From: Podarcis filfolensis | Taxonomy: Eukaryota | Length of the DNA: 64,000 bases | Strand: one strand, 5' to 3' | Assembly: GCA_964270895.1 (NCBI GenBank) | Contig: OZ185435.1 | Shown here: one piece after another, positions 1 through 64,000 of the stretch | Layout of the letters: every line of letters starts with the position of its first letter | How positions within the stretch are numbered: position 1 is the stretch's first letter | Notes under the pieces: generated by a model | Told to the model about the DNA's origin: nothing | What the model saw: the letters and a program-made list of their open reading frames with translations, nothing else | Databases searched by the model: none | Translations under genes and position numbers: made by a program

Positions 1-1807
1 CCCTGCTAGAGACACTCAGTTGCTCCAAAGGAGTATGCTTGCTGGGCAGTGTGTCAAAATGTCCTGGTGCAGTAAGGATCTTTTGACACTGCATCAGAAG
101 CATCACTGTGTTGCAGTGCAGAGCAACTGGATTGTCAAAAGGGCATAAGGATAAGCGTCCAGCTTCCAGCTCATCCCTTTCCCTCAGACTTTACAGCACT
201 GCTCTTGCGCTGAATGTGATTCCCCTCTTAGTAATTCCCTCTCATGAAACCAGATGCCGTGTCTTCTTCCAGCAACTCTTGGCCAATGTTCCTATCTCCA
301 AACACACCCAACAAGCTGCAGCAGAAATTGCAGAGTCAGCAAGGCCAGTCTGAGTGAAGGACCTTGTACCACTAGTGTCAAGTATCATGGGTGGAGGAAT
401 AACTATGTTACAAGCTCTTCAGGAACAGGGAGCCCTACCCCTCTCCAGATCATGAGAGCTTCAAGTCTTTTGTCTGTGGCACATCATGCAGAATGCCCTC
501 AATCACCATATTGAGATGGTTGCATAATGCCTCCAAAGAACTCTGTTGATTCCTGTCACAAGTGTATGATCTCATAATCCCATTCTCTGGTCATCTGAAG
601 TGTGTGTGTGCGTGTGTTGTGGGAGAAGCTGCTTCCTTTTCTGCTAGCCCCTCCTCTGGACATGCATTGGCAGAAATGGTTGCTGTTGAGGCAGCTTGAA
701 GCCTGTACAGTTGCCACCGGGAGCCACGCAGAGGCAGATGGGGACATGGGCTCCTTTGCCCGAGCACAAGAGCAGCTTTCAAAGCTACGTTGGCAGCTAG
801 TGGCAGCCTCTCTCTTTCATTGGCTGCAGAGAGGACAGTCTCTTGGGACAGTATATCCCACTGCCCTCCCTTCTCTTTCTGCCTCTATGTACTGCTTCAT
901 GCAGGTCCCGGGGCATTCCTTTCGTACTGAAATCCAGCAGCACGCCAGGCAAACAAAGTGGCTAGGAAACAATGCTTTAAGTCTCCAAGGCCTAGGAAAC
1001 TTCTAGCTGCAGGTTTAGTTTTATTTTGGGGGGATATTGGGAGGAGCAAATGAAGGCTTCCAAAGGACTGCAGGGGGAAGTTAGGCTTGGGCAAATGCAG
1101 CTGAGGAAATAATTTAACATAGAAAAAATAATAATCTAATTTCAGCAAATACAGCAAAATGGGAACTGGGAGCAGCAAATGAACAAGGGGACATATTAAA
1201 TGGCTTTTAGAGAAATTTGGGGGTGTTGTTCTGGAGTCCATCAGAAGTTTGCTTTTACGTTCATTGTTTTTGTTCAGAAAGTATGCATGCCTTTTGTTAA
1301 CCATTGGTGCAAGTATGTTTCCTTGTCCCTGCCTCTCCCATTGTACATATAGTAGTTTTCTTACTTGAATCCATTTAGAAATGTTATATGCTGCCTTTCT
1401 ACAAGCTTAGCGTTCAATGTGCACCTTCCTTCTGCTTGGCCTGTGAGGCCCTGGGGGCCTGTTTAAGATACCCTTTTGCAGGAGACAGTGCTTTTTAACT
1501 TAGCAGCAGAGGAAGAGCCTTCCCTGAAGCTGCTTCCTGTAACATTCTCCTCCACTTCTGCCCTGGGAAAGCAAGGACTTCCCTGGTAGAGAGATGGGCA
1601 GAGAGTCTGGTGGTACCAGGGCTGAAGCACGAGTGGGTGAGCCAAAGCAGCCTCTGGGAGTAGCTCCCTGAGAGACACAAAAGGGGCTGAAGCAGCTAGA
1701 GATGAGTTAGGTGAGAGAGAGACCCTGCTTGCCTCTGACACAGCACATGGCAGCATCACTGGGGACAGACTTTCCAGAATCCTTTAATTCATGATAGCCA
1801 AGGAATT

Positions 1808-2117
1808 ATGATAGTCATATTCAAATATCTGAAGGGCTGTCACATGGATGATGGAGCAAAATTGTTTTCTACTGCTACCAGGGGGACTCAAACTGATGGA
1901 TTCAGATTACAAGAAAGGCGATTTCAACTAAACATAAGGAGAAACTTTCTCACAGTAAGAGCTGCCTCAACAGGTGGACTCTCCTTCATTGGAGATTTGT
2001 AAACAGAGGTTGGGTGGCCATCTGTCAGGGATTCTTTAGCTGTGATTCCTGCATTGCAGGGGGTTGGACAACATGGTCCTTGGCTCCTTTCCAACTCTAG
2101 AATTATAGGATTCTATG
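1808..2117 (+). mobile_element. CR1 LINE 3' fragment
   Basis: ORF2 C-terminus MIVIFKYLKGCHMDDGAKLFS...RFQLNIRRNFLTVRA, followed by the CR1 3' UTR ending ggattctatg. Confidence 0.85.
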
Positions 2118-3218
2118 CTTCATAGGCTGTGCACCTTTAAAAAGCATATACCCTTCTCATAAAAGTGTGCTTTAATGTCTGGTACTCCAGTGAATGTCTT
2201 GCTCCATGGCCTTATCCAAGTAATAATATCATTTTTGATAGGATCTCTTTGTGAAATACAATGGATACATGGTTACTGCCAACCTGTGTCCCTCCTCGCA
2301 CCCAGAAACTGAATCCTGATTAATTGGCTACTGGATTGATCGCGAGCATGGTGCCTTCCAGATGTTGTTGGGACTCCCAAGTCTCATCATTCAACTAACA
2401 TGGCTAAGCGATAAGAGATAATAGGAGTTGTCATCCAGCAACCTCTGCAGAGCACCACCTTGACTCACTCTGGGCTGCTGCTTTGGAGGGGATGGAGAAA
2501 TGCCAGGAGCTACGCTGTAAAATGCAGCTCAGCCCATTGTGGCAGCAGTGTGTTAGAATGCCTGAAATTCTTTGACCAATGGGAACAATGGCTCATCCAC
2601 ATTTATGTTTGCCCTGCCACTTCCCCCTGGGAAAACCTGTGATTCAGCGCTGAATTGGAACAAACAGCAGTCAGGTTTTCTGCATAGTGCTGTTTGTTCT
2701 GATTTAGCACTAAAGAGAGAGTTTTCCAGGGCAAAGGCAAAACCACTTGGAAAGAGAGAGCATTTGTGTGATTCAGTCTCCCTGCAGCAGTGAAGCACAA
2801 GTGAATGGTACCCAGAAATGTGACATTTTGCTTCATTCTGACGTAGGCTTGGGGGGTGTTACGAAAAAGGAGCAATGCTGCTGAGTGCTCCAGGTGGCTG
2901 GAACCCCAGTCCCCCCCAGTCCCCCCCCAACCCCAGTCCCCATGCCTTGCTCCATCTCCTCTCCTTTTCCCCTTTTTTCTCAACTGCTTCATTGTGGACC
3001 TGGCCTACAGTGGTTCTGGCATCTGCGGCTGCAGCAGCAACAGATGGATTTAGCTGTTGAATCCCTATGAATGCACACAGACAATAGCCGGCTGGGGGAG
3101 GGGGGAGGGGGAAGCAGCAGGGCCATAGGCTGGAGTTTGGGGGGGGTTGATGGGGCCCCCTTTGTGCCATGCGCCGTTTACCCTTGCAGCTACAAGGCCG
3201 CTTTGTTCTTTTGCTCAG

Positions 3219-3300
3219 GACACTCTGAATAACAACTCTCTGGGGAAAAAGCACAGTTGGCAGGAGCGAGTGTCCCGGTCGTCATCCCCTCTGAAAACTG
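3219..3300 (+). CDS. MAPK8IP1: MAPK8IP1 exon 4 (82 nt)
   Basis: ttgctcag|GAC ACT...AAA ACT G|gtgagt; [27 protein letters not shown]. Confidence 0.95.
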
Positions 3301-6300
3301 GTGAGTTCATCTCTGTACAGCGACTGGTTCTCTTTCTATCTTTTTCCTCCCCCTTTTTGCATGATGGTACATTCTCTGGCGCTTGGACCTTCTCACTACA
3401 TCCTTCTAATATGTTTTCACTTTGGCCTGCATCTTGAAACGGATGCTATAGTTTTATTAATTGACTGGTGGCACACGAGGCATGGGGGGTTTGACTTTTC
3501 CTGCCTACTCTCCTTCAGAACAGGCTTATTCTAAAAATCCAAGGCCAACTCACAATGTGGCTCTTGTTACATCATCTCAAGACAATCTGTGGCAGAAGAG
3601 CTAGTGTGATAAAGTTGGGTGCAAGTGCTGGAATTGGGTTCAAAAAGCCCCGTCAGACAAGGCACTCAATAGATGGTCTGAGAAATTAACTCTCTCAGTG
3701 CAACTTTCCTCACAGGGTTGTGAAGTGAAAGCAACATGAACAGCATTCTGGGGTCCTTGAAGTAAGGGGAGATATCAATTTAATAACAACACTTGGGGAG
3801 GAATCCAGTGTCCTGCTAAAACTAAGTTCTGTCAGCAAGAGCATTTCTGCTTGCCCAGTGGAATGATCTGCCCCCTCATCTTCCTCTATGCTGTTCTGCT
3901 TGATGGACATACCAATCTCTTCTCTGCTTCTGCTGAATGCTGTTCTGAGGGTTCTCCGGAGCAGATTTAGGGAACATGGGGAGGAGAGTTCTGTTGAACT
4001 AGCGGGACACGTTGTGCTGGCTTCTGCTTGCACAATAATTTAGTTGAATCTGGCCCTGAGGGCAAGATTTAACTAATGAGCCCTGCGAGCGGAAACCTGG
4101 GCAAGGACTTCCACTAGTGCAACGGAGCTTCCCTCCCTTCCCCACTCCCACAAAATTGGCTGTGTGGAAGTCAGGAGAAAACCTCTGGAACCAGAGGTGT
4201 AGGAAGGTCAGGTGGTACTTGGTGCGGAAAGTTTCTTGTCACCCCCCCCCCTTTGATTTTTGAAAAAAAAATTGCCTGCAAAAATCGTTTTACGTTATTT
4301 CATATTTTCTTACAAAGGAATAATAATAAGTAATAATAATAATTAACTTTTATTTATATCCCACCCTCCCCGGCCGAAGTTGGACTCAGGGTGGCTAACA
4401 TCAGATACATAACATTGGTATAAAATCAAGCAATAATTAAATTACCTCCTAAAAATATGTCAAAATCAAATTAAAGTCTAATTAGATGGCTTTTCAGGGT
4501 TAGGGTTGGGAACAGTAAGTGCACCACTGAATTGAAATTTCAGCCTTCACGACATAGGAAAACAGCCAAGCAAACAGCTATTTTCGTGGAGGAGGGTCAA
4601 GATATTAACTGATATGCATGAAATTTCATATACAGTATAGCTATATAATCCCTAGTGTAGTAAGTTAAGACCTTTGGAGCAGGCATTTTTTAAAAAAAGT
4701 TTTTTATGAACCGCCCTAGTAGGGCAGTAATTGTTCCTTGATAATTTGTCACCCCCTTCCATGATGGAATCTGGGCACCCCGCCCCCCTTCTTACGCCCC
4801 TGTCTGGAACAGGTCATGGGAGAAGGAGAAAGCAGATCTTCCATCAGGCAAGCAGAAAGGCTTGTGCTGACAGAGCAATCTTCCTAGTGTGCTACATTTA
4901 ATTCCTTCCTCTCATAATATCCTTGTGGTCCCTGGAAACTAGTTCCTTTGCTATTCGTTCCAGTTTTGAACTTACTAATTCCAAACGTTGGTCATTCCAG
5001 TTAGAAGGTTTTATAACAACTTTGGGGTGTGAATGCTAATACTTAGGACTTGGTATACCAACTCTGCTTATTATTGTCCCTGACTATTGTAATGTTCCAC
5101 AGGCCCCACCAAGTGAAACAGCTCCTCTCAGCTCCTTAGATTCAGTCCCTAGGGTGACTGGCCTTCACAACAGCTGCTTTTGCCACCATTCTGAATTAAC
5201 TGTGCTGAGATGTACCCAGACACTGTTGCCCTCGTTCCTTTGGCTGACCTAAACCTCTAACCCCACCTTACCCACCCTTAGGTGAGCAGACCCCTCCCCA
5301 TGACCACGTTTGCCTGAGTGATGAGGTCACTCACCAAAACAGCACAACCTCCACCAAAGATCGGGGCACATCCACGGAGAGCCCGTGCCGGCGTACGGCT
5401 GCCACACAGATTGCTCCAGCCTGTGTTGCCTCGTCCCGGGCACCGGAGAAACAGCAGGTTGCAAACCGCCCCCCACCACAGAACCCCACCGTTGTAGTAG
5501 TGACACGGGGGCCAGAAGCTTATCGGGACCGCATTCGCTACCAGACAGATGTGAGGCTGGAGGCTACTGAGGAGATTTACCTCACACCAGTGCAAAAGAA
5601 TTCTGACCCTCTGGAGTCTGAGAAGCCATTCATGTCACAGTCCAGTGATAACCGGATGTCTATCAGCTCTGATATAGACACTTCCAGCTACCCACAACTG
5701 GCAGGAAAACCTAACACCTCAATCAGTGAGGAGGATGAAGTGCTGGACTACCTGTCCTCACCTGACAAAATGAACGCACCAAGGACTGTGTATGGCAGCA
5801 GCAGCAATGGCAGCTACCGGCCCTGCCATAGCCGCCAGAGGGCGTCTGTGAGCTCCGACACCAGTGCCCTCTCCTACGATTCGGTCAAATACACTCTTGT
5901 GGTAGACGAGGACGTGCAGCTGGAACTCGTAAGCCTGAAACAGTGTTACTCGGGTTACAGCGACGAGAGCGATTCAGCCACTGTCTACGACAACTGTGTC
6001 TCCTCACCCTATGAGTCAGCCATTGGGGAGGAGTATGAGGAGGACGCCCTGAAACGTGACTCTGTCTGTCTCTCTGAGGACTCCACCCCTGAGGCAGACA
6101 TCCATTTCTCCAAGAAGTTCCTCAACGTCTTCATGAGCGGACGGTCACGCTCCTCCAGTGAGTGCTGGGGCAAATTCCAGTATGAGCATTGGTATTGGAG
6201 CGGGGGGCGGGGAGGGACCTGGAATTTCACAGCATATCATAGCAGATTTCACTTGCTCAGGCATTAAAACCCAATGCCTTGGGGGGGGGGGTACAAGAAA

Positions 6301-9300
6301 GTTGTTGGTCAATACAAGAGACAGTTCTATGAAAAATAATCTTGTTTAGACCAAAGGTGACCTCAGAAGACCTTAGAGCAACTTGGATGTGTAGTTCAAG
6401 AAAATGTCAAATATGTTCAAGAGCAGCTTTTGCCAACTGGGTTTCCCTCCAGACACTTTAGACTATGACTTGGTTGTGATAGCTTGGGGTGATGGGAGCT
6501 ATAGTCCAAAACATCTGGAGGGAACTGGATTGGTGAAGGTTGGTTTACAGTCTCATGCTGGTGTCTGAATGGGTTGAGGAACAAAATCTCCCTAAACATA
6601 AGTGTATGGCCATGGCATAATACTTTCTCAGAACTCAATAAATCAAGATTGCTTGGGGCAATTTATTGAAAGGAATATGACATGGGTATTGTTGCCACAC
6701 ACGTTTCTTTTGTCCCACCATCACCTCTGGCAAGCAGGGTTTTAGAAACACTTCAACGCCCCGAAAAACCTGTTTACCAGAGATGACAGGGAGAGTAGTA
6801 GACACACTATGGGGAACAATCCGTTCCTCATATCACCTCCAACACTGAAGGAAAAGAAGTATGTCTCCAGTCCTTTTATCTGCTCCATAAGAAGCTACCA
6901 GCTCAGTCAATTGGTTGTTTTCATGTAGATGCTCATTAAGAGGCCAAAGTATGCTAGACCTTTTTGACTGGCTTTTTCTCTAGTGGATTCCTGCAGGAAA
7001 TCCTTGGGCTACTGTCACGTGTTGTTGCCTCCATTTTATCTTACATTATATTGAATTGAGGCTTACATTATATTGAGTTTTGGAACCCATCAATTTCTGC
7101 CACATTTGCAGGAGGTGTGGTGAGGCTGCAGAGTAAAGCTTTGGCTAACTTTATTGAGAGCACAACACCATTGTTCTCCCAACTGGATATGCTGTGAAAT
7201 AGTGGCTCCTGTCAGAACTTACAACAATGAAACACACCCACCCAGAATGTTATCATTGGTCAGGTTATACCTCTCTGTATCGCATTGTCCCATTGAGGGT
7301 ACCTACACGAGAGCAGCTACTCATGCATAGAATTCCCACTCCTCACAGAGAATCTTAGGAAGCTGTGCAGTTAAGATGATTGTTGGGCACTTCTGATTTG
7401 GCAAAACAGGTTCCAGAAAACAGTTGACTTCATTGCTTGAAGATGAGAGTTATTAGGTGGCTATAGTATTTTCCCCCACTTCATTTCCAGGTGCTGAATC
7501 ATTTGGTCTCTTCTCTTGTATTATCAATGGGGAGGAGCAAGAGCAGACACACCGAGCAGTCTTCAGGTGAGTGCAGATAAAACCTTTTGCCCCAGAAGCC
7601 TCCCATCCACCCAAACAGTGGTGTTTTCCAACCTGTGACCACCTGAATTGCAGAGATGTCATCTAAGGCATAAGGTGTCTTCAGTGGCCTTGATCTATGG
7701 ATCTCAGTTTGTGGTACAGATAGAAAAACATACTTGGAACTGGGTTCTCACCAATGGAAGGTTTTCGATTCAACATCCAGGGTTGCCTATATTGGACACT
7801 GGTTGTGAGGATTTGTTAAGCCAGGGGAGAAATTGTTTTTCAGAGCTTACGTATGCAAATAACATATCCCTGTTAGCTTGATAGGGTGCAAAAGAGTTGC
7901 CAAAAGCACACAAAACTCCATTCATAATGTTAGGCTTTGAAAGTTACTGGACTGGACCAATACCCAAAATCCATTATGCCTCGTTGAGTCACCAAGAAGT
8001 CTTCCTCACAGTGGCCCTCATCATTGCAAAGCTGAATCCAGAGAATAAACACAGCTCCTCTAACATTCATTCCCTTGGTTATATCAAAGGATTGATTATT
8101 CCTTAGATTTATTGAGCCTTTCTCACCAATAGCTCCAACCAGGCATAAACCAAAAGAAAAGTTTGACGATTCTTGAAATATTATAGGTAGGTAGTTTGTA
8201 ACAACCCTTGCCTTAACTTGTGGTTCTTGGCATGGGCGACTTGTTCCAGAAACATGGCCTGCATGTCAAGTTTTCACATACATGAGGTAGCTGCTTAGCA
8301 ACAAGATGGAGTTCTAACCTTGTTCTGTACCCTAGGATTGTGTGGCTGGCTTAGGATACGGCCAGCTAACATTGCACATTCATTATGGCGTCTTCAGTGG
8401 GGTAGCAGCTGAGGAACAGCATATGGCAGTTTGAAGTAGATACTTTTGCGGGGGGAGGGAGTTAACTATGGAGAAGTAGCTCCTTCAGTCTTCCATGAGC
8501 AGCTCCTCTGAGGTGGCACCACTCATGTGAGAAGTTATTTGCTAAGCCAAGCCTAGAGAAATAACATCTGTGCCAACATGCAGGCACTTTTCGTCTAGTG
8601 TGCTAGCAGTGAGAGTTTAGGCCGTTACCTTTTGACCCCCAATACATAATTTTTTGCAGGTCTCTTTCTTGAACCTTACAATGGGCTTGTATCTTCAGAG
8701 CTTTGGTTCGATAAGTTGCATGGTTTTCTCCTCAGGTTTGTGCCTCGTCATGAAGATGAACTGGAATTGGAGGTTGATGACCCTCTGCTGGTGGAGGTTC
8801 AGGCTGAAGACTATTGGTATGAGGCTTATAATATGAGGACCGGGGACCGGGGCATCTTCCCTGCTTACTACGCAATTGAGGTCACCAAGGATCCAGATCA
8901 TATGACAGGTACTTACCCCATCAATAATAATAATAATAATAATAATTTATTATTTGTACCCCACCCATCTGGCTGGGTTTCCCCAGCCACTCTGGGCGGC
9001 TTCCAACAAAGATGAAAAATACACTAAAATGTCACATATTAAAAACTTCCCTGAACAGGACTGCCTTCAGATGTCTTCTGAATGTCAGGTAGTTGTTTAT
9101 CGCTTTGACATCTGATGGGAGGGCGTTCCACAGGGCGGGTGCCACTACCGAGAAGGCCCTCTGCCTGGTTCCCTGTAACTTGGCCTCTCGCAGTGAGGGA
9201 ACCGCCAGAAGGCCCTCGGAGCTGGACCTCAGTGTCCGGGCAGAATGATGGGGGAGGAGACGCTCCTTCAGATATACTGGACTGAGGCCGTTTAGGGCTT

Positions 9301-12300
9301 TAAAGGTCAGCACCAACACTTCAATGTTCTGCTACCCACACATATCTGGCCGCTTGTACCCATTCCTGCTCTGTGCTCATGCACTTCAGTCCTGGCTCAG
9401 AGCTGTCTTGTAAACCAGGACTTTTCCTGAGAAAATGCTGACACTTCAGACACTCTTCAAAGTGGAAGGGAAAAGGACAAAGCTGGTGTACAAATTATCA
9501 CTCATATGAAGGAGTGTAGATGTTCACGACTTGTGTCCCATCCCTGACAGCTATGTCAGTAATTAGAGCAACCAGAAGTCTGTTCCCTCCTAACTTTACG
9601 CCATGTAGGATATCTATGTGAATCGGATTCTTCTCACCTACCTTGAACTTGATTTTTAGATTCAAGCAAGAGTAGCGATTGGGTGGACCAGTACCGGGTG
9701 AAGTTTCTCGGCTCAGTCCAGGTTCCATATCATAAAGGCAATGATGTGCTGTGCGCAGCTATGCAGAAGGTACTGTACTGTCCCTGTCCATCCCTGCTAA
9801 GCCATGGTTTTCCCACGGGACATTTTCTTTGGTGGGAGGGAAAATGTGATGTCATTTTGTTTAGAAAATGTATATTGTGCCTTTCAATGCAACTATTGAA
9901 AATACAACTATTCTCAAGGCAGAGAAGATCAAACCAACATACGATTAAAATGCCAAGAAAACTGTCAGAAGGAGGTGTGTGGGTGTGTTAAGTTACCAAA
10001 TTGGCACTTTAACCATAAAAAGCTTCTTGGGTAAATAAATTTGCTTTTAAAGGTAAAGGTACCCCTGCCCGTACGGGCCAGTCTTGACAGACTCTAGGGT
10101 TGTGCACTCATCTCACTCTAGAGGCTGGGAGCCAGCGCTGTCTGCAGACACTTCCGGGTCACATGGCCAGCGTGACAAGCTGCATCTGGCGAGCCAGCAC
10201 AGCACACACGGAGACGCTGTTTACCTTCCCGCTAGTAAGCGGTCCCTATTTATCTACTTGCACCCAGGGGTGCTTTCGAACTGCTAGGTTGGCAGGCGCT
10301 GGGACCAAGCAGCGGGAGTGCACCCCGCCGCGGGGATTCGAACCGCCAACCATGCGATCAGCAAGTCCTAGGCGCTGAGGTTTTACCCACAGCGCCACGT
10401 TTGCTTTTAGTGCCTACTTAAAAAGGCAAAGTCCTGAATCTGGAAGATCTCTGTAGGCAATTGGTTCTGCAGTCTGTGGACCTCCAGCCAGAAGGCACTT
10501 TTGTGGTGGCTACCAATTCAATAGAAAATAGAACCACAAGGAGATTAGCTGCATTGTATCTTTAGGGAGGAGAATATACATATGCAGATGGTCCCCATAG
10601 ATATTCCAGGCCCAGGCTGTGAGTGACATTAAGATGTCCATACCAGCATCTTGGCCTGGAAGCAACTGGCTGCCGTTGGAGCTCACATAGGATTGGTATT
10701 ATCTGCTCCCCATGGCTGTTGGTAGAAATCAGTCTGGTGTTTGCATTCTAGACCAGTTGCAGCTTCTGAATAACCTTCAGGAGCAGCCACGTGGAGAGTA
10801 TGTTGCAGCTGTCTAGGTGGGAGGGTACCATGGCATGGCACCACAGTGACGAGATCTCTGTCTTCTAGGAAGGGGTGCAGTTGGCAGATTGGTGGCAGCT
10901 GATAAAACAGACACTTAGCCACTGCTTTGGACATAGAGTCCAGGAGGATGCCTAAATTAAAGAGGCACACACTCAACTTTGCAAACCTGCTCTTTCTGGG
11001 GTAGCCTCATTCTGAATAGGCTTTATGTCTTTCTGGGGTAACTTCATTCTGTATAGGCTTTTTGTTACTCCGCTGGCATTTACGCTGCCCACTATATGCA
11101 AGTCCATCCTGAATGGATAAAGCTTCCATTGGTTCACCCTCATCCTGTACATTAGCAACATCTGAAAGTTATGCGTGCTTTCTGGAATCTTTCATCAAGA
11201 TTCCTTGGTAACGCCATACCTAGTTCAGATGGAAGTGGGGGAACAAGAGCTAAAACATAGAAGGAATTAAGCAGTGGGCAAGTTTGAAAACACACTCATC
11301 ATTTGTTGCTGTTGTTACCTTCCTCCCTAAGGAGCCCAGAGCAGCTTGCAACAATAAAACCACATCATAAAACAACAGAATCAGTGTAAAATAATGTATC
11401 AATTAAAAAAGTTGAAATACCGAACACCATACCTAATGCAGCAGAGAAGATTAATGAGTCATCCATACCCTCTTCACCCTTCACCAAAGGCATGAATAAG
11501 CCGGTGTGCTTCTTAACTGTTAGAGAAGGATGTCAGTGTTGGGGACAAGTGCAATAACTTGATTGAGTGGGAATTCCAGAACTGAGGTGCAGCCACAGAG
11601 AAGGTCCTGCTCATTTCATAGCCAGTCAAGCCATGCTCATTGGCAGAACCATGAGCAGGGCCTCCTCCACAACACTTAAAGCACTATCCAGGTATTATTG
11701 GGGAACGCACTCCTGCACTCCACCAAAAGCTATCATGGGTTATAAATATTAACACACTTAGTATAGTATGGTGAAGTGGTTAAGAGCGGTAGACTCGTAA
11801 TCTGGTGAACCGGGTTCGCGTCTCCGCTCCTCCACATGCAGCTGCTGGGTGACCTTGGGCTAGTCACACTTCTTTGAAGTCTCTCAGCCCCACTCACCTC
11901 ACAGAGTGTTTGTTGTGGGGGAGGAAGGGAAAGGAGAATGTTAGCCACTTTGAGACTCCCTAGGGTAGTGATAAAGCGGGATATCAAATCCAAACTCCTC
12001 CTCTTGTTGTTGTTGTTTCCCAGCTAAGCTTAAAAAAAAAGCAGTTCTCTTGGTATTTGATGTGGGAAAGATACCTGTGGAGGTTGCTTATTGACCAATG
12101 CCAGTGATATCACCGATGCCCCTCCTTATTCGCCATCCATATAGCAGTTCTGCAACTGATGTTAATACTTTGCAATTTTTAAATAATGTGAAGAATGAAT
12201 TTAACATATATTAATGTGGAGTGTGGGTGTGTATGTATATGTATGGCTATATATACAGCAATCCTGGGACATTATGTCTACCTTCAACCCTTGTCTCCTC

Positions 12301-15300
12301 CCACTCCCAAAACAGATCACCCATCTTCTGGTTTCAGGTACTTTGAAGTCAATGTTTCTTGAAACTGCCAACCTGGGAGGAGGAATGGGGACCCCAGTTT
12401 TATATCAAATGGAGGGGGGGTGATATTTTCCGTGAGAAGAGCAGCGTCACCAGAAACTCCAGATAGTTTGTGTGACAGCTGGTGCAAATTTTCTGTTTTG
12501 GCACAGATTGCCACTACTCGCCGCCTCACCGTGCACTTTAACCCGCCCTCCAGCTGCGTCCTGGAGATCAGCATGAGAGGAGTCAAGATTGCTGTGAAAG
12601 GCGATGACTCTAAGGATCCCAGCAAGGTAGGCTTGACCACATGTGTAGCTCTGCTGCCAGCACTGTTCCTGGGTTCTGTGCTCTCTGTGCCTCATTATTA
12701 TTACATCTTCCAGCAGCAGCTCAGTGCTACCCCTTGGCCAATAAACAAAAGAGAGCATGCAAACGAGAGCGATTTGCATATGTCCTGGCTGGCGGTGCCT
12801 CCTGTCTTTTCCTGAAGGAGTCTATTGGGGATTGGATAACAGGGCAGAGTCATATTCATGCCCTGAAGTCCAGATGCAAAAGTACATGCTCCCAGGCTGT
12901 AGGTATATTAATGCACTGGAAGGTCTGTTTGCTAAGCTGCTCTGATAATCTACGAAGCATTGCTAAACCCGTCTGCTACTATTTTAACCGGTGTCCTGTG
13001 GATCTGTGCAGTAAAGCCTCTCTGCATAAGTAGCTCACATGGAGCTTTTAAGAGGAAGGAGCAAAGCCATTCAGAAAGTGCATTCTGTTCACAATGGAAA
13101 TGCCCTACTAGAGTCAATCGAGGGCAGTGGACCTGAAAGCAGAAAGACTGGGAGAAATATACCGGTATATGATAGCGTGTTAATTAATTATCTGAGCTTG
13201 GGCTGTGTTTAATCAACACAGCTGGCTTCAATTTATTTTGCTTGAACAAAACATTTGTTTGAATGTATTACTATTTTTCAAATGTGTGTAACCAACTGTC
13301 CCATTATTTTGTGCACTAACGCTAAAGTAGAATCCATTCAATTCTACCTCATGAAATGATTGTAACAGAATCAAGACCTTTCCTTTATTGAAGGTTAAAT
13401 GACACACAATGTAAAGGCTGGGACGTTTTGTAGCTGGTACAAGAATATTGCTTGACTCTGATACTGCTGCAGCCTTCCTGTAATCCTGAACCTGAAATCC
13501 CCGCTTTCGTATTCCTGCATAAGACCCTTTAGGAGAGAGTAAGAAGCTTATGATCTGGAACTAGTGATGCCAACAGGGTTTTCTGGACCCAGGACACTTG
13601 TATGTGGATTAGACCCTCTGCCCCACTCACAAAAGAGGATACAGATTTGCATATGCTTTGTGTCATACGGAAATTTATATAATCTTTTGTGAGTGGGATG
13701 AAGAGTCCAAAAATAGATAAGGAGCTGCACATCAGTAATAATATGTCTGAGAGGCCGAATGTCAGCGGGGGAAGCTTGCTCTGTATTTATGTTTCCATAC
13801 TAGAAAAGGTTTAACCTGTTAAATATCTGCCTGCCACACAGCTGTTAAAGGCACAAGGGCATTGCTGTCCTCCAGTACCAACCCTAAACCATGCAATAAA
13901 CTCCTGTTCCCTGAGTTGTTAACCTGTTACGTTACGCTTCATCAATTGATCTTAGGTCGGCATTACTATATTCATTTCAAGACCAGACACTATTTCAGAT
14001 GGTAGGGGAGGGTGTGTACCAAAAGTGGCATAAGAAATACAGCGACTGAGGTTTAAATGCTCATGGCTGGATGAATTCAAGATTGAATGCAGTGTATTCT
14101 AGCAGCATTTGCTGTGGTTAGTTATTATTTTTATTCCTTAACAACTAGAACTGTGTTATTAGCACAGGACAAACAGACACCCCTTTCTTTTTCTTGACCA
14201 ACAGTAAGTAACTGTTGATTATCATACTGGGAACAAGAAGCTGCTTCCAATAATTCCCCTATTTTCCCCACCCTTTGGTTGAAAAAGCAATTAATACAGT
14301 TGACAATCCACTTAATGACACCCTCAACTGCATTTCCCTACGAAGAAACCAATGACAGAAGAAGAAACCCCGACAGGCCTGAATATAGCAAGCTAGGGCT
14401 ACTTTGCAGGGTTGATGTAACCCACATAGCTCTCTCAGTTGCAGTACCCCCCTGTGATACGTATTTTGCATTAGCAGGATTTTTTAAAAAATGAAATCAC
14501 ATAATATTGGAAAAAGCTCTTTTCTTGCATGAAATTAATTCTGAGTTAGAAAGAGCAGGAATTAATTATTGTCCTAGCTGCTAATTTTGCTTTTGGGTAG
14601 ACATGCTACTGCCCAATTACAGCTACACTAAAATCCTGGATTTTTCAGTCATTGTTTCTGGTCAACAATCCCATTTCTACCAGGGAAAGCCAAAGGAAGA
14701 GAAAAGCTTTTAAAAGAACCTGGAAGATCCTTCAGAATGAATCAGGCAGTTCTTTCTCCATCTAGAAAAAAGTCACACATAGAGCAAGGAAGACAGTAAA
14801 ATGGCTTCAAACTGGACCTGGCTGATGTTTTTCTCAAGTGTTTGGAGAAGGGACTTCCTTGGTCGTTTTTGAGCTGTTTTGGGGTCTCCTCTGATGTGTG
14901 TGTAACATAGCACCTGTCAATTACAGCTGCGACTTCACTCATTGACTAAAATTGCTAAAAGATGGGAATCATATCACACAAAATAGTCTATGCACGTTTT
15001 CCTTCCTAACTTTCGTTCTACGACGGCTAAGGATCTAAGTAATTTAAAATGGACAAATCAGGAGTCTGGGGACCCTACTCACTCTGAGGCCAGTACAGCA
15101 AGACTCCCATGACTTAATTTTCCTTCTCATCAGCCCTGCCTGGAATTTCCCCTGTACTTCCTACCATACAAGCTTTTGCAGTGCACAGGTAAACTGTTTA
15201 GAGTTTTACAATGGAATATCATTTCCCCAAAACACAGCATGAGGTCCTTTTAATTTATGACTTGGATCTCCCAAGGGTGAGGGATCCGAACACATTTTAA

Positions 15301-17333
15301 TTTCCCTTTCCTTCAATAAATGGCTCTGGTTCCTCAACTGTCCTAACTCTTACCCAAGCCTAACATCTTGCTCTCTCCATCCTGCAGGGGAATAAATGTA
15401 GCCACTTTTTCCAGTTGAAGAACATTTCATTCTGTGGATACCACCCAAAGAACAACAAGTAAGTCCTGGTGGATGGTCGAAATGAATTCATGGCAAAGGA
15501 GACACACAGCTCTTCCTCCTTGCACTATCCTGCAGTGTATCCTAGGCAGTTTGGGGCTTTGAAGTGTAACTTGTATAGGAAGTTCCTGTGTAGCAATCTT
15601 CTTAATCCCTACTAAACAATATGCTTGATAAAGGTGGGATGTGATCTTGTTAATCAGACTGTATCACCTACATTTATCCTCCACTTGGTACCAACATAGA
15701 TAGACAGAAGCCAGAAGACCGCTGTGAATTTGGTGGGGTGTGTTGGGGGTGGGGGTTTGGATTCTCAATCAAGCTTTATTTTTAGAGATCCAGGTGAGCT
15801 GCCGTTTACCAGCTTTGTCTGGTACGCAAATTGCACAGGAAGAAAAGTATTCGTCCCACTTCCTGCTTTTGCCCACACATACAAAGCAAAACCAACGGCT
15901 TTCTCTTCAGGGAGGTATATTTTGTACCTGCAGGAAGAGTGGAACCAATGGGTCTTGTTTCTTTGTTAGAGAATTCATTCCTAGCCTAGGATACCAGAGT
16001 ATAGTGTATTTTAAAATGGGGTTTTAGAGTTTTTAGGGTTTTTGAATGTTTTGTGTAGTTTTTATGTAGTTTTATGTAGTTTTTATGTAGTTTTATGTAG
16101 TTTTTATGTAGTTTTATGTAGTTTTGCGGTAGTTTTATGTAGTTTTATGTAGTTTTTTAATTTCATTGTTCCACAAGGGACAATGACAATAAAGATATTG
16201 TATCGTATTAAAAAGAGACCCAACCTTTAGCCCAAGCTCATGTATTGTGTTTTCTCTTTCAGGTATTTTGGGTTCATCACCAAGCACCCAGCTGACCACA
16301 GATTTGCGTGCCATGTCTTTGTTGCAGAGGAGTCCACCAAACCACTTGCAGAGTCTGTAGGGTGAGTTTCAGACTACATCCTGAAAATTCCTGCTATTTA
16401 CAAAGATCCCGGTCTACCTGGATCTAAGAGAGGGGTGTGTTGGTTGCAGATGGGTACTGGAGATGTCAGCAGAAGCATTAGTGGCCAGGGATCAGCCACT
16501 TTTCACCCAGCTCCCAACCCCCCTAGACAGTTCAGAAGGATACCATGGTCAACAGTATCAAAAGTTGCTGAGAGATCCAGCAGAACCAGGAAACAGCTTT
16601 GACCTCTGTCTCTAGCCCACCAGAGGTCATCAACCAGTGCAACCAAGGTGGTTTCAGTCTCATGATGGGGCCTGAATCCCAGCTGAAAGGGATCCAAATG
16701 GTACGCGTCCTCCAGATGTGCCTGGAATTGTTCAATGACCACCCGCTCAATCACCTTGCCCAGGAATGGAAGATCTGAGACTGGGTGATAATTGGCCATA
16801 ATGGCCAGGTCCATAGATGGGTTTAAAGGAGTGGTTTAATGACAGTTTCTTTAAGGGGGTCCAGGAAGACTCTCTCACTGAGAGAAGCATTCACCACCCC
16901 ACAGAGCCCATTGCCCAGCCCTACCCAGTTCACTTTGATGAGCCAGGATGGACCAGGATCAAGGAGACAGGTGGTAGGTTTCACTCGTCCAAGCAGCCTG
17001 TCCACATCATCGGAGGTAGCAGATTGGAATTGAACCCCATACAACCTGACTAGGCAGAGCTTTGGCACTCTCCCGTCCCAGCCCTGCTCCCATGATGGAA
17101 TCTACCTCTTTCCAAATACTGTTTTCTGCAGATGCAGTAGAGGCGGCGAATAAGGTCCTCTTGGTAGGCTCAGTGTTGAGCTCTAACTTGTTGCTTTGCC
17201 TGTTCTGTGGAAGAATCCCAGCTCCCAATTGACGTTCCATTTCATGTTTTCTTTTTGCAGGAGAGCCTTCCATCAGTTCTACAAGGAATGTGTGGAATAT
17301 ACGTGCCCCACAGAGGACATCTACCTAGAGTAG
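3219..17333 (+). CDS. MAPK8IP1: MAPK8IP1 (JIP1/IB1) JNK scaffold, 5'-partial; join(3219-3300,5282-6157,7491-7566,8736-8908,9660-9769,12507-12626,15388-15458,16263-16361,17261-17333)
   Basis: Nine GT-AG exons total 1680 nt (559 aa + TAG) with continuous phase. They encode the SH3 domain, the PTB domain and the kinesin-light-chain-binding tail [11 protein letters not shown]. Exons 1-3, including the JNK-binding motif, lie upstream of the window. Confidence 0.97.
4319..4420 (-). mobile_element. L2-type 3' tail fragment with (TAA)n
   Basis: (taa)n...tttatttatatcccaccctcccc...ctcagggtggctaaca, the reverse of the tail at 28560-28710. Confidence 0.6.
5282..6157 (+). CDS. MAPK8IP1: MAPK8IP1 exon 5 (876 nt)
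   Basis: cttag|GT GAG CAG ACC...TCC TCC A|gtgagt; [15 protein letters not shown]...[19 protein letters not shown]...[13 protein letters not shown]. Confidence 0.96.
6434..6540. mobile_element. Degraded palindromic MITE (family of 23808-23943)
   Basis: ccctccaga...gatgggagctatagtccaaaacatctggaggg. Confidence 0.7.
7491..7566 (+). CDS. MAPK8IP1: MAPK8IP1 exon 6 (76 nt)
   Basis: tttccag|GT GCT GAA...TTC AG|gtgagt; [26 protein letters not shown]. Confidence 0.95.
8736..8908 (+). CDS. MAPK8IP1: MAPK8IP1 exon 7, SH3 domain (173 nt)
   Basis: ctcctcag|G TTT GTG...ATG ACA G|gtactt; [49 protein letters not shown]. Confidence 0.96.
8923..9321 (-). mobile_element. L2 LINE 3' end, little decayed
   Basis: [23 protein letters not shown]...[15 protein letters not shown] is the typical L2 ORF2 end, followed by an (ATT)n tail. 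The tail is near-identical to 29655-29720. Confidence 0.85.
9660..9769 (+). CDS. MAPK8IP1: MAPK8IP1 exon 8 (110 nt)
   Basis: tttttag|AT TCA AGC...CAG AAG|gtactg; [37 protein letters not shown]. Confidence 0.94.
10050..10399 (-). mobile_element. Full-length Sauria SINE with 10-bp target-site duplication
   Basis: tRNA-like head gtggcgctgtgg...ggttcgaatcc, (ACCTTT)n tail, TSD TTTGCTTTTA at 10040-10049 and 10400-10409. Confidence 0.9.
10680..11160 (-). mobile_element. Degraded L2 LINE fragment
   Basis: Frame-shifted remnants [10 protein letters not shown]...[14 protein letters not shown]. Confidence 0.65.
11440..11720 (-). mobile_element. Degraded L2 3' fragment
   Basis: gaattccagaactgaggtgcagccacagagaagg...cttaaagcactatccagg, similar to 9110-9310. 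Confidence 0.55.
11760..12016 (+). mobile_element. tRNA-derived CORE-SINE (MIR/Ther1-derived, Squam3-like)
   Basis: A box tggtgaagtggttaag, B box gggttcgcgtctcc, CORE-like gctgggtgaccttgggctagtcac, L2-like tail, (TCC)(TTG)n end. Confidence 0.75.
12507..12626 (+). CDS. MAPK8IP1: MAPK8IP1 exon 9, PTB domain (120 nt)
   Basis: ggcacag|ATT GCC...AGC AAG|gtaggc; [40 protein letters not shown]. Confidence 0.95.
15388..15458 (+). CDS. MAPK8IP1: MAPK8IP1 exon 10 (71 nt)
   Basis: cctgcag|GGG AAT AAA...AAC AA|gtaagt; [24 protein letters not shown]; not in ORF track. Confidence 0.95.
16000..16210 (+). mobile_element. Probable non-LTR retroelement 3' end (Rex/Babar-like tail)
   Basis: T-rich UTR then ttcattgt...acaatgacaataaaga and a (TATCG/TATTG) tail; family assignment from memory only. 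Confidence 0.35.
16055..16158 (+). repeat. Minisatellite, 10 units GTAGTTTT(T)AT
   Basis: The first six units alternate 11/10 bp (21-bp higher-order repeat x3); one variant unit GTAGTTTTGCG. Confidence 0.95.
16263..16361 (+). CDS. MAPK8IP1: MAPK8IP1 exon 11 (99 nt)
   Basis: ctttcag|G TAT TTT...GTA GG|gtgagt; [33 protein letters not shown]; not in ORF track. Confidence 0.95.
16500..17075 (-). mobile_element. L2 LINE reverse-transcriptase fragment
   Basis: [19 protein letters not shown]...[15 protein letters not shown]...[14 protein letters not shown] (RT motifs), frame-shifted upstream part TTCLLDP. Confidence 0.88.
17261..17333 (+). CDS. MAPK8IP1: MAPK8IP1 exon 12 coding part
   Basis: tttgcag|G AGA GCC...GAG TAG; [23 protein letters not shown]. 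Confidence 0.96.
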
Positions 17334-17584
17334 GGGCCGGGGCAGCCCCCGCCCTCCTGTACAGACAAGGGCCATTCCCCCCATTGTGCATGGACAAGCT
17401 GCTTTGAGATGGAAGGAGGAGTGGGCGTGGGAACAGTGTTCCTCAGTGCGCAGAGCCCCACCTCTTTCAGTGCACCTCCTCTTTCCTTGGGCTGGGGGTT
17501 TGGGATGGGTGGGGTGGGTGGACCAAAAAAAAGGGTTTATTATCAGAAGAAGAAATATGCTTTTCCGTTCGTTTGTTTATCTGA

Positions 17585-17590
17585 AATAAA
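17585..17590 (+). terminator. Candidate MAPK8IP1 polyadenylation signal
   Basis: First AATAAA after the stop (252 nt downstream), preceded by a U-rich stretch. The true 3' end may lie further on. Confidence 0.4.
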
Positions 17591-19510
17591 GCACCACCAG
17601 CGGAAGCAGGTGTTGCTGCCGCTGGTACAGGAGGAGAGTGGGCATGGGCACTGGGAGTGCCCACTTGAATGGGCTGCCTTGGTGCTACTGCGAGAGAGAG
17701 GGCTCCACGAGTTCTGCTCGAGTCTGTTTGGGGCCTGCTCTAGTTCTAGCTGCCGTGTTCAGCCCTTCACATTGGGAGTTTAGTAAGATGGGAATGCTCC
17801 TCTTCCACTGCAGAAGAAGGAATAGCTAATAAGCTTGGGGATGGTTGCAAGTAGTGAGCCCAGTCCCTGGCTGGGAATGGTGGGGTTGGGGAATAGTGGA
17901 ATAGGAGACAGAGAATGGGGGTGGTGGCCATTTGCCCTGCCAGTTCCCAAGAGATAGCATCCAAGTCTCTTATCCTGTGCCTGCAAAAAATCCGGGAACC
18001 ACTGGAGGAACACTGGTGCCTGTCCTAGCCCCTCCCAGTTTGAAGGCATGTAGACAGCCAGGGAGGGCCCATGCCCTGGGAATCTGCTGATGGAAAGAGC
18101 TCCTCCACCCCGGCCCTTGCTCTAAATCTCCCTTCCCTCCATACCCGCTCTCCAGCTGCAGGTTCTGCATTCACGGAGGGAATCTGGACCCTGCACAGAA
18201 CACGAGAGCCAGGGTTCATCTGATTCATCTGCATCAGGGGCTTGAGAGGAGCTCCAGCCATAAGCACAAAATTGATTCAGGAAGGGCTCGGTCCCACGGA
18301 GAAGAAGCAAAGCTGGGAGAATAGCATGAGTGACTAGGGGCTAATAAGAGCTGCAGAAAGGTGTGCCTTTGCCCTTCTCCCCCCTCCCCCCCCAAAGCAG
18401 GGGGCTCTGTGCTTCTGCTCTAATGACAACAATGATTAAACGTTGATGTTTCAAAGAGCCTGTGTTGCTGTTGTTTTGTTGCCCAAGGAGACTCAGGCCT
18501 CTAAGAAAACTGCTGTTTTCCTGGGAATTGCAAGAGCCAAATTTGACATTTTGCTAGCCTTCCTTGGGGAGCCACACCAGCTGCAGCATAGCAGCATTCC
18601 AGGTTCTGCAACCCCCATTTTGAAACCAAATTATAGTATATCAGATTTCCAGGGAAATGTCACACATCTTCAGTTTTCAAAAGTACAGGTATAAACCTTG
18701 CATAGGCTTATAAAAGTGTGGAAAGGTCCCACTGAATCCAATAGTGTTGAATGACTATGCTGGGTATTATAAAACAACTCGTTCTTCTTGGAATAGCTTG
18801 GCTTTCAGGCGGGGAGCATGGCACTCCTCCATTGTCTCCCAAGACAGATGGAGGCCAACTCCCTCCCATTTACATTGAGGTCCTGTCTCCATATATTTGT
18901 GAACCTTGGTGTTGTGCGTCTGTCTTTTTTTTGCTTTCAGATACAGTGGGGAGGGGGCTTAATTTGTTAGTTATTGACAATCATTGAGAAGTCTTGCTAG
19001 AGTTTACCCAGCTGTTGGCCCCCTGCAACCACCAGAAATGTGTCACATTCCCCTATTCTGGTTAAAGGCTTTGAGATGTCAGAATCCCAGGACCTCAATG
19101 GATTCTGCCACAAAATCTTCTAATCTACTAGCCTCTTCTCTAGCTAAATATAGATTGTATGTTGGCAGCTCTGTTGTTGCCAGTTAAGGAAAGCAGCGAA
19201 TTATTAAGCGGCATTCAAAGGGTTTTGGGTCTGCATTTCTACCAGATGTTGGGGAGACCCTAAAATAGGGATGGGGAACCTGTTGCCCTTCAGATGCTGT
19301 TGGACACTAATAAACGTTGATTATGGGAATTGTCGTCCAATATCTAGAGAGCCATTGAGGCACTTAACTTCTGCTTTTCTCAAAACAAAAACACTTAATT
19401 ATACACCAAAAAAGCCCTAAATGAAATCAATTTTGTCAAATATGGAACTATATATATATTTACATTATACAATTCAACTCATAATAGTCAGCTTCCTTAG
19501 AATTTGGAAT

Positions 19511-19516
19511 TTTATT
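19511..19516 (-). terminator. Candidate FREY1 polyadenylation signal
   Basis: AATAAA on the minus strand about 480 nt after the stop. Confidence 0.5.
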
Positions 19517-19996
19517 GTGCGGCGGGAGCAAAGAATAGAAGAATTGGCAAGAGGGAAAGTAATATTGGACCCACAATAAGAAGAGTCATGACAGGGGTGG
19601 CGAGGGAGAGAAGACAACGGCAACAGAAAGCTGTGGCCAACACAGTCCCAGCCTCTGCAGCAAAAAAACCCCCCCACCCATCTCTGGCCCTCATCAAATG
19701 TTTGCAAGCTTTGCTCAACACCCATAAGAGTTAAAACATGAGATGTGAGCCAAGACCTTGCAACTGCCCTGCTGAGTGCCAAGTGCCGTGCCTGTAGGAT
19801 GGATGCATAGAGCAGACAGAACAGTGGGGATGGGGAAGAGGCATGCAAGTGTGAAACAGGAAAGGAAGGGGAAGATCTCGCTTCTTACATTACTAGGTGA
19901 TTTGGGTTGAGGGGCTTTTGCTGCCTGTGACAGATCAATTAGTTGGTGCAAGTACACTTCAGAGGTGGCACCTCCATTTGCATTTCCCTAAGAAAC

Positions 19997-20133
19997 TCAA
20001 AGGAGGTCGTCGTAATAATACTCCTCAAAATTTGGCTCATCCCGCTTGCTTTTGTGTGCTTTTTGCAGCTTTTCCGATTCCTTCCGCTGTATCCGTCTCC
20101 GGAAGTTGGGCATCTTTGGTTTAATGCCATAAT
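19997..20133 (-). CDS. FREY1: FREY1 exon 3 coding part (137 nt)
   Basis: gtcttcacag|AT TAT GGC...CTC CTT TGA; YGIKPK...KRDEPNFEEYYYDDLL*. Confidence 0.93.
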
Positions 20134-23100
20134 CTGTGAAGACAGGAGCTAGTAAGAGAAGTGTGTGGCAATGGCAGGGCAGGAAGAGAAAAAAATCACA
20201 TAGGAGGATGTGGGAGCGAAGGCTCACATGGCCCTAAGAGGGGCATATTATGGGATCCTCGAGGCAGTTAACTAGAAGGCAGGGTTGGGGAAACTGGAGG
20301 AGGGATTCACCTACTGAGCGCTGCCAGAAGAAGCTCTGTGCAAAGACTTCTGCCTGCACAATAGGGCTTTCCCCTCTCCTCCCCCTGAAATTGGATCGTG
20401 AGAACCTCATGCAAGCTGAGGAGAGGGAGTGTGGTTCAACTGGCACACCAAAATGCTTGCAGTGATGCAGTGATAAGAGCGGCACATGGGGTTCCTCCAA
20501 TGTTGTTGGACTCCAGCTCCCATAAGCCCCAGCCAGCATGGCCAGTGGTCAGGGATGATAGGTGCTATGGTCTGGCACCATTTCAAGGGCACCAGGTTGC
20601 CCACCTGTGCTCTAAGGATTGACTTATTTGAACCAACAGGGCATTCTAGGGTGCTTAAGGCACATGGTTGTCATGTTTGCTAGTCAGTTTAGACTTCTTG
20701 GCTTAATAAGCAACAGAGTCTTGCCTTATCCACTTCTGCCCACCTCTCCCTACAGAAACACATTCAAATTGCTTCCATTCCATACAGACTCAAATGAGGG
20801 GCTGAAATTGATAGAGGGGTGCTTTTTCTTTCTTTCTCTTGAATCCAGAAAATAGATGGTGCAGCTGGTCATGGAAGAAAACTCAGTGATCTGATACAGC
20901 TGGGTTTTGTTGTAGGCGATGATTAAGAATAATAATGATATCGATAATAATACTTATTAGTTGCTCTCTCTTTTACAAAAAGTCAACTCAAAATTTTGTT
21001 TTTATTTATTAAATTTGTATACCACCCTTCATCTGTAGATCTCAAGGAGGTTCATAGCATAAAAATACAAGCTAAAAATACATAATAAAAAGAAAGAAAG
21101 CAATAAAAAGCCTTCCCACAAACACATTTAAAAGGATGTTAATCAGCCAAAGGCCTGGTTGAAGAGTAACATTTTTGCTTGGTGCCTAAAGGTGTATAAT
21201 GAGCCTCCCTGTATAATGAGCTTTCCACAAATAGGGAGCCACTGCAGAAAAGGCCCCTTCTCATGTTGCCGCCCTCCGGACTTCTCATGGAGGAGGCACA
21301 CGAAGAAGGGCTTCAGATTATGATCACATGGTCTAGGTAGGTTCGTATCCCATGCACTAAAGGAGGGAACAGTATCTAAAACTCTCCAAGTTAAAGGCCT
21401 GGCTGAATGGCAATGTTTTTGCCTGGTTCCTAAAAGTAGCCAGTGGCAGTACTAGGCAGAGCTTTCCATAATCAGGGAGCCACCACTGAAAATGACCATT
21501 CTTGTGTTGCCACCCACCTCACTTTCCTTGGAGAGGGCACACAGAGGACAACCCCAAACCACATATGGAGGATCCAGGTTGGTTCATGTTGGGGAGAAGC
21601 AGTCCTTCAGCTGCATAAGGCTTTATAGGTCAAAACCAGCCCTTTGAATTAAGTTCAGAAATTTGGTAGCTGGAACAGTGACGCCAGAATAGATTTGAAA
21701 TGCTCAGGCCATCTTGCACTGGTCAGCAATGTCTCTGCTGCAGCTTTCCCTACCAACAGATCCCCAAGATGTTGGATTATGACTCCCACCAATCCCCTAT
21801 GATTACTTTTGCTGCCCAGGAATAATTGGGCTGTAGTCCAATGACATCTGGGGACCAAAAATTGGGAAAGGTTTCTCTTCTAATAACCTGGAAGGTACTT
21901 CTTTTTTTCAACTTGTGCCTATATATTGACGATCCCTTTGCCCAGAGATAAGGACTACAACTCCCATCAGCCCCAGCGAGCATAGGCAAGGGTCAGGGAT
22001 GGTGGGAACTGTAGTCCATCAACATCTGGAGGGTAACACATTGGCTCTCCTTGCCCTATGCTGTTGCGTAGTAGGAACTGGAAGGAATACATGCCATCCA
22101 CCAGGCCAAAGTGCTGCTGCTGGAGCTCCAGGGGTGCAGAGAATTCCTCTGGGACAGACGGACTGAGCCTGCTGCAGAAGAGGACAAGGTCAGGAACTGC
22201 GATGGTTGCTGCCTAAAGCCCTGATCTTATGGACTATTAGCGCGGAGGGAGTTCCCCACGTGGTTATTTCAAAACACCTTCCCAGCCAAATAATAATTTA
22301 TAAAACAAAGCACAGAGCACTAGCCCAAATGTGCAATTAAAACAAGTGCAAGTGCCTATAATAAATCCCCCGTAGTTAAAAAAACTTGCCTCCAAACCTT
22401 AACATATCTTCTTGATCAAGGAATTATAGATGTAATCAAATCACATTTTGAAAATGCAACTATTTAAAACCTTATTAATTAATTAATTTTATCTGTTTAT
22501 TACATCACTTTCCATTTATAATGTCTTGTTTGAAAAGCATATACAGACCCAAAAGATGGTGGATAACTCTGCAGTATTTATTGAAGATCTTATTTTCGTA
22601 TCGCCTGTGGCCCCATTTCCACACACCCCTTCTGCATCTTTCTTCAAGACATCCAGCAATGCAGTGATTTGAAGCATTTATCATAATCAAGGGGTTTGCA
22701 TGAAAATCTAAATTCTCCAAAGAAATTTGACTTGATACATCTATGAAGTGGTTCACTATACCAAAACAGTGATGGCCATTACACTAAAATGCAACATGAA
22801 AATCATGCTCTGATTCAGTCCAGTGCTGTTTGGTTAACCCTGGTAAAATTCTGTCTAATGATACTCTTTGAGGCCTCCCTTCCTTTGTTTAGTCCCCCAA
22901 CAAACCCTGAAGAAGAATGAGCATAAGCCACATACTGCGGTTTTCTTTTCTTAGTGCCAGCAGGAGCAAAATATCCCTAAAATGTGCCTGCTGACAATTT
23001 CAATAGGAATTAGGGCATGTGAGATGGGTTGATCTACCCAGATGTTGAGCCTTTGGAATATAATCCTACTGCTAGCTGTTGTTTTATATTTGGCAAGAGT

Positions 23101-23417
23101 TTCCTTTGAGAAGGGGTCATGCACTGAGACTTAATGACTATCTCTGATTTAACCTGCTGCCATGAATCCTTAATAAAGTGTACCTGATTCCTAAAGAAAG
23201 GCAGGCAAGTGGCTTTTATTTCAAATGACCCACTTTTCTTCACCCTCATTCCATGCCATATCTGGGTGGCAAGAGTCAGGTATACAATTCATTGTACACA
23301 TTTATTTATTTTCCCCTAATGGAGAATGCAGGACCACCAAGCAGTGTTTTACCTTTGAAGACTTGGCATGGACAGCCCTCTCTCTGTGAGGAGAAGCAAC
23401 AGAAGCAGGAATCCCAT
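19997..23417 (-). CDS. FREY1: FREY1 / C11orf94 orthologue, complete, 91 aa; complement(join(19997-20133,22095-22168,23353-23417))
   Basis: Spliced product MGFLLLLLLLTERGLSMPSLQRLSPSVPEEFSAPLELQQQHFGLVDDYGIKPKMPNFRRRIQRKESEKLQKAHKSKRDEPNFEEYYYDDLL. It matches remembered human motifs SVPEAFSAPLEL, GLVDDYGILPK and KRDGPDLAEYYYDAHL. It has the syntenic position and strand between MAPK8IP1 and PEX16, and the phases (2, 1) join in frame. Confidence 0.92.
21000..21660 (-). mobile_element. Two degraded L2 3' fragments
   Basis: tttatttattaaatttgtataccaccc tail; ttccacaaatagggagccaccactgcagaaaagg; ctttataggtcaaaaccagc. Confidence 0.6.
21720..22055. mobile_element. Two adjacent degraded palindromic MITEs in FREY1 intron 2
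   Basis: ggactacaactcccatc...gatggtgggaactgtagtcc cores at ~21745-21885 and ~21935-22050. Confidence 0.7.
22095..22168 (-). CDS. FREY1: FREY1 exon 2 (74 nt, or 77 nt from 22171)
   Basis: ttctgcag-cag| acceptor; RLSPSVPEEFSAPLELQQQHFGLVD G|gcatgt (GC donor). Confidence 0.9.
23353..23417 (-). CDS. FREY1: FREY1 exon 1 coding part (65 nt)
   Basis: ggccggATGG, first ATG after an in-frame TGA 42 nt upstream; MGFLLLLLLLTERGLSMPSLQ AG|gtaaaa; phase 2 fits exon 2. Confidence 0.82.
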
Positions 23418-23807
23418 CCGGCCAGTCAAATCCAACAATGGTACTCTTATTGGCTTTCAGCAATGGAACTTAAGACAGCTCCCAGTGCCTACAATGCCAT
23501 CACAAAGGGTAAAGAACACACAGCATTCTGACTCCTAGGTAATGGGCCTGCCCAATGGGGCCAGCCTAAGAATGCAACTTGTGCAGCCCGTTTGGAAAAA
23601 GTGTCCTCTCAGGCAAAGTTGCATGCTTCTACAGCTCTTTTAGCTGAGCCCCGTTTCAGAGAAACAAGCTTGACGTACTTTCTCACCAGGCATAGTTGAT
23701 CCTATGCCCACTTTCTTTCCATGAAGTCACATTCTCTAGGAACAAGAGGAGAGCCCCAGCTTATGCGCCAGCCAGGCTTCAGTAACACAGCATCAAAGTA
23801 ACTAGTA

Positions 23808-23943
23808 CAGGCATAGGCAAACTCAGCCCTCCAGATGTTTTGGGACTACAACTCCCATCACCCCTAGCTAACAGGACCAGCGGTCAGGGGTGATGGAAAT
23901 TGTAGTCTCAAAACATCCGGAGGGCAGAGTTTGCCTATGCCTG
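23808..23943. mobile_element. Intact 136-bp palindromic hAT-type MITE
   Basis: Perfect 16-bp TIR CAGGCATAGGCAAACT/AGTTTGCCTATGCCTG; 8-bp TSD AACTAGTA/AACTAGTG; whole element folds back. Confidence 0.9.
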
Positions 23944-26513
23944 AACTAGTGAGTTAGGCAGCTGTGCAGGTTCAACATTAGAGCGAGGATACTGAGGCAT
24001 ACTGCACTCCCCCCTCCCACCATTTTTTTTACCTAACAAAGATCAAACTCCAAAGTGTGTAACAACTGGTAGAAATACTAGCACAAATGAGGGGGCTATC
24101 AAAGGTGCTGTTCTGTATAATAGATGTATGACTATCTGCCTGCTGAACATTATGGCCTTGGTACACTGAGCTTGTGGCTCGCAGGGGCAAATTTATTCTC
24201 TTGAGAATCAGAGAAATTGATGGGTGAGGCCTTCAGGGACATAATAGGAGAATCCCACACTCTCCAGCTTTCACAGAGAAGGGGAATCTGTCAGTTGCTT
24301 GCATTAAGGTGTCACAACTGAGGCATACAGTGTATGTTTGGTCCTGTTTTAAACTGCCCTGAACCATGTGGTTCAACTTATAGGGCCAGTCTTCATCAGA
24401 TGGAGACTAGAAACCCGATTGTAACTTTTCTCTCTCACCTACCATTTCTTTAAATTCAAATTCTCCATCTCTCTCACTTCTGTTTTTATTTATGCTTTAT
24501 TTTGAAGACTGAACTGGTGAGCTAGCGAAAATGGGCTTCCAATCAGTCTAGCCACTGGTCGCTGTTACAAAACTGTGGAGTAGGAAAGAAGGGTAAATTA
24601 AACAAAGGCCTCTTGCCAGTAGTGACTGCAGTAGTCTATCGTTTCACCCATAAATCCCTCCAAGGACCCTCCATAAGGTGGTGATGGTACCTACCAATTA
24701 CAGGGAGAAGGTAGGAAGATGGGGATGAGACCCCAACTTCCAACAAACTTAAGAAGTTTGTGTGCCATCTGAAAACAGGACAGATTTTCCTTTATCAGCA
24801 AGCTTGCTGAAATGACTGATAGTCCTCCTCTACTAAACAAATTGTTCTAGTACATAGATCCTTTCCCTGGGATTAAGAACATTTATTTCCTATGGGTTTG
24901 GTTTTCGTTTTGCAGGAAAATTGTACTACACAGCAGAAAATGGAGGGCAGTTTCCCCCACCTGTCTGTTCAGGGAGGCTATTGCTAGCTTTGGGAAAAAG
25001 AAATATACAAGCTGAGCACTCTCCATACTGCCTTCTGAACCTGGTGGGCCCTGATTCATGGCAAGCCCTTCCAAGTATTCAGCCTACCACTGCAGAAACA
25101 GACTGAAGATGCTGGGAAGTGGCCTATCAGTAAATGCAGCCTTAGCAAGAAGGAAAAACAGACCATGCCAGTAAGTAACCGAGGAGGTAGGCAGCACAAG
25201 CACATTGTGCTCCATCTGCTGCTTTATGGGTGGAGAGAGTTGATGAAGCACTCGATTACTTACTTCTTGGACGCCTCGCATAGGGCAACCATTCTGATTT
25301 ATTTGACCCAGGCATCGGCTCAGGTCTTTATGTTTCATTTGCTGGGAACTCAGTTCTGCAGACACCAACCAATTTGCCGAGGCCTTTGGCCCTGCTTGCC
25401 AGCACCTCCGCAACCGGCAGTTTGTTCAGCGAAGCCCTGCAGCACACACTAGCTGTTATCCAGACAGTCTGCAAGCTGTGGAGCTGCATATCCTCAAAGG
25501 CAGGGCAAGAAATTAAGCAGGCTGGCAGAGAAGACCAGCAGCCACAGCCCCTGGCAGACCAGGCTCCAGCCGAGCAGCATATGGACCACTGGAAATAAGC
25601 CAAGGAAAAAAGCATACCCAAGAGCATTCTTGGCTTGCTGCCTGAGCTGGCCCAAGGGGTGCTCAGTTCCCTGCCAACCACAGCACCAAACTGCATATGT
25701 TTTAACTGTGAAAGACGGGGTGGGGTGGGGAATAAGCCTGGCTGTATAGCCAGAAAAGGGTAATGGGTTTGTGCAAAGAGCAGCAATAGCTTATTGTGAG
25801 CCTGGAAGCAGCTTTTCAGTGATGACTCTGGATTATGTGCCAAATAATAACATTAAGAAAATGGTTTGGAGCACATATCCTCACAGGGTTAATTCAAACA
25901 ATCCAATCCCACCCTTTGCATCTGAGAATGGGGTGCATGTGTGCGTGTGCACAACGGGAAACATTTCCAGGCTGGTTTGAATGCTAATTTTTGTCTCACC
26001 TCAGAAACAAAGCACTGGCAGTGTCTGCAAAACTCTGCCTTCCATCCCAGCTGGCCAGAAAGCAAGAGACCTTACTCCTCCTGGGGTGCACGTCCCCAAT
26101 ATTCAAGAGAACAGACCAAATTAGCCCAAAAGCACTGCCGACTCCCGGCTTTATTCATTCATAGCCATAGAAAATACATACCAAAAAAAAGGGTCCCCCT
26201 CCATAAGCCCCATGAGATCCAAAACCATATATCAGAATGGAGAGAGGAGTAGCATAGGAACCTTAAGACCTACTCTTTGTAGCATTCTTAGTTCACAGGG
26301 AGATACATTTAAAAAAAAGATGTCAGAAGAGCCCTTACTCTTCTCTCGGTAATCATTAGCATAAGCTATAGAAAGACACATGTTGTGTTGCTGCTGCTGC
26401 TGTTCTTTAAAGTCTCAAGGTTGCCTCCCGCTGTATAAAGTCATCCTACCACCACAAGCTTCTGCTTTTAGCCGGAGCGCCCTCTGGCTGCAATAACCTG
26501 AGCTGAGGCCAAA

Positions 26514-26572
26514 TCAACCCCAGTTGTAGAAATAAATTTTCTGCCAGGCTGGCAAGTAGTCCATCAGTGGCC
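26514..26572 (-). CDS. PEX16: PEX16 exon 11 coding part (59 nt)
   Basis: atttcag|GG CCA CTG...GGT TGA; [19 protein letters not shown]. Confidence 0.95.
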
Positions 26573-29500
26573 CTGAAATGAAGAAGGGAGAAAAATGTGA
26601 AAATGAACTGGAAGACCTTAAAGCAACATGTGAGAAATTAACTTGCCAACATTTGCTTCCACAACTGCCCCTTCCCAACCAACATCCTGAGTTCTGAAAT
26701 CACAGGTGGGGCATATGAAAGAAAGGATGTGGAGGGCTATTCATAGGGCAAGAAAAGAGATCTAATATTCATATATCTAAAGGAAGGACTGATATGAAAT
26801 ATATCTCAGGAAGGTGTCCCTTGCATAGACCCCCTTTGTCTTGACAGAAAAGATGTTTGGAGAAGGAAAACCGACCAATAATAATAACTGCTATTCCTGT
26901 GTTGCTCAACAGTCTCGATTCTGCACAGAATTGTCATTGCCAACTCCTAAAAGTTGCTATTTATTCAGACAATTTGTAAGCCATGCCTTCATCCACAACA
27001 TGTACATTTTTAAAAAGCAAGTATGAAAACAGTGAGCAGCATTCAATATAGCACTGAGATGCTTTGGTCAGGCAAGCAGAATTGCTTACACTGAAGGAAC
27101 AATCTCGTCTTTCCTCTGGCCACATGCTGCTCTGATGGTTCCCTGACTGCCCCACCACCACCACTAAAATCTCCAGGAGGAGATTTTAATGAAATATTAG
27201 ATCCCAAGCTAGATATAAACAGTGAAGGAAACAATCACCAAATATATGGAAGATTGATGTATCCTACTAAAAGAGAATATACATTTTCTTCAAATGTGCA
27301 CCAGCATCTTTTTAGGCTGTGGAGATACGTATGTGACAATAGCAGACAACTGCAGCAAAGCATTTTTAGTAGCCACACCTAAAGTCTTTGAAGAGACATT
27401 TCAGCTTCACAGATCCTAGTGCCAACTTTTCAAATGTGGAGATCTTCTAGCCCTGCTGCTATCCTTGAATACCCCTCATCTAAGCACATGCTGAGTAGAA
27501 AGCCCCTTGAACTGGTTATGCAAAAACCAATGGAGGATTCTCCCTACGGTCTCCTTAACCTTTATCAGCTTCCTTTAAAAAGACCAATCACAGCAGTCAG
27601 CTACTTACGAGTGACTAGGCCAACTCCAGGGACGTAATCTGCCAGCAGGCGCAGCAGAAAGAGGATCCTGCCCCTGAAGGAACAGAGAGAGAGAGAGAAA
27701 GAGAAAAAACACCTCAGATGAGCCCATGAGAATGGCTTCCTTCCCAATGGGAAAGGGACTCTTGGAATGGAGCTTGCAGACAAAACCCATTGGGGTGCTG
27801 AATGCTCGCAAGCCACGGGTTTCTCTTTTAGAAATCCAGAGGTCTCCTTATGGGGGTGGGGATTTTAATACGGTTGAAAAGAAGCCAGCCAGGCAGCCTT
27901 ACTCAGAGTATCTATCATAGAAAGGAGATCTCAGCAGGTAGTACAGCAGCAGGAGAGTCCGACGCCTCAGCTCCACACGCTCGCGCTTGTTGAGATCTTT
28001 CATGTCACTCAGTAAACTCAAACTGCAGAAGGGAAAGCAGAGAAATCACAAGGGGCTGGATATGTGTGTGTGTGTAGAGTGCCAAGATATTCTCCCAATC
28101 ATTTTTAAAAAAATGATTCTCCTAATCATTTTTTTAAAGACAGGAGCGCAACTAGGCCCCAAGCCTGCCTGAGAGTAGTACTTATTGACCTGAATGATAT
28201 TCCTCCTAATCTAAGTGGTGAGGAATTTGACAAACACACACCCCCTCCCCCTGTTTCTCACTCTCCCCTTCCCACTTTTATGTTCCAAAGTTGAGTCCTG
28301 CTGTTGAAAATGAGTTCCAGAGGTACACCCTGGTTCAAAGGAAGCCTGGTACCATCTCTCAGAGAGCAGGGCCTGTAAGACAGAGTTGTTCCGCCTGGCC
28401 TTTGGCTTGGAATCAGCCCGATCCCCTCCCCCTCTTTCCTTTTCCTTCTGTGATGGAACCCCTAATTGGAGACTTCCCTGGCTTTTTGCTTTTTTCTGGC
28501 CCACGTAGGACCAGTCTGGATAGTTGGCCTTGGTGAAGAGTTGACGTTTTCTCCCCCCAAACAGTTTTTGATCTGGGCTTCCACTGAAATGAGGCTGCAT
28601 TTTAAGTTGTATTTTAATCAATTGTTTTTATACTTGATGTTAGCCGCCCTGAGCCTGGTCTTGGCTGAGGAGGGCGGAGTATAAATAAAATTAAACAAAC
28701 AAACAAATAAATGGGACAGGAGGACAACCCGGCAGCCTCTGCCACGAAAGATAAAGCCCTCCTTTTCCTGCCAGCTCCTCACAGCGGGGCTGCTTCTCCC
28801 CTTGAAGCTGCAGAGAAGCACACCACTAGTGGAGTAAAAACAACCAGGTAATCATCATGTTACAAAAAAATTAAGGTGGAAGAAAATGGATCCAGGACCC
28901 TGAAGTGCTTTTCTCCCAACTGACCTTGAGATATCCAAGACTGCTGAAAGGAGCCAGGGTCTCCAAGATCTCTGTCCCCATAAGCCTACGCTCACCACTA
29001 TGTGCAAGAGTTAAGGAACTGAACAGACAAGAGGCAAAAAAGAGACTTCCCAGCCGTCATAGAATCATAGAGTTGGAAGAGACCACAAGGGCCATCGAGT
29101 CCAACCCCCTGCCAAGCAGGAAACACCATCAGAGCACTCCTGACATATGGTTGTCAAGCCTCTGCTTAAAGACCTCCAAAGAAGGAGACTCCACCACACT
29201 CCTTGGCAGCAAATTCTCATGAGCCCAAGCGGGCTACAGTAGCAAAAATTAAAGCAGGATCAGAATAACAGGGGACGTTAATCTTCAGGCCCATTGACTG
29301 AAGCAAAGCCTCCAAGTGTTTGCACAGGAGTCAAGACCCGCTCAGCATTAAGGGCCATGATGCTCCACACTGGGGCTGCAGCTCTCTCTGGTGGCGTACA
29401 GGATACACTGCAGGGAGGATACAGTGGAGCAACGGGCGGGTAATGTAGATGGACTCAGCAACTGTTTCCTGGGCACTCAAAGGGGTTGGCCGCTGGTCTG

Positions 29501-32500
29501 TCTCCATTGCTCTTCGGTTCTGCTTCTCCTCCCTTTGCTGAGGCGCTCCCCAATGTCTGGAGTGCAGGGATGGGGCTAAAATTAAAAAGGAAGAAAGAAA
29601 AAGACTCAGCTTTTCATGGATATCATACTTTGGATGAGTAACAACAACAACAACAATTTATTATTTATACCCTGCCCATCTGGCTGGGTTTCCCCAGCCA
29701 CTCTGGGCAGCTTCCAACAAAATTTTAAAATACAATGGTCTGTTAAACATTAAAAGCTTCCCTAAAGAGGGCTGCCTTCAGCCACCAGCAGTATGTCTGC
29801 ACTCTCTGTACTTGTGCATCAATTTATTTAATTTCTATCCTAACCTTCCTCCCAAAGACCCCAGGGCAGCCAGCCATCAATCTGTTAAAACAATACAAAT
29901 TAAAATAATTTAAACTATCTAAACACTTTTTGTACCAGTATGTCAAAAACTGCTGCCGTTTATGGAGATGCCCTTGTGTGTCTGAGTACATTTATACATG
30001 TGCACACTTTACATTTGCAACCTGGCAACACATGCAGAAACCTAGTTCTACCGTAGGTGTAACATGGGAGACAAACGAGAAAGATACTCACTGCTATCGA
30101 GAGATCTCACAACACGGCTACAGCGCTTCCCCACATATATCCGCTCCTTCCCTATTGAGTTTACCTCCATATCTGTCAGGAGACAGGTAAATAAGACCAC
30201 AGTAAGGGGCAGGGGGAAAGACCTCCTCCACTCCAGTTCTTGGTTTGTTCAGGTTAGCACATTCATTGAAACAGAACAGCAGACTCACAGGCATGAGGAT
30301 ACATTAAGTCTGAGGAGAAATGTGACCCTCTGCAGACTGCTGACACTAAAGAAAAGCCTGGACAGGGCACCAGAAAATGCTCTTCAAACTTTCTAACATT
30401 GGCCTCCCTGCAGGGAGGAAGACTGCAAGCCCCAACCACAGCATGCCACAAGCTAAAGCCTAAAAACAGGGATAGCCAAAGAAATGCCCTCTAGATGTTT
30501 TTGGGCTATAATCTCTCATCATCCCTGACCAACGGGCTATGCTGGCTGGGGCTGATGTGAGTCCAGCAACAGCTAAAGGGCCACAGGGAGTTCAACAGTC
30601 TGTGAAAGGGTCTGCAAAAACCGAGATGAACAGCTGGTGAAATGACAAAGATTTTTCTGCTGCTCAGGTTACACAAACCCTTCCTTTTCTCAAACCTAGT
30701 CAATCAGTTGGCCGGCATTCGGAACTTCCTTCCTGACTAAAGCCAAAGTGGTTGCAATCCACCATGCACTTGACTCACCTTTCTGCTGCAAGGACTGCCT
30801 TCTGTCTAGAGGCACAATAGGAGGAGATGTCTGGATGCCAGTTTTGTACCACAGCAAGAGCAGGAGGCGCAAGATGGCCCTGTGGGTTAGAAAAAATCAA
30901 GGGCTATAAATGCCAGGCGCACACTAGACGCTTCACCGCCAAGGCGGTAGAAATATATAGCTCTCCGATTTGCCATCACAGGACCATTCACGCAACCTTG
31001 CATTTGCAACCCTGTTCAGTGATGTGTGTGCAGTGAGGTTCCTGTCAGGTTGCTGCTGTTACCAGAAGTTCCAGCTACAATCACTGGAGGAGAAGGAAGA
31101 GTTAAGACAGCAATCAGGTGAGGGATGCAGATGGGGAGCTGTAACTGGAGGAATCCCAAAGGCATACAGCTCCTTGGGCAGGCCCAGTTGGAACAAGGTG
31201 CTATCTGAGTACAATGACCCAATCCAGTCCCATGATGGAACACTGCAACTAGGGAACATTGTAAAACTAGAACAGTGCTCTCAGTGTCATGCAGGAAGTG
31301 CCCAACCTAGAGTACAGTGGTACCTCTGGTTATGAACTTAATTCATTCCAGAGGTCTCTTCTTAAGCTGAAACTGTTCTTATCCTGAGGCATGCTTTCGC
31401 TAATGGGGCCTCTTGCTGCCCGCGTGCCAGAGGTGCGCGATTTCCGTTTACATCCTGGGGCAAAGTTCACAAGCAGCTACTTCTGGGTTAGCGGAGCTCG
31501 TAACCTGAAGCGTTCGTAACCAGAGGTACCACTTTATTGTGGCACATTAACCCTAACAATCAAGGTTCCAACAAGAGTCTCTTTCCCCCGCCTCCCACCA
31601 AAGGATTCACATTTACACTCTTGGGATTCACAAGGTGCAATAGTTCCTCTCCGCTGAACACTCACTTGGCCAGCTGGATGAGGACAATGATGGCCCACCG
31701 GCCAGTCTCGCCCCACACCTTGGCTGCCCCCATCTCGGCAAAGACCTCCACACATTCAATGACACTCAGCCATGTCAATAGTTTCTGCTGGGGAAGTGCC
31801 TGCAAAGCAAGAGGCAAGTGAGAGACAACATATGCAACCGGCTTCAAGGCATAGCCAAAGTTCTCCTCTTAAACTGTAGCAAGGTGACTCTGCAGGGGAC
31901 TGAGAGGAGGAATGGGTCAAGAGTCCCTCATACAAAGGAAAGTAAGGGAACCAGCTGGATTCCAGTGGCCCTACCAGGCTCATCAATCAGCGAACAACAT
32001 AGATCTGTGTGCCACAGTTGTGTTTGCCTGCAGGTAGAGAGGTTAGCCGAACTCAAGCTTTCCTGACAAATAAGTTAGCAAAAAGTCTCTTGGGACACAT
32101 GGTGGGGTAAGTAACAGAGGATGGCTACCTTTCTCATTCCCTGCTTGCAAATCTCTGCTGGGAAGTTACTGTTGTATTTACAACATTGGATCAAATCAGC
32201 CTTCACCAACCTGGGGCATGTCATGTGCTGACTAGGGCTGGTGCAAAACATCTGGTCCAAAACATCTGGAGAGCCTCAGACTGGCAAAGGCTGAATTAGC
32301 TGGATCTTTAATCAGCAACATATTTCTCATGACTATAAGAAGTGGAACAGTAAGAGCCATTTATGTTGGGAGAAGAGTTCTGCATTCAGTGTTAATAATG
32401 CCTTTCTGCAAACTGCCTACATTTACTTAGGCTGCAGTCTTAAAGAAGACCAGGGAGTAAGCTCTCTTGAACACAGCAGAACCTGTGATGTGGGTTTTTC

Positions 32501-35500
32501 AGAAAATTTCAAGATGGGAAAAATATATACAAATTAATGTAATTTGCATAAAAAATAGTTGGCACTGGAAAATTTTCTCATGCCCTAGAGAGCGATCTAA
32601 TTTAGCGTGTTTATTCTACTTATGCTTAGTAAACAAAACACACTGAAACTGCCAAGTTTGCCTTATACTATATTTGTAATTGGCATCCATTTAATCATTA
32701 ATAATTAGTTTATGAAAATAGAAAGCTTTCCACAGAAAAATGAAGGACTGGAAAAAAATTCCATCCCACAATACTGAGCGGGACTGCTTGGTGAGTCAAA
32801 ATGCTCAGGACTGTACAACTGAGCTACACAAATTCTTATAATCACAGGGGTATAAATAATAAAATTATTAATTATCATCATCATCATCATTTATTTTGTC
32901 GGTCCCCTGATGACTGAGCAACCTGCTCCCTTTGTCTCCAAACCTTCAATGCTACCCCATGTCCTCAAACTTTCCTTTAAACTCAGCAGAGCCTGATGCT
33001 TTCTGTTCTACCACCACAACTGAAATGGAAGAAGATCCTAAAGAATATATTGATTTCAGTGAAAGATCAATTGGGCTCCTTCACCCACACCCACACCCCA
33101 ATCCTCAAAGGGAATTACATAGAGGCCAGAGTTCATGTGGTGCACACCAGGTAAAGAAAGAGTTGGATTTTGAATGGCTCAAGAAACTGGTGTCACTCAC
33201 AATATAAGCCAGCAGTATTCCTGGAGGCCACTGTAACTTTCATCAACCTTCCAGAATGTTGTGGCGCAAGCAGACAAGGGCTGGCAGATGCCCAAGATTC
33301 AACCAGATAGCAGCAACTTCAGAATCTATTGCCAACAGGATAAAATCCAGGAGCAACATTCTAGTCCTTGGCATGGGAGACAGTGATTGTACCCCACCTG
33401 CCTCTTCTCTTGCATAGAAAAGATTCTTACCACAGAAAGAGGGGGCTGCAGCTCTTTCCGAAGGATCCAGTCATTCAACAGCACCAGCAAATTGGAGGCA
33501 GAATAAACTGAGAAAGGAAAAGGTAGAAAAGGCACAGGAAGAATTACTGCTTATAACCAGGAAAAGAAAAAGGCCACTGATTAGAAGAGGACACTGATTT
33601 AATCAAACAACCTTTTTTTTGAAGGAGAGGCATCATGAAGGTAAAGTGAGCATTGCCATCTCTGGGCAGGTCTTCACAATTATGCAACTTTCTCAGTTGC
33701 ACATAGGTAGCCAAGTGTCTTGGCTCTCTTCCATAATCTGGTGCAATGAGTGTGTGTGGTAAACAGGTCCATTCCATTCTTGCCCTTGGCATGATGCTAT
33801 CAGATGGTATATCTTTATCACCATAAATGCTATTTCAGAATGGATGTTTGCTTATAGTCTTCATAATACCTTTGACCTGAGCTAGGCTGCTAGCACCTGG
33901 CAAATATTCTGGCCTTATTGAAGTAGGATGGCTGTTGCAAGAAAGAATGAGCAGAAGCAAATCAGATACAAAACAGACAGTAATTTGCTTGTTTTTAATT
34001 AGATATAAATGGCTTAGACATACAGGATCTGAACATCAATTTAATGGAGTGAAACTAGCCATTTGCTGGCAGTTGCCTAGGGCATCAGAAAACATTCACC
34101 ATTACCATTTATTTATTTAATGTATTTATACACTGACTTGAGAGTGAACTGAAACCCAACAAGATGAAAGCACTGTTGGTAGGCAGTTATTGTGTCTGGG
34201 AGTTGCAGAGAAAACCTCTTCTAGATGAAGTCACAGAGATGATTGGTAGTTTGTGAGTACTCCTTGTTCCAACTGCTTGAGCCCCAGAGTTCTGGATGAG
34301 TCACCAAATGTCCCCCTTCCTGGATTAGGATAGCTTGGGCACAGCGAACTCAAGAACAAATTGTTGTAATGCACTGTACTTGGGGATCCCATTGAAAATG
34401 GCCTGAAAATTGCAGCGTGTGCAGAATGCCACCACTGGATTATTGAACATTACAGCAAGGTGAGATTATATCTAGCCTTCAGGAACTATGCTGGCTGCCT
34501 CTGGTACCACACCCAATTTGTAATGTTAGCCTGTAAGGCCCTAGATGACTTAAGACCAAAATACTTAAAGGACCACCTCCTCTTTTTGAGTTTAGAGGTT
34601 CTACTATATTGTACACTGTCCTGAAATCCTTCTGGATGAAGAGCAGTCTAGAAAAACTATTAACTAACTCTTTCAAGATGGCTTACATTAAAACACAAAA
34701 TTACAATAAAATAAGGATGAATTACTGGGAAACTAGTAACTAATAAATGTCCACCGAGCATTACTAAAATGTCATCAAAACCAGCAGCAAGAACGGTATG
34801 ATAATTTTTAAAACCCTCAAGTGAAAAAAGTGGGCCTTCAGATCATTCTGAAAGGTCTATAGTGTGGCAGTCTAATGCAGCAATGAATTTTAAACCCTGG
34901 GGTCGCTACAGTGAACACCCTCTGCCTCATAACTGTGTGTGTGCCTCCCTGCCCACATTATTATCATTTCCCTTTGGGTCAATAGGCCTTCATAAGAAAA
35001 AGGATTTTTTCCAGTCCAAGCTCATTTACTCTGCACCAAAACTTTCAGCAACCACTGGGAAATCTTGGCTATGCATTAAATCTTTCTCCTTAAGACAAGG
35101 CCTCCTTCAGGTCATCTTCTCCCGACAAAGCATGACATTATTTGCAAAACATAGCATAGGTTTGGGACCCCACAGCCAATCTCCAGCTCTACTTACCCAG
35201 CTCAGACAGTTCATGAGAGTCAGAAAACCGACCTGGAAAATAAGCATAAGGAAGACATGAGCCAATATTCCACACTCTTTTGAAAACAGTCCAAACAGGT
35301 CTTCTGAGGGAAAGGCTTTGATGCAATTCTTACACAAATATGTTACCCTGTTGCTCAATCAGCCTGGAGGTTAAAATTTCCCACAGAAGCCTACATCTAC
35401 TCTGCATCTTCTTAACCAATACAGAGCTGCATTGCAGTTTCATCAACAAGAGGAGACACGTCCTATAGGTAAATGACAGATGACAATTCTCCAATTTGAG

Positions 35501-37527
35501 TGTTTTTGCCATAGCATTGTAGGAATGTAATCCCAGATTTTCCTTTATATTTGACAGACACTGGGGCCACTGTAAATTATGGTTTAAACAATATAGTCAT
35601 AATAAGGTTAAAAATATTGTTTTTTCCTGATGAACAATGAGCAAATTATTTTATTTTTGTTTCAGATGTTCTCTTGACCAGGTATACTGCAACTTATAGT
35701 CAGGTGATGGTTATCATTTGGTTCCATCACCACCCTAACTGATAAAATATGGAAGTATGGAACCAGAGGACTGGTCCACTTGTGGAGTGGGAAATGGTGC
35801 AAGAATAGGAAGCAGATGGTAGGAACAACAGTTGTCACAACAGAGAGGCTCTCCAAGCATCTGAACTGGGATAAGTATTGGGAACTTTAACTTATTTATA
35901 TATTATCCAACGAGGCAGCCAAGTTTGCAGATGATAGCAAATTATTCAAGTGTGGTGAAAAGTCAAACAGACCATGAAAAACTCCAAAATGATTTGTCCA
36001 CAACAGAAAACAAAATGGCAAAGGAAATGCAGCGCAAATAGTTATAAAGTGATAGACATTGAGGCAATATGGGATCTGAGCTGCCTATGTCTACCTAACA
36101 AAGGTACCTTGGGATTTTGCTACTATGTCAACATAAGTGAAAAATTAAGATTATTTTTTTGGTTTGGGATTAATAGGTTTAACAGAAAATGTTAAGGTAT
36201 TATAACGACTTTATACAAACAAATAGTGCTTTCACTTCAGGAACACTGTTCTTTGTATCCAGACTTAAGAAGGGCATGGCAGAGGGGCAACCAAAAATAT
36301 TAAAGTGTTGGAATACCTTCCCTTCAAGGATAAGTCAAAGTATTTGAAGTTTTTAGTCTAGAAAAAAGACAACTAAAGCTTATCAAATGATAAATAGTAC
36401 ACAGAGAGTAGATACTTCCCCACACCATCTCATAATGCAAGGAGGTAAAAGTCAGGCAGTGAAACTGATTGGTAGTAAATTCAGGGCAAAGGAGAGTAGT
36501 TTTTCCAACGATACACAATTGACTAATGAAATTTACTTTCCCAAGATGTGGTGATGAGCCACTGGCTGATCAGTTATTGATTTAAAGCACTTTCACTCGA
36601 CCCTTTGGCCAAAAGAGATAAATAACATGCAAGACAACTCCTGCCCTCAAGTTTGCAACATAAAAGGCAGGACACAGAAGCAGGGGAAAGGAGTGGGCGT
36701 GAAGGACTTCCTTCCAGGGAATGAATTTGCCTGGTCACCACTGGAAACAAAATAATGGACCAGATGGACTCTGGGTTTGATCTAGCAGAGCTCTTACGGA
36801 TTGGAAAGTAACTGCCCTGCAGCCACCCAAGGTTGCAACAAAAGTCACCAACAAGGTGAGCTATCTTGGAGCATCGAGTGTGACCTGGGCGCTTTCAAAC
36901 AGGAGGTTATCAAACTGGTGATTGAAACCGGCTGCAGGCACTGAAACAGGCAGGTCACCCAAACGGGAAGTGGCAGAGGGCTGCCCGAAGAACACAATTA
37001 AAAAAATTAGGGTACAGTACTCTTAGCAAGATGCAAAGTAAAGGGATTCATTCGAGCAGATCTCCCTCCAAATCCGAGTCCAAAGGTCTGGAGGATTTGG
37101 AGAAGGGACGCACACACACCCCAGTCATTTATTTCTCGCTTGGGGCTGCCACCTTCCGACCTGGCACAACTCCCGCTCCTCTAACAGCTGCTGGGGAAAA
37201 CTTCACCTGCCGGACTTCTGCCGGCCGCGCAGCTCTGAAGCCGCGCCCACACCATCTTCTGGCGGGGGGGGTGGGAGGTAAATGGTAAACCTTTCCCCGC
37301 GGCGACTCTGCGTTGGAGAAAGGGAGCTGGGATTCCTCAACGCCCCCCCCCACCCGCCGGCTTCGGTCTCCCCGGCTCGCCCCCCGCCTACCTGGCAACA
37401 GGTAAGAGAGGCCGCGCACGGTGCTCTCCAGCTGAGCCGTGGCCGCCGGGTGTCGCTTCACGTAGTCCTGGTAGCGGCCGCACAGGTGCCGCAACCTCCC
37501 TAGCGGCCCCTGCGCGGATCCTGCCAT
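26514..37527 (-). CDS. PEX16: PEX16 peroxisomal biogenesis factor 16, complete, 344 aa; 11 exons
   Basis: Exon sizes 136,36,77,134,101,81,153,73,120,65,59 total 1035 nt with continuous phase. Exons 2-11 equal the human sizes as remembered. Motifs [29 protein letters not shown] and [14 protein letters not shown] are present. Confidence 0.97.
27609..27673 (-). CDS. PEX16: PEX16 exon 10 (65 nt)
   Basis: ccttcag|G GGC AGG...ACT C|gtaagt; [21 protein letters not shown]. Confidence 0.95.
27903..28022 (-). CDS. PEX16: PEX16 exon 9 (120 nt)
   Basis: tctgcag|T TTG AGT...TCT GA|gtaagg; [40 protein letters not shown]. Confidence 0.95.
28560..28710 (+). mobile_element. L2-type 3' tail
   Basis: gttagccgccctgagcc...gagggcggagtataaataaa(AAAC)n. 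Confidence 0.6.
28925..28997 (-). CDS. PEX16: PEX16 exon 8 (73 nt)
   Basis: cacatag|TG GTG AGC...TCA AG|gtcagt; [25 protein letters not shown]. Confidence 0.94.
28998..29422 (-). other. PEX16: U12-type (minor spliceosome) GT-AG intron, PEX16 intron 7
   Basis: 5' site GTATCCTC. Exact U12 branch point TTCCTTAAC (29018-29010) lies 12 nt before the 3' end, with no real polypyrimidine tract. Confidence 0.9.
29057..29216 (-). mobile_element. CR1 3' end inside the U12 intron
   Basis: tcatagaatcatagagttggaagagaccacaagggccatcgagtccaacc, the reverse of the CR1 terminal (ATTCTATG) repeats. Confidence 0.82.
29423..29575 (-). CDS. PEX16: PEX16 exon 7 (153 nt)
   Basis: ttttag|CC CCA TCC...CAC T|gtatcc; [16 protein letters not shown]...[11 protein letters not shown]. 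Confidence 0.95.
29640..29782 (-). mobile_element. Short L2 3' end with (TTG)n tail
   Basis: cccatctggctgggtttccccagccactctggg identical to 8964-8996. Confidence 0.8.
30092..30172 (-). CDS. PEX16: PEX16 exon 6 (81 nt)
   Basis: ctgacag|AT ATG...AGC A|gtgagt; [27 protein letters not shown]. Confidence 0.93.
30468..30590. mobile_element. Degraded palindromic MITE
   Basis: gccctctagatgtttttgggctataatc...gtccagcaacagctaaagggcc. Confidence 0.6.
30779..30879 (-). CDS. PEX16: PEX16 exon 5 (101 nt)
   Basis: cccacag|G GCC ATC...AAA G|gtgagt; [33 protein letters not shown]. Confidence 0.94.
31315..31534. mobile_element. Tc1/mariner-type MITE
   Basis: TA|CAGTGGTACCTCTGGTTA...TAACCAGAGGTACCACTT|TA: long TIRs and TA TSD. 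Confidence 0.88.
31666..31799 (-). CDS. PEX16: PEX16 exon 4 (134 nt)
   Basis: tttgcag|GCA CTT...GCC AA|gtgagt; [45 protein letters not shown]. Confidence 0.96.
32874..32890. repeat. (ATC)n microsatellite
   Basis: About 5-6 ATC units. Confidence 0.8.
33431..33507 (-). CDS. PEX16: PEX16 exon 3 (77 nt)
   Basis: ttctcag|TT TAT...TCT GTG|gtaaga; [26 protein letters not shown]. Confidence 0.95.
34280..34640 (+). mobile_element. Degraded L2 3' fragment
   Basis: gtaatgcactgtacttggggatccc...tgcagaatgcc...taaggccctagatgacttaagaccaaaatacttaaagg. Confidence 0.6.
35197..35232 (-). CDS. PEX16: PEX16 exon 2 (36 nt)
   Basis: tttccag|GT CGG TTT...CTG G|gtaagt; [12 protein letters not shown]. Confidence 0.93.
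35900..36570 (+). mobile_element. Degraded CR1 RT/3' fragment
   Basis: aagtttgcagatgatagcaaatta (KFADDxKL motif) plus the downstream CR1 ORF2 end, with many stops. Confidence 0.7.
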
Positions 37528-38560
37528 GGCGGATCCAGAGACGGGTGCGCGCCTGCGTGCGTGCGTGCCCCCGCAGCACAGCCGCCCCCCACTCCCCGCC
37601 TTTCCCCGCAGCAGCCGGCGACCCACGAACCCGCTCCGAGAACGCCTGACTAAGCACGCATGCGCGCGCGCTTCCGGGTCGTACTTTGCTTTTTTGGGGA
37701 CACGCCTCCTCCGTCTCCCGACTCTGCTCTTTTATTTCTCCCCCCGCCCCCACACTTGCTCCGCGCCTGCGCAGCTCCTGACCCTGCGATGGAGAGAGAA
37801 ACGAACCAATCGAGCGCCGAGCGAAAGAACCGGGGAGGCGAGTGAGTCGAGCGAGGAGCGGCTCGGAGGAGCAGGTGCCGGCTTGGAGGAGGAGGAGAGT
37901 TGGAAGGAAGGGTTGGACTGGAGAGCGAGGCGAGGAGGGCGCGAGCGCGGCTCGGTCAGGCTGCGCGCATCTTGCGTGGTGGAGAAGCGGGCGCGCATTA
38001 CCACAGGCGCAGAGGGTTGAGGAGGCATCCCTTCCTTCAGGGAGAGACCCCTCGCGAGCAGCTCAGCGCGGGCAGGTGCTCAGCGCTCCCTTGCCAGGAG
38101 AGGCTGCCTTGGCTGCGCCTTGCAGGTGCGTCGTGAAGACGGTGCCCGCCGTCGGCGGGTCCCTCTTTTTGGGGAAATATGAGTTGTGTGGGAAAACTGC
38201 ATGAATCTGGGCAAGGGGACGACGAGCTGCTGCTGGCGGCAGGTGCGTTGCCCGCCCGGCGCCTCCCCTTTGTCCCGCTTTATTGCTTGGCGGAGGCAAC
38301 GGCAGCAGGTGGCCGACGGCACAGCACCTGGGATGTGGGGCAGCAGCCTTCGGGGCGCGCGGTCTGAACGGGGAGCTGGGAAAGTGAGGAGGCTGGAAAA
38401 AGAGCAGCCCTTTCCCCCTCCGGAGGCACCCTCCTCTCCCTGAAATACACGGCTCGTCACCGCCACCGTAATAATTTTTTAAGCTCCCAAAGGGGCGCCT
38501 TCCGTTTCCTCGAGTTATTTTAGCGCCCTAGAGCGCTCGGCTCGCCTTTTGGCCGCCGCA
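37050..38560. promoter_or_regulatory. CpG island / TATA-less housekeeping promoter of PEX16
   Basis: Dense CpG. NRF1-like ACGCATGCGC (37656-37665) and CGCGCCTGCGCA (37762-37773), ETS/GABP CTTCCGG (37671-37677), GC box (37742-37750), CCAAT (~37807-37811). Confidence 0.85.
37392..37527 (-). CDS. PEX16: PEX16 exon 1 coding part
   Basis: tccgccATGG Kozak; [46 protein letters not shown]|gtaggc. Confidence 0.93.
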
Positions 38561-39927
38561 TGTGTGAAATCAGAAGTAATAATAACTCGAGCTGTAGTAA
38601 GAGTTCTTTGCTAGCAGTAGTAAAAGTTCCTTTGCTTGTTGGTCCTTCTGCAGAACTGCTAAGCCTGAAATTATCTCCCTTCTGCTAATTACACCTTCTT
38701 CATCATTTAGCGATAGATGTGCGGGGCTGCGATCCGAAGCATGCTTTCTTCCAAGTAAATGTGATGGTCTTGCTCCCAAGTTAATACGACCCGGGCCAAA
38801 CTATATCGAGTCTTTCCCTGCAGTGGTAAATTTCTAATTCGAGATGTGTTAGAGCTCTGACCTGTTTGGAAGCTCTGCTGCCTAATTAATATTTGGGTGA
38901 ATATGTGGTTAATTGGTGGCAATGAAGGAAATGTATTCTCCATATCCTCAGAGAAAGTCATCTTCATATATTTTTATAGCTCACCTATTCAGAGGCTAAG
39001 CAGCCCCATGAGCCTGAGAGGCCATGATTCTAGGGAGCTTTTGTAATTGACATGAAATTTGAACCTGTGCAAAGTGAGCCCTATGCATGCTTTGGGTGGA
39101 AAAGGGGCATGATCCGCCAAAGAATGCATAGGACAAATGGCCTTAAGATACTCCTGTGTCTTCTTGGAACTTTTGGTAGGTTAGGGTAATTCTTTTCAAT
39201 GGGACCTATCTCTCATTTTATTCCTACAACAATGTCTAGATTTGTGAGATAGTGGATGGTTCTAGTGTGGCACTCTAATCACTGCACCATATTGCCACTT
39301 CGGTCATAATATATAATGTTTAATATATTGGCTAAACATGGATAAGGGGCAAATCATATCTGAGAGATATATATAGCAAGCATGAGCTTTCTGAGCAAAA
39401 ACCTCTGTCATGCAGCTAGTGAACTATTGTTAATCTCTTTTTTACATTCTGTGCTGCCATTTGGCCCTCAATAGTTTCCCAAGGTCCTCAACAATGCGAT
39501 ACAAATTGCAGTTAAAACACTAAAACAGCAGCATAAGAACAATTAACCCCCTCTTCAGATTTTTTTTTTAGTGGTTGTCAAGCCAACAAGTAGGTTCTTG
39601 ACTTTGAAAGCTAATATTACAATAAATGGAAAGATTTTAAATCTTTGTCTTGTTGCAGCTTTGTATTTGTGTATTTTATTTACTTTTATGCTGCCAATAA
39701 GCCTTTGTTTCCCCTTCATACACGGAGAGTGTCTGATGTAAGTACTTGTGCAGCCCAGTGCTGTGCCTGTAAGTCCTTTTGGGTTCAGTGAGACTCCCAA
39801 TTACATAGGCATGGGATTGTGTTAGGCTTAATGTTCAAGTGCCTCAGAACTATTATCTTTATTAATCAAGCTGATGGTTTAAGAATTTCAGTCATAACAC
39901 ATACATTGGTTGCAGGGATGATTGTAT

Positions 39928-40292
39928 GGGAGCGGGTGGTGCTGTGGTCTAAACCACTGAGCCTCTTGGGTTTGCTGATCAGAAGGTTAGCGGTTCAAAT
40001 CCCTGCGACAGGGTGAGCTCCCATTGCTCTGTCCCAGGTTCTGCCAACTTAGCAGTTTGAAAGCACACCAGTGCAAGTAGATAAATAGGTACCACTGCGG
40101 CAGGAAGATTAACGGCGTTCCCGTGTGCTCTGGTTTCCGTCATGGTTTCCATTGTGCCAGAAGCGGTTTAGTCATGCTGGCCACCTGTCTGTGGACAAAC
40201 GCTGGCTCCCTCAGCCTGAAAGCGAGATGAGCACCACAACCCCATAGTCGCCTTTGACTGGCCTTAAGCGTCCAGGGGTCCTTTACCTTTAC
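39928..40292 (+). mobile_element. Full-length Sauria SINE (older subfamily)
   Basis: gggagcgggtggtgctgtggtctaaacc...cggttcaaatccc head; cctttacctttac tail. Confidence 0.88.
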
Positions 40293-42154
40293 ATGATGCA
40301 TGATTCAGTAAATAAAGTAAAAAACACAAGGCACCTTTACTCATAATCTTGAAAGCCTACCATATTGTCATGAACATAGTTTTGACAGAAATTTGCTGTG
40401 GCAATTTCAGAAGTATCTACTCGTTTCCTGTTAGGGTTGGACAGCCCTGTGAGCCAGATGGTTATTCCCAATTTACAGATAGACAACTTTTCCAAAGCCA
40501 TCTAGTGAGCCTATATACTGAAGTAGAAACAGATTCTTATTCCCTTGCTAATTCTGGTAGCAATCATACGTTGGTGGAGGTTGGGAAAGAAAATCTGCTT
40601 GATGCTTCCAATAGAGGTAGCCTTGATGTGAATCAATCCTATCTACTGCTGTTTAGCATCCTGAGGGAATCGAGCTGGTATGTGGCATTGTCTGGTGGGA
40701 GTGTATTCACATGCTGCTTATTGTCATGGTGCTTTGATTCCATCCTTTTGTCAACTGCAGCAGGGGGCCAATACAGTAAATATATGAATAGCTGGACTCC
40801 AGATCCCTTTCTTTCTCTTTCTCTTTTTCTCTTTCTCCAAAGGGTGCCTTTGCAGGGCAGACAAAAAAGGTTGGTTGGCTGGTTAGTAACATTCTTTGCA
40901 CTTGGGGAGGGGGATGCAGTATTACTGTTGTTGACACTTGCCAGATGTTCTCCCCAAATCCTGGCAAAAGGCTTTAGGCTGCAAACCCAGGCGTACTTAC
41001 CTGGGAAGAAGCTCCTCTGATTGCATTTGGTTTTTAAGGGTTGAATGAAGGATGGGGTAGGCATATAAGCCTTACTGCCAGCTCTGCCTATTCCCATTAG
41101 CAAAGGATTTAGAAGAGCTTTGTTCTCCAGTACAGTTGATGTTCCAGTAGTGCTAAACATACTTATGAAAAGTTTAGGAGTGCAGCTCACCCGCCACCAC
41201 CCACAACTGTGTCCTGGTTTCTTAATGCTGGAGTAAGGTAATGCAAAGTAGGAGCCAGTAGATGCAGGCAAGCTTATGTGTGCATGAAAGTTTAATTAGT
41301 TGAACAGACTTCTGCTGGGGGGGAGGGGCAAGAGGTGTGGGGAAGGGAAAAAATATGCTGTTTGCTAGGAGGGAAAGAAGCTGAAGGGAGTGATTGGGGG
41401 GGGACTGGAGGCCCAAAGGGGTATGCAGTTGAACACAGATAATTAATGGCAAAGGTCAGCAGGGAGTTTGGCCACCTGACCTCCACATGGCATAACCACT
41501 TGCCAGGAGAAGGGAGAGAAGAAGCGAAATCTGAGTCATGTTGGGATTTGCTGGCAGAATTTGAAATATTGCTCCTTGAATTTTGTTGCTGTGCTTTGTG
41601 ACAGAGTGGAGAGAGAGTGAAGGACTTTTGCACTTGAGCTGCTATAGTTCAAAAAGTGAAAATTCAAACAGAAAAGTTGTTGAACTTTTTTTTTTTTTTT
41701 TTTTGCAAAATCTCAAAGAAATGAGCTATTTCTGAGGGAAACTGGCAAAAATAACACTGCTGACACTGGACACTGCTTGCGGCTGCAGTATTCCGGATAT
41801 GCCCTGGAAATTCCGGACGTAAGGCAACCCTAATTCACAGTCCTCTGCCATGTGCATATACCTACAAGCCATCTTTTCAATACCAAAGCTACAATCATTC
41901 CACTTAGTAAAATATAAAGCCTAAGTATCAGCATTGGCTTGGGTATCACTTTTTTTTTTTTTTTTTGCTTTCATATCCTACGAATATTATCCATTCAGGT
42001 TGCAAATATGGTGTGAGTCCCACAGTGATTTTAAAAATGTATGCAGCACCTCCCAATTTTGATAATATATTTAACAGGATTTATATACCGCTTGATTGCA
42101 GGAAAATCTCTAAGCAGTTTACAGAAATACATACTAAAACCTGATCTCTGTGGC

Positions 42155-42285
42155 ACAGTGCATCTGCCTGTGTCAACCAGAAGGTTGGTGGTTCAAACCC
42201 ACCCTGAGATGGTTGTGGGCAGGATCCCAGCACTGAAGGGGATTGACCCCTGGGGTCACTTCCAACACTACAGTTCTATGATGCC
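42155..42285 (+). mobile_element. Degraded tRNA-head/CR1-tail SINE
   Basis: ggtggttcaaaccc B box, ending ttccaacactacagttctatgat. Confidence 0.55.
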
Positions 42286-42399
42286 ATCTTAAAATTATTG
42301 ATTAAAAACAGTTAAAAAGAGGTATCTTAAGATTATTAAAGTAAATGCTGCCACACTAAAATACTGATTTCTTATAAGTGAGTATTATGTAGTACCAGT

Positions 42400-43200
42400 T
42401 TCACAAACTGAAGTGGTTGAGTGGGGTAAGGCAAGTAAAAAGGTCCTAACTACTAAGTGTTTTCCAGATCAAGCACAAGGGAAGCCCCACATAGAGTGCA
42501 CTGCAGTAATCCAAACTTGAAGTCACCAGTGCCTGAACTACTGTGGTCAAGTTCTCTGGTCCAGGAATGAATGTGGCTGTCACAAGGTTACAACTGGTAA
42601 AAGGGGCTTCTAGCCACTGAAGCTACCCTGGGCCTCCAGTGACAGAGCTGGATCAAGAAACACCCCCAAACTGAAAACTGTTCCTTCGGGGACAGTGCAA
42701 AACTATCCAGGACAAGCGGTTGACCAATTTCTTGCATGCAGGAGCCACTTACCCATAGTGCCTCTGTCTTGGCAGAATTCAAGCTAAGCTTATTTTCCTT
42801 CCTCCATCTCACCACTCCACCCAGGCCACCAGCCCAGGACCCACACAGCTTCATTCAGATGTTACGGAGAAATGAAACTGAGTGTAGTTAGCATTCTGAT
42901 AGCATCTTGCTCCCAATGATCACCCCCAGAGGCTTCGTGTAGCATTAAATAGCTCTGGAGATAGAATAGTGCTCTGCAGCACCCCATAGTATAACCACAA
43001 GGGGGCTGAAAAACACTCTTCCAGTGCTGTACCCTCTTGATTCAGTCTCTTGGCTTGCGAGATCAAGAAGCAGGAACAAGGTTGCGCTCTCCTTGTTCCT
43101 CTCTCTGTGAAGGTCATCCATCATGTCAGCCGTGGTCAGCTCAGTCCCATGGCCTGGCCTGAATGCAGATTGGAGTGGAACTAAATAATCTGTGATAATG
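42400..43200 (-). mobile_element. Degraded L2 RT fragments
   Basis: LQSAFRPGHGTE...LLLDL and LSLNSAKTEALWV motifs. Confidence 0.72.
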
Positions 43201-44033
43201 AGGGCATTGAGTGTGGATAAATATGGAAAATGCATTCAGTGCTTCTGATCCCTATGAACCACATTTCTGCTCTTGCACTTTAAGTTTAATGAATGAACAG
43301 AATGAACAGTGTCCCTGACTTCAGTTACACTCTGTTCTTCCATTAATTTTTTTCTCTATCACCATTCTGTTTGATGGAAACATAGGACTTAAAGCCAGTA
43401 TAACCTTAAAATGTTATCTGAACTTGGCAGAAGATGAAAGGCATAAGGCGCAGCTTTTTAGAGACTCTCTTTGTTTGCTGGAGCTGGAAAATATTCCAGC
43501 GGGGCCTGCAGAGAACTCTAAAAGCAGAGAGCAGAGGAAGTAGAGAAGCAGCCTCCTTACTAGTCTTATTAATGCTTTAATTGAAATATGTTCTTGGGAG
43601 TGTTGAGACTGCAAAGGACTGTAGATTCCGGTCTCTTTGCTTTTGGCACCTGTTCTGGGGTATATTTTCTTAGCATTTGGAGTTAAATGTCGGCAGAATC
43701 TGAACTGAAGCAGAATCCTTGTTGAAGGAGCACACTTTCCCTGGATGTAATCATGTGGAGACTCTGGGTTTAAGAAAACAAAGTGAATATTTATTACTGG
43801 AAATACATGTCGATAGCCAAATAGAATGGGAATCTTTCCTAAGGTTGAGATGTGATGAGCCATGCTTGCTCTTGCGTCTCAAGAGAAGAGAGATCCAAAA
43901 TATGTCTGCTGGGAAGATATGTCAAGAGGAAAGCATGAAGACGAAAAGGAGGGAATAAGAAGTAAGGTCAGCTACTGAGTAGGGTTGCCATGTGTCCTCT
44001 TTTTCCAGGATATGGTGTCTCGGTGGGGAGGGG

Positions 44034-44281
44034 TGTTATGTACTGAAGTTCTCACCCTGGGCCAGCAGGGGGGATACTGTAGATAGTTATGCAAATAAGG
44101 GATCGAAAGTGGCGTTCAGTGATTGGATAGTTTTAGAAAATTGTTACAGTTACGTTGTACTGGAGCTCTATATAAGCAGGCTGACTGAACCCTTCAGTTC
44201 AGTTCTGTTCTGGCCTGTGAATAAACAAGAGCTGCTTGAAGAATCACTGTGTCGTCTGATATGTTCACCCACAACTTAACA
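44034..44281 (+). mobile_element. 248-bp LTR (Gypsy-like) preceded by a polypurine tract
   Basis: TG...CA ends with TGTTA/TAACA inverted termini; octamer 44089-44096, ATTGG 44122-44126, TATATAA 44169-44175, AATAAA 44220-44225; GGGGAGGGG directly upstream. Confidence 0.8.
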
Positions 44282-44924
44282 CTGGCCCACAGTGCAAGTT
44301 GAGTTGCACCTCAACGCTCCCAGCATATTCCATACCACTCTAAGCTACTCATCCGAGTGTGTTACTGTTCATGTTTAACATGGTAATGAAAGCTGAAAGT
44401 CCTTGGAAAGCCTTTTGCCAGTGTTCAAGAATTGCCTGAAGAGTGGTCTCAGTGCAGGGGACCTGAGATTCTGCATTCATCTTTGCATCACAGAAGGCAC
44501 CCCAAGGCCAGGAGGGGCTCTGCAGCTCCCATTAATTTTCTACCCTTCAGTACAGCTTGCTTTACTGCTAGCAACTTGTGTTTCAGCTGGAGTTATCTCT
44601 TTCTGAATGGGGCTGTTACAAGGGACTTGTTTGAGGGCTTGATCTGAGGGTTGCATTTCCTTTTACAGTGCTTGTAATGTTTGGTCCATTGTGCAGAGCT
44701 GTTTAAATTAAGCATCCGCTCCTCTTTATTTCGAAAAAGGTCAAGCCCACTGCAAATGCTGATGGTATAACAAAGGATTTCTCTAAGCTCTTGAAATAAG
44801 TATTTTCCCTAGAGGCAGAACCTTCACAAAAGCCTCTTCCCAACCCCTTATTTGCCAAGGCAATCCCACAACTGGGTTGAGAGGTGGGCTTGTAGTGGAG
44901 AAGGGAGGATGGTAGTGCTTAACC

Positions 44925-45058
44925 CTGCCTTCCCTAACCTGGGGTCCTTCAGCCATTTTGGACTGCAACTCCAATTGATCCCCAGCCAGCACAGCTTCGG
45001 TGGCTGGGGCTGATGGGAGTTATAGTCCATGGCGAAGGCACCAGGCTGGGGAAGGCTG
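44925..45058. mobile_element. Palindromic MITE
   Basis: ctgccttccctaacctgg...ccaggctggggaaggctg with ggactgcaactcc/ggagttatagtcc arms. Confidence 0.75.
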
Positions 45059-46465
45059 GGTTAAGAACTTCCATGCTGACCGATTCTCCTCATAAATGCT
45101 ATTCTCTATGCTGAGGGAAAAGGAGTAAAACCCCGGAAGATGTTTTCAAGGGAGAGTTGGCAGCCATGAGTTGGGTTAAGCACCCCCTTCCACCTACCTG
45201 TCCCCTCCTGCAAATGTGCCTTCTAACGTTAGCATTTTGAGTTAGCCTCAAATGCAGCTTCAAGTGAAACTGCTTGTTCAAGCTGTCTGATTTTGTCTCC
45301 TCTCCCCCATTGGATAGGGTGCTGGGGTGAGTGGGGGAATGAAAATTCTCTTTGTCAACTTCCTTTCATTCAGGGGTCTCAGGATCCATGCCCATATATC
45401 TGTGATAGATTATATTATCACTAATAATGCATTGGCAATCGTTGATATAGGCACCTTGCAAAAGATAAAACAGGTCCTAGAACCTCGCAAGCTTAAAATT
45501 CAAGGAACAGACAGTGCAAGAATTGTGGAAGAATTGTACTAGCCCTAGCCTTCTCGACTTGAGTTTGGTGAGAGTAACTATTAGGGGATTCACTGAAGGA
45601 CAGTGCTTGCCAATTCAGCTGTGACTCATGCCAGTTGGCATTATTGCAAGGTTCTCCGAATAGAAAGTGTTATCACTAGTGATCTACAAAAAAAATAAAT
45701 AAAAAATAGCAGTGTAGACCCTGGATTTTCATTTAGGCAAAATCCAGTTCTTATGGCTTGGCAACATTATTTTATGTTCTGTTGATTCCAGCTGATAATG
45801 GCTAAGATCAGACAATTATAATGTGAGTCCAGTAAAGATAGCAAAACATACATGTAAATTCTAACCTACCTGTATTGTATTTTGCCGCAACAATTGGGCT
45901 ACCATAAGAAGAAAAATATTGTAAGTTGCTGTGTTTAGATCAATTCAAAAAGGCTTCTCCTGCCTCCCCTATTCCTAGTTGTCAGGCTGACTTCATTATA
46001 GGGTGGGGAGGGGGGAATCACACCAGGCACTGCAGGCCATCCTCACGTGGTTCCTCAAAGAGGCCCCATCTGGTTGCAGAGACCTCTTTCAGAGCTCTGA
46101 AAGAAGTGGTCTCCATCTTGATCTAGACAGGAAGTGACAAGACACTGTCAAGCATGATGCCCCATACCAATAACGTTCAGTGTATTAAAAATCATAAGGA
46201 ATTGAGGTGTGTACCTCAGTGTGCTTTGGACATCAGGTCAGCAACCTACAGGGCAAGCATAGAATTGTGTCCAGCCTGACAACTGGCTTGGGCACAACAT
46301 ACTGTAAAGCACACCTCATTTCCCAATTCATTTTTACCCATATTGGCTCCTATTGGCCTGAGGCACCTTGCTTGAGCACGACTTGAACCCAAACAAAGTG
46401 CTGTGCTAGGTGTGACTATGTGATAGCAGGTTATGATAATGACTGTTAAACAACAACATACAGTA

Positions 46466-46716
46466 CAGTTGTACCTTGGTTCTCAAATGCCTTGTGACTC
46501 AAACGCTTTGGCTCCCAAACGCCACAAACCCAGAAGTGAGTGTTCCGGTTGGCGAATGTTCTTTGGAACCTGAATATCTGACTCTGCTTCCATGGCTTCC
46601 GATTGAATGCAGGAAGCTCCTGCGGCCAATCGAAAGCCACACCTTGGTTTTTGAACATTTTCAGAAGTCAAATGGACTTCCAGCACGGATTCTGTTCAAG
46701 AACCAAGGTACGACTG
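46466..46716. mobile_element. Tc1/mariner-type MITE
   Basis: TA|CAGTTGTACCTTGGTTCT...AGAACCAAGGTACGACTG|TA. Confidence 0.86.
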
Positions 46717-48134
46717 TATGTCAATGCTGGTATAGTGAAGGAAATTTACAATACGTATTAAAAGCATTAGAGAGGTTTTTCTTCATGAGTGTTGTACTAA
46801 AGGTACAAATGCTCCTGTTAAATATTTTAAAATCATTTCCTCCTTTAGGAAGAAGAGAAGATATATAATAAAAATAAAGCAAATAAGGGGAGCCGTTTGA
46901 CCCTATAGAAACTGAGATACTGCAACCTCAGTGCCTGTTAGTTTCCAACTGTTTCTGTTTTCAGGCACTTCCAGTAGCAACTTGTGACGGAGAATAGCCT
47001 CATTTTGCATCAAACTGGACATTGCAGCTATTAGTATGTTGCTACTTCTGCTAGCTTAAATGTTATCCTAAAAATGATTTATTTTATCTCAGCCTTATTT
47101 TTACTAGACTATATTGCATGCTGTGTGTTGTGAAATGCCTCTGTAAAATTTGTGTTCCACTGATTCCTTTAACACTTTTATTGTGTGATGCTGCTTCCAG
47201 TACTTCCCAAAGGCATCACCTTTTATATTGGGTTTCTTTCCTGTACTGCTGCTGAGCTTGCATTCCGACTTGAGCAATCCAGCTATGGGGTTAGAGCTTT
47301 TCTAAACCTAAAATGCCAAAACACACAAGTTTACCGTAAGGTTTTGCTGTTCCTGCAGTTTCCAGGTGAATGGTGCAATTGTTTGATTTTTCCAAAGAGC
47401 ACACTTAGTTGTTCAAGCCCTGGCAGGTTGTGTCATCTTCTCTTACCCAGCAGCCTAACAGGAAAGTGGCTATTTAGTCAGGCTGTGGGTTTTTCTGCAT
47501 GTAATAGCTAAAGTGCTAAGCAAATGGTTTATAGAGTCCAAGAAACTGATGTGAAGAATTCCGTTTTTAAATCCTACATCCATGCTTTTAGAAAGATAAT
47601 TATTGGGGTGGTATTAAACATACTCAAGGGTAATCCTCCCACTGGAAGCTTTCTAGCTAGAATACGACTGTGTATTAAAAGTAATTGTCATGGTGGAAAT
47701 GAGTAAATGCAATGCTCCTCACAAAATGTCTGTTCCCTGTTCTTCTGTGTCTTACCCAGCTTGGACTGTGATGCCTTAGCAAGTAAATTCCTGTTGGTAT
47801 TGGCAGCATTTGCAGCAAATGTTACAATTTGAGCTTGTATAAACGCTTAATAACTTCTGCAAGTGGGAATATGCACTGTGCTTGACAAACCTGTTATGAG
47901 AACAGGAATTAAATCTTCTTGCTAGGCAGAGATTTCAGCTTGAAGACAAAGAATTCTCTGGTAACGCTGTGCATGTGGAAGCTGGCGAAGAAGGATGGCT
48001 TACTAACATACTGTTTTGTGCCTCTTGTAAATATTTTCTCTTCATTATTTTCCTTTGCATTTATCGTGCCTCAGCAAAACGCTGAGTGTTTTAGAGCAGC
48101 CATTTCCCACAGTGCTGCTGGGTGCATCTGTGGA

Positions 48135-48263
48135 CATAGAATCATAGAATTGTAGAGTTGAAGGGACCCTGAGAATCATCTAGTGCAACCCCCTGCAATG
48201 CAGGAATACGCAGCTGTCCCATATGGGGATCGAACCTGCAACCTTGACATTATCAGCACCATG
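48135..48263 (-). mobile_element. tRNA-head/CR1-tail SINE
   Basis: Minus strand reads catggtgctgataatgtcaaggttgcaggttcgatcccc...ccttcaactctacaattctatgattctatg. Confidence 0.8.
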
Positions 48264-50086
48264 TGTATGGGGCTAGAAACATTTGGTTTGTTTTTATTTT
48301 AGGCAGCTGCTGGCAGCCTAAAAATGTGTGTGCGGTGGCATTAATCACACTTCTTTTCATGTTCCGCCTGGTTGTCTTAGTGCTATTTATTTTAATCCTG
48401 TGCATTTCTTGCCACATTTGCTATCACACATAACAAAGTTAAACACCGAAGCAATGAGTAAGGCTGTTCACAAAAGGGCACACTTGCCTGCCACTTGAAA
48501 CGATAACAGCGGGACACTTATTAGCAAGCACATTTGAGAAAGTACACTGGCTTTCCAATTCAAAGTATAATATTGCAATGGCAATAACGCTCCTTGTGAG
48601 CTCTGTCAAGACATTTCAGAAACATTGCAGAACTCGTGCTATTTTAATGTAGTACAAAATCTTTGAAAAAGAGCCTTCAGGTGACTACCACGAAAGGTTT
48701 AGAGATACTGGATTTCTATTATAATGACAAAATAACATATGACCTACAAGCCTGCCTGAGAGTTGCCACCCTTTCTATATGACAATTCAGAAAAATACAA
48801 ATTACCCAAGGTGTGTAAGCTGCTGGGTCAAAGAACTCCTTTCAGAGCCTGACCTTGGAATTCTAAAATTCATAATAGCATGAATTCTTTTCAAACTGCA
48901 TTCAAAACTAATTCCCACTAAGAAATCAAAGGTGATGCCTTTTCCTGTTAAAATTATCTCTAATGAGCCCGGGGCTCAGGTTTGATGGTTAAATTTCACA
49001 TATCTCCTACTGGGCGAGATACTTGCAGCATATGCTATCCTATACAATACATTAGAAATACAGTTCTGTTGTGTTCAGTGGGCCTTTGGCTGGGATCTCA
49101 TACACACTTCCCTGGGTGTAAGGCCCATTCAGCACAATGAGACTCACTTCTAAGTAGAAATAGGATTGCACTGTTACGCTGACAAGTCTCCCAATTGACA
49201 TTCACTCCTTTGGCAGCTGGTTCTTCAAGGGGGGAAACCAAAATATGGGCATCCTATCCCATTCTGCTAGTAGTGTAATTTTATAGTGTAATTGTAAAAC
49301 CAGTGTGAGCCATCACAGCAATGTTCATTTTCTGTCATAGCACAACCTCTTTTAATGTGCTGCAAGATTGATTAGTTTCTCTCTGAAACGTAACAAAATA
49401 TGGGCTGAATGGGGGCCTTGTGCTACCCTTGTTCTTACAGTGAGGTTGCTAAAACCTCTGTTGCCCATAAGAGCAATATTTTCGGTCAACATTTCCACCT
49501 GCTGGAAAGCTGGGGCTCCCCTGTACCAAAATTAACACAATTCCCTAGATATACTGAGTAAATGGGGTCATATGAATCAATCCTGAGTAGCAAATGTTTT
49601 ATTTATTTTTCTGATGGCAGCTTCCTATTGTGATAAAACATTGCATTCTTTTTCATTGTCTTTATTATGAGCACTGTCCTGCTTTATGGTATGGCAGTAT
49701 AGAAATAGTAGTATAAATACAACTGAGGTGCAGCGCTGGGTACCAAATAATTTGAATGTAGGTAATCTTCTACACTGAAGTAACAGGTAGCCCCTTAAGG
49801 GGCCGGGAGAAGGTAAAAAGGGGAGGTATACGTATCACCTATACTTTGACCCTTGTTCAGCCTCTCTGTGCTGTTTCAGGTGCTCTTGAACAATGGACAT
49901 TGACTCTTCATCTGGAGCTCATTTATCCTGGTGACTGTGGGACCATGTCTACTCTCCACTATCTATAGATGGACAAGAACCCTCGCAGCAGTTCATCCAC
50001 TTTGTTGGTCTCCTTTGCACCCCAGGCACTGTGGTGTGTATTGTCAAGGTTGGTTTTTCATTCTCATACAGAATAAAAAAAGGTTA

Positions 50087-50285
50087 CAGTGGTACCTTGG
50101 AAGTTGAACGGAATCCATTCCGGAAGTCTGTTTGACTTCCAAAACGTTTGGAAACCAAGGTGTGGCTTCCAATTGGCTGAAGGAAGCTTCCAAAGAACGT
50201 TCGCAAACCAGAACACTCACTTCTGTGTTTGTGGTGTTCGGGAGCCAAAACGTTCAACTTGCAAGGCGTTCAGCATCCAAGGTAT
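50087..50285. mobile_element. Tc1/mariner-type MITE, same family as 46466-46716, opposite orientation
   Basis: TA|CAGTGGTACCTTGG start; internal ccagaacactcacttctg / gtgtggcttc shared in reverse; right TIR decayed. Confidence 0.8.
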
Positions 50286-53200
50286 TTGGTGTTATGCTAT
50301 AGAGATGGGATGGGGATGAGCTTTTTCACTGCTTGCTGGAGCTCTCAGTTCTAGGAACACATATTCTTTTTGCTTGAATAATACTAGAGGCCTGCTGTGA
50401 TCAGTGATCAGATTGAATATGCATGATAACATATGTGCCATTTTAGAAAGAATGGCAACTACAGGCTGTTCCTTTCTTTTTTGCCCTCTGGGGCTGTGGT
50501 GATCAAAGAGTTAACTCTGACCCTCCCCTGTACTGGCCTGGCTATTGTGCATCCCTTGCACAAAAGCCTTTCAGCTGCAAATTCCATTCTTGACTGGATG
50601 CAGCTGTTGGCCTCTGGGCTGCCTCTCTTGGGATGCAAGATGTAGAAGCCCTGGTCAAGCATGGGGACCTGCAAGGATCTGGTGCTTGTCCCTTTTAGGT
50701 GTGGAAAGTGTGTGATTTGTGCAGCTGTCTGCTGCATGCAATGTGAATAATTCATTTCTCCTTCTCTTTGCTGTTGCCTGTTCTTCTTAGGTGCCTCCTT
50801 ACCTCTCATTAGCGCAGGGCCTGGTATGTCAGCTGGAGGCAGGCTTGGTTTTTCCTGAGCCTTGATGGGATTTGTCAAGACCTTTTCCCTTTTCTTCCTG
50901 TTTATTGAACTTTGAAATAAAAGGGATGGCAAGAAGAAAGGAGCGTAAGAGCTGGATTGACCCTGGGAGAGAGAGATGTTGAAGACATTCTGATCCCCCT
51001 ATTATTCCACAAGAGCTAAAGTGGGGGAAGTGGTCAAAATTGGTGGCAAAACTCTTTCCTTTCGGAAGGCAAGGCCTCTGCTCTGGAACTGGGTGACATG
51101 GGTGGTTTTTTTTAAGGTTTCGCCTGGATTTTCTGTAATGCTTGTGAAAACTGCTGAGTGATGCTCTGATTCTGACCTTGTGGACTCAAAGTTGTCTTGA
51201 GGCACAGACTACTGTAATTATTTCTGGCAAGAGCTAGAAATGTGGAGTACTAAGAGCAGTGTGTTTTTTTACTGACAGGGGAAAGGGAACAAAGTGCGAA
51301 GCCCCTAATGGATTTTGAATTGCCACTATTTTCATTACTTCATTTGAATGGGTGTTGGTGCCCTTTCTTGCCTGTAACATAAAAGCCCTCCTGTCCTTTT
51401 CAGCTAGGCACAGAGTCCTTATGTCTGCCACTGAGGATTATTCTACACAGAACTCAGTAAGAGATCTCTTTCCCTCACCAACAATTTGCCTTCTTGTGCA
51501 GCACACCTTCACCTCAGGAATCTCAGTTAGCACAGCAGTGCAGGTGAATTGTTATCACAGAAGGCAACTTGGCTTACACACAAAGCAGAGCCTGGGGGAC
51601 TCTGCAGACCTCCCTCCACTGCTGTCTGATCAGATCTTTCCCCCATTCTAATTCAGCCCCACCTTTCATTCCAAACATATTCTGCATGGGAAATGGGGGT
51701 CGAGGAAGGCAGTGTTAAAAGGGAGTTTTTAAATGGCAGTTGGTGGGCTTTTTATTTTTATTCTCTGCTAGGGAACATTAGGAAACCATAACAGCATATT
51801 TAGAAGTAGGATGACCTGTCCAAAATCTTTTCAGCGCCTCCACTAAAATAATTGGCATTTTAAGTGTGTCACACTGTACTTCTTGTGTTTCCTAGTCATT
51901 TGATTCCACTGTATTTTTCTCTGCATGGGCTATCTGAGGATAACACTTCATGTGTTAAATAGACTTTACACCATGAAAGGTGTGTGTTTTTTGGTGGGGG
52001 GGATCACCATGAATCTGTTAGTCTTTAAGGTGCCACAAGACTTTGTAATGGTTTAATTTACAGAGCTTTTAAAAGTGCTTAATGAGCATTTATGCTTTTA
52101 GTGCCCTATTTGGACCTCCATATTCTCCTATTCTTGGAGAGCAGAATACTCATGTGTCCAGGGCAAAATAGATGCAAAAAGAGTTTTAACTAGCCTTGAA
52201 AGATCTGTCTCCACGTAATCCTTTCCAAGCACCTAGTTCTCTAAATATTAGAAATCTAATGTCAACCATGCTATCAAAGGTTTTAATAGAGCCATTCAAA
52301 ATGCACATTCCTGGCTGGGGCTAAAGGAATTTTTTGTGGAAGTATTAGGAACCTTCTGCTCTTATGGAAGTTAAATATTTCCCAACAGGTAGAATGAAAA
52401 AATGGGACCATCTTGGATGAAAGAATAGTAAATGCTGTTGCTTGTTAAACAGATGAGTCTAGTGTGTTATAATAGTGTGTTATAATAGTGGTGTGTTATA
52501 TTACTAGTCCAGATCCTGCATGTCATAGTCCCGGTATTGAAGGCAAATATCAGCAAGCTCATTGTGGTGCTCATTTCCCAATTTTTTGTGCATTTGGTGT
52601 AGATAAAAAGCAAGAAGAATGCTGACCTCTCACTCTTCATAAGTGTGCGTTCTCCCTATCAAAAGAAACTGCTAGAAAGAATGCACACAGATTGAGGAAG
52701 TGTGTCTTAAATGAACCTGCAGAGGATGACTGTTTACGAAGCAATTTATATATCACCCATCCCACACTCAGGGCATCTAACAGCAATGACAATAATAGAA
52801 CGTTTATATGCAACAGAAACAAACTCTTACAAAATGCCGTTTCACCTAATAAAATGCAGCAAAGAATAAGAGCTTGCTGACAAAACAACAACCCAAGTGT
52901 AATCTCATTTATTTGGACTTCTTTTTTTTATAATTCATCCTTTAGAGCACAAGGGCAATTCGCTTACCGTTCACAAGTCTCAATTTCAGTAAAGAATCTC
53001 TCTTCATGGAGAACCTTGCATTAGTTGACCACACAGAGGGACGTCCGTTTACTAGTTGGCAGTTCAGTCCTTTTATGCATTTAGAAGTGCTGTGTTCAAT
53101 GGGACTTGTGCCTAGGAAGCTCTGTGTGGGATTGTACCCTTGATCATGTGAGACCTATACAGTTACAGGCCAGATAAGGCCCACGCAGACCTTGGGGCTA

Positions 53201-53806
53201 CTGATCAGTATGAGGGGGCACTGGAGCGCTTTCCTTTTTATAGAGAGCTTTCTGTTTCAAATCTCATTGAAGGAAGAAGAGATTCTCCTCCTCACCATGG
53301 GTTTGTTTCCCCATTTGTTTCACAGCCTAACCTCTGGGCTTGACAGTCCAGTCGGGAATAAATCATCTCAGCAGGTTGTAAAATGCATAGGCCACTCAGT
53401 TGTGGTTTGTGATTCCATCAACACTTCATTTGGATTTATGATCTTCTTTGCTTTCTGCTATTAATTCCCCACTCCTCCATTCTCTCTATTTCTTGTTCAG
53501 CAACATGCCCCTGTGTGTGTCTGTGAGGACTGTCCAACGTCAGGGAATGAGCTCTTTGTGCTGCAAGCAGGGATAAATTGGAAGAGTTTCTTTCTGGCAT
53601 ACTGTCTCCCCCATGCACAAAGACCTCCATCCCACCGTACTACAAAAGTTGCAATTTCACGCATGTGGATCATGGTACGTGCAACTGGGAGATACCGGAG
53701 AATCTTGTATTTTCCTCCCAGCTCTAATTGGGTTTGTGTAGATATAGGTAGAAATAGGAAGGAATAGAATGCAAAAGAATTGCAATGTAAAGCAACAGAG
53801 TCTGTG

Positions 53807-53964
53807 TACACACCATACATTCAAAGCACATTTCCGCACCGCAAAGAATCCAGGGAACTGTAGCTTACTCCCTCACAGAGCTACAGTTCCCAGAATCCTT
53901 AAGCTACAGTTCCCAGGATTCTTTGGGGTAGAGTTTTTTACATGTGCCTTAAATTTATGGTGTT
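53807..53964. mobile_element. Palindromic MITE
   Basis: acaccatacattcaaagcacat...gggaactgtagc/gctacagttccc...atgtgccttaaatttatggtgt. Confidence 0.75.
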
Positions 53965-54848
53965 TGGGTTGCCATTGGGTTGTTAAATTCCTCCTTTCCT
54001 TTGTGGATTGGGGTCATATTGCCCTAATCATATGCATCTGCTGCCCCAACTTGCACACACCACTCTAACACTGCCATTAAGCTTCTCCTTGCCAACAACC
54101 CCCTTGGAAAAAAAACAACAGCACCCCATCAACTTTTGCAAAAACTCAAATGCTATGCTGAGAACAATGCAATAGAATGAGGAAGCCTGTGAAAAATTGT
54201 AACATTTTTATTATGAATATGGAGTGAGTCTTAGTCCACTTGTGGACTGCTTGGCACTGTGAACTATTCTTATTATTCTTTTAAATTCATATTCTGCTTT
54301 GACTAAAGTCCTCAAGGTGGTTTACAATTTAAAAATCTGATAAACCATCCATGGATGCATTCAAATGTAAGTAAGCAAACAATAAACAATGAAATTCATT
54401 AATGCAATACTTTATTTTAAATACATTAAAATAAATATATATATATTAAATCGGTCGATGTCATAACCTGTTAAAATCTATTTGCTCTTCCTTTCTTACT
54501 AACCAGACACTGCAGAACTCAGTGGGTTCTTTTAAAAAAGGTTGTAGATTCTTAGTTGCAATACTTGTCACTGTTTGTCCCATGCACTAAGATAATTCTT
54601 CATCTGATACTTTGCTATATCTTGCTTCTAGCAGGAAATGTGATTATTAGTGGCTCTTTTGTCAGAGCTACAGATCTCTTTTGGATAGAGGTGCAATAGA
54701 AATACAACTCTGCTTCTCCAGACACATATTTAAAATAGGATGTTGTATAACTTCGTCTCAGCTACTACTGTACTAAGCATTTTCATTGTGAATCTCTTTA
54801 TCACTGATTCCAGGGATGTTTCTTATGGTAGGATTAACTTGTCTAATC

Positions 54849-55154
54849 CAGAGCTGGGGAGCCTTTTTCAGGCTGTGGGCTACTTGAGCAGCCTTCTGAA
54901 GGCGAACTGCCAATAGAGGGTGGAGCCAGAGCAAAAAGTGGGCAAAACAAATGTGCAGATTTTACCTTCGTGCAGTAGGCTAGTGTCTACGTACACTCTC
55001 TGTCCCTCATCTAGGCAAGTAAGAGGCATTAGCAGCGTTCAATGGCAATTCTAGCTGGGCAGAAACACCCAATAACTTCATGAGGGCCAGGTGTAGCCTG
55101 ATACGGAGTCCTGGAGGGCCACATTTGGTTCCTAGCCTGAGGTTTCCCATCCTG
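54849..55154. mobile_element. hAT (Charlie-type) MITE
   Basis: Ends cagagctggggagcct / aggtttcccatcctg; 8-bp TSD GTCTAATC/GCCTAATC. Confidence 0.75.
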
Positions 55155-56899
55155 GCCTAATCCCCTCAAGCACAATTTATTTTTATTTATTTCATAAAAA
55201 TTTTATACCAGTTGATTGGGGGCAGGGAGGAAAACCCCTGCGCCTCTTTCTCAATATACTGTTGAGAAAGTGCCATGGGCTGAGAGTGGATCTCATGGTG
55301 CTACTATAAAGAGTGCATACCTCTGTTCAGGATCAGGAATTTTGAAGCTTAAAATTTTAAACCACACCTCCTGCAACCCAGTCTCTACCAAGCAGTTCTG
55401 CTCTTTGTTCCAGTTTTCTGGCATGGAAGCCACGCTCGGTCTAGCAGGACCCAGGTTTTGCAAATCCTCTCCCCTGCTCACTTGCAGTGCCTACCCCTAT
55501 ATATAGTGTGCATATCTGTCACTGTCGGTGAAACAGCCAATGGTCTTGGCCAGCAAAGTACTGGAGAGCTATGCAGATAGCTTTAACCACCTTGCCTCAT
55601 GTCCAATCATAGAGATTTCCCTATTTTTAGTGTGGTTGCTTCTCCTTAGGCAGACAGGAGACTTGTGTATTGCTACTGTTACTACAGTGCCAGAAATAAC
55701 TCCGCCTAAAGAGGACACTGGGTGGGCAGCTGGCATTGTGTATTCATGCCAGTCCATTTGCAAATATGTGAACGCCAACTGTGGCTGTTATCCATCTTTT
55801 GTCTCACGTATCATGATGTCAGTTATATCTTTTAACAATTTGGGATTCTGTGGGCAGGTTAAATTCCAAGGTGATTTCCAGTATTATATTTTCGGGAGCA
55901 GTCACCAGTTCTGGTTGTTACGAACCATTGTTTGTGCCCTTCAAACCACAGCACTAAATGTGTGCATAATTTCCACCCGGAGTGGCGTTTTGGAATGTTG
56001 TTGGTGTGCTGCGTAATTGCAAGGCACAAAGTTAGCCTCTGCATATTCTGAGCTATTTGAGGTCATGAGAATGCATATTCTAGGTGCTCTCCCCCTGCAG
56101 GAAGAATGATTATGGTGTGAGTAAGCACAGAAGCTGAATGTGGGAGGAGTCATTTATTGAGGAGGTCTACATGACAGAAAGTGTTTTAGAGACAGGGGTG
56201 CAAGTTACAGGTAGACTTGCAGAATCTCAGTACTGATTGTTCTTTTCATTCTCTAAGAGTACGGAAGTAGAAGGAACTGCCCTTGTGGAACGTATCCCAT
56301 TACAGCACTGCAAATTAATGGGAGGAACTGCAATCCTCTCCAGGCAGCACAAGGTAAAATGGCATGGGAACCCAGCCAACCATGATGTCCCAAGATGAAT
56401 GTGGGAAGGGAAATGATAGACTTTCAGCAGTTGGGGGCAAGGCCAGGTATAGAAAAGCTAAAGTCTACATCGCCTTTCCTTAGACAACATTTATTTAGAC
56501 CCAGTGTGGTTCACATGTGATTATTTAAAATAAGTGGTTTCTAGATGTCATGAATGTAGTCTAAGCGTTCCATGTGCCCTGCAAATATGTCTAAGAAGCG
56601 AAGGTTGCTTGGTGCTCAAAGCAGAAATTATGCCTGTCTCTTTAAGGGAGGATCTAAAAGAGAAAGCAGCTGCTGTGCCGCCCTCCCCCTGTTTTTTCCA
56701 CTAGTTACTCACTTGGCCAACCTTCTTGCCTTGCCTTGGAGGGATGAAGGTGAAGGGAACTGGTAGGCTTCCTGCCTCCACCTACTGCTTCTAGTTGAGA
56801 AGCTGGCACCTGTAGATGTCAGTAGCAATCGTCCTGCTATTTTAAGCTTACAAAAAATATAGGAGTCAAAATTAGTCAAAATGTGTTGCTTTTAACTAC

Positions 56900-57325
56900 T
56901 CTGCTGTTTATGGAGAAGAAGGCTATCAATAGTTACCAGGCATAATATCAGCTCCAATGTCAGAGGCAGTATGCCTCTGATTACCAGTTGTTGGGGAACA
57001 TGAGCGGGAGAGGAGTATTACTCTCATGTCCTGCTTGCAAGCTTCCCACAGGATTAAAAAGGTAAAGGGACCCCTGACCAGTCACGGACGACTCTGGGGT
57101 TGCGTCGCTCATCTCGCTTTATTGGCCAAGGGAGCCGGCGTACAGCTTCTGGGTCATGTGGCCAGCATGACTAAGCCGCTTCTGGCGAACCAGAGCAGCG
57201 CATGGAAACACCGTTTACCTTCCCGCTGGAGCAGTCCCACAGGCATTGGTTGACCACTATGACAACAGAATGCTGGACTAGATGGGCCTTTGCTCTGATC
57301 CAGCAGGGCTCATCTTGTATTCCTA
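56900..57325 (+). mobile_element. CR1-type LINE 3' UTR fragment interrupted by a SINE
   Basis: gaggcagtatgcctctga...gcttcccacagg [insert] cattggttgaccact...ggactagatgggcctttgctctgatccagcaggg. Confidence 0.65.
57053..57234 (-). mobile_element. 5'-truncated Sauria SINE with 9-bp TSD
   Basis: aaaggtaaagggacccc tail; TSD TCCCACAGG at 57044-57052 and 57235-57243. Confidence 0.88.
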
Positions 57326-57673
57326 GCTTTAGCACAATAGACTTGAACTGTAAAAGCAAATTCTGGCCCTCCCCCAATTGATGGAATACTTCAATTTTTG
57401 GTACTGGCAGTGGTGTGAATTTAGGCATGAGATATGTGCCCTGATCCTGTTAGTTTATAGGGAAGGTTTTCTGGATGGTGTTGTGCTGCTGCATGATTTC
57501 TGTGCCTCAGTTTTCCAATAAGCGTTCACTTTGTATAGTATTGAACAGTGAAGAGCAAAAGGCAGCCTTCCAAGACATGGCTGGCTCTGTAATTTGGTGT
57601 GGATAAACAAAACACTTTCAGAATATGAAAAAAAAATGCTCCAAAACTGATCTGGGGGTGTGTGTTTCTGTGT

Positions 57674-57697
57674 GTACACACACACACACACACACAC
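57674..57697. repeat. (CA)n microsatellite
   Basis: About 11 CA units. Confidence 0.9.
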
Positions 57698-58501
57698 CAC
57701 CTAAGTAGCATAATATCAATAACAAATAGAGATTTGAGGTGTTTTTTTAAGGCTACCTGCCTTTTGTGGCTGCATGCTATAAAGACCCCATGAAGTGAAG
57801 TGAGGGGCTGTAGAGCAGCAAAAACAGTCACATGCTGTGAACAGTTTCATCTACATCCTTCTAATAGTAAGTTGGTAACAATGTATGCCATTATTGGGAA
57901 GCTCCTCATCTTGTTGCTGCCAATGTTTGCCCAGTGCAAGCAAGAAGCTGCTGAGGAAGGATAGATTCCAGCCAGGAATAACAAAAGGAGCCAATTAATA
58001 TGGTGAGGTTTGAGAAGGATTTTCTCTTGGGACAAAAGGATTCCTTAGAACTGAAGGTGCAGGGGTTGGGAGACTTCTGGTCCCTTGATTTCCCTCTTCC
58101 TTGTGTGATTTATGCCAGCCTACTATTTTGTCTGGCACAAGAGAGGATCATAGGGGAAGTAAAAAATCTAACCTGTCACAGAAAGGTCTTGTCTTACATT
58201 TCCTAAGGGTTGTTTCTGCCTTTGAGTTAACTTAGCACAGGTCCTGACATAGACAGCAATATTCCAAAACGTGGTGGTAATGGATAGGAGCAAAAGTACT
58301 TGTTAATGTGCAAAAGCTCTGTGTGCGCGTGCGTATGTGGTGCTTTGCTTCACTTTGCAAGTATACATGGGAGAGCACATTTCTGTGTCCTAAAAAAGTT
58401 GGCCAAGGGGTTTTCGTCTGTCAGTCATATTCATGATTTTGCAGCTACTGCACTAAATTATGTGCCTATGGATGCATGTGTAAACCATCATATTACTATG
58501 C

Positions 58502-58504
<3 letters not shown>

Positions 58505-58538
<34 letters not shown>

Positions 58539-58568
58539 CGCGTGTGTGCGTGCACGCGCACGCGCACG
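58505..58568. repeat. 64-bp perfect alternating pyrimidine-purine tract
   Basis: (TG)n followed by CG/TG/CA dinucleotides, no interruption. Confidence 0.95.
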
Positions 58569-58949
58569 GGTGTCTTCAGATCTCTAATGTGTGGCTCCAG
58601 CAGAGCTGCACACTTAATGACCTTTCCGTAAAAGCATTCTCCACCCTCTCGCTCTTGTTGCGTTCCTTGGAGAGGGGAAACTCAGAAATGGCCTGTCCTG
58701 TAGAAGTCATGCATTCCACAAAAGAAACTTTGTCCATCTTCTCCCCGCCTCTACCCACAACATACAAAAACTGTTTGACTAGAAGATACATTTTACCACT
58801 TGTAGTATCTTCCCTCTGATTGTTCACACCCTCGGCTAGGGCCAGGCCTGTACCCTTCTTCTATGCATGTTTGTTGGGAATGTGACAACTGGAAAGGAGT
58901 TATTAGTTTATTTGTACAATGAACACCCCACCTCCCTTTAGAGCCCTTA

Positions 58950-61400
58950 AAGGTGGGTCTGCAAAGTAGCTGGAAAAACTCCCCGAGAGCTTCGTCGTCG
59001 TTGCAGTTTTGTAATGGAAATAAATGGTAGCCTGGGGGCAGACATCTCTGCGTCTCGCTGGTACGAAGGCCCAGACGGCCCGCGAGTGCAGGCGAGTCTG
59101 CACTTGCTTGTACCGGGGCGTGAAGGGAGGCGGTGAAGCTGGTTTCCCTCTCCGCCCCAGGTATGGTTTTTCTCGGGCGCTGCTCGTTTCTTCGCGGATG
59201 CTGGAGGAGAATCTCTCTCTCTTCCTCCCCGTGCGGGCCGGGGGCCATCAGCAAGGGAGCAGCTGCAGGTACAGGCAGCCTCCGCATAGTTGGCATTCCT
59301 GCAGGCGCGTCGCCCGGGCTCCTTCCAGGTCCTCGGCGCGGCGCGCGTTGCCTCCGAGTCTCCCAGCCGGAGGCTCCTAGATAAGAAGAACGCGCTTCCT
59401 TCTTTAGCCGCTCCTGTTTCTTCGAGACCTTTTCGGGTGGATGGGGCTTTGATGAATCCCCCGAACGCTTTTATTTTCAAGCAGGACAGAAAAAAGGTGA
59501 CCGGAGCTGCCTGATTATTTTTGGAGAAGCCTCTCCAACCTCGCCTGCGAGCAAACAGGCACACTCGATGCATCTCTCTCATTGCACGGCCATAGATCTT
59601 GGTGTATCGTAGGAACAGAAGAGCCCGGTGGCCCAGCTTAGTCCAGCATCTGGTTCTCATAGTGGCTAACTAGATGCTTGTGGGAAACCCGCGATACAAG
59701 AATTCCGTCTTTCTTTATTGAAAAAGAAAAAGGCTCACTCCTAGCCATCTTTCCTCAAAAGTTCCCTGGCGTGCTCTGGTCCATGGGGTCACGAAGAGTA
59801 GGACACGACAAAACAACAACAACAAAGGCTTGATCCCAGTGAGATTTATTCCTAGTAAATACTGGGAAGTAAGCCCCATTGAATGCAGCGGGACTTACCT
59901 CTGTGTAAACATGCACGAGTGTGTGTTATAAAAACAGTAAGCGGAAACTAGATGGGCATGAGCAGGTGCCATTCAAACAGTGCAGCGAGCATGTCATTCT
60001 AGGGCAGGGACCCGCCGTGTTAATTCTTTATAGGACGAGCTAACCCGAGAGTTGGGTTTTCAGGTCAGGCTCGGCTGACTGCCGGATTCAGGTCCCGGGG
60101 GCTTCCCACCCCTCCCCCGCAAGCAGCAGGATTCCCACATCCGGGTTCGACCCTGCTGCTGCTGCCAGGCGTCCTGAGTTGGGGTCAGCCCCGGCGCCTG
60201 CGGAGTTAATTGCCGCCACTTTCTCTCGCCTCCTCCCAGCCGAGGCGCTTTTCTCGGAGCTCCCGGGACGCCGCGCCGCTTCTCACGTGGGCAGCGGTGA
60301 CCCTCTGTGTTTACTTTATTTTTGGCACTTCTAGCAGTGGCGGCGCTTTTCTCGAGCCCTCCGGTGGCGATGCGAGTTTTTTCTTGCCTCAACTTACCGG
60401 AGGGGAGGAAGGGGCAGCTCGGCTGAGTCAAGGTAAGGGGGGGGGGGCGAGGGGAGGCGGAGCAGGCGGCTTCTCCTTTGCCCTGGGCGACTTTGCGATG
60501 GCTGAGCAGAAAGTTAATGTAACCTTTTTTCCTTTTTTCTTTTGTGGGCTTTCCTTTTGTTCTTCGCCTTCCGGGGAAGGGAGGGGAGGGGAGGCCCCGG
60601 CTCCGGGAATTAACAAGAGAGGGGAGAGGAAAGTGACTGATCCCAAAGGGAGGCGTGTGCAAGCAAGGAAAAGAGGGCAGAGGGAGCGTAGAAGAGGGCG
60701 CTGCTGTCTGTGGGCTGCGCGCAAAGCTCAGGGCCGGGGGGAGGCGGCGGACGGAGGACAAGAGCCGGGTAAGGACACCTGGGCTTGCTGGGAGCGCCTG
60801 CGGCAGGTGGGAAGGAAAGTGGAGGAGGGGAGAGGATCGTCGGGCCACATGCAGAGGCTCGGAGGTCCCTGTGAAGCAACACCGGTGGCGCCTCCCACCA
60901 ACTTCCCCGTCGGCGAGAGATCGCGCTGCGTCCTTGCTTGTTACCTCGCGCGTAATCAGGGCTGCGGAAGGCATTGCCCCGGGGGCGCAGAGCGCACGGC
61001 ACCGCGGTGGGGGTGGGGGCGGTGTGCTTGCGCAGCTACGGATGTGTGCAGAATTCTACCCACAGCCACGCACTCGGCGCCCCCCCCCCAGCATCCAGTG
61101 AAAGTGCGCTCTCTATTGAGCTGGTTTCCAGGACCCTTGAAACTTCCTTAATCTCCCTAGTATGAAGCCGCCCCAGCAGCGGCATTCGTTCCCCCGATAG
61201 CTCACTTGTTCCTCTTTCCCAGCAGCTCAGTTTACTGGCCCGTGAAGGGCACGTCGCGCCCTCGCGGTTCTGGCGACCCGCTCACTCACAAGCCGCGGCG
61301 GAAGGTGGGCGGCGCAGGTTAGGTCTTCGTTTTTTTCCCTAAACCCCTTTTGTGAATGAGTGAGTGTGTTTGTGTGTGTGGCGGGTTTCGAGCAGGACTG
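58950..61400. promoter_or_regulatory. Second CpG island; probable promoter and non-coding first exon(s) of the next gene (LARGE2 by synteny only)
   Basis: CpG-dense. Plus-strand donors AAG|GTAAGG (60432) and CGG|GTAAGG (60768). The vertebrate order is MAPK8IP1-FREY1-PEX16-LARGE2, but no LARGE2 coding sequence is seen. Confidence 0.65.
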
Positions 61401-64000
61401 AACAAAAAAGGGACCCACCAGCAGTTGTACACCTCCTGGGAACCTCTTAATGTTTGGTTACCTCAAAGAGACCAGCTGTCTGTGGCTCCTCCTCTCCCTC
61501 CCTTTCTCATTCAAGCTGATCGGAAGAGCTTTGTAACTTCGCTGCTGCCAGACGATGCTTGCCTCTTCCCAACCTCAACCTCCCCCACCCCCCTTGTGTC
61601 ACATCTTTTAGATTAGAACGGGCAGGGGTTGCCTTGTTATTGGTAACATCTAAGGCGCTGTTTCCACTCAATAGCTAGGTAATGTGCTTTTAATAAACTT
61701 GATATTGGGACGTGTGTGCATAACAGCGAAGGGTGGTTCATGGAAGACTGGCCATTGGTGCCTCTGTTCAGGGGTGCCCACATTAATTGGCACTGCCTCT
61801 GCACGGCATCACCCTGAGCTGGTGGTTCAAATGATTGAATGGACAGGGAAGGGGTTACATGCAAAGTGTGTGATCTGCTACTGATCTACTATAGCCTTTC
61901 CTAAGAATTAGGAATATCCTCCAGTCGTCTTCATAATTAGCCAGTTTTGTATGATCCTGTAGCCGTTTGGTGTAAGGCAGCGTCTCCTAGAACAGGGGTC
62001 GGTCCTCAAACTTTCCAACTCTAAAGCCCACTTGAGACGGCTGAAAATTACTGAGGCCCACCAGCTACAAAATGGTGGTGCGGGGGGGGGGTGAACCAGT
62101 CATGAAATGGTGCCAGGGTGGAGGCAGAATTTGGCACAATCTGCTGGCAATTACTGGCATCATTTTCTACTGAGCCATATTTGGAAGTTCTTTGCTTGAG
62201 CTTTTTCCTTGTGGCAGAGGTGTCCCATCACTTCACTTTTCTCAAGCTAAGTACAAACATTTTTTCTGGAAGTATTGTGATGTCCTCCGCATTTGCTGAT
62301 GAAAGCTTTTTCTTTTGTTTTCCTTTCCTCTACATGCCTCTTAAGTGAATATATATATTACCTATCTTCTGTAATTTCTTCTCTTATTTTCCTTATTTCC
62401 TTCCCCCAAACTATCACTTTCTTTCATCCCCCTTCCTCTAGGCTGAGATCTGCATAGACAGGGTGAAGGGTGCACAGCCCGTGAGTCTTCTCCTGACACT
62501 TACAGATATTTCTATTGCATCTAGCTGGCACAGTGGTTTTATTGGAAAGATCAAGAAAGCAGGGTTTCAGCAGTTGGTGTGCCCTCCAGCAATGATGATG
62601 TCAGCAGGAGAAGGGATTATGAAACTGGGTGTCATGCTGGCACTTGCTGCTTTCTAGAGCTTCTACCCCAGCTCAGTGCACCTGACCTATATCCAGGCAG
62701 CCTCACTTAAAAGGCTCCTCAAAGTTGCTTGTCTTGTTTCTAGGATGTGTGAAGATTTGGGGGCCTCTGCATCTGGGCACTGCAGGGGTCCTCCATAGGA
62801 AGGGGTTGCAGTTGTGTCGCAGTGAATCAATGCCCTGCTGTGTGATGGGCTTCATTATTTGTTTGAACAGCAGCGCTGCATGTCCCTTTCATTGAGCAAT
62901 CCTTACAAAGGGTATGGAGAGCAGTTCCTTTGCCTACAGACCTTACACACCTTCTCTCCCCTCCTCCAACTCTAAAGACTCATCAAAAGTTCTGTGCATT
63001 AATAGGCACAAGGGCTCTGAATGGATGACTGGCTAGTAATCCAGGCCTTTTTTTTTTTTTAGTCCTATGACTAAGGAAAGGTTCCTGCACAACCTCCAGC
63101 TGTTGTTAATGCAAATCTCAGGCATGGAGTCATTATTCTGTCACTTGCCCAGGAGCTATATGAATAATTAATATTAGCACACAAGTGGCTTTATGGCCTT
63201 TTTGCAACTCCTTTTCCTAAATGTTTACATGACCATTTGCCTTCCTTTTGTGGACATGTGTTATAAATAAAAAGAACATGAATCGGCACTGTGTTCAGCA
63301 AAGTGAGTGGATGCATGCACCAGTAATGTTCATCTGATGTGCACACTAATAGGCTTCTTGAGTAAGGCAGCCCTTTTGCGGGAGATTCCAGTGGGGGGGG
63401 TGGAAAGGCAATATGTGAATGCTTTTTGCTGTTCTTATCTAGGATGTTAGGTTGTGGGGCAGTGATCAAGCTATGGGGCATTGCCTTTCTCCTGGAACAA
63501 AGTTATGGGATTAGAACCTGACAGAGGGGCCTCGCCAACATGTCCATACACATCCTGGGAATCTGGCATTTTGGATACCTAAACACTAACAATATGCATC
63601 TCCCGGCAGTGAGAGATTAAGCTTTGTAGCATGAAGTAGAGATGTGGGAAGCTCTTCTCATTTGCCTTGGAATCCACAGCTTACTGGGCAAACTAATGAG
63701 GCTACAAAAGTTCAACCTGATCCCTTGGAGTTTGCAGCCTGAATAAAATTGGGAGTTATTCACACATGTTGCATTCCTTCAGCTTGTAGCATAATTCCCC
63801 TTGCTTTAGCATAGTTATCGCTGATAGTATGTGGATGTGTTTACACAGTCAAATACCACTGGAAAGCTCACTTGCAGGCAGAATCTCAACTGTTATTTTA
63901 TAAAAGGCAAAACCCTTTTTTCCAAGAGAGACACCCTTCCCCACCAAGAGTCACCCGCTTTATAATTAACTGCTCTTACTTTTCTAAAAACCTCTTTTAG

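Follow-up and report, generated by a model that had tools for sequence, protein, structure and literature searches.

The Frey gene and its C-terminal exon

The stretch of DNA analyzed here (the window; 64,000 nucleotides of contig OZ185435.1 from Podarcis filfolensis, assembly GCA_964270895.1) carries on its minus strand the lizard orthologue of FREY1/C11orf94. FREY1 is a small protein of the testis and of the early secretory pathway, and in mouse it is required for sperm-egg fusion, as only a few known proteins are. The gene itself is known and annotated; what is new here, modestly so, is conservation at the level of a C-terminal motif, together with signal-peptide-like N-termini outside mammals. 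The window gene resembles mouse FREY1 (C11orf94/1700029I15Rik, Pfam PF15878) in having three coding exons (Table 1), the lumenal blocks and the same C-terminal motif save for QRKR in place of KSKR.

Table 1. Coding exons and C-terminal features of the Frey gene in the window
Feature	Position	Strand	Remarks
Frey coding exon 1	23353..23417	-	ATG 23417-23415; MGFLLLLLLLTERGLSMPSLQ plus 2 bases; short hydrophobic core (~10 residues), signal-peptide-like
Frey coding exon 2	22095..22171	-	carries block 1 (SVPEEFSAPLEL, conserved) and the first part of block 2 (FGLVD); from tblastn with P0001 and RNA joints
Frey coding exon 3	19997..20133	-	DYGIKPK block, basic linker, KSKR, acidic Tyr tail, stop 19999-19997
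Basic linker MPNFRRRIQRKESEKLQKAH	20054..20113	-	variable save L70 and A73; net positive throughout
K75-S76-K77-R78 dibasic (K-x-K-R) site, candidate proprotein-convertase site	20042..20053	-	P1' = D79
14-residue acidic tail DEPNFEEYYYDDLL	20000..20041	-	E-Y-Y-Y-D cluster, YYY codons 20020-20012; candidate TPST site or lumenal docking motif

The exon 1 translation is 100% identical to Podarcis muralis Frey (P0001) in tblastn, and the exon is followed by a GT donor at 23352-23351. Exon 2 begins at either 22171 or 22168 (a tandem NAGNAG acceptor) and ends at 22095, followed by a GC donor. Upstream of exon 3 lie a polypyrimidine tract and an acceptor AG (20135-20134), and the exon starts at 20133 in phase 1. 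Its translation (20133-19997) is (D)YGIKPKMPNFRRRIQRKESEKLQKAHKSKRDEPNFEEYYYDDLL, followed by TGA; the frame up to this TGA (19999-19997) ends ...NFRRRIQRKESEKLQKAHKSKRDEPNFEEYYYDDLL, and the last part of the exon (20053-20000) encodes KSKR plus DEPNFEEYYYDDLL before the stop. An earlier note on this DNA had placed a dibasic site and a 14-residue peptide at 20000-20053, and that placement is exact, with KSKR at 20053-20042 and the 14-mer at 20041-20000.

Contigs of four public RNA runs from two related organisms were placed on 19800-23500. Contigs over 19800-20134 cover exon 3, and the joint from 20133 to 22095 is found in all four runs, the skipped ends reading CT..GC as expected for a minus-strand GC-AG intron; the joint from 22167 to 23352 (GT-AG) is found in the two runs with high exon and low intron depth. 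These joints at both introns imply that a Frey mRNA is made and is spliced according to the three-exon model. P0001 scores 65.7 bits against the Pfam Frey family (PF15878; cut-off 28.3), which places it within the family, and the exon-3 peptide alone scores 26.1 bits (E = 1.3e-5). Translated, the three exons match the Podarcis lilfordi/raffonei proteins P0139 (92 aa) and P0137 (91 aa) without a difference, and it was on these database proteins that the full-length analyses were done.

Conservation of the dibasic site and the tail

Word-index searches, an exhaustive phmmer search and a cluster look-up together yielded 142 Frey proteins: 28 from squamates, 4 from turtles, 1 from an alligator, 91 from birds (including eight bird-like fragments), 12 from frogs, 1 from a newt and 5 from mammals. 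Column statistics were calculated over 122 unique C-terminal exon peptides. The earlier note had proposed that the linker drifts while the acidic tyrosine core, the dibasic site and the length of the peptide are kept, and the alignment bears this out: column entropies at the site are 0.33 bits for K75, 0.07 for K77, 0.17 for R78 and 0.26 for D79, versus mostly 1.2-2.6 bits across the linker (P56-A73), where the exceptions are the invariant L70 and A73; a 14-residue tail is present in 127 of the 142 proteins, spread over seven tetrapod lineages. Judged by these alignments, conservation of the dibasic site and tail is above chance. Column identities tell the same story, with K75 in 116, K77 in 121, R78 in 119 and D79 in 118 of the 122 peptides and, within the tail, E85 in 115/122, Y87 in 117/120 and D89 in 111/120; the DYG residues, P53 and L70 are further invariant or near-invariant exon-3 columns.

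Positions P4-P1 of the site read K[ST]KR in all squamate, turtle, alligator and newt proteins and in 11 of 12 frogs (the remaining one has ESKR), and QRKR in all five mammals. KR itself is present in 136/142 proteins, the exceptions being three with KSKH, one with KSQR and two truncated models. This retention across tetrapods is stronger than the earlier note had guessed, and the loss of the site across amniotes, which that note had named beforehand as the outcome that would speak against it, is not seen. The three KSKH proteins, with His at P1, come from birds of separate orders and have intact tails; the tail of the KSQR protein is otherwise intact too. Asp occupies P1' in 137/142, with Asn or Gly in a few proteins whose tails are otherwise intact. 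Almost all of the 142 proteins have two or three tyrosines in the tail; the third is replaced by Asp or Glu in many birds, and the only near-invariant one is Y87. In squamates, turtles, the alligator and amphibians the tail has a net charge of -5 to -7, compared with -2 to -4 in mammals, and some bird tails are also less acidic; the linker (counted from residue 9 of the exon-3 peptide through K-x-K-R inclusive) carries +4 to +11 in all clades. The manatee and rabbit proteins end in QQRKR-DGPDMAEYYYDA(H/P)L, and the mouse Frey epitope as published ends in ...QQRKRDGPNMAD; all three agree with the human end, QRKR-..., that the earlier note gave.

The last 18 residues are the most sharply conserved short motif in the C-terminal third of Frey, over ~350 million years of tetrapods. 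They belong to a set of three conserved lumenal motifs, SVPE[DE]F.APLEL, GLVDDYG..PK.P and, at the C-terminal end, K.KRD..D...E[YL]Y.D..[LFM], and the two blocks N-terminal to the linker are conserved as strongly as the tail. When the 44-residue exon-3 peptide (20131-20000) was compared by phmmer with 1.84 billion representative proteins, there were 10 matches, all of them tetrapod Frey proteins or Frey-like fragments, and none was bacterial; this search therefore lends no support to the bacterial origin that Hao et al. suggested for C11orf94.

N-termini outside mammals

Mammalian Frey proteins have an N-terminal extension (M..MLGALYPRAG...) before the hydrophobic stretch, and it carries a Pro-Arg motif; in the mouse, this transmembrane Pro11-Arg12 inhibits SPPL2c. 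The squamate, bird, turtle and frog proteins (P0001-P0136) have neither the mammalian extension nor Pro11-Arg12, and their hydrophobic cores start right after the Met and are 7-16 residues long. The window lizard, unlike the mouse, has a core of ~10 residues, too short for a standard membrane span, followed by T-E-R-G-L-S; the small residues at -3/-1 (G-L-S before M17) fit a putative signal-peptide cleavage site. As a usual rule, an h-region of 7-15 residues belongs to a cleaved signal peptide and an anchor needs ~18 or more. Judged by sequence, the N-termini of Frey outside mammals resemble cleavable signal peptides rather than anchors in the membrane, and what was found for the mouse anchor may not hold for the window lizard. 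The type II anchor and SPPL2c inhibition may be mammalian innovations: the short core and the missing SPPL2c motif outside mammals suggest that the mouse model describes a derived state.

Six frog proteins (P0011, P0037, P0043, P0051, P0058 and P0073) carry a furin-type R-A-R-R just before block 1 (IPLDFEAL), at a position where the remaining clades show no more than one or two basic residues. The mouse residue at this position, R30, contacts SPPL2c.

Predicted disorder and the context for cleavage and sulfation

AlphaFold2, given a 97-sequence alignment, predicted an N-terminal helix (residues 3-15) and a short helix (68-72), with the rest devoid of secondary structure (pLDDT ~60), including everything from residue 73 onward. 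The lumenal part of Frey is best read, on this model, as disordered with short linear motifs, and the K-x-K-R site would be within reach of proteases and sulfotransferases as well as of binding partners.

Within five residues on either side of each tyrosine in EEYYYDD there are four acidic and zero basic residues, and there is neither a Cys nor an N-glycosylation site nearby. As a rule of thumb, TPST sites are acidic, unstructured and free of nearby basic residues, Cys and N-glycans, and the predicted tail has all of these features. Furin prefers Arg at P4 (the R-X-K/R-R rule). With Lys or Gln there, the Frey site departs from this consensus and is not a good furin site, which agrees with the survival of the tagged C-terminus in HEK293T cells described below. 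As far as sequence can tell, the prerequisites for convertase cleavage and for tyrosine sulfation are present.

Published properties of mouse Frey

Mouse Frey is testis-specific; it is present in round spermatids, disappears after that stage and is absent from mature sperm, and its loss blocks sperm-egg fusion or binding. It is a type II membrane protein, with its C-terminus in the lumen or outside the cell. An NIS site at the C-terminus carries a fully EndoH-sensitive glycan, meaning that the Golgi has not been passed, and the protein co-localizes with calnexin and not with ERGIC-53 or GM130. Antibodies from two groups target the C-terminus (one with the epitope quoted above, which runs across the proposed site, the other against aa 81-99), and both detect the testis protein; with the aa 81-99 antibody, Frey is found solely in the Triton X-114 detergent phase. 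Overexpressed 3xFLAG-tagged Frey is found solely in the carbonate-washed membrane fraction, and in Lu et al. a C-terminal 3xFLAG is displayed, still cell-attached, on the surface of intact HEK293T cells. A Frey transgene with a 12-residue PA tag at its C-terminus restores fertility and the IZUMO1 level, even when present at trace level. Swapping the entire lumenal domain lowered only SPPL2c binding, in an assay that had no fertility readout. As to partners and location, Contreras et al. found that Frey binds Izumo1 physically and retains it in the ER, Lu et al. detected no Frey-IZUMO1 interaction in testis and found that Frey stabilizes OST subunits, and Hao et al. placed Frey at the developing acrosome, a post-Golgi location.

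The TPSTs are trans-Golgi network enzymes. Tpst2-null males are sterile through loss of ADAM3/ADAM6, with sperm that adhere poorly to the egg and show fusion that is increased, not absent, and their IZUMO1 is normal; the sulfotyrosine signal on sperm overlaps the location of IZUMO1, which is itself hardly sulfated. PCSK4 is germ-cell restricted and required for normal male fertility, and the defect in its knockout is not a fusion block: capacitation and the acrosome reaction come too early, zona binding is poor and ACRBP is misprocessed. Neither knockout copies that of Frey, although compensation, by TPST1 or by other convertases, is conceivable. The Frey literature searched makes no mention of Frey sulfation, of convertase processing or of the tail peptide sequence, and the primary Frey papers do not discuss the C-terminal motif.

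Possible roles of the tail

The role that we favor for the tail, with confidence only slightly better than even, is that of a docking motif acting while still attached to intact Frey. In this bipartite charged site, K-x-K-R as a basic clamp and the acidic-aromatic patch that comes next would together bind a lumenal partner while acrosomal fusion proteins are being assembled and held in the ER. Both the motif's service as a binding site and the choice of partner, for which IZUMO1, the OST subunits and TMED4/10 are candidates, are what we infer as most likely. The sequence, gene model, conservation and predicted disorder come from this analysis, and the mouse papers supply the lumenal topology, the location in the ER and the finding that the membrane-bound protein keeps its C-terminus. 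Since sequence alone cannot separate the readings of the tail, it is the mouse biochemistry and genetics that set their ranking. The motif bears on how Frey holds and releases IZUMO1 complexes.

Docking is favored by the mouse data, in which C-terminal antibodies and tags stay with a membrane-bound ER protein and the PA-tagged form rescues; by the islands of conservation (over the 122 peptides and 142 proteins) in a chain predicted to be disordered; and by the three KSKH birds, whose tails are intact. Five observations pull the other way: the swap of the entire lumenal domain in the mouse work affected only SPPL2c binding; the exact 14-residue spacing and invariant KR-D are what a processed peptide precursor would show; the acrosomal location in Hao et al. 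and the surface display in Lu et al. imply that part of the Frey pool does pass the Golgi; a free 14-mer would be invisible to Western blots; and, given the signal-peptide-like N-termini of non-mammalian Frey, the mouse anchor data may not transfer to the lizard.

It is also conceivable, although we think it unlikely, that the tail is sulfated and never released: TPST1/2 would O-sulfate one or more tail tyrosines on a post-ER fraction of Frey, and the acidic tail would then bind in cis with high affinity. The acidic surroundings of each tyrosine, with no basic residue, Cys or N-glycosylation site close by, would suit this, as would the near-invariant E85, Y87 and D89, the lumenal topology in mouse, the predicted disorder, the presence of some Frey at the cell surface or developing acrosome, and the sperm sulfotyrosine that coincides with IZUMO1 while IZUMO1 itself has hardly any. 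There are precedents for such a tail: the C-terminus of fibrinogen gamma-prime, GPIb-alpha, PSGL-1 and hirudin all have sulfated, acidic, Tyr-rich disordered stretches that dock electrostatically without being cut. The Frey tail is likewise acidic, Tyr-rich, terminal and predicted to be disordered, but those proteins transit the Golgi and act extracellularly, whereas Frey is mainly in the ER and its sulfation is putative. The same mismatch of compartments, trans-Golgi enzymes against an EndoH-sensitive and mainly ER-located substrate, counts against sulfation in general, and so do the differing defects of Tpst2-null sperm (ADAM3/ADAM6 lost, fusion increased) and Frey-null sperm, the absence of Frey from mature sperm and the fact that just one tail tyrosine is near-invariant.

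Cleavage could instead serve as a switch, an idea to which we give roughly one chance in ten. PCSK4, furin or PC7 would cut after K-x-K-R as Frey-cargo complexes exit the ER, freeing the cargo and starting the disappearance of Frey, with the peptide as a by-product. Such a step would fill a gap, in that Contreras et al. call the release of the assembled Izumo1 complex unexplained, and the timing is suggestive, with Frey gone after round spermatids and PCSK4 both germ-cell restricted and relevant to fertility. The near-invariant KR-D has an extra basic residue at P4 (sauropsids and amphibians) or P3 (mammals), and the site is predicted to be disordered and accessible. Against this, a truncated form of Frey is not reported in the literature, C-terminal tags stay cell-attached in HEK293T cells, P4 is Lys or Gln and not the Arg that furin prefers, P1 is His in three birds, and the Pcsk4-null phenotype is not a fusion block.

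The earlier note had gone further and read Frey as a prohormone-like precursor from which a convertase frees the 14-mer, tyrosine-sulfated and bioactive in the acrosome or male tract. We regard this as very unlikely, although the architecture fits: a signal-like N-terminus and a pro-region that varies come before a conserved dibasic site, and the conserved peptide at the C-terminus has a fixed length. The non-mammalian h-regions, beginning right after the Met, have lengths typical of cleaved signal peptides, and the R-A-R-R ahead of block 1 in frogs would also suit a precursor. In a protein-language-model search, the whole lizard Frey lies, after its own family, near the DH31, UTS2B, PDH, NPFF and CCK precursors (0.87-0.90), but without the N-terminal 22 residues this likeness falls to noise (0.80-0.88, with unrelated top matches); because it is lost in this way, we read it as a generic resemblance among small secreted proteins. 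The upstream blocks, conserved like the tail, argue that the "pro-region" is not dispensable, the 12-residue PA tag at the C-terminus is compatible with rescue, no receptor or target is known, and the literature searched prints no tail peptide and draws no link between Frey and sulfation or convertases. The mouse membrane and ER data cited for docking apply here as well.

The note's interpretation is thus partly supported. The sequence prerequisites for a sulfopeptide stand (KR-D, acidic tyrosines, a lumenal location in mouse and predicted disorder), but the release of a bioactive one is unsupported, and the mouse record argues against it as the main fate of the tail: antibodies to the C-terminus recognize a membrane-bound protein, the glycan placed there is EndoH-sensitive, the PA-tagged transgene rescues, and the Tpst2 and Pcsk4 phenotypes differ from that of Frey.

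Two classes of peptide precursor invite comparison with such a scheme. Frey shares with the cholecystokinin/gastrin-type precursors its small size, its place in the secretory pathway and a conserved dibasic site that adjoins tyrosines in an acidic context, and the language-model resemblance to them is weak. It is not homologous to them in sequence, however, and it lacks both an amidation signal and a second cleavage site flanking the peptide, which would end at the natural C-terminus; its upstream blocks match the peptide in conservation, and in mouse it is bound to the ER membrane and not in secretory granules. The plant PSK, PSY and RGF/GLV precursors are 80-120 residues long; they start with a signal, vary in the middle and end in a conserved Asp-Tyr-containing peptide that is sulfated and released by subtilases. 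Their layout is similar to that of Frey, but they belong to another kingdom and show no homology to it, and release, demonstrated for the plant peptides, is hypothetical for Frey.

An evolutionary version of the precursor idea, equally a long shot in our estimation, confines release to non-mammals: sauropsid and amphibian Frey would be a soluble precursor that loses its signal peptide and is cut at the KR, on the pro-acrosomal route, by a convertase of germ cells, yielding a 14-residue Tyr-sulfated peptide. On this view mammals would later have gained the anchor, along with the Pro-Arg motif that inhibits SPPL2c, in what had begun as a secreted fertility peptide.

A KDEL-type C-terminal ER-retrieval signal might be expected in an ER-resident protein with a lumenal C-terminus (in mouse) whose last residue is nearly always L, F or M, and birds even have an internal RDEL, but this reading is extremely improbable: the last four residues (DDLL, DAHL, DARL, DDIM or DNVL) do not match [KRHQSA]-[DENQ]-E-L, which rules out a KDEL-like signal by motif test, position -2 is not Glu or Asp and has an entropy of 2.5 bits, the RDEL is internal and not conserved, and C-terminally tagged Frey is still located in the ER and rescues. 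Cytosolic sorting motifs (YxxPhi, acidic dileucine) were dropped from consideration, the tail being lumenal in mouse.

Splice sites and repeats

The donor of intron 2 (22094-20134, minus strand) is GC (G/GCATGT) and not GT, in agreement with the RNA joints in the four runs. Several public gene models, among them P0010 from Lerista (GLVDGMYSFQF...) and P0104, appear to run past this GC donor, which would account for their odd insertions. The exon 2 acceptor CAGCAG (22173-22168, minus strand) gives isoforms with and without Ser22, 92 versus 91 aa, and such pairs are present in the databases for both Podarcis (P0139/P0137) and Lacerta (P0141/P0142); the distal acceptor fits RNA contigs from one of the two related organisms. 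Four stretches of the intron (20420-20667, 21164-21287, 21536-21659 and 21908-22031) have contig depths in the thousands with many loose ends and cross-joints, the pattern expected for high-copy interspersed repeats.
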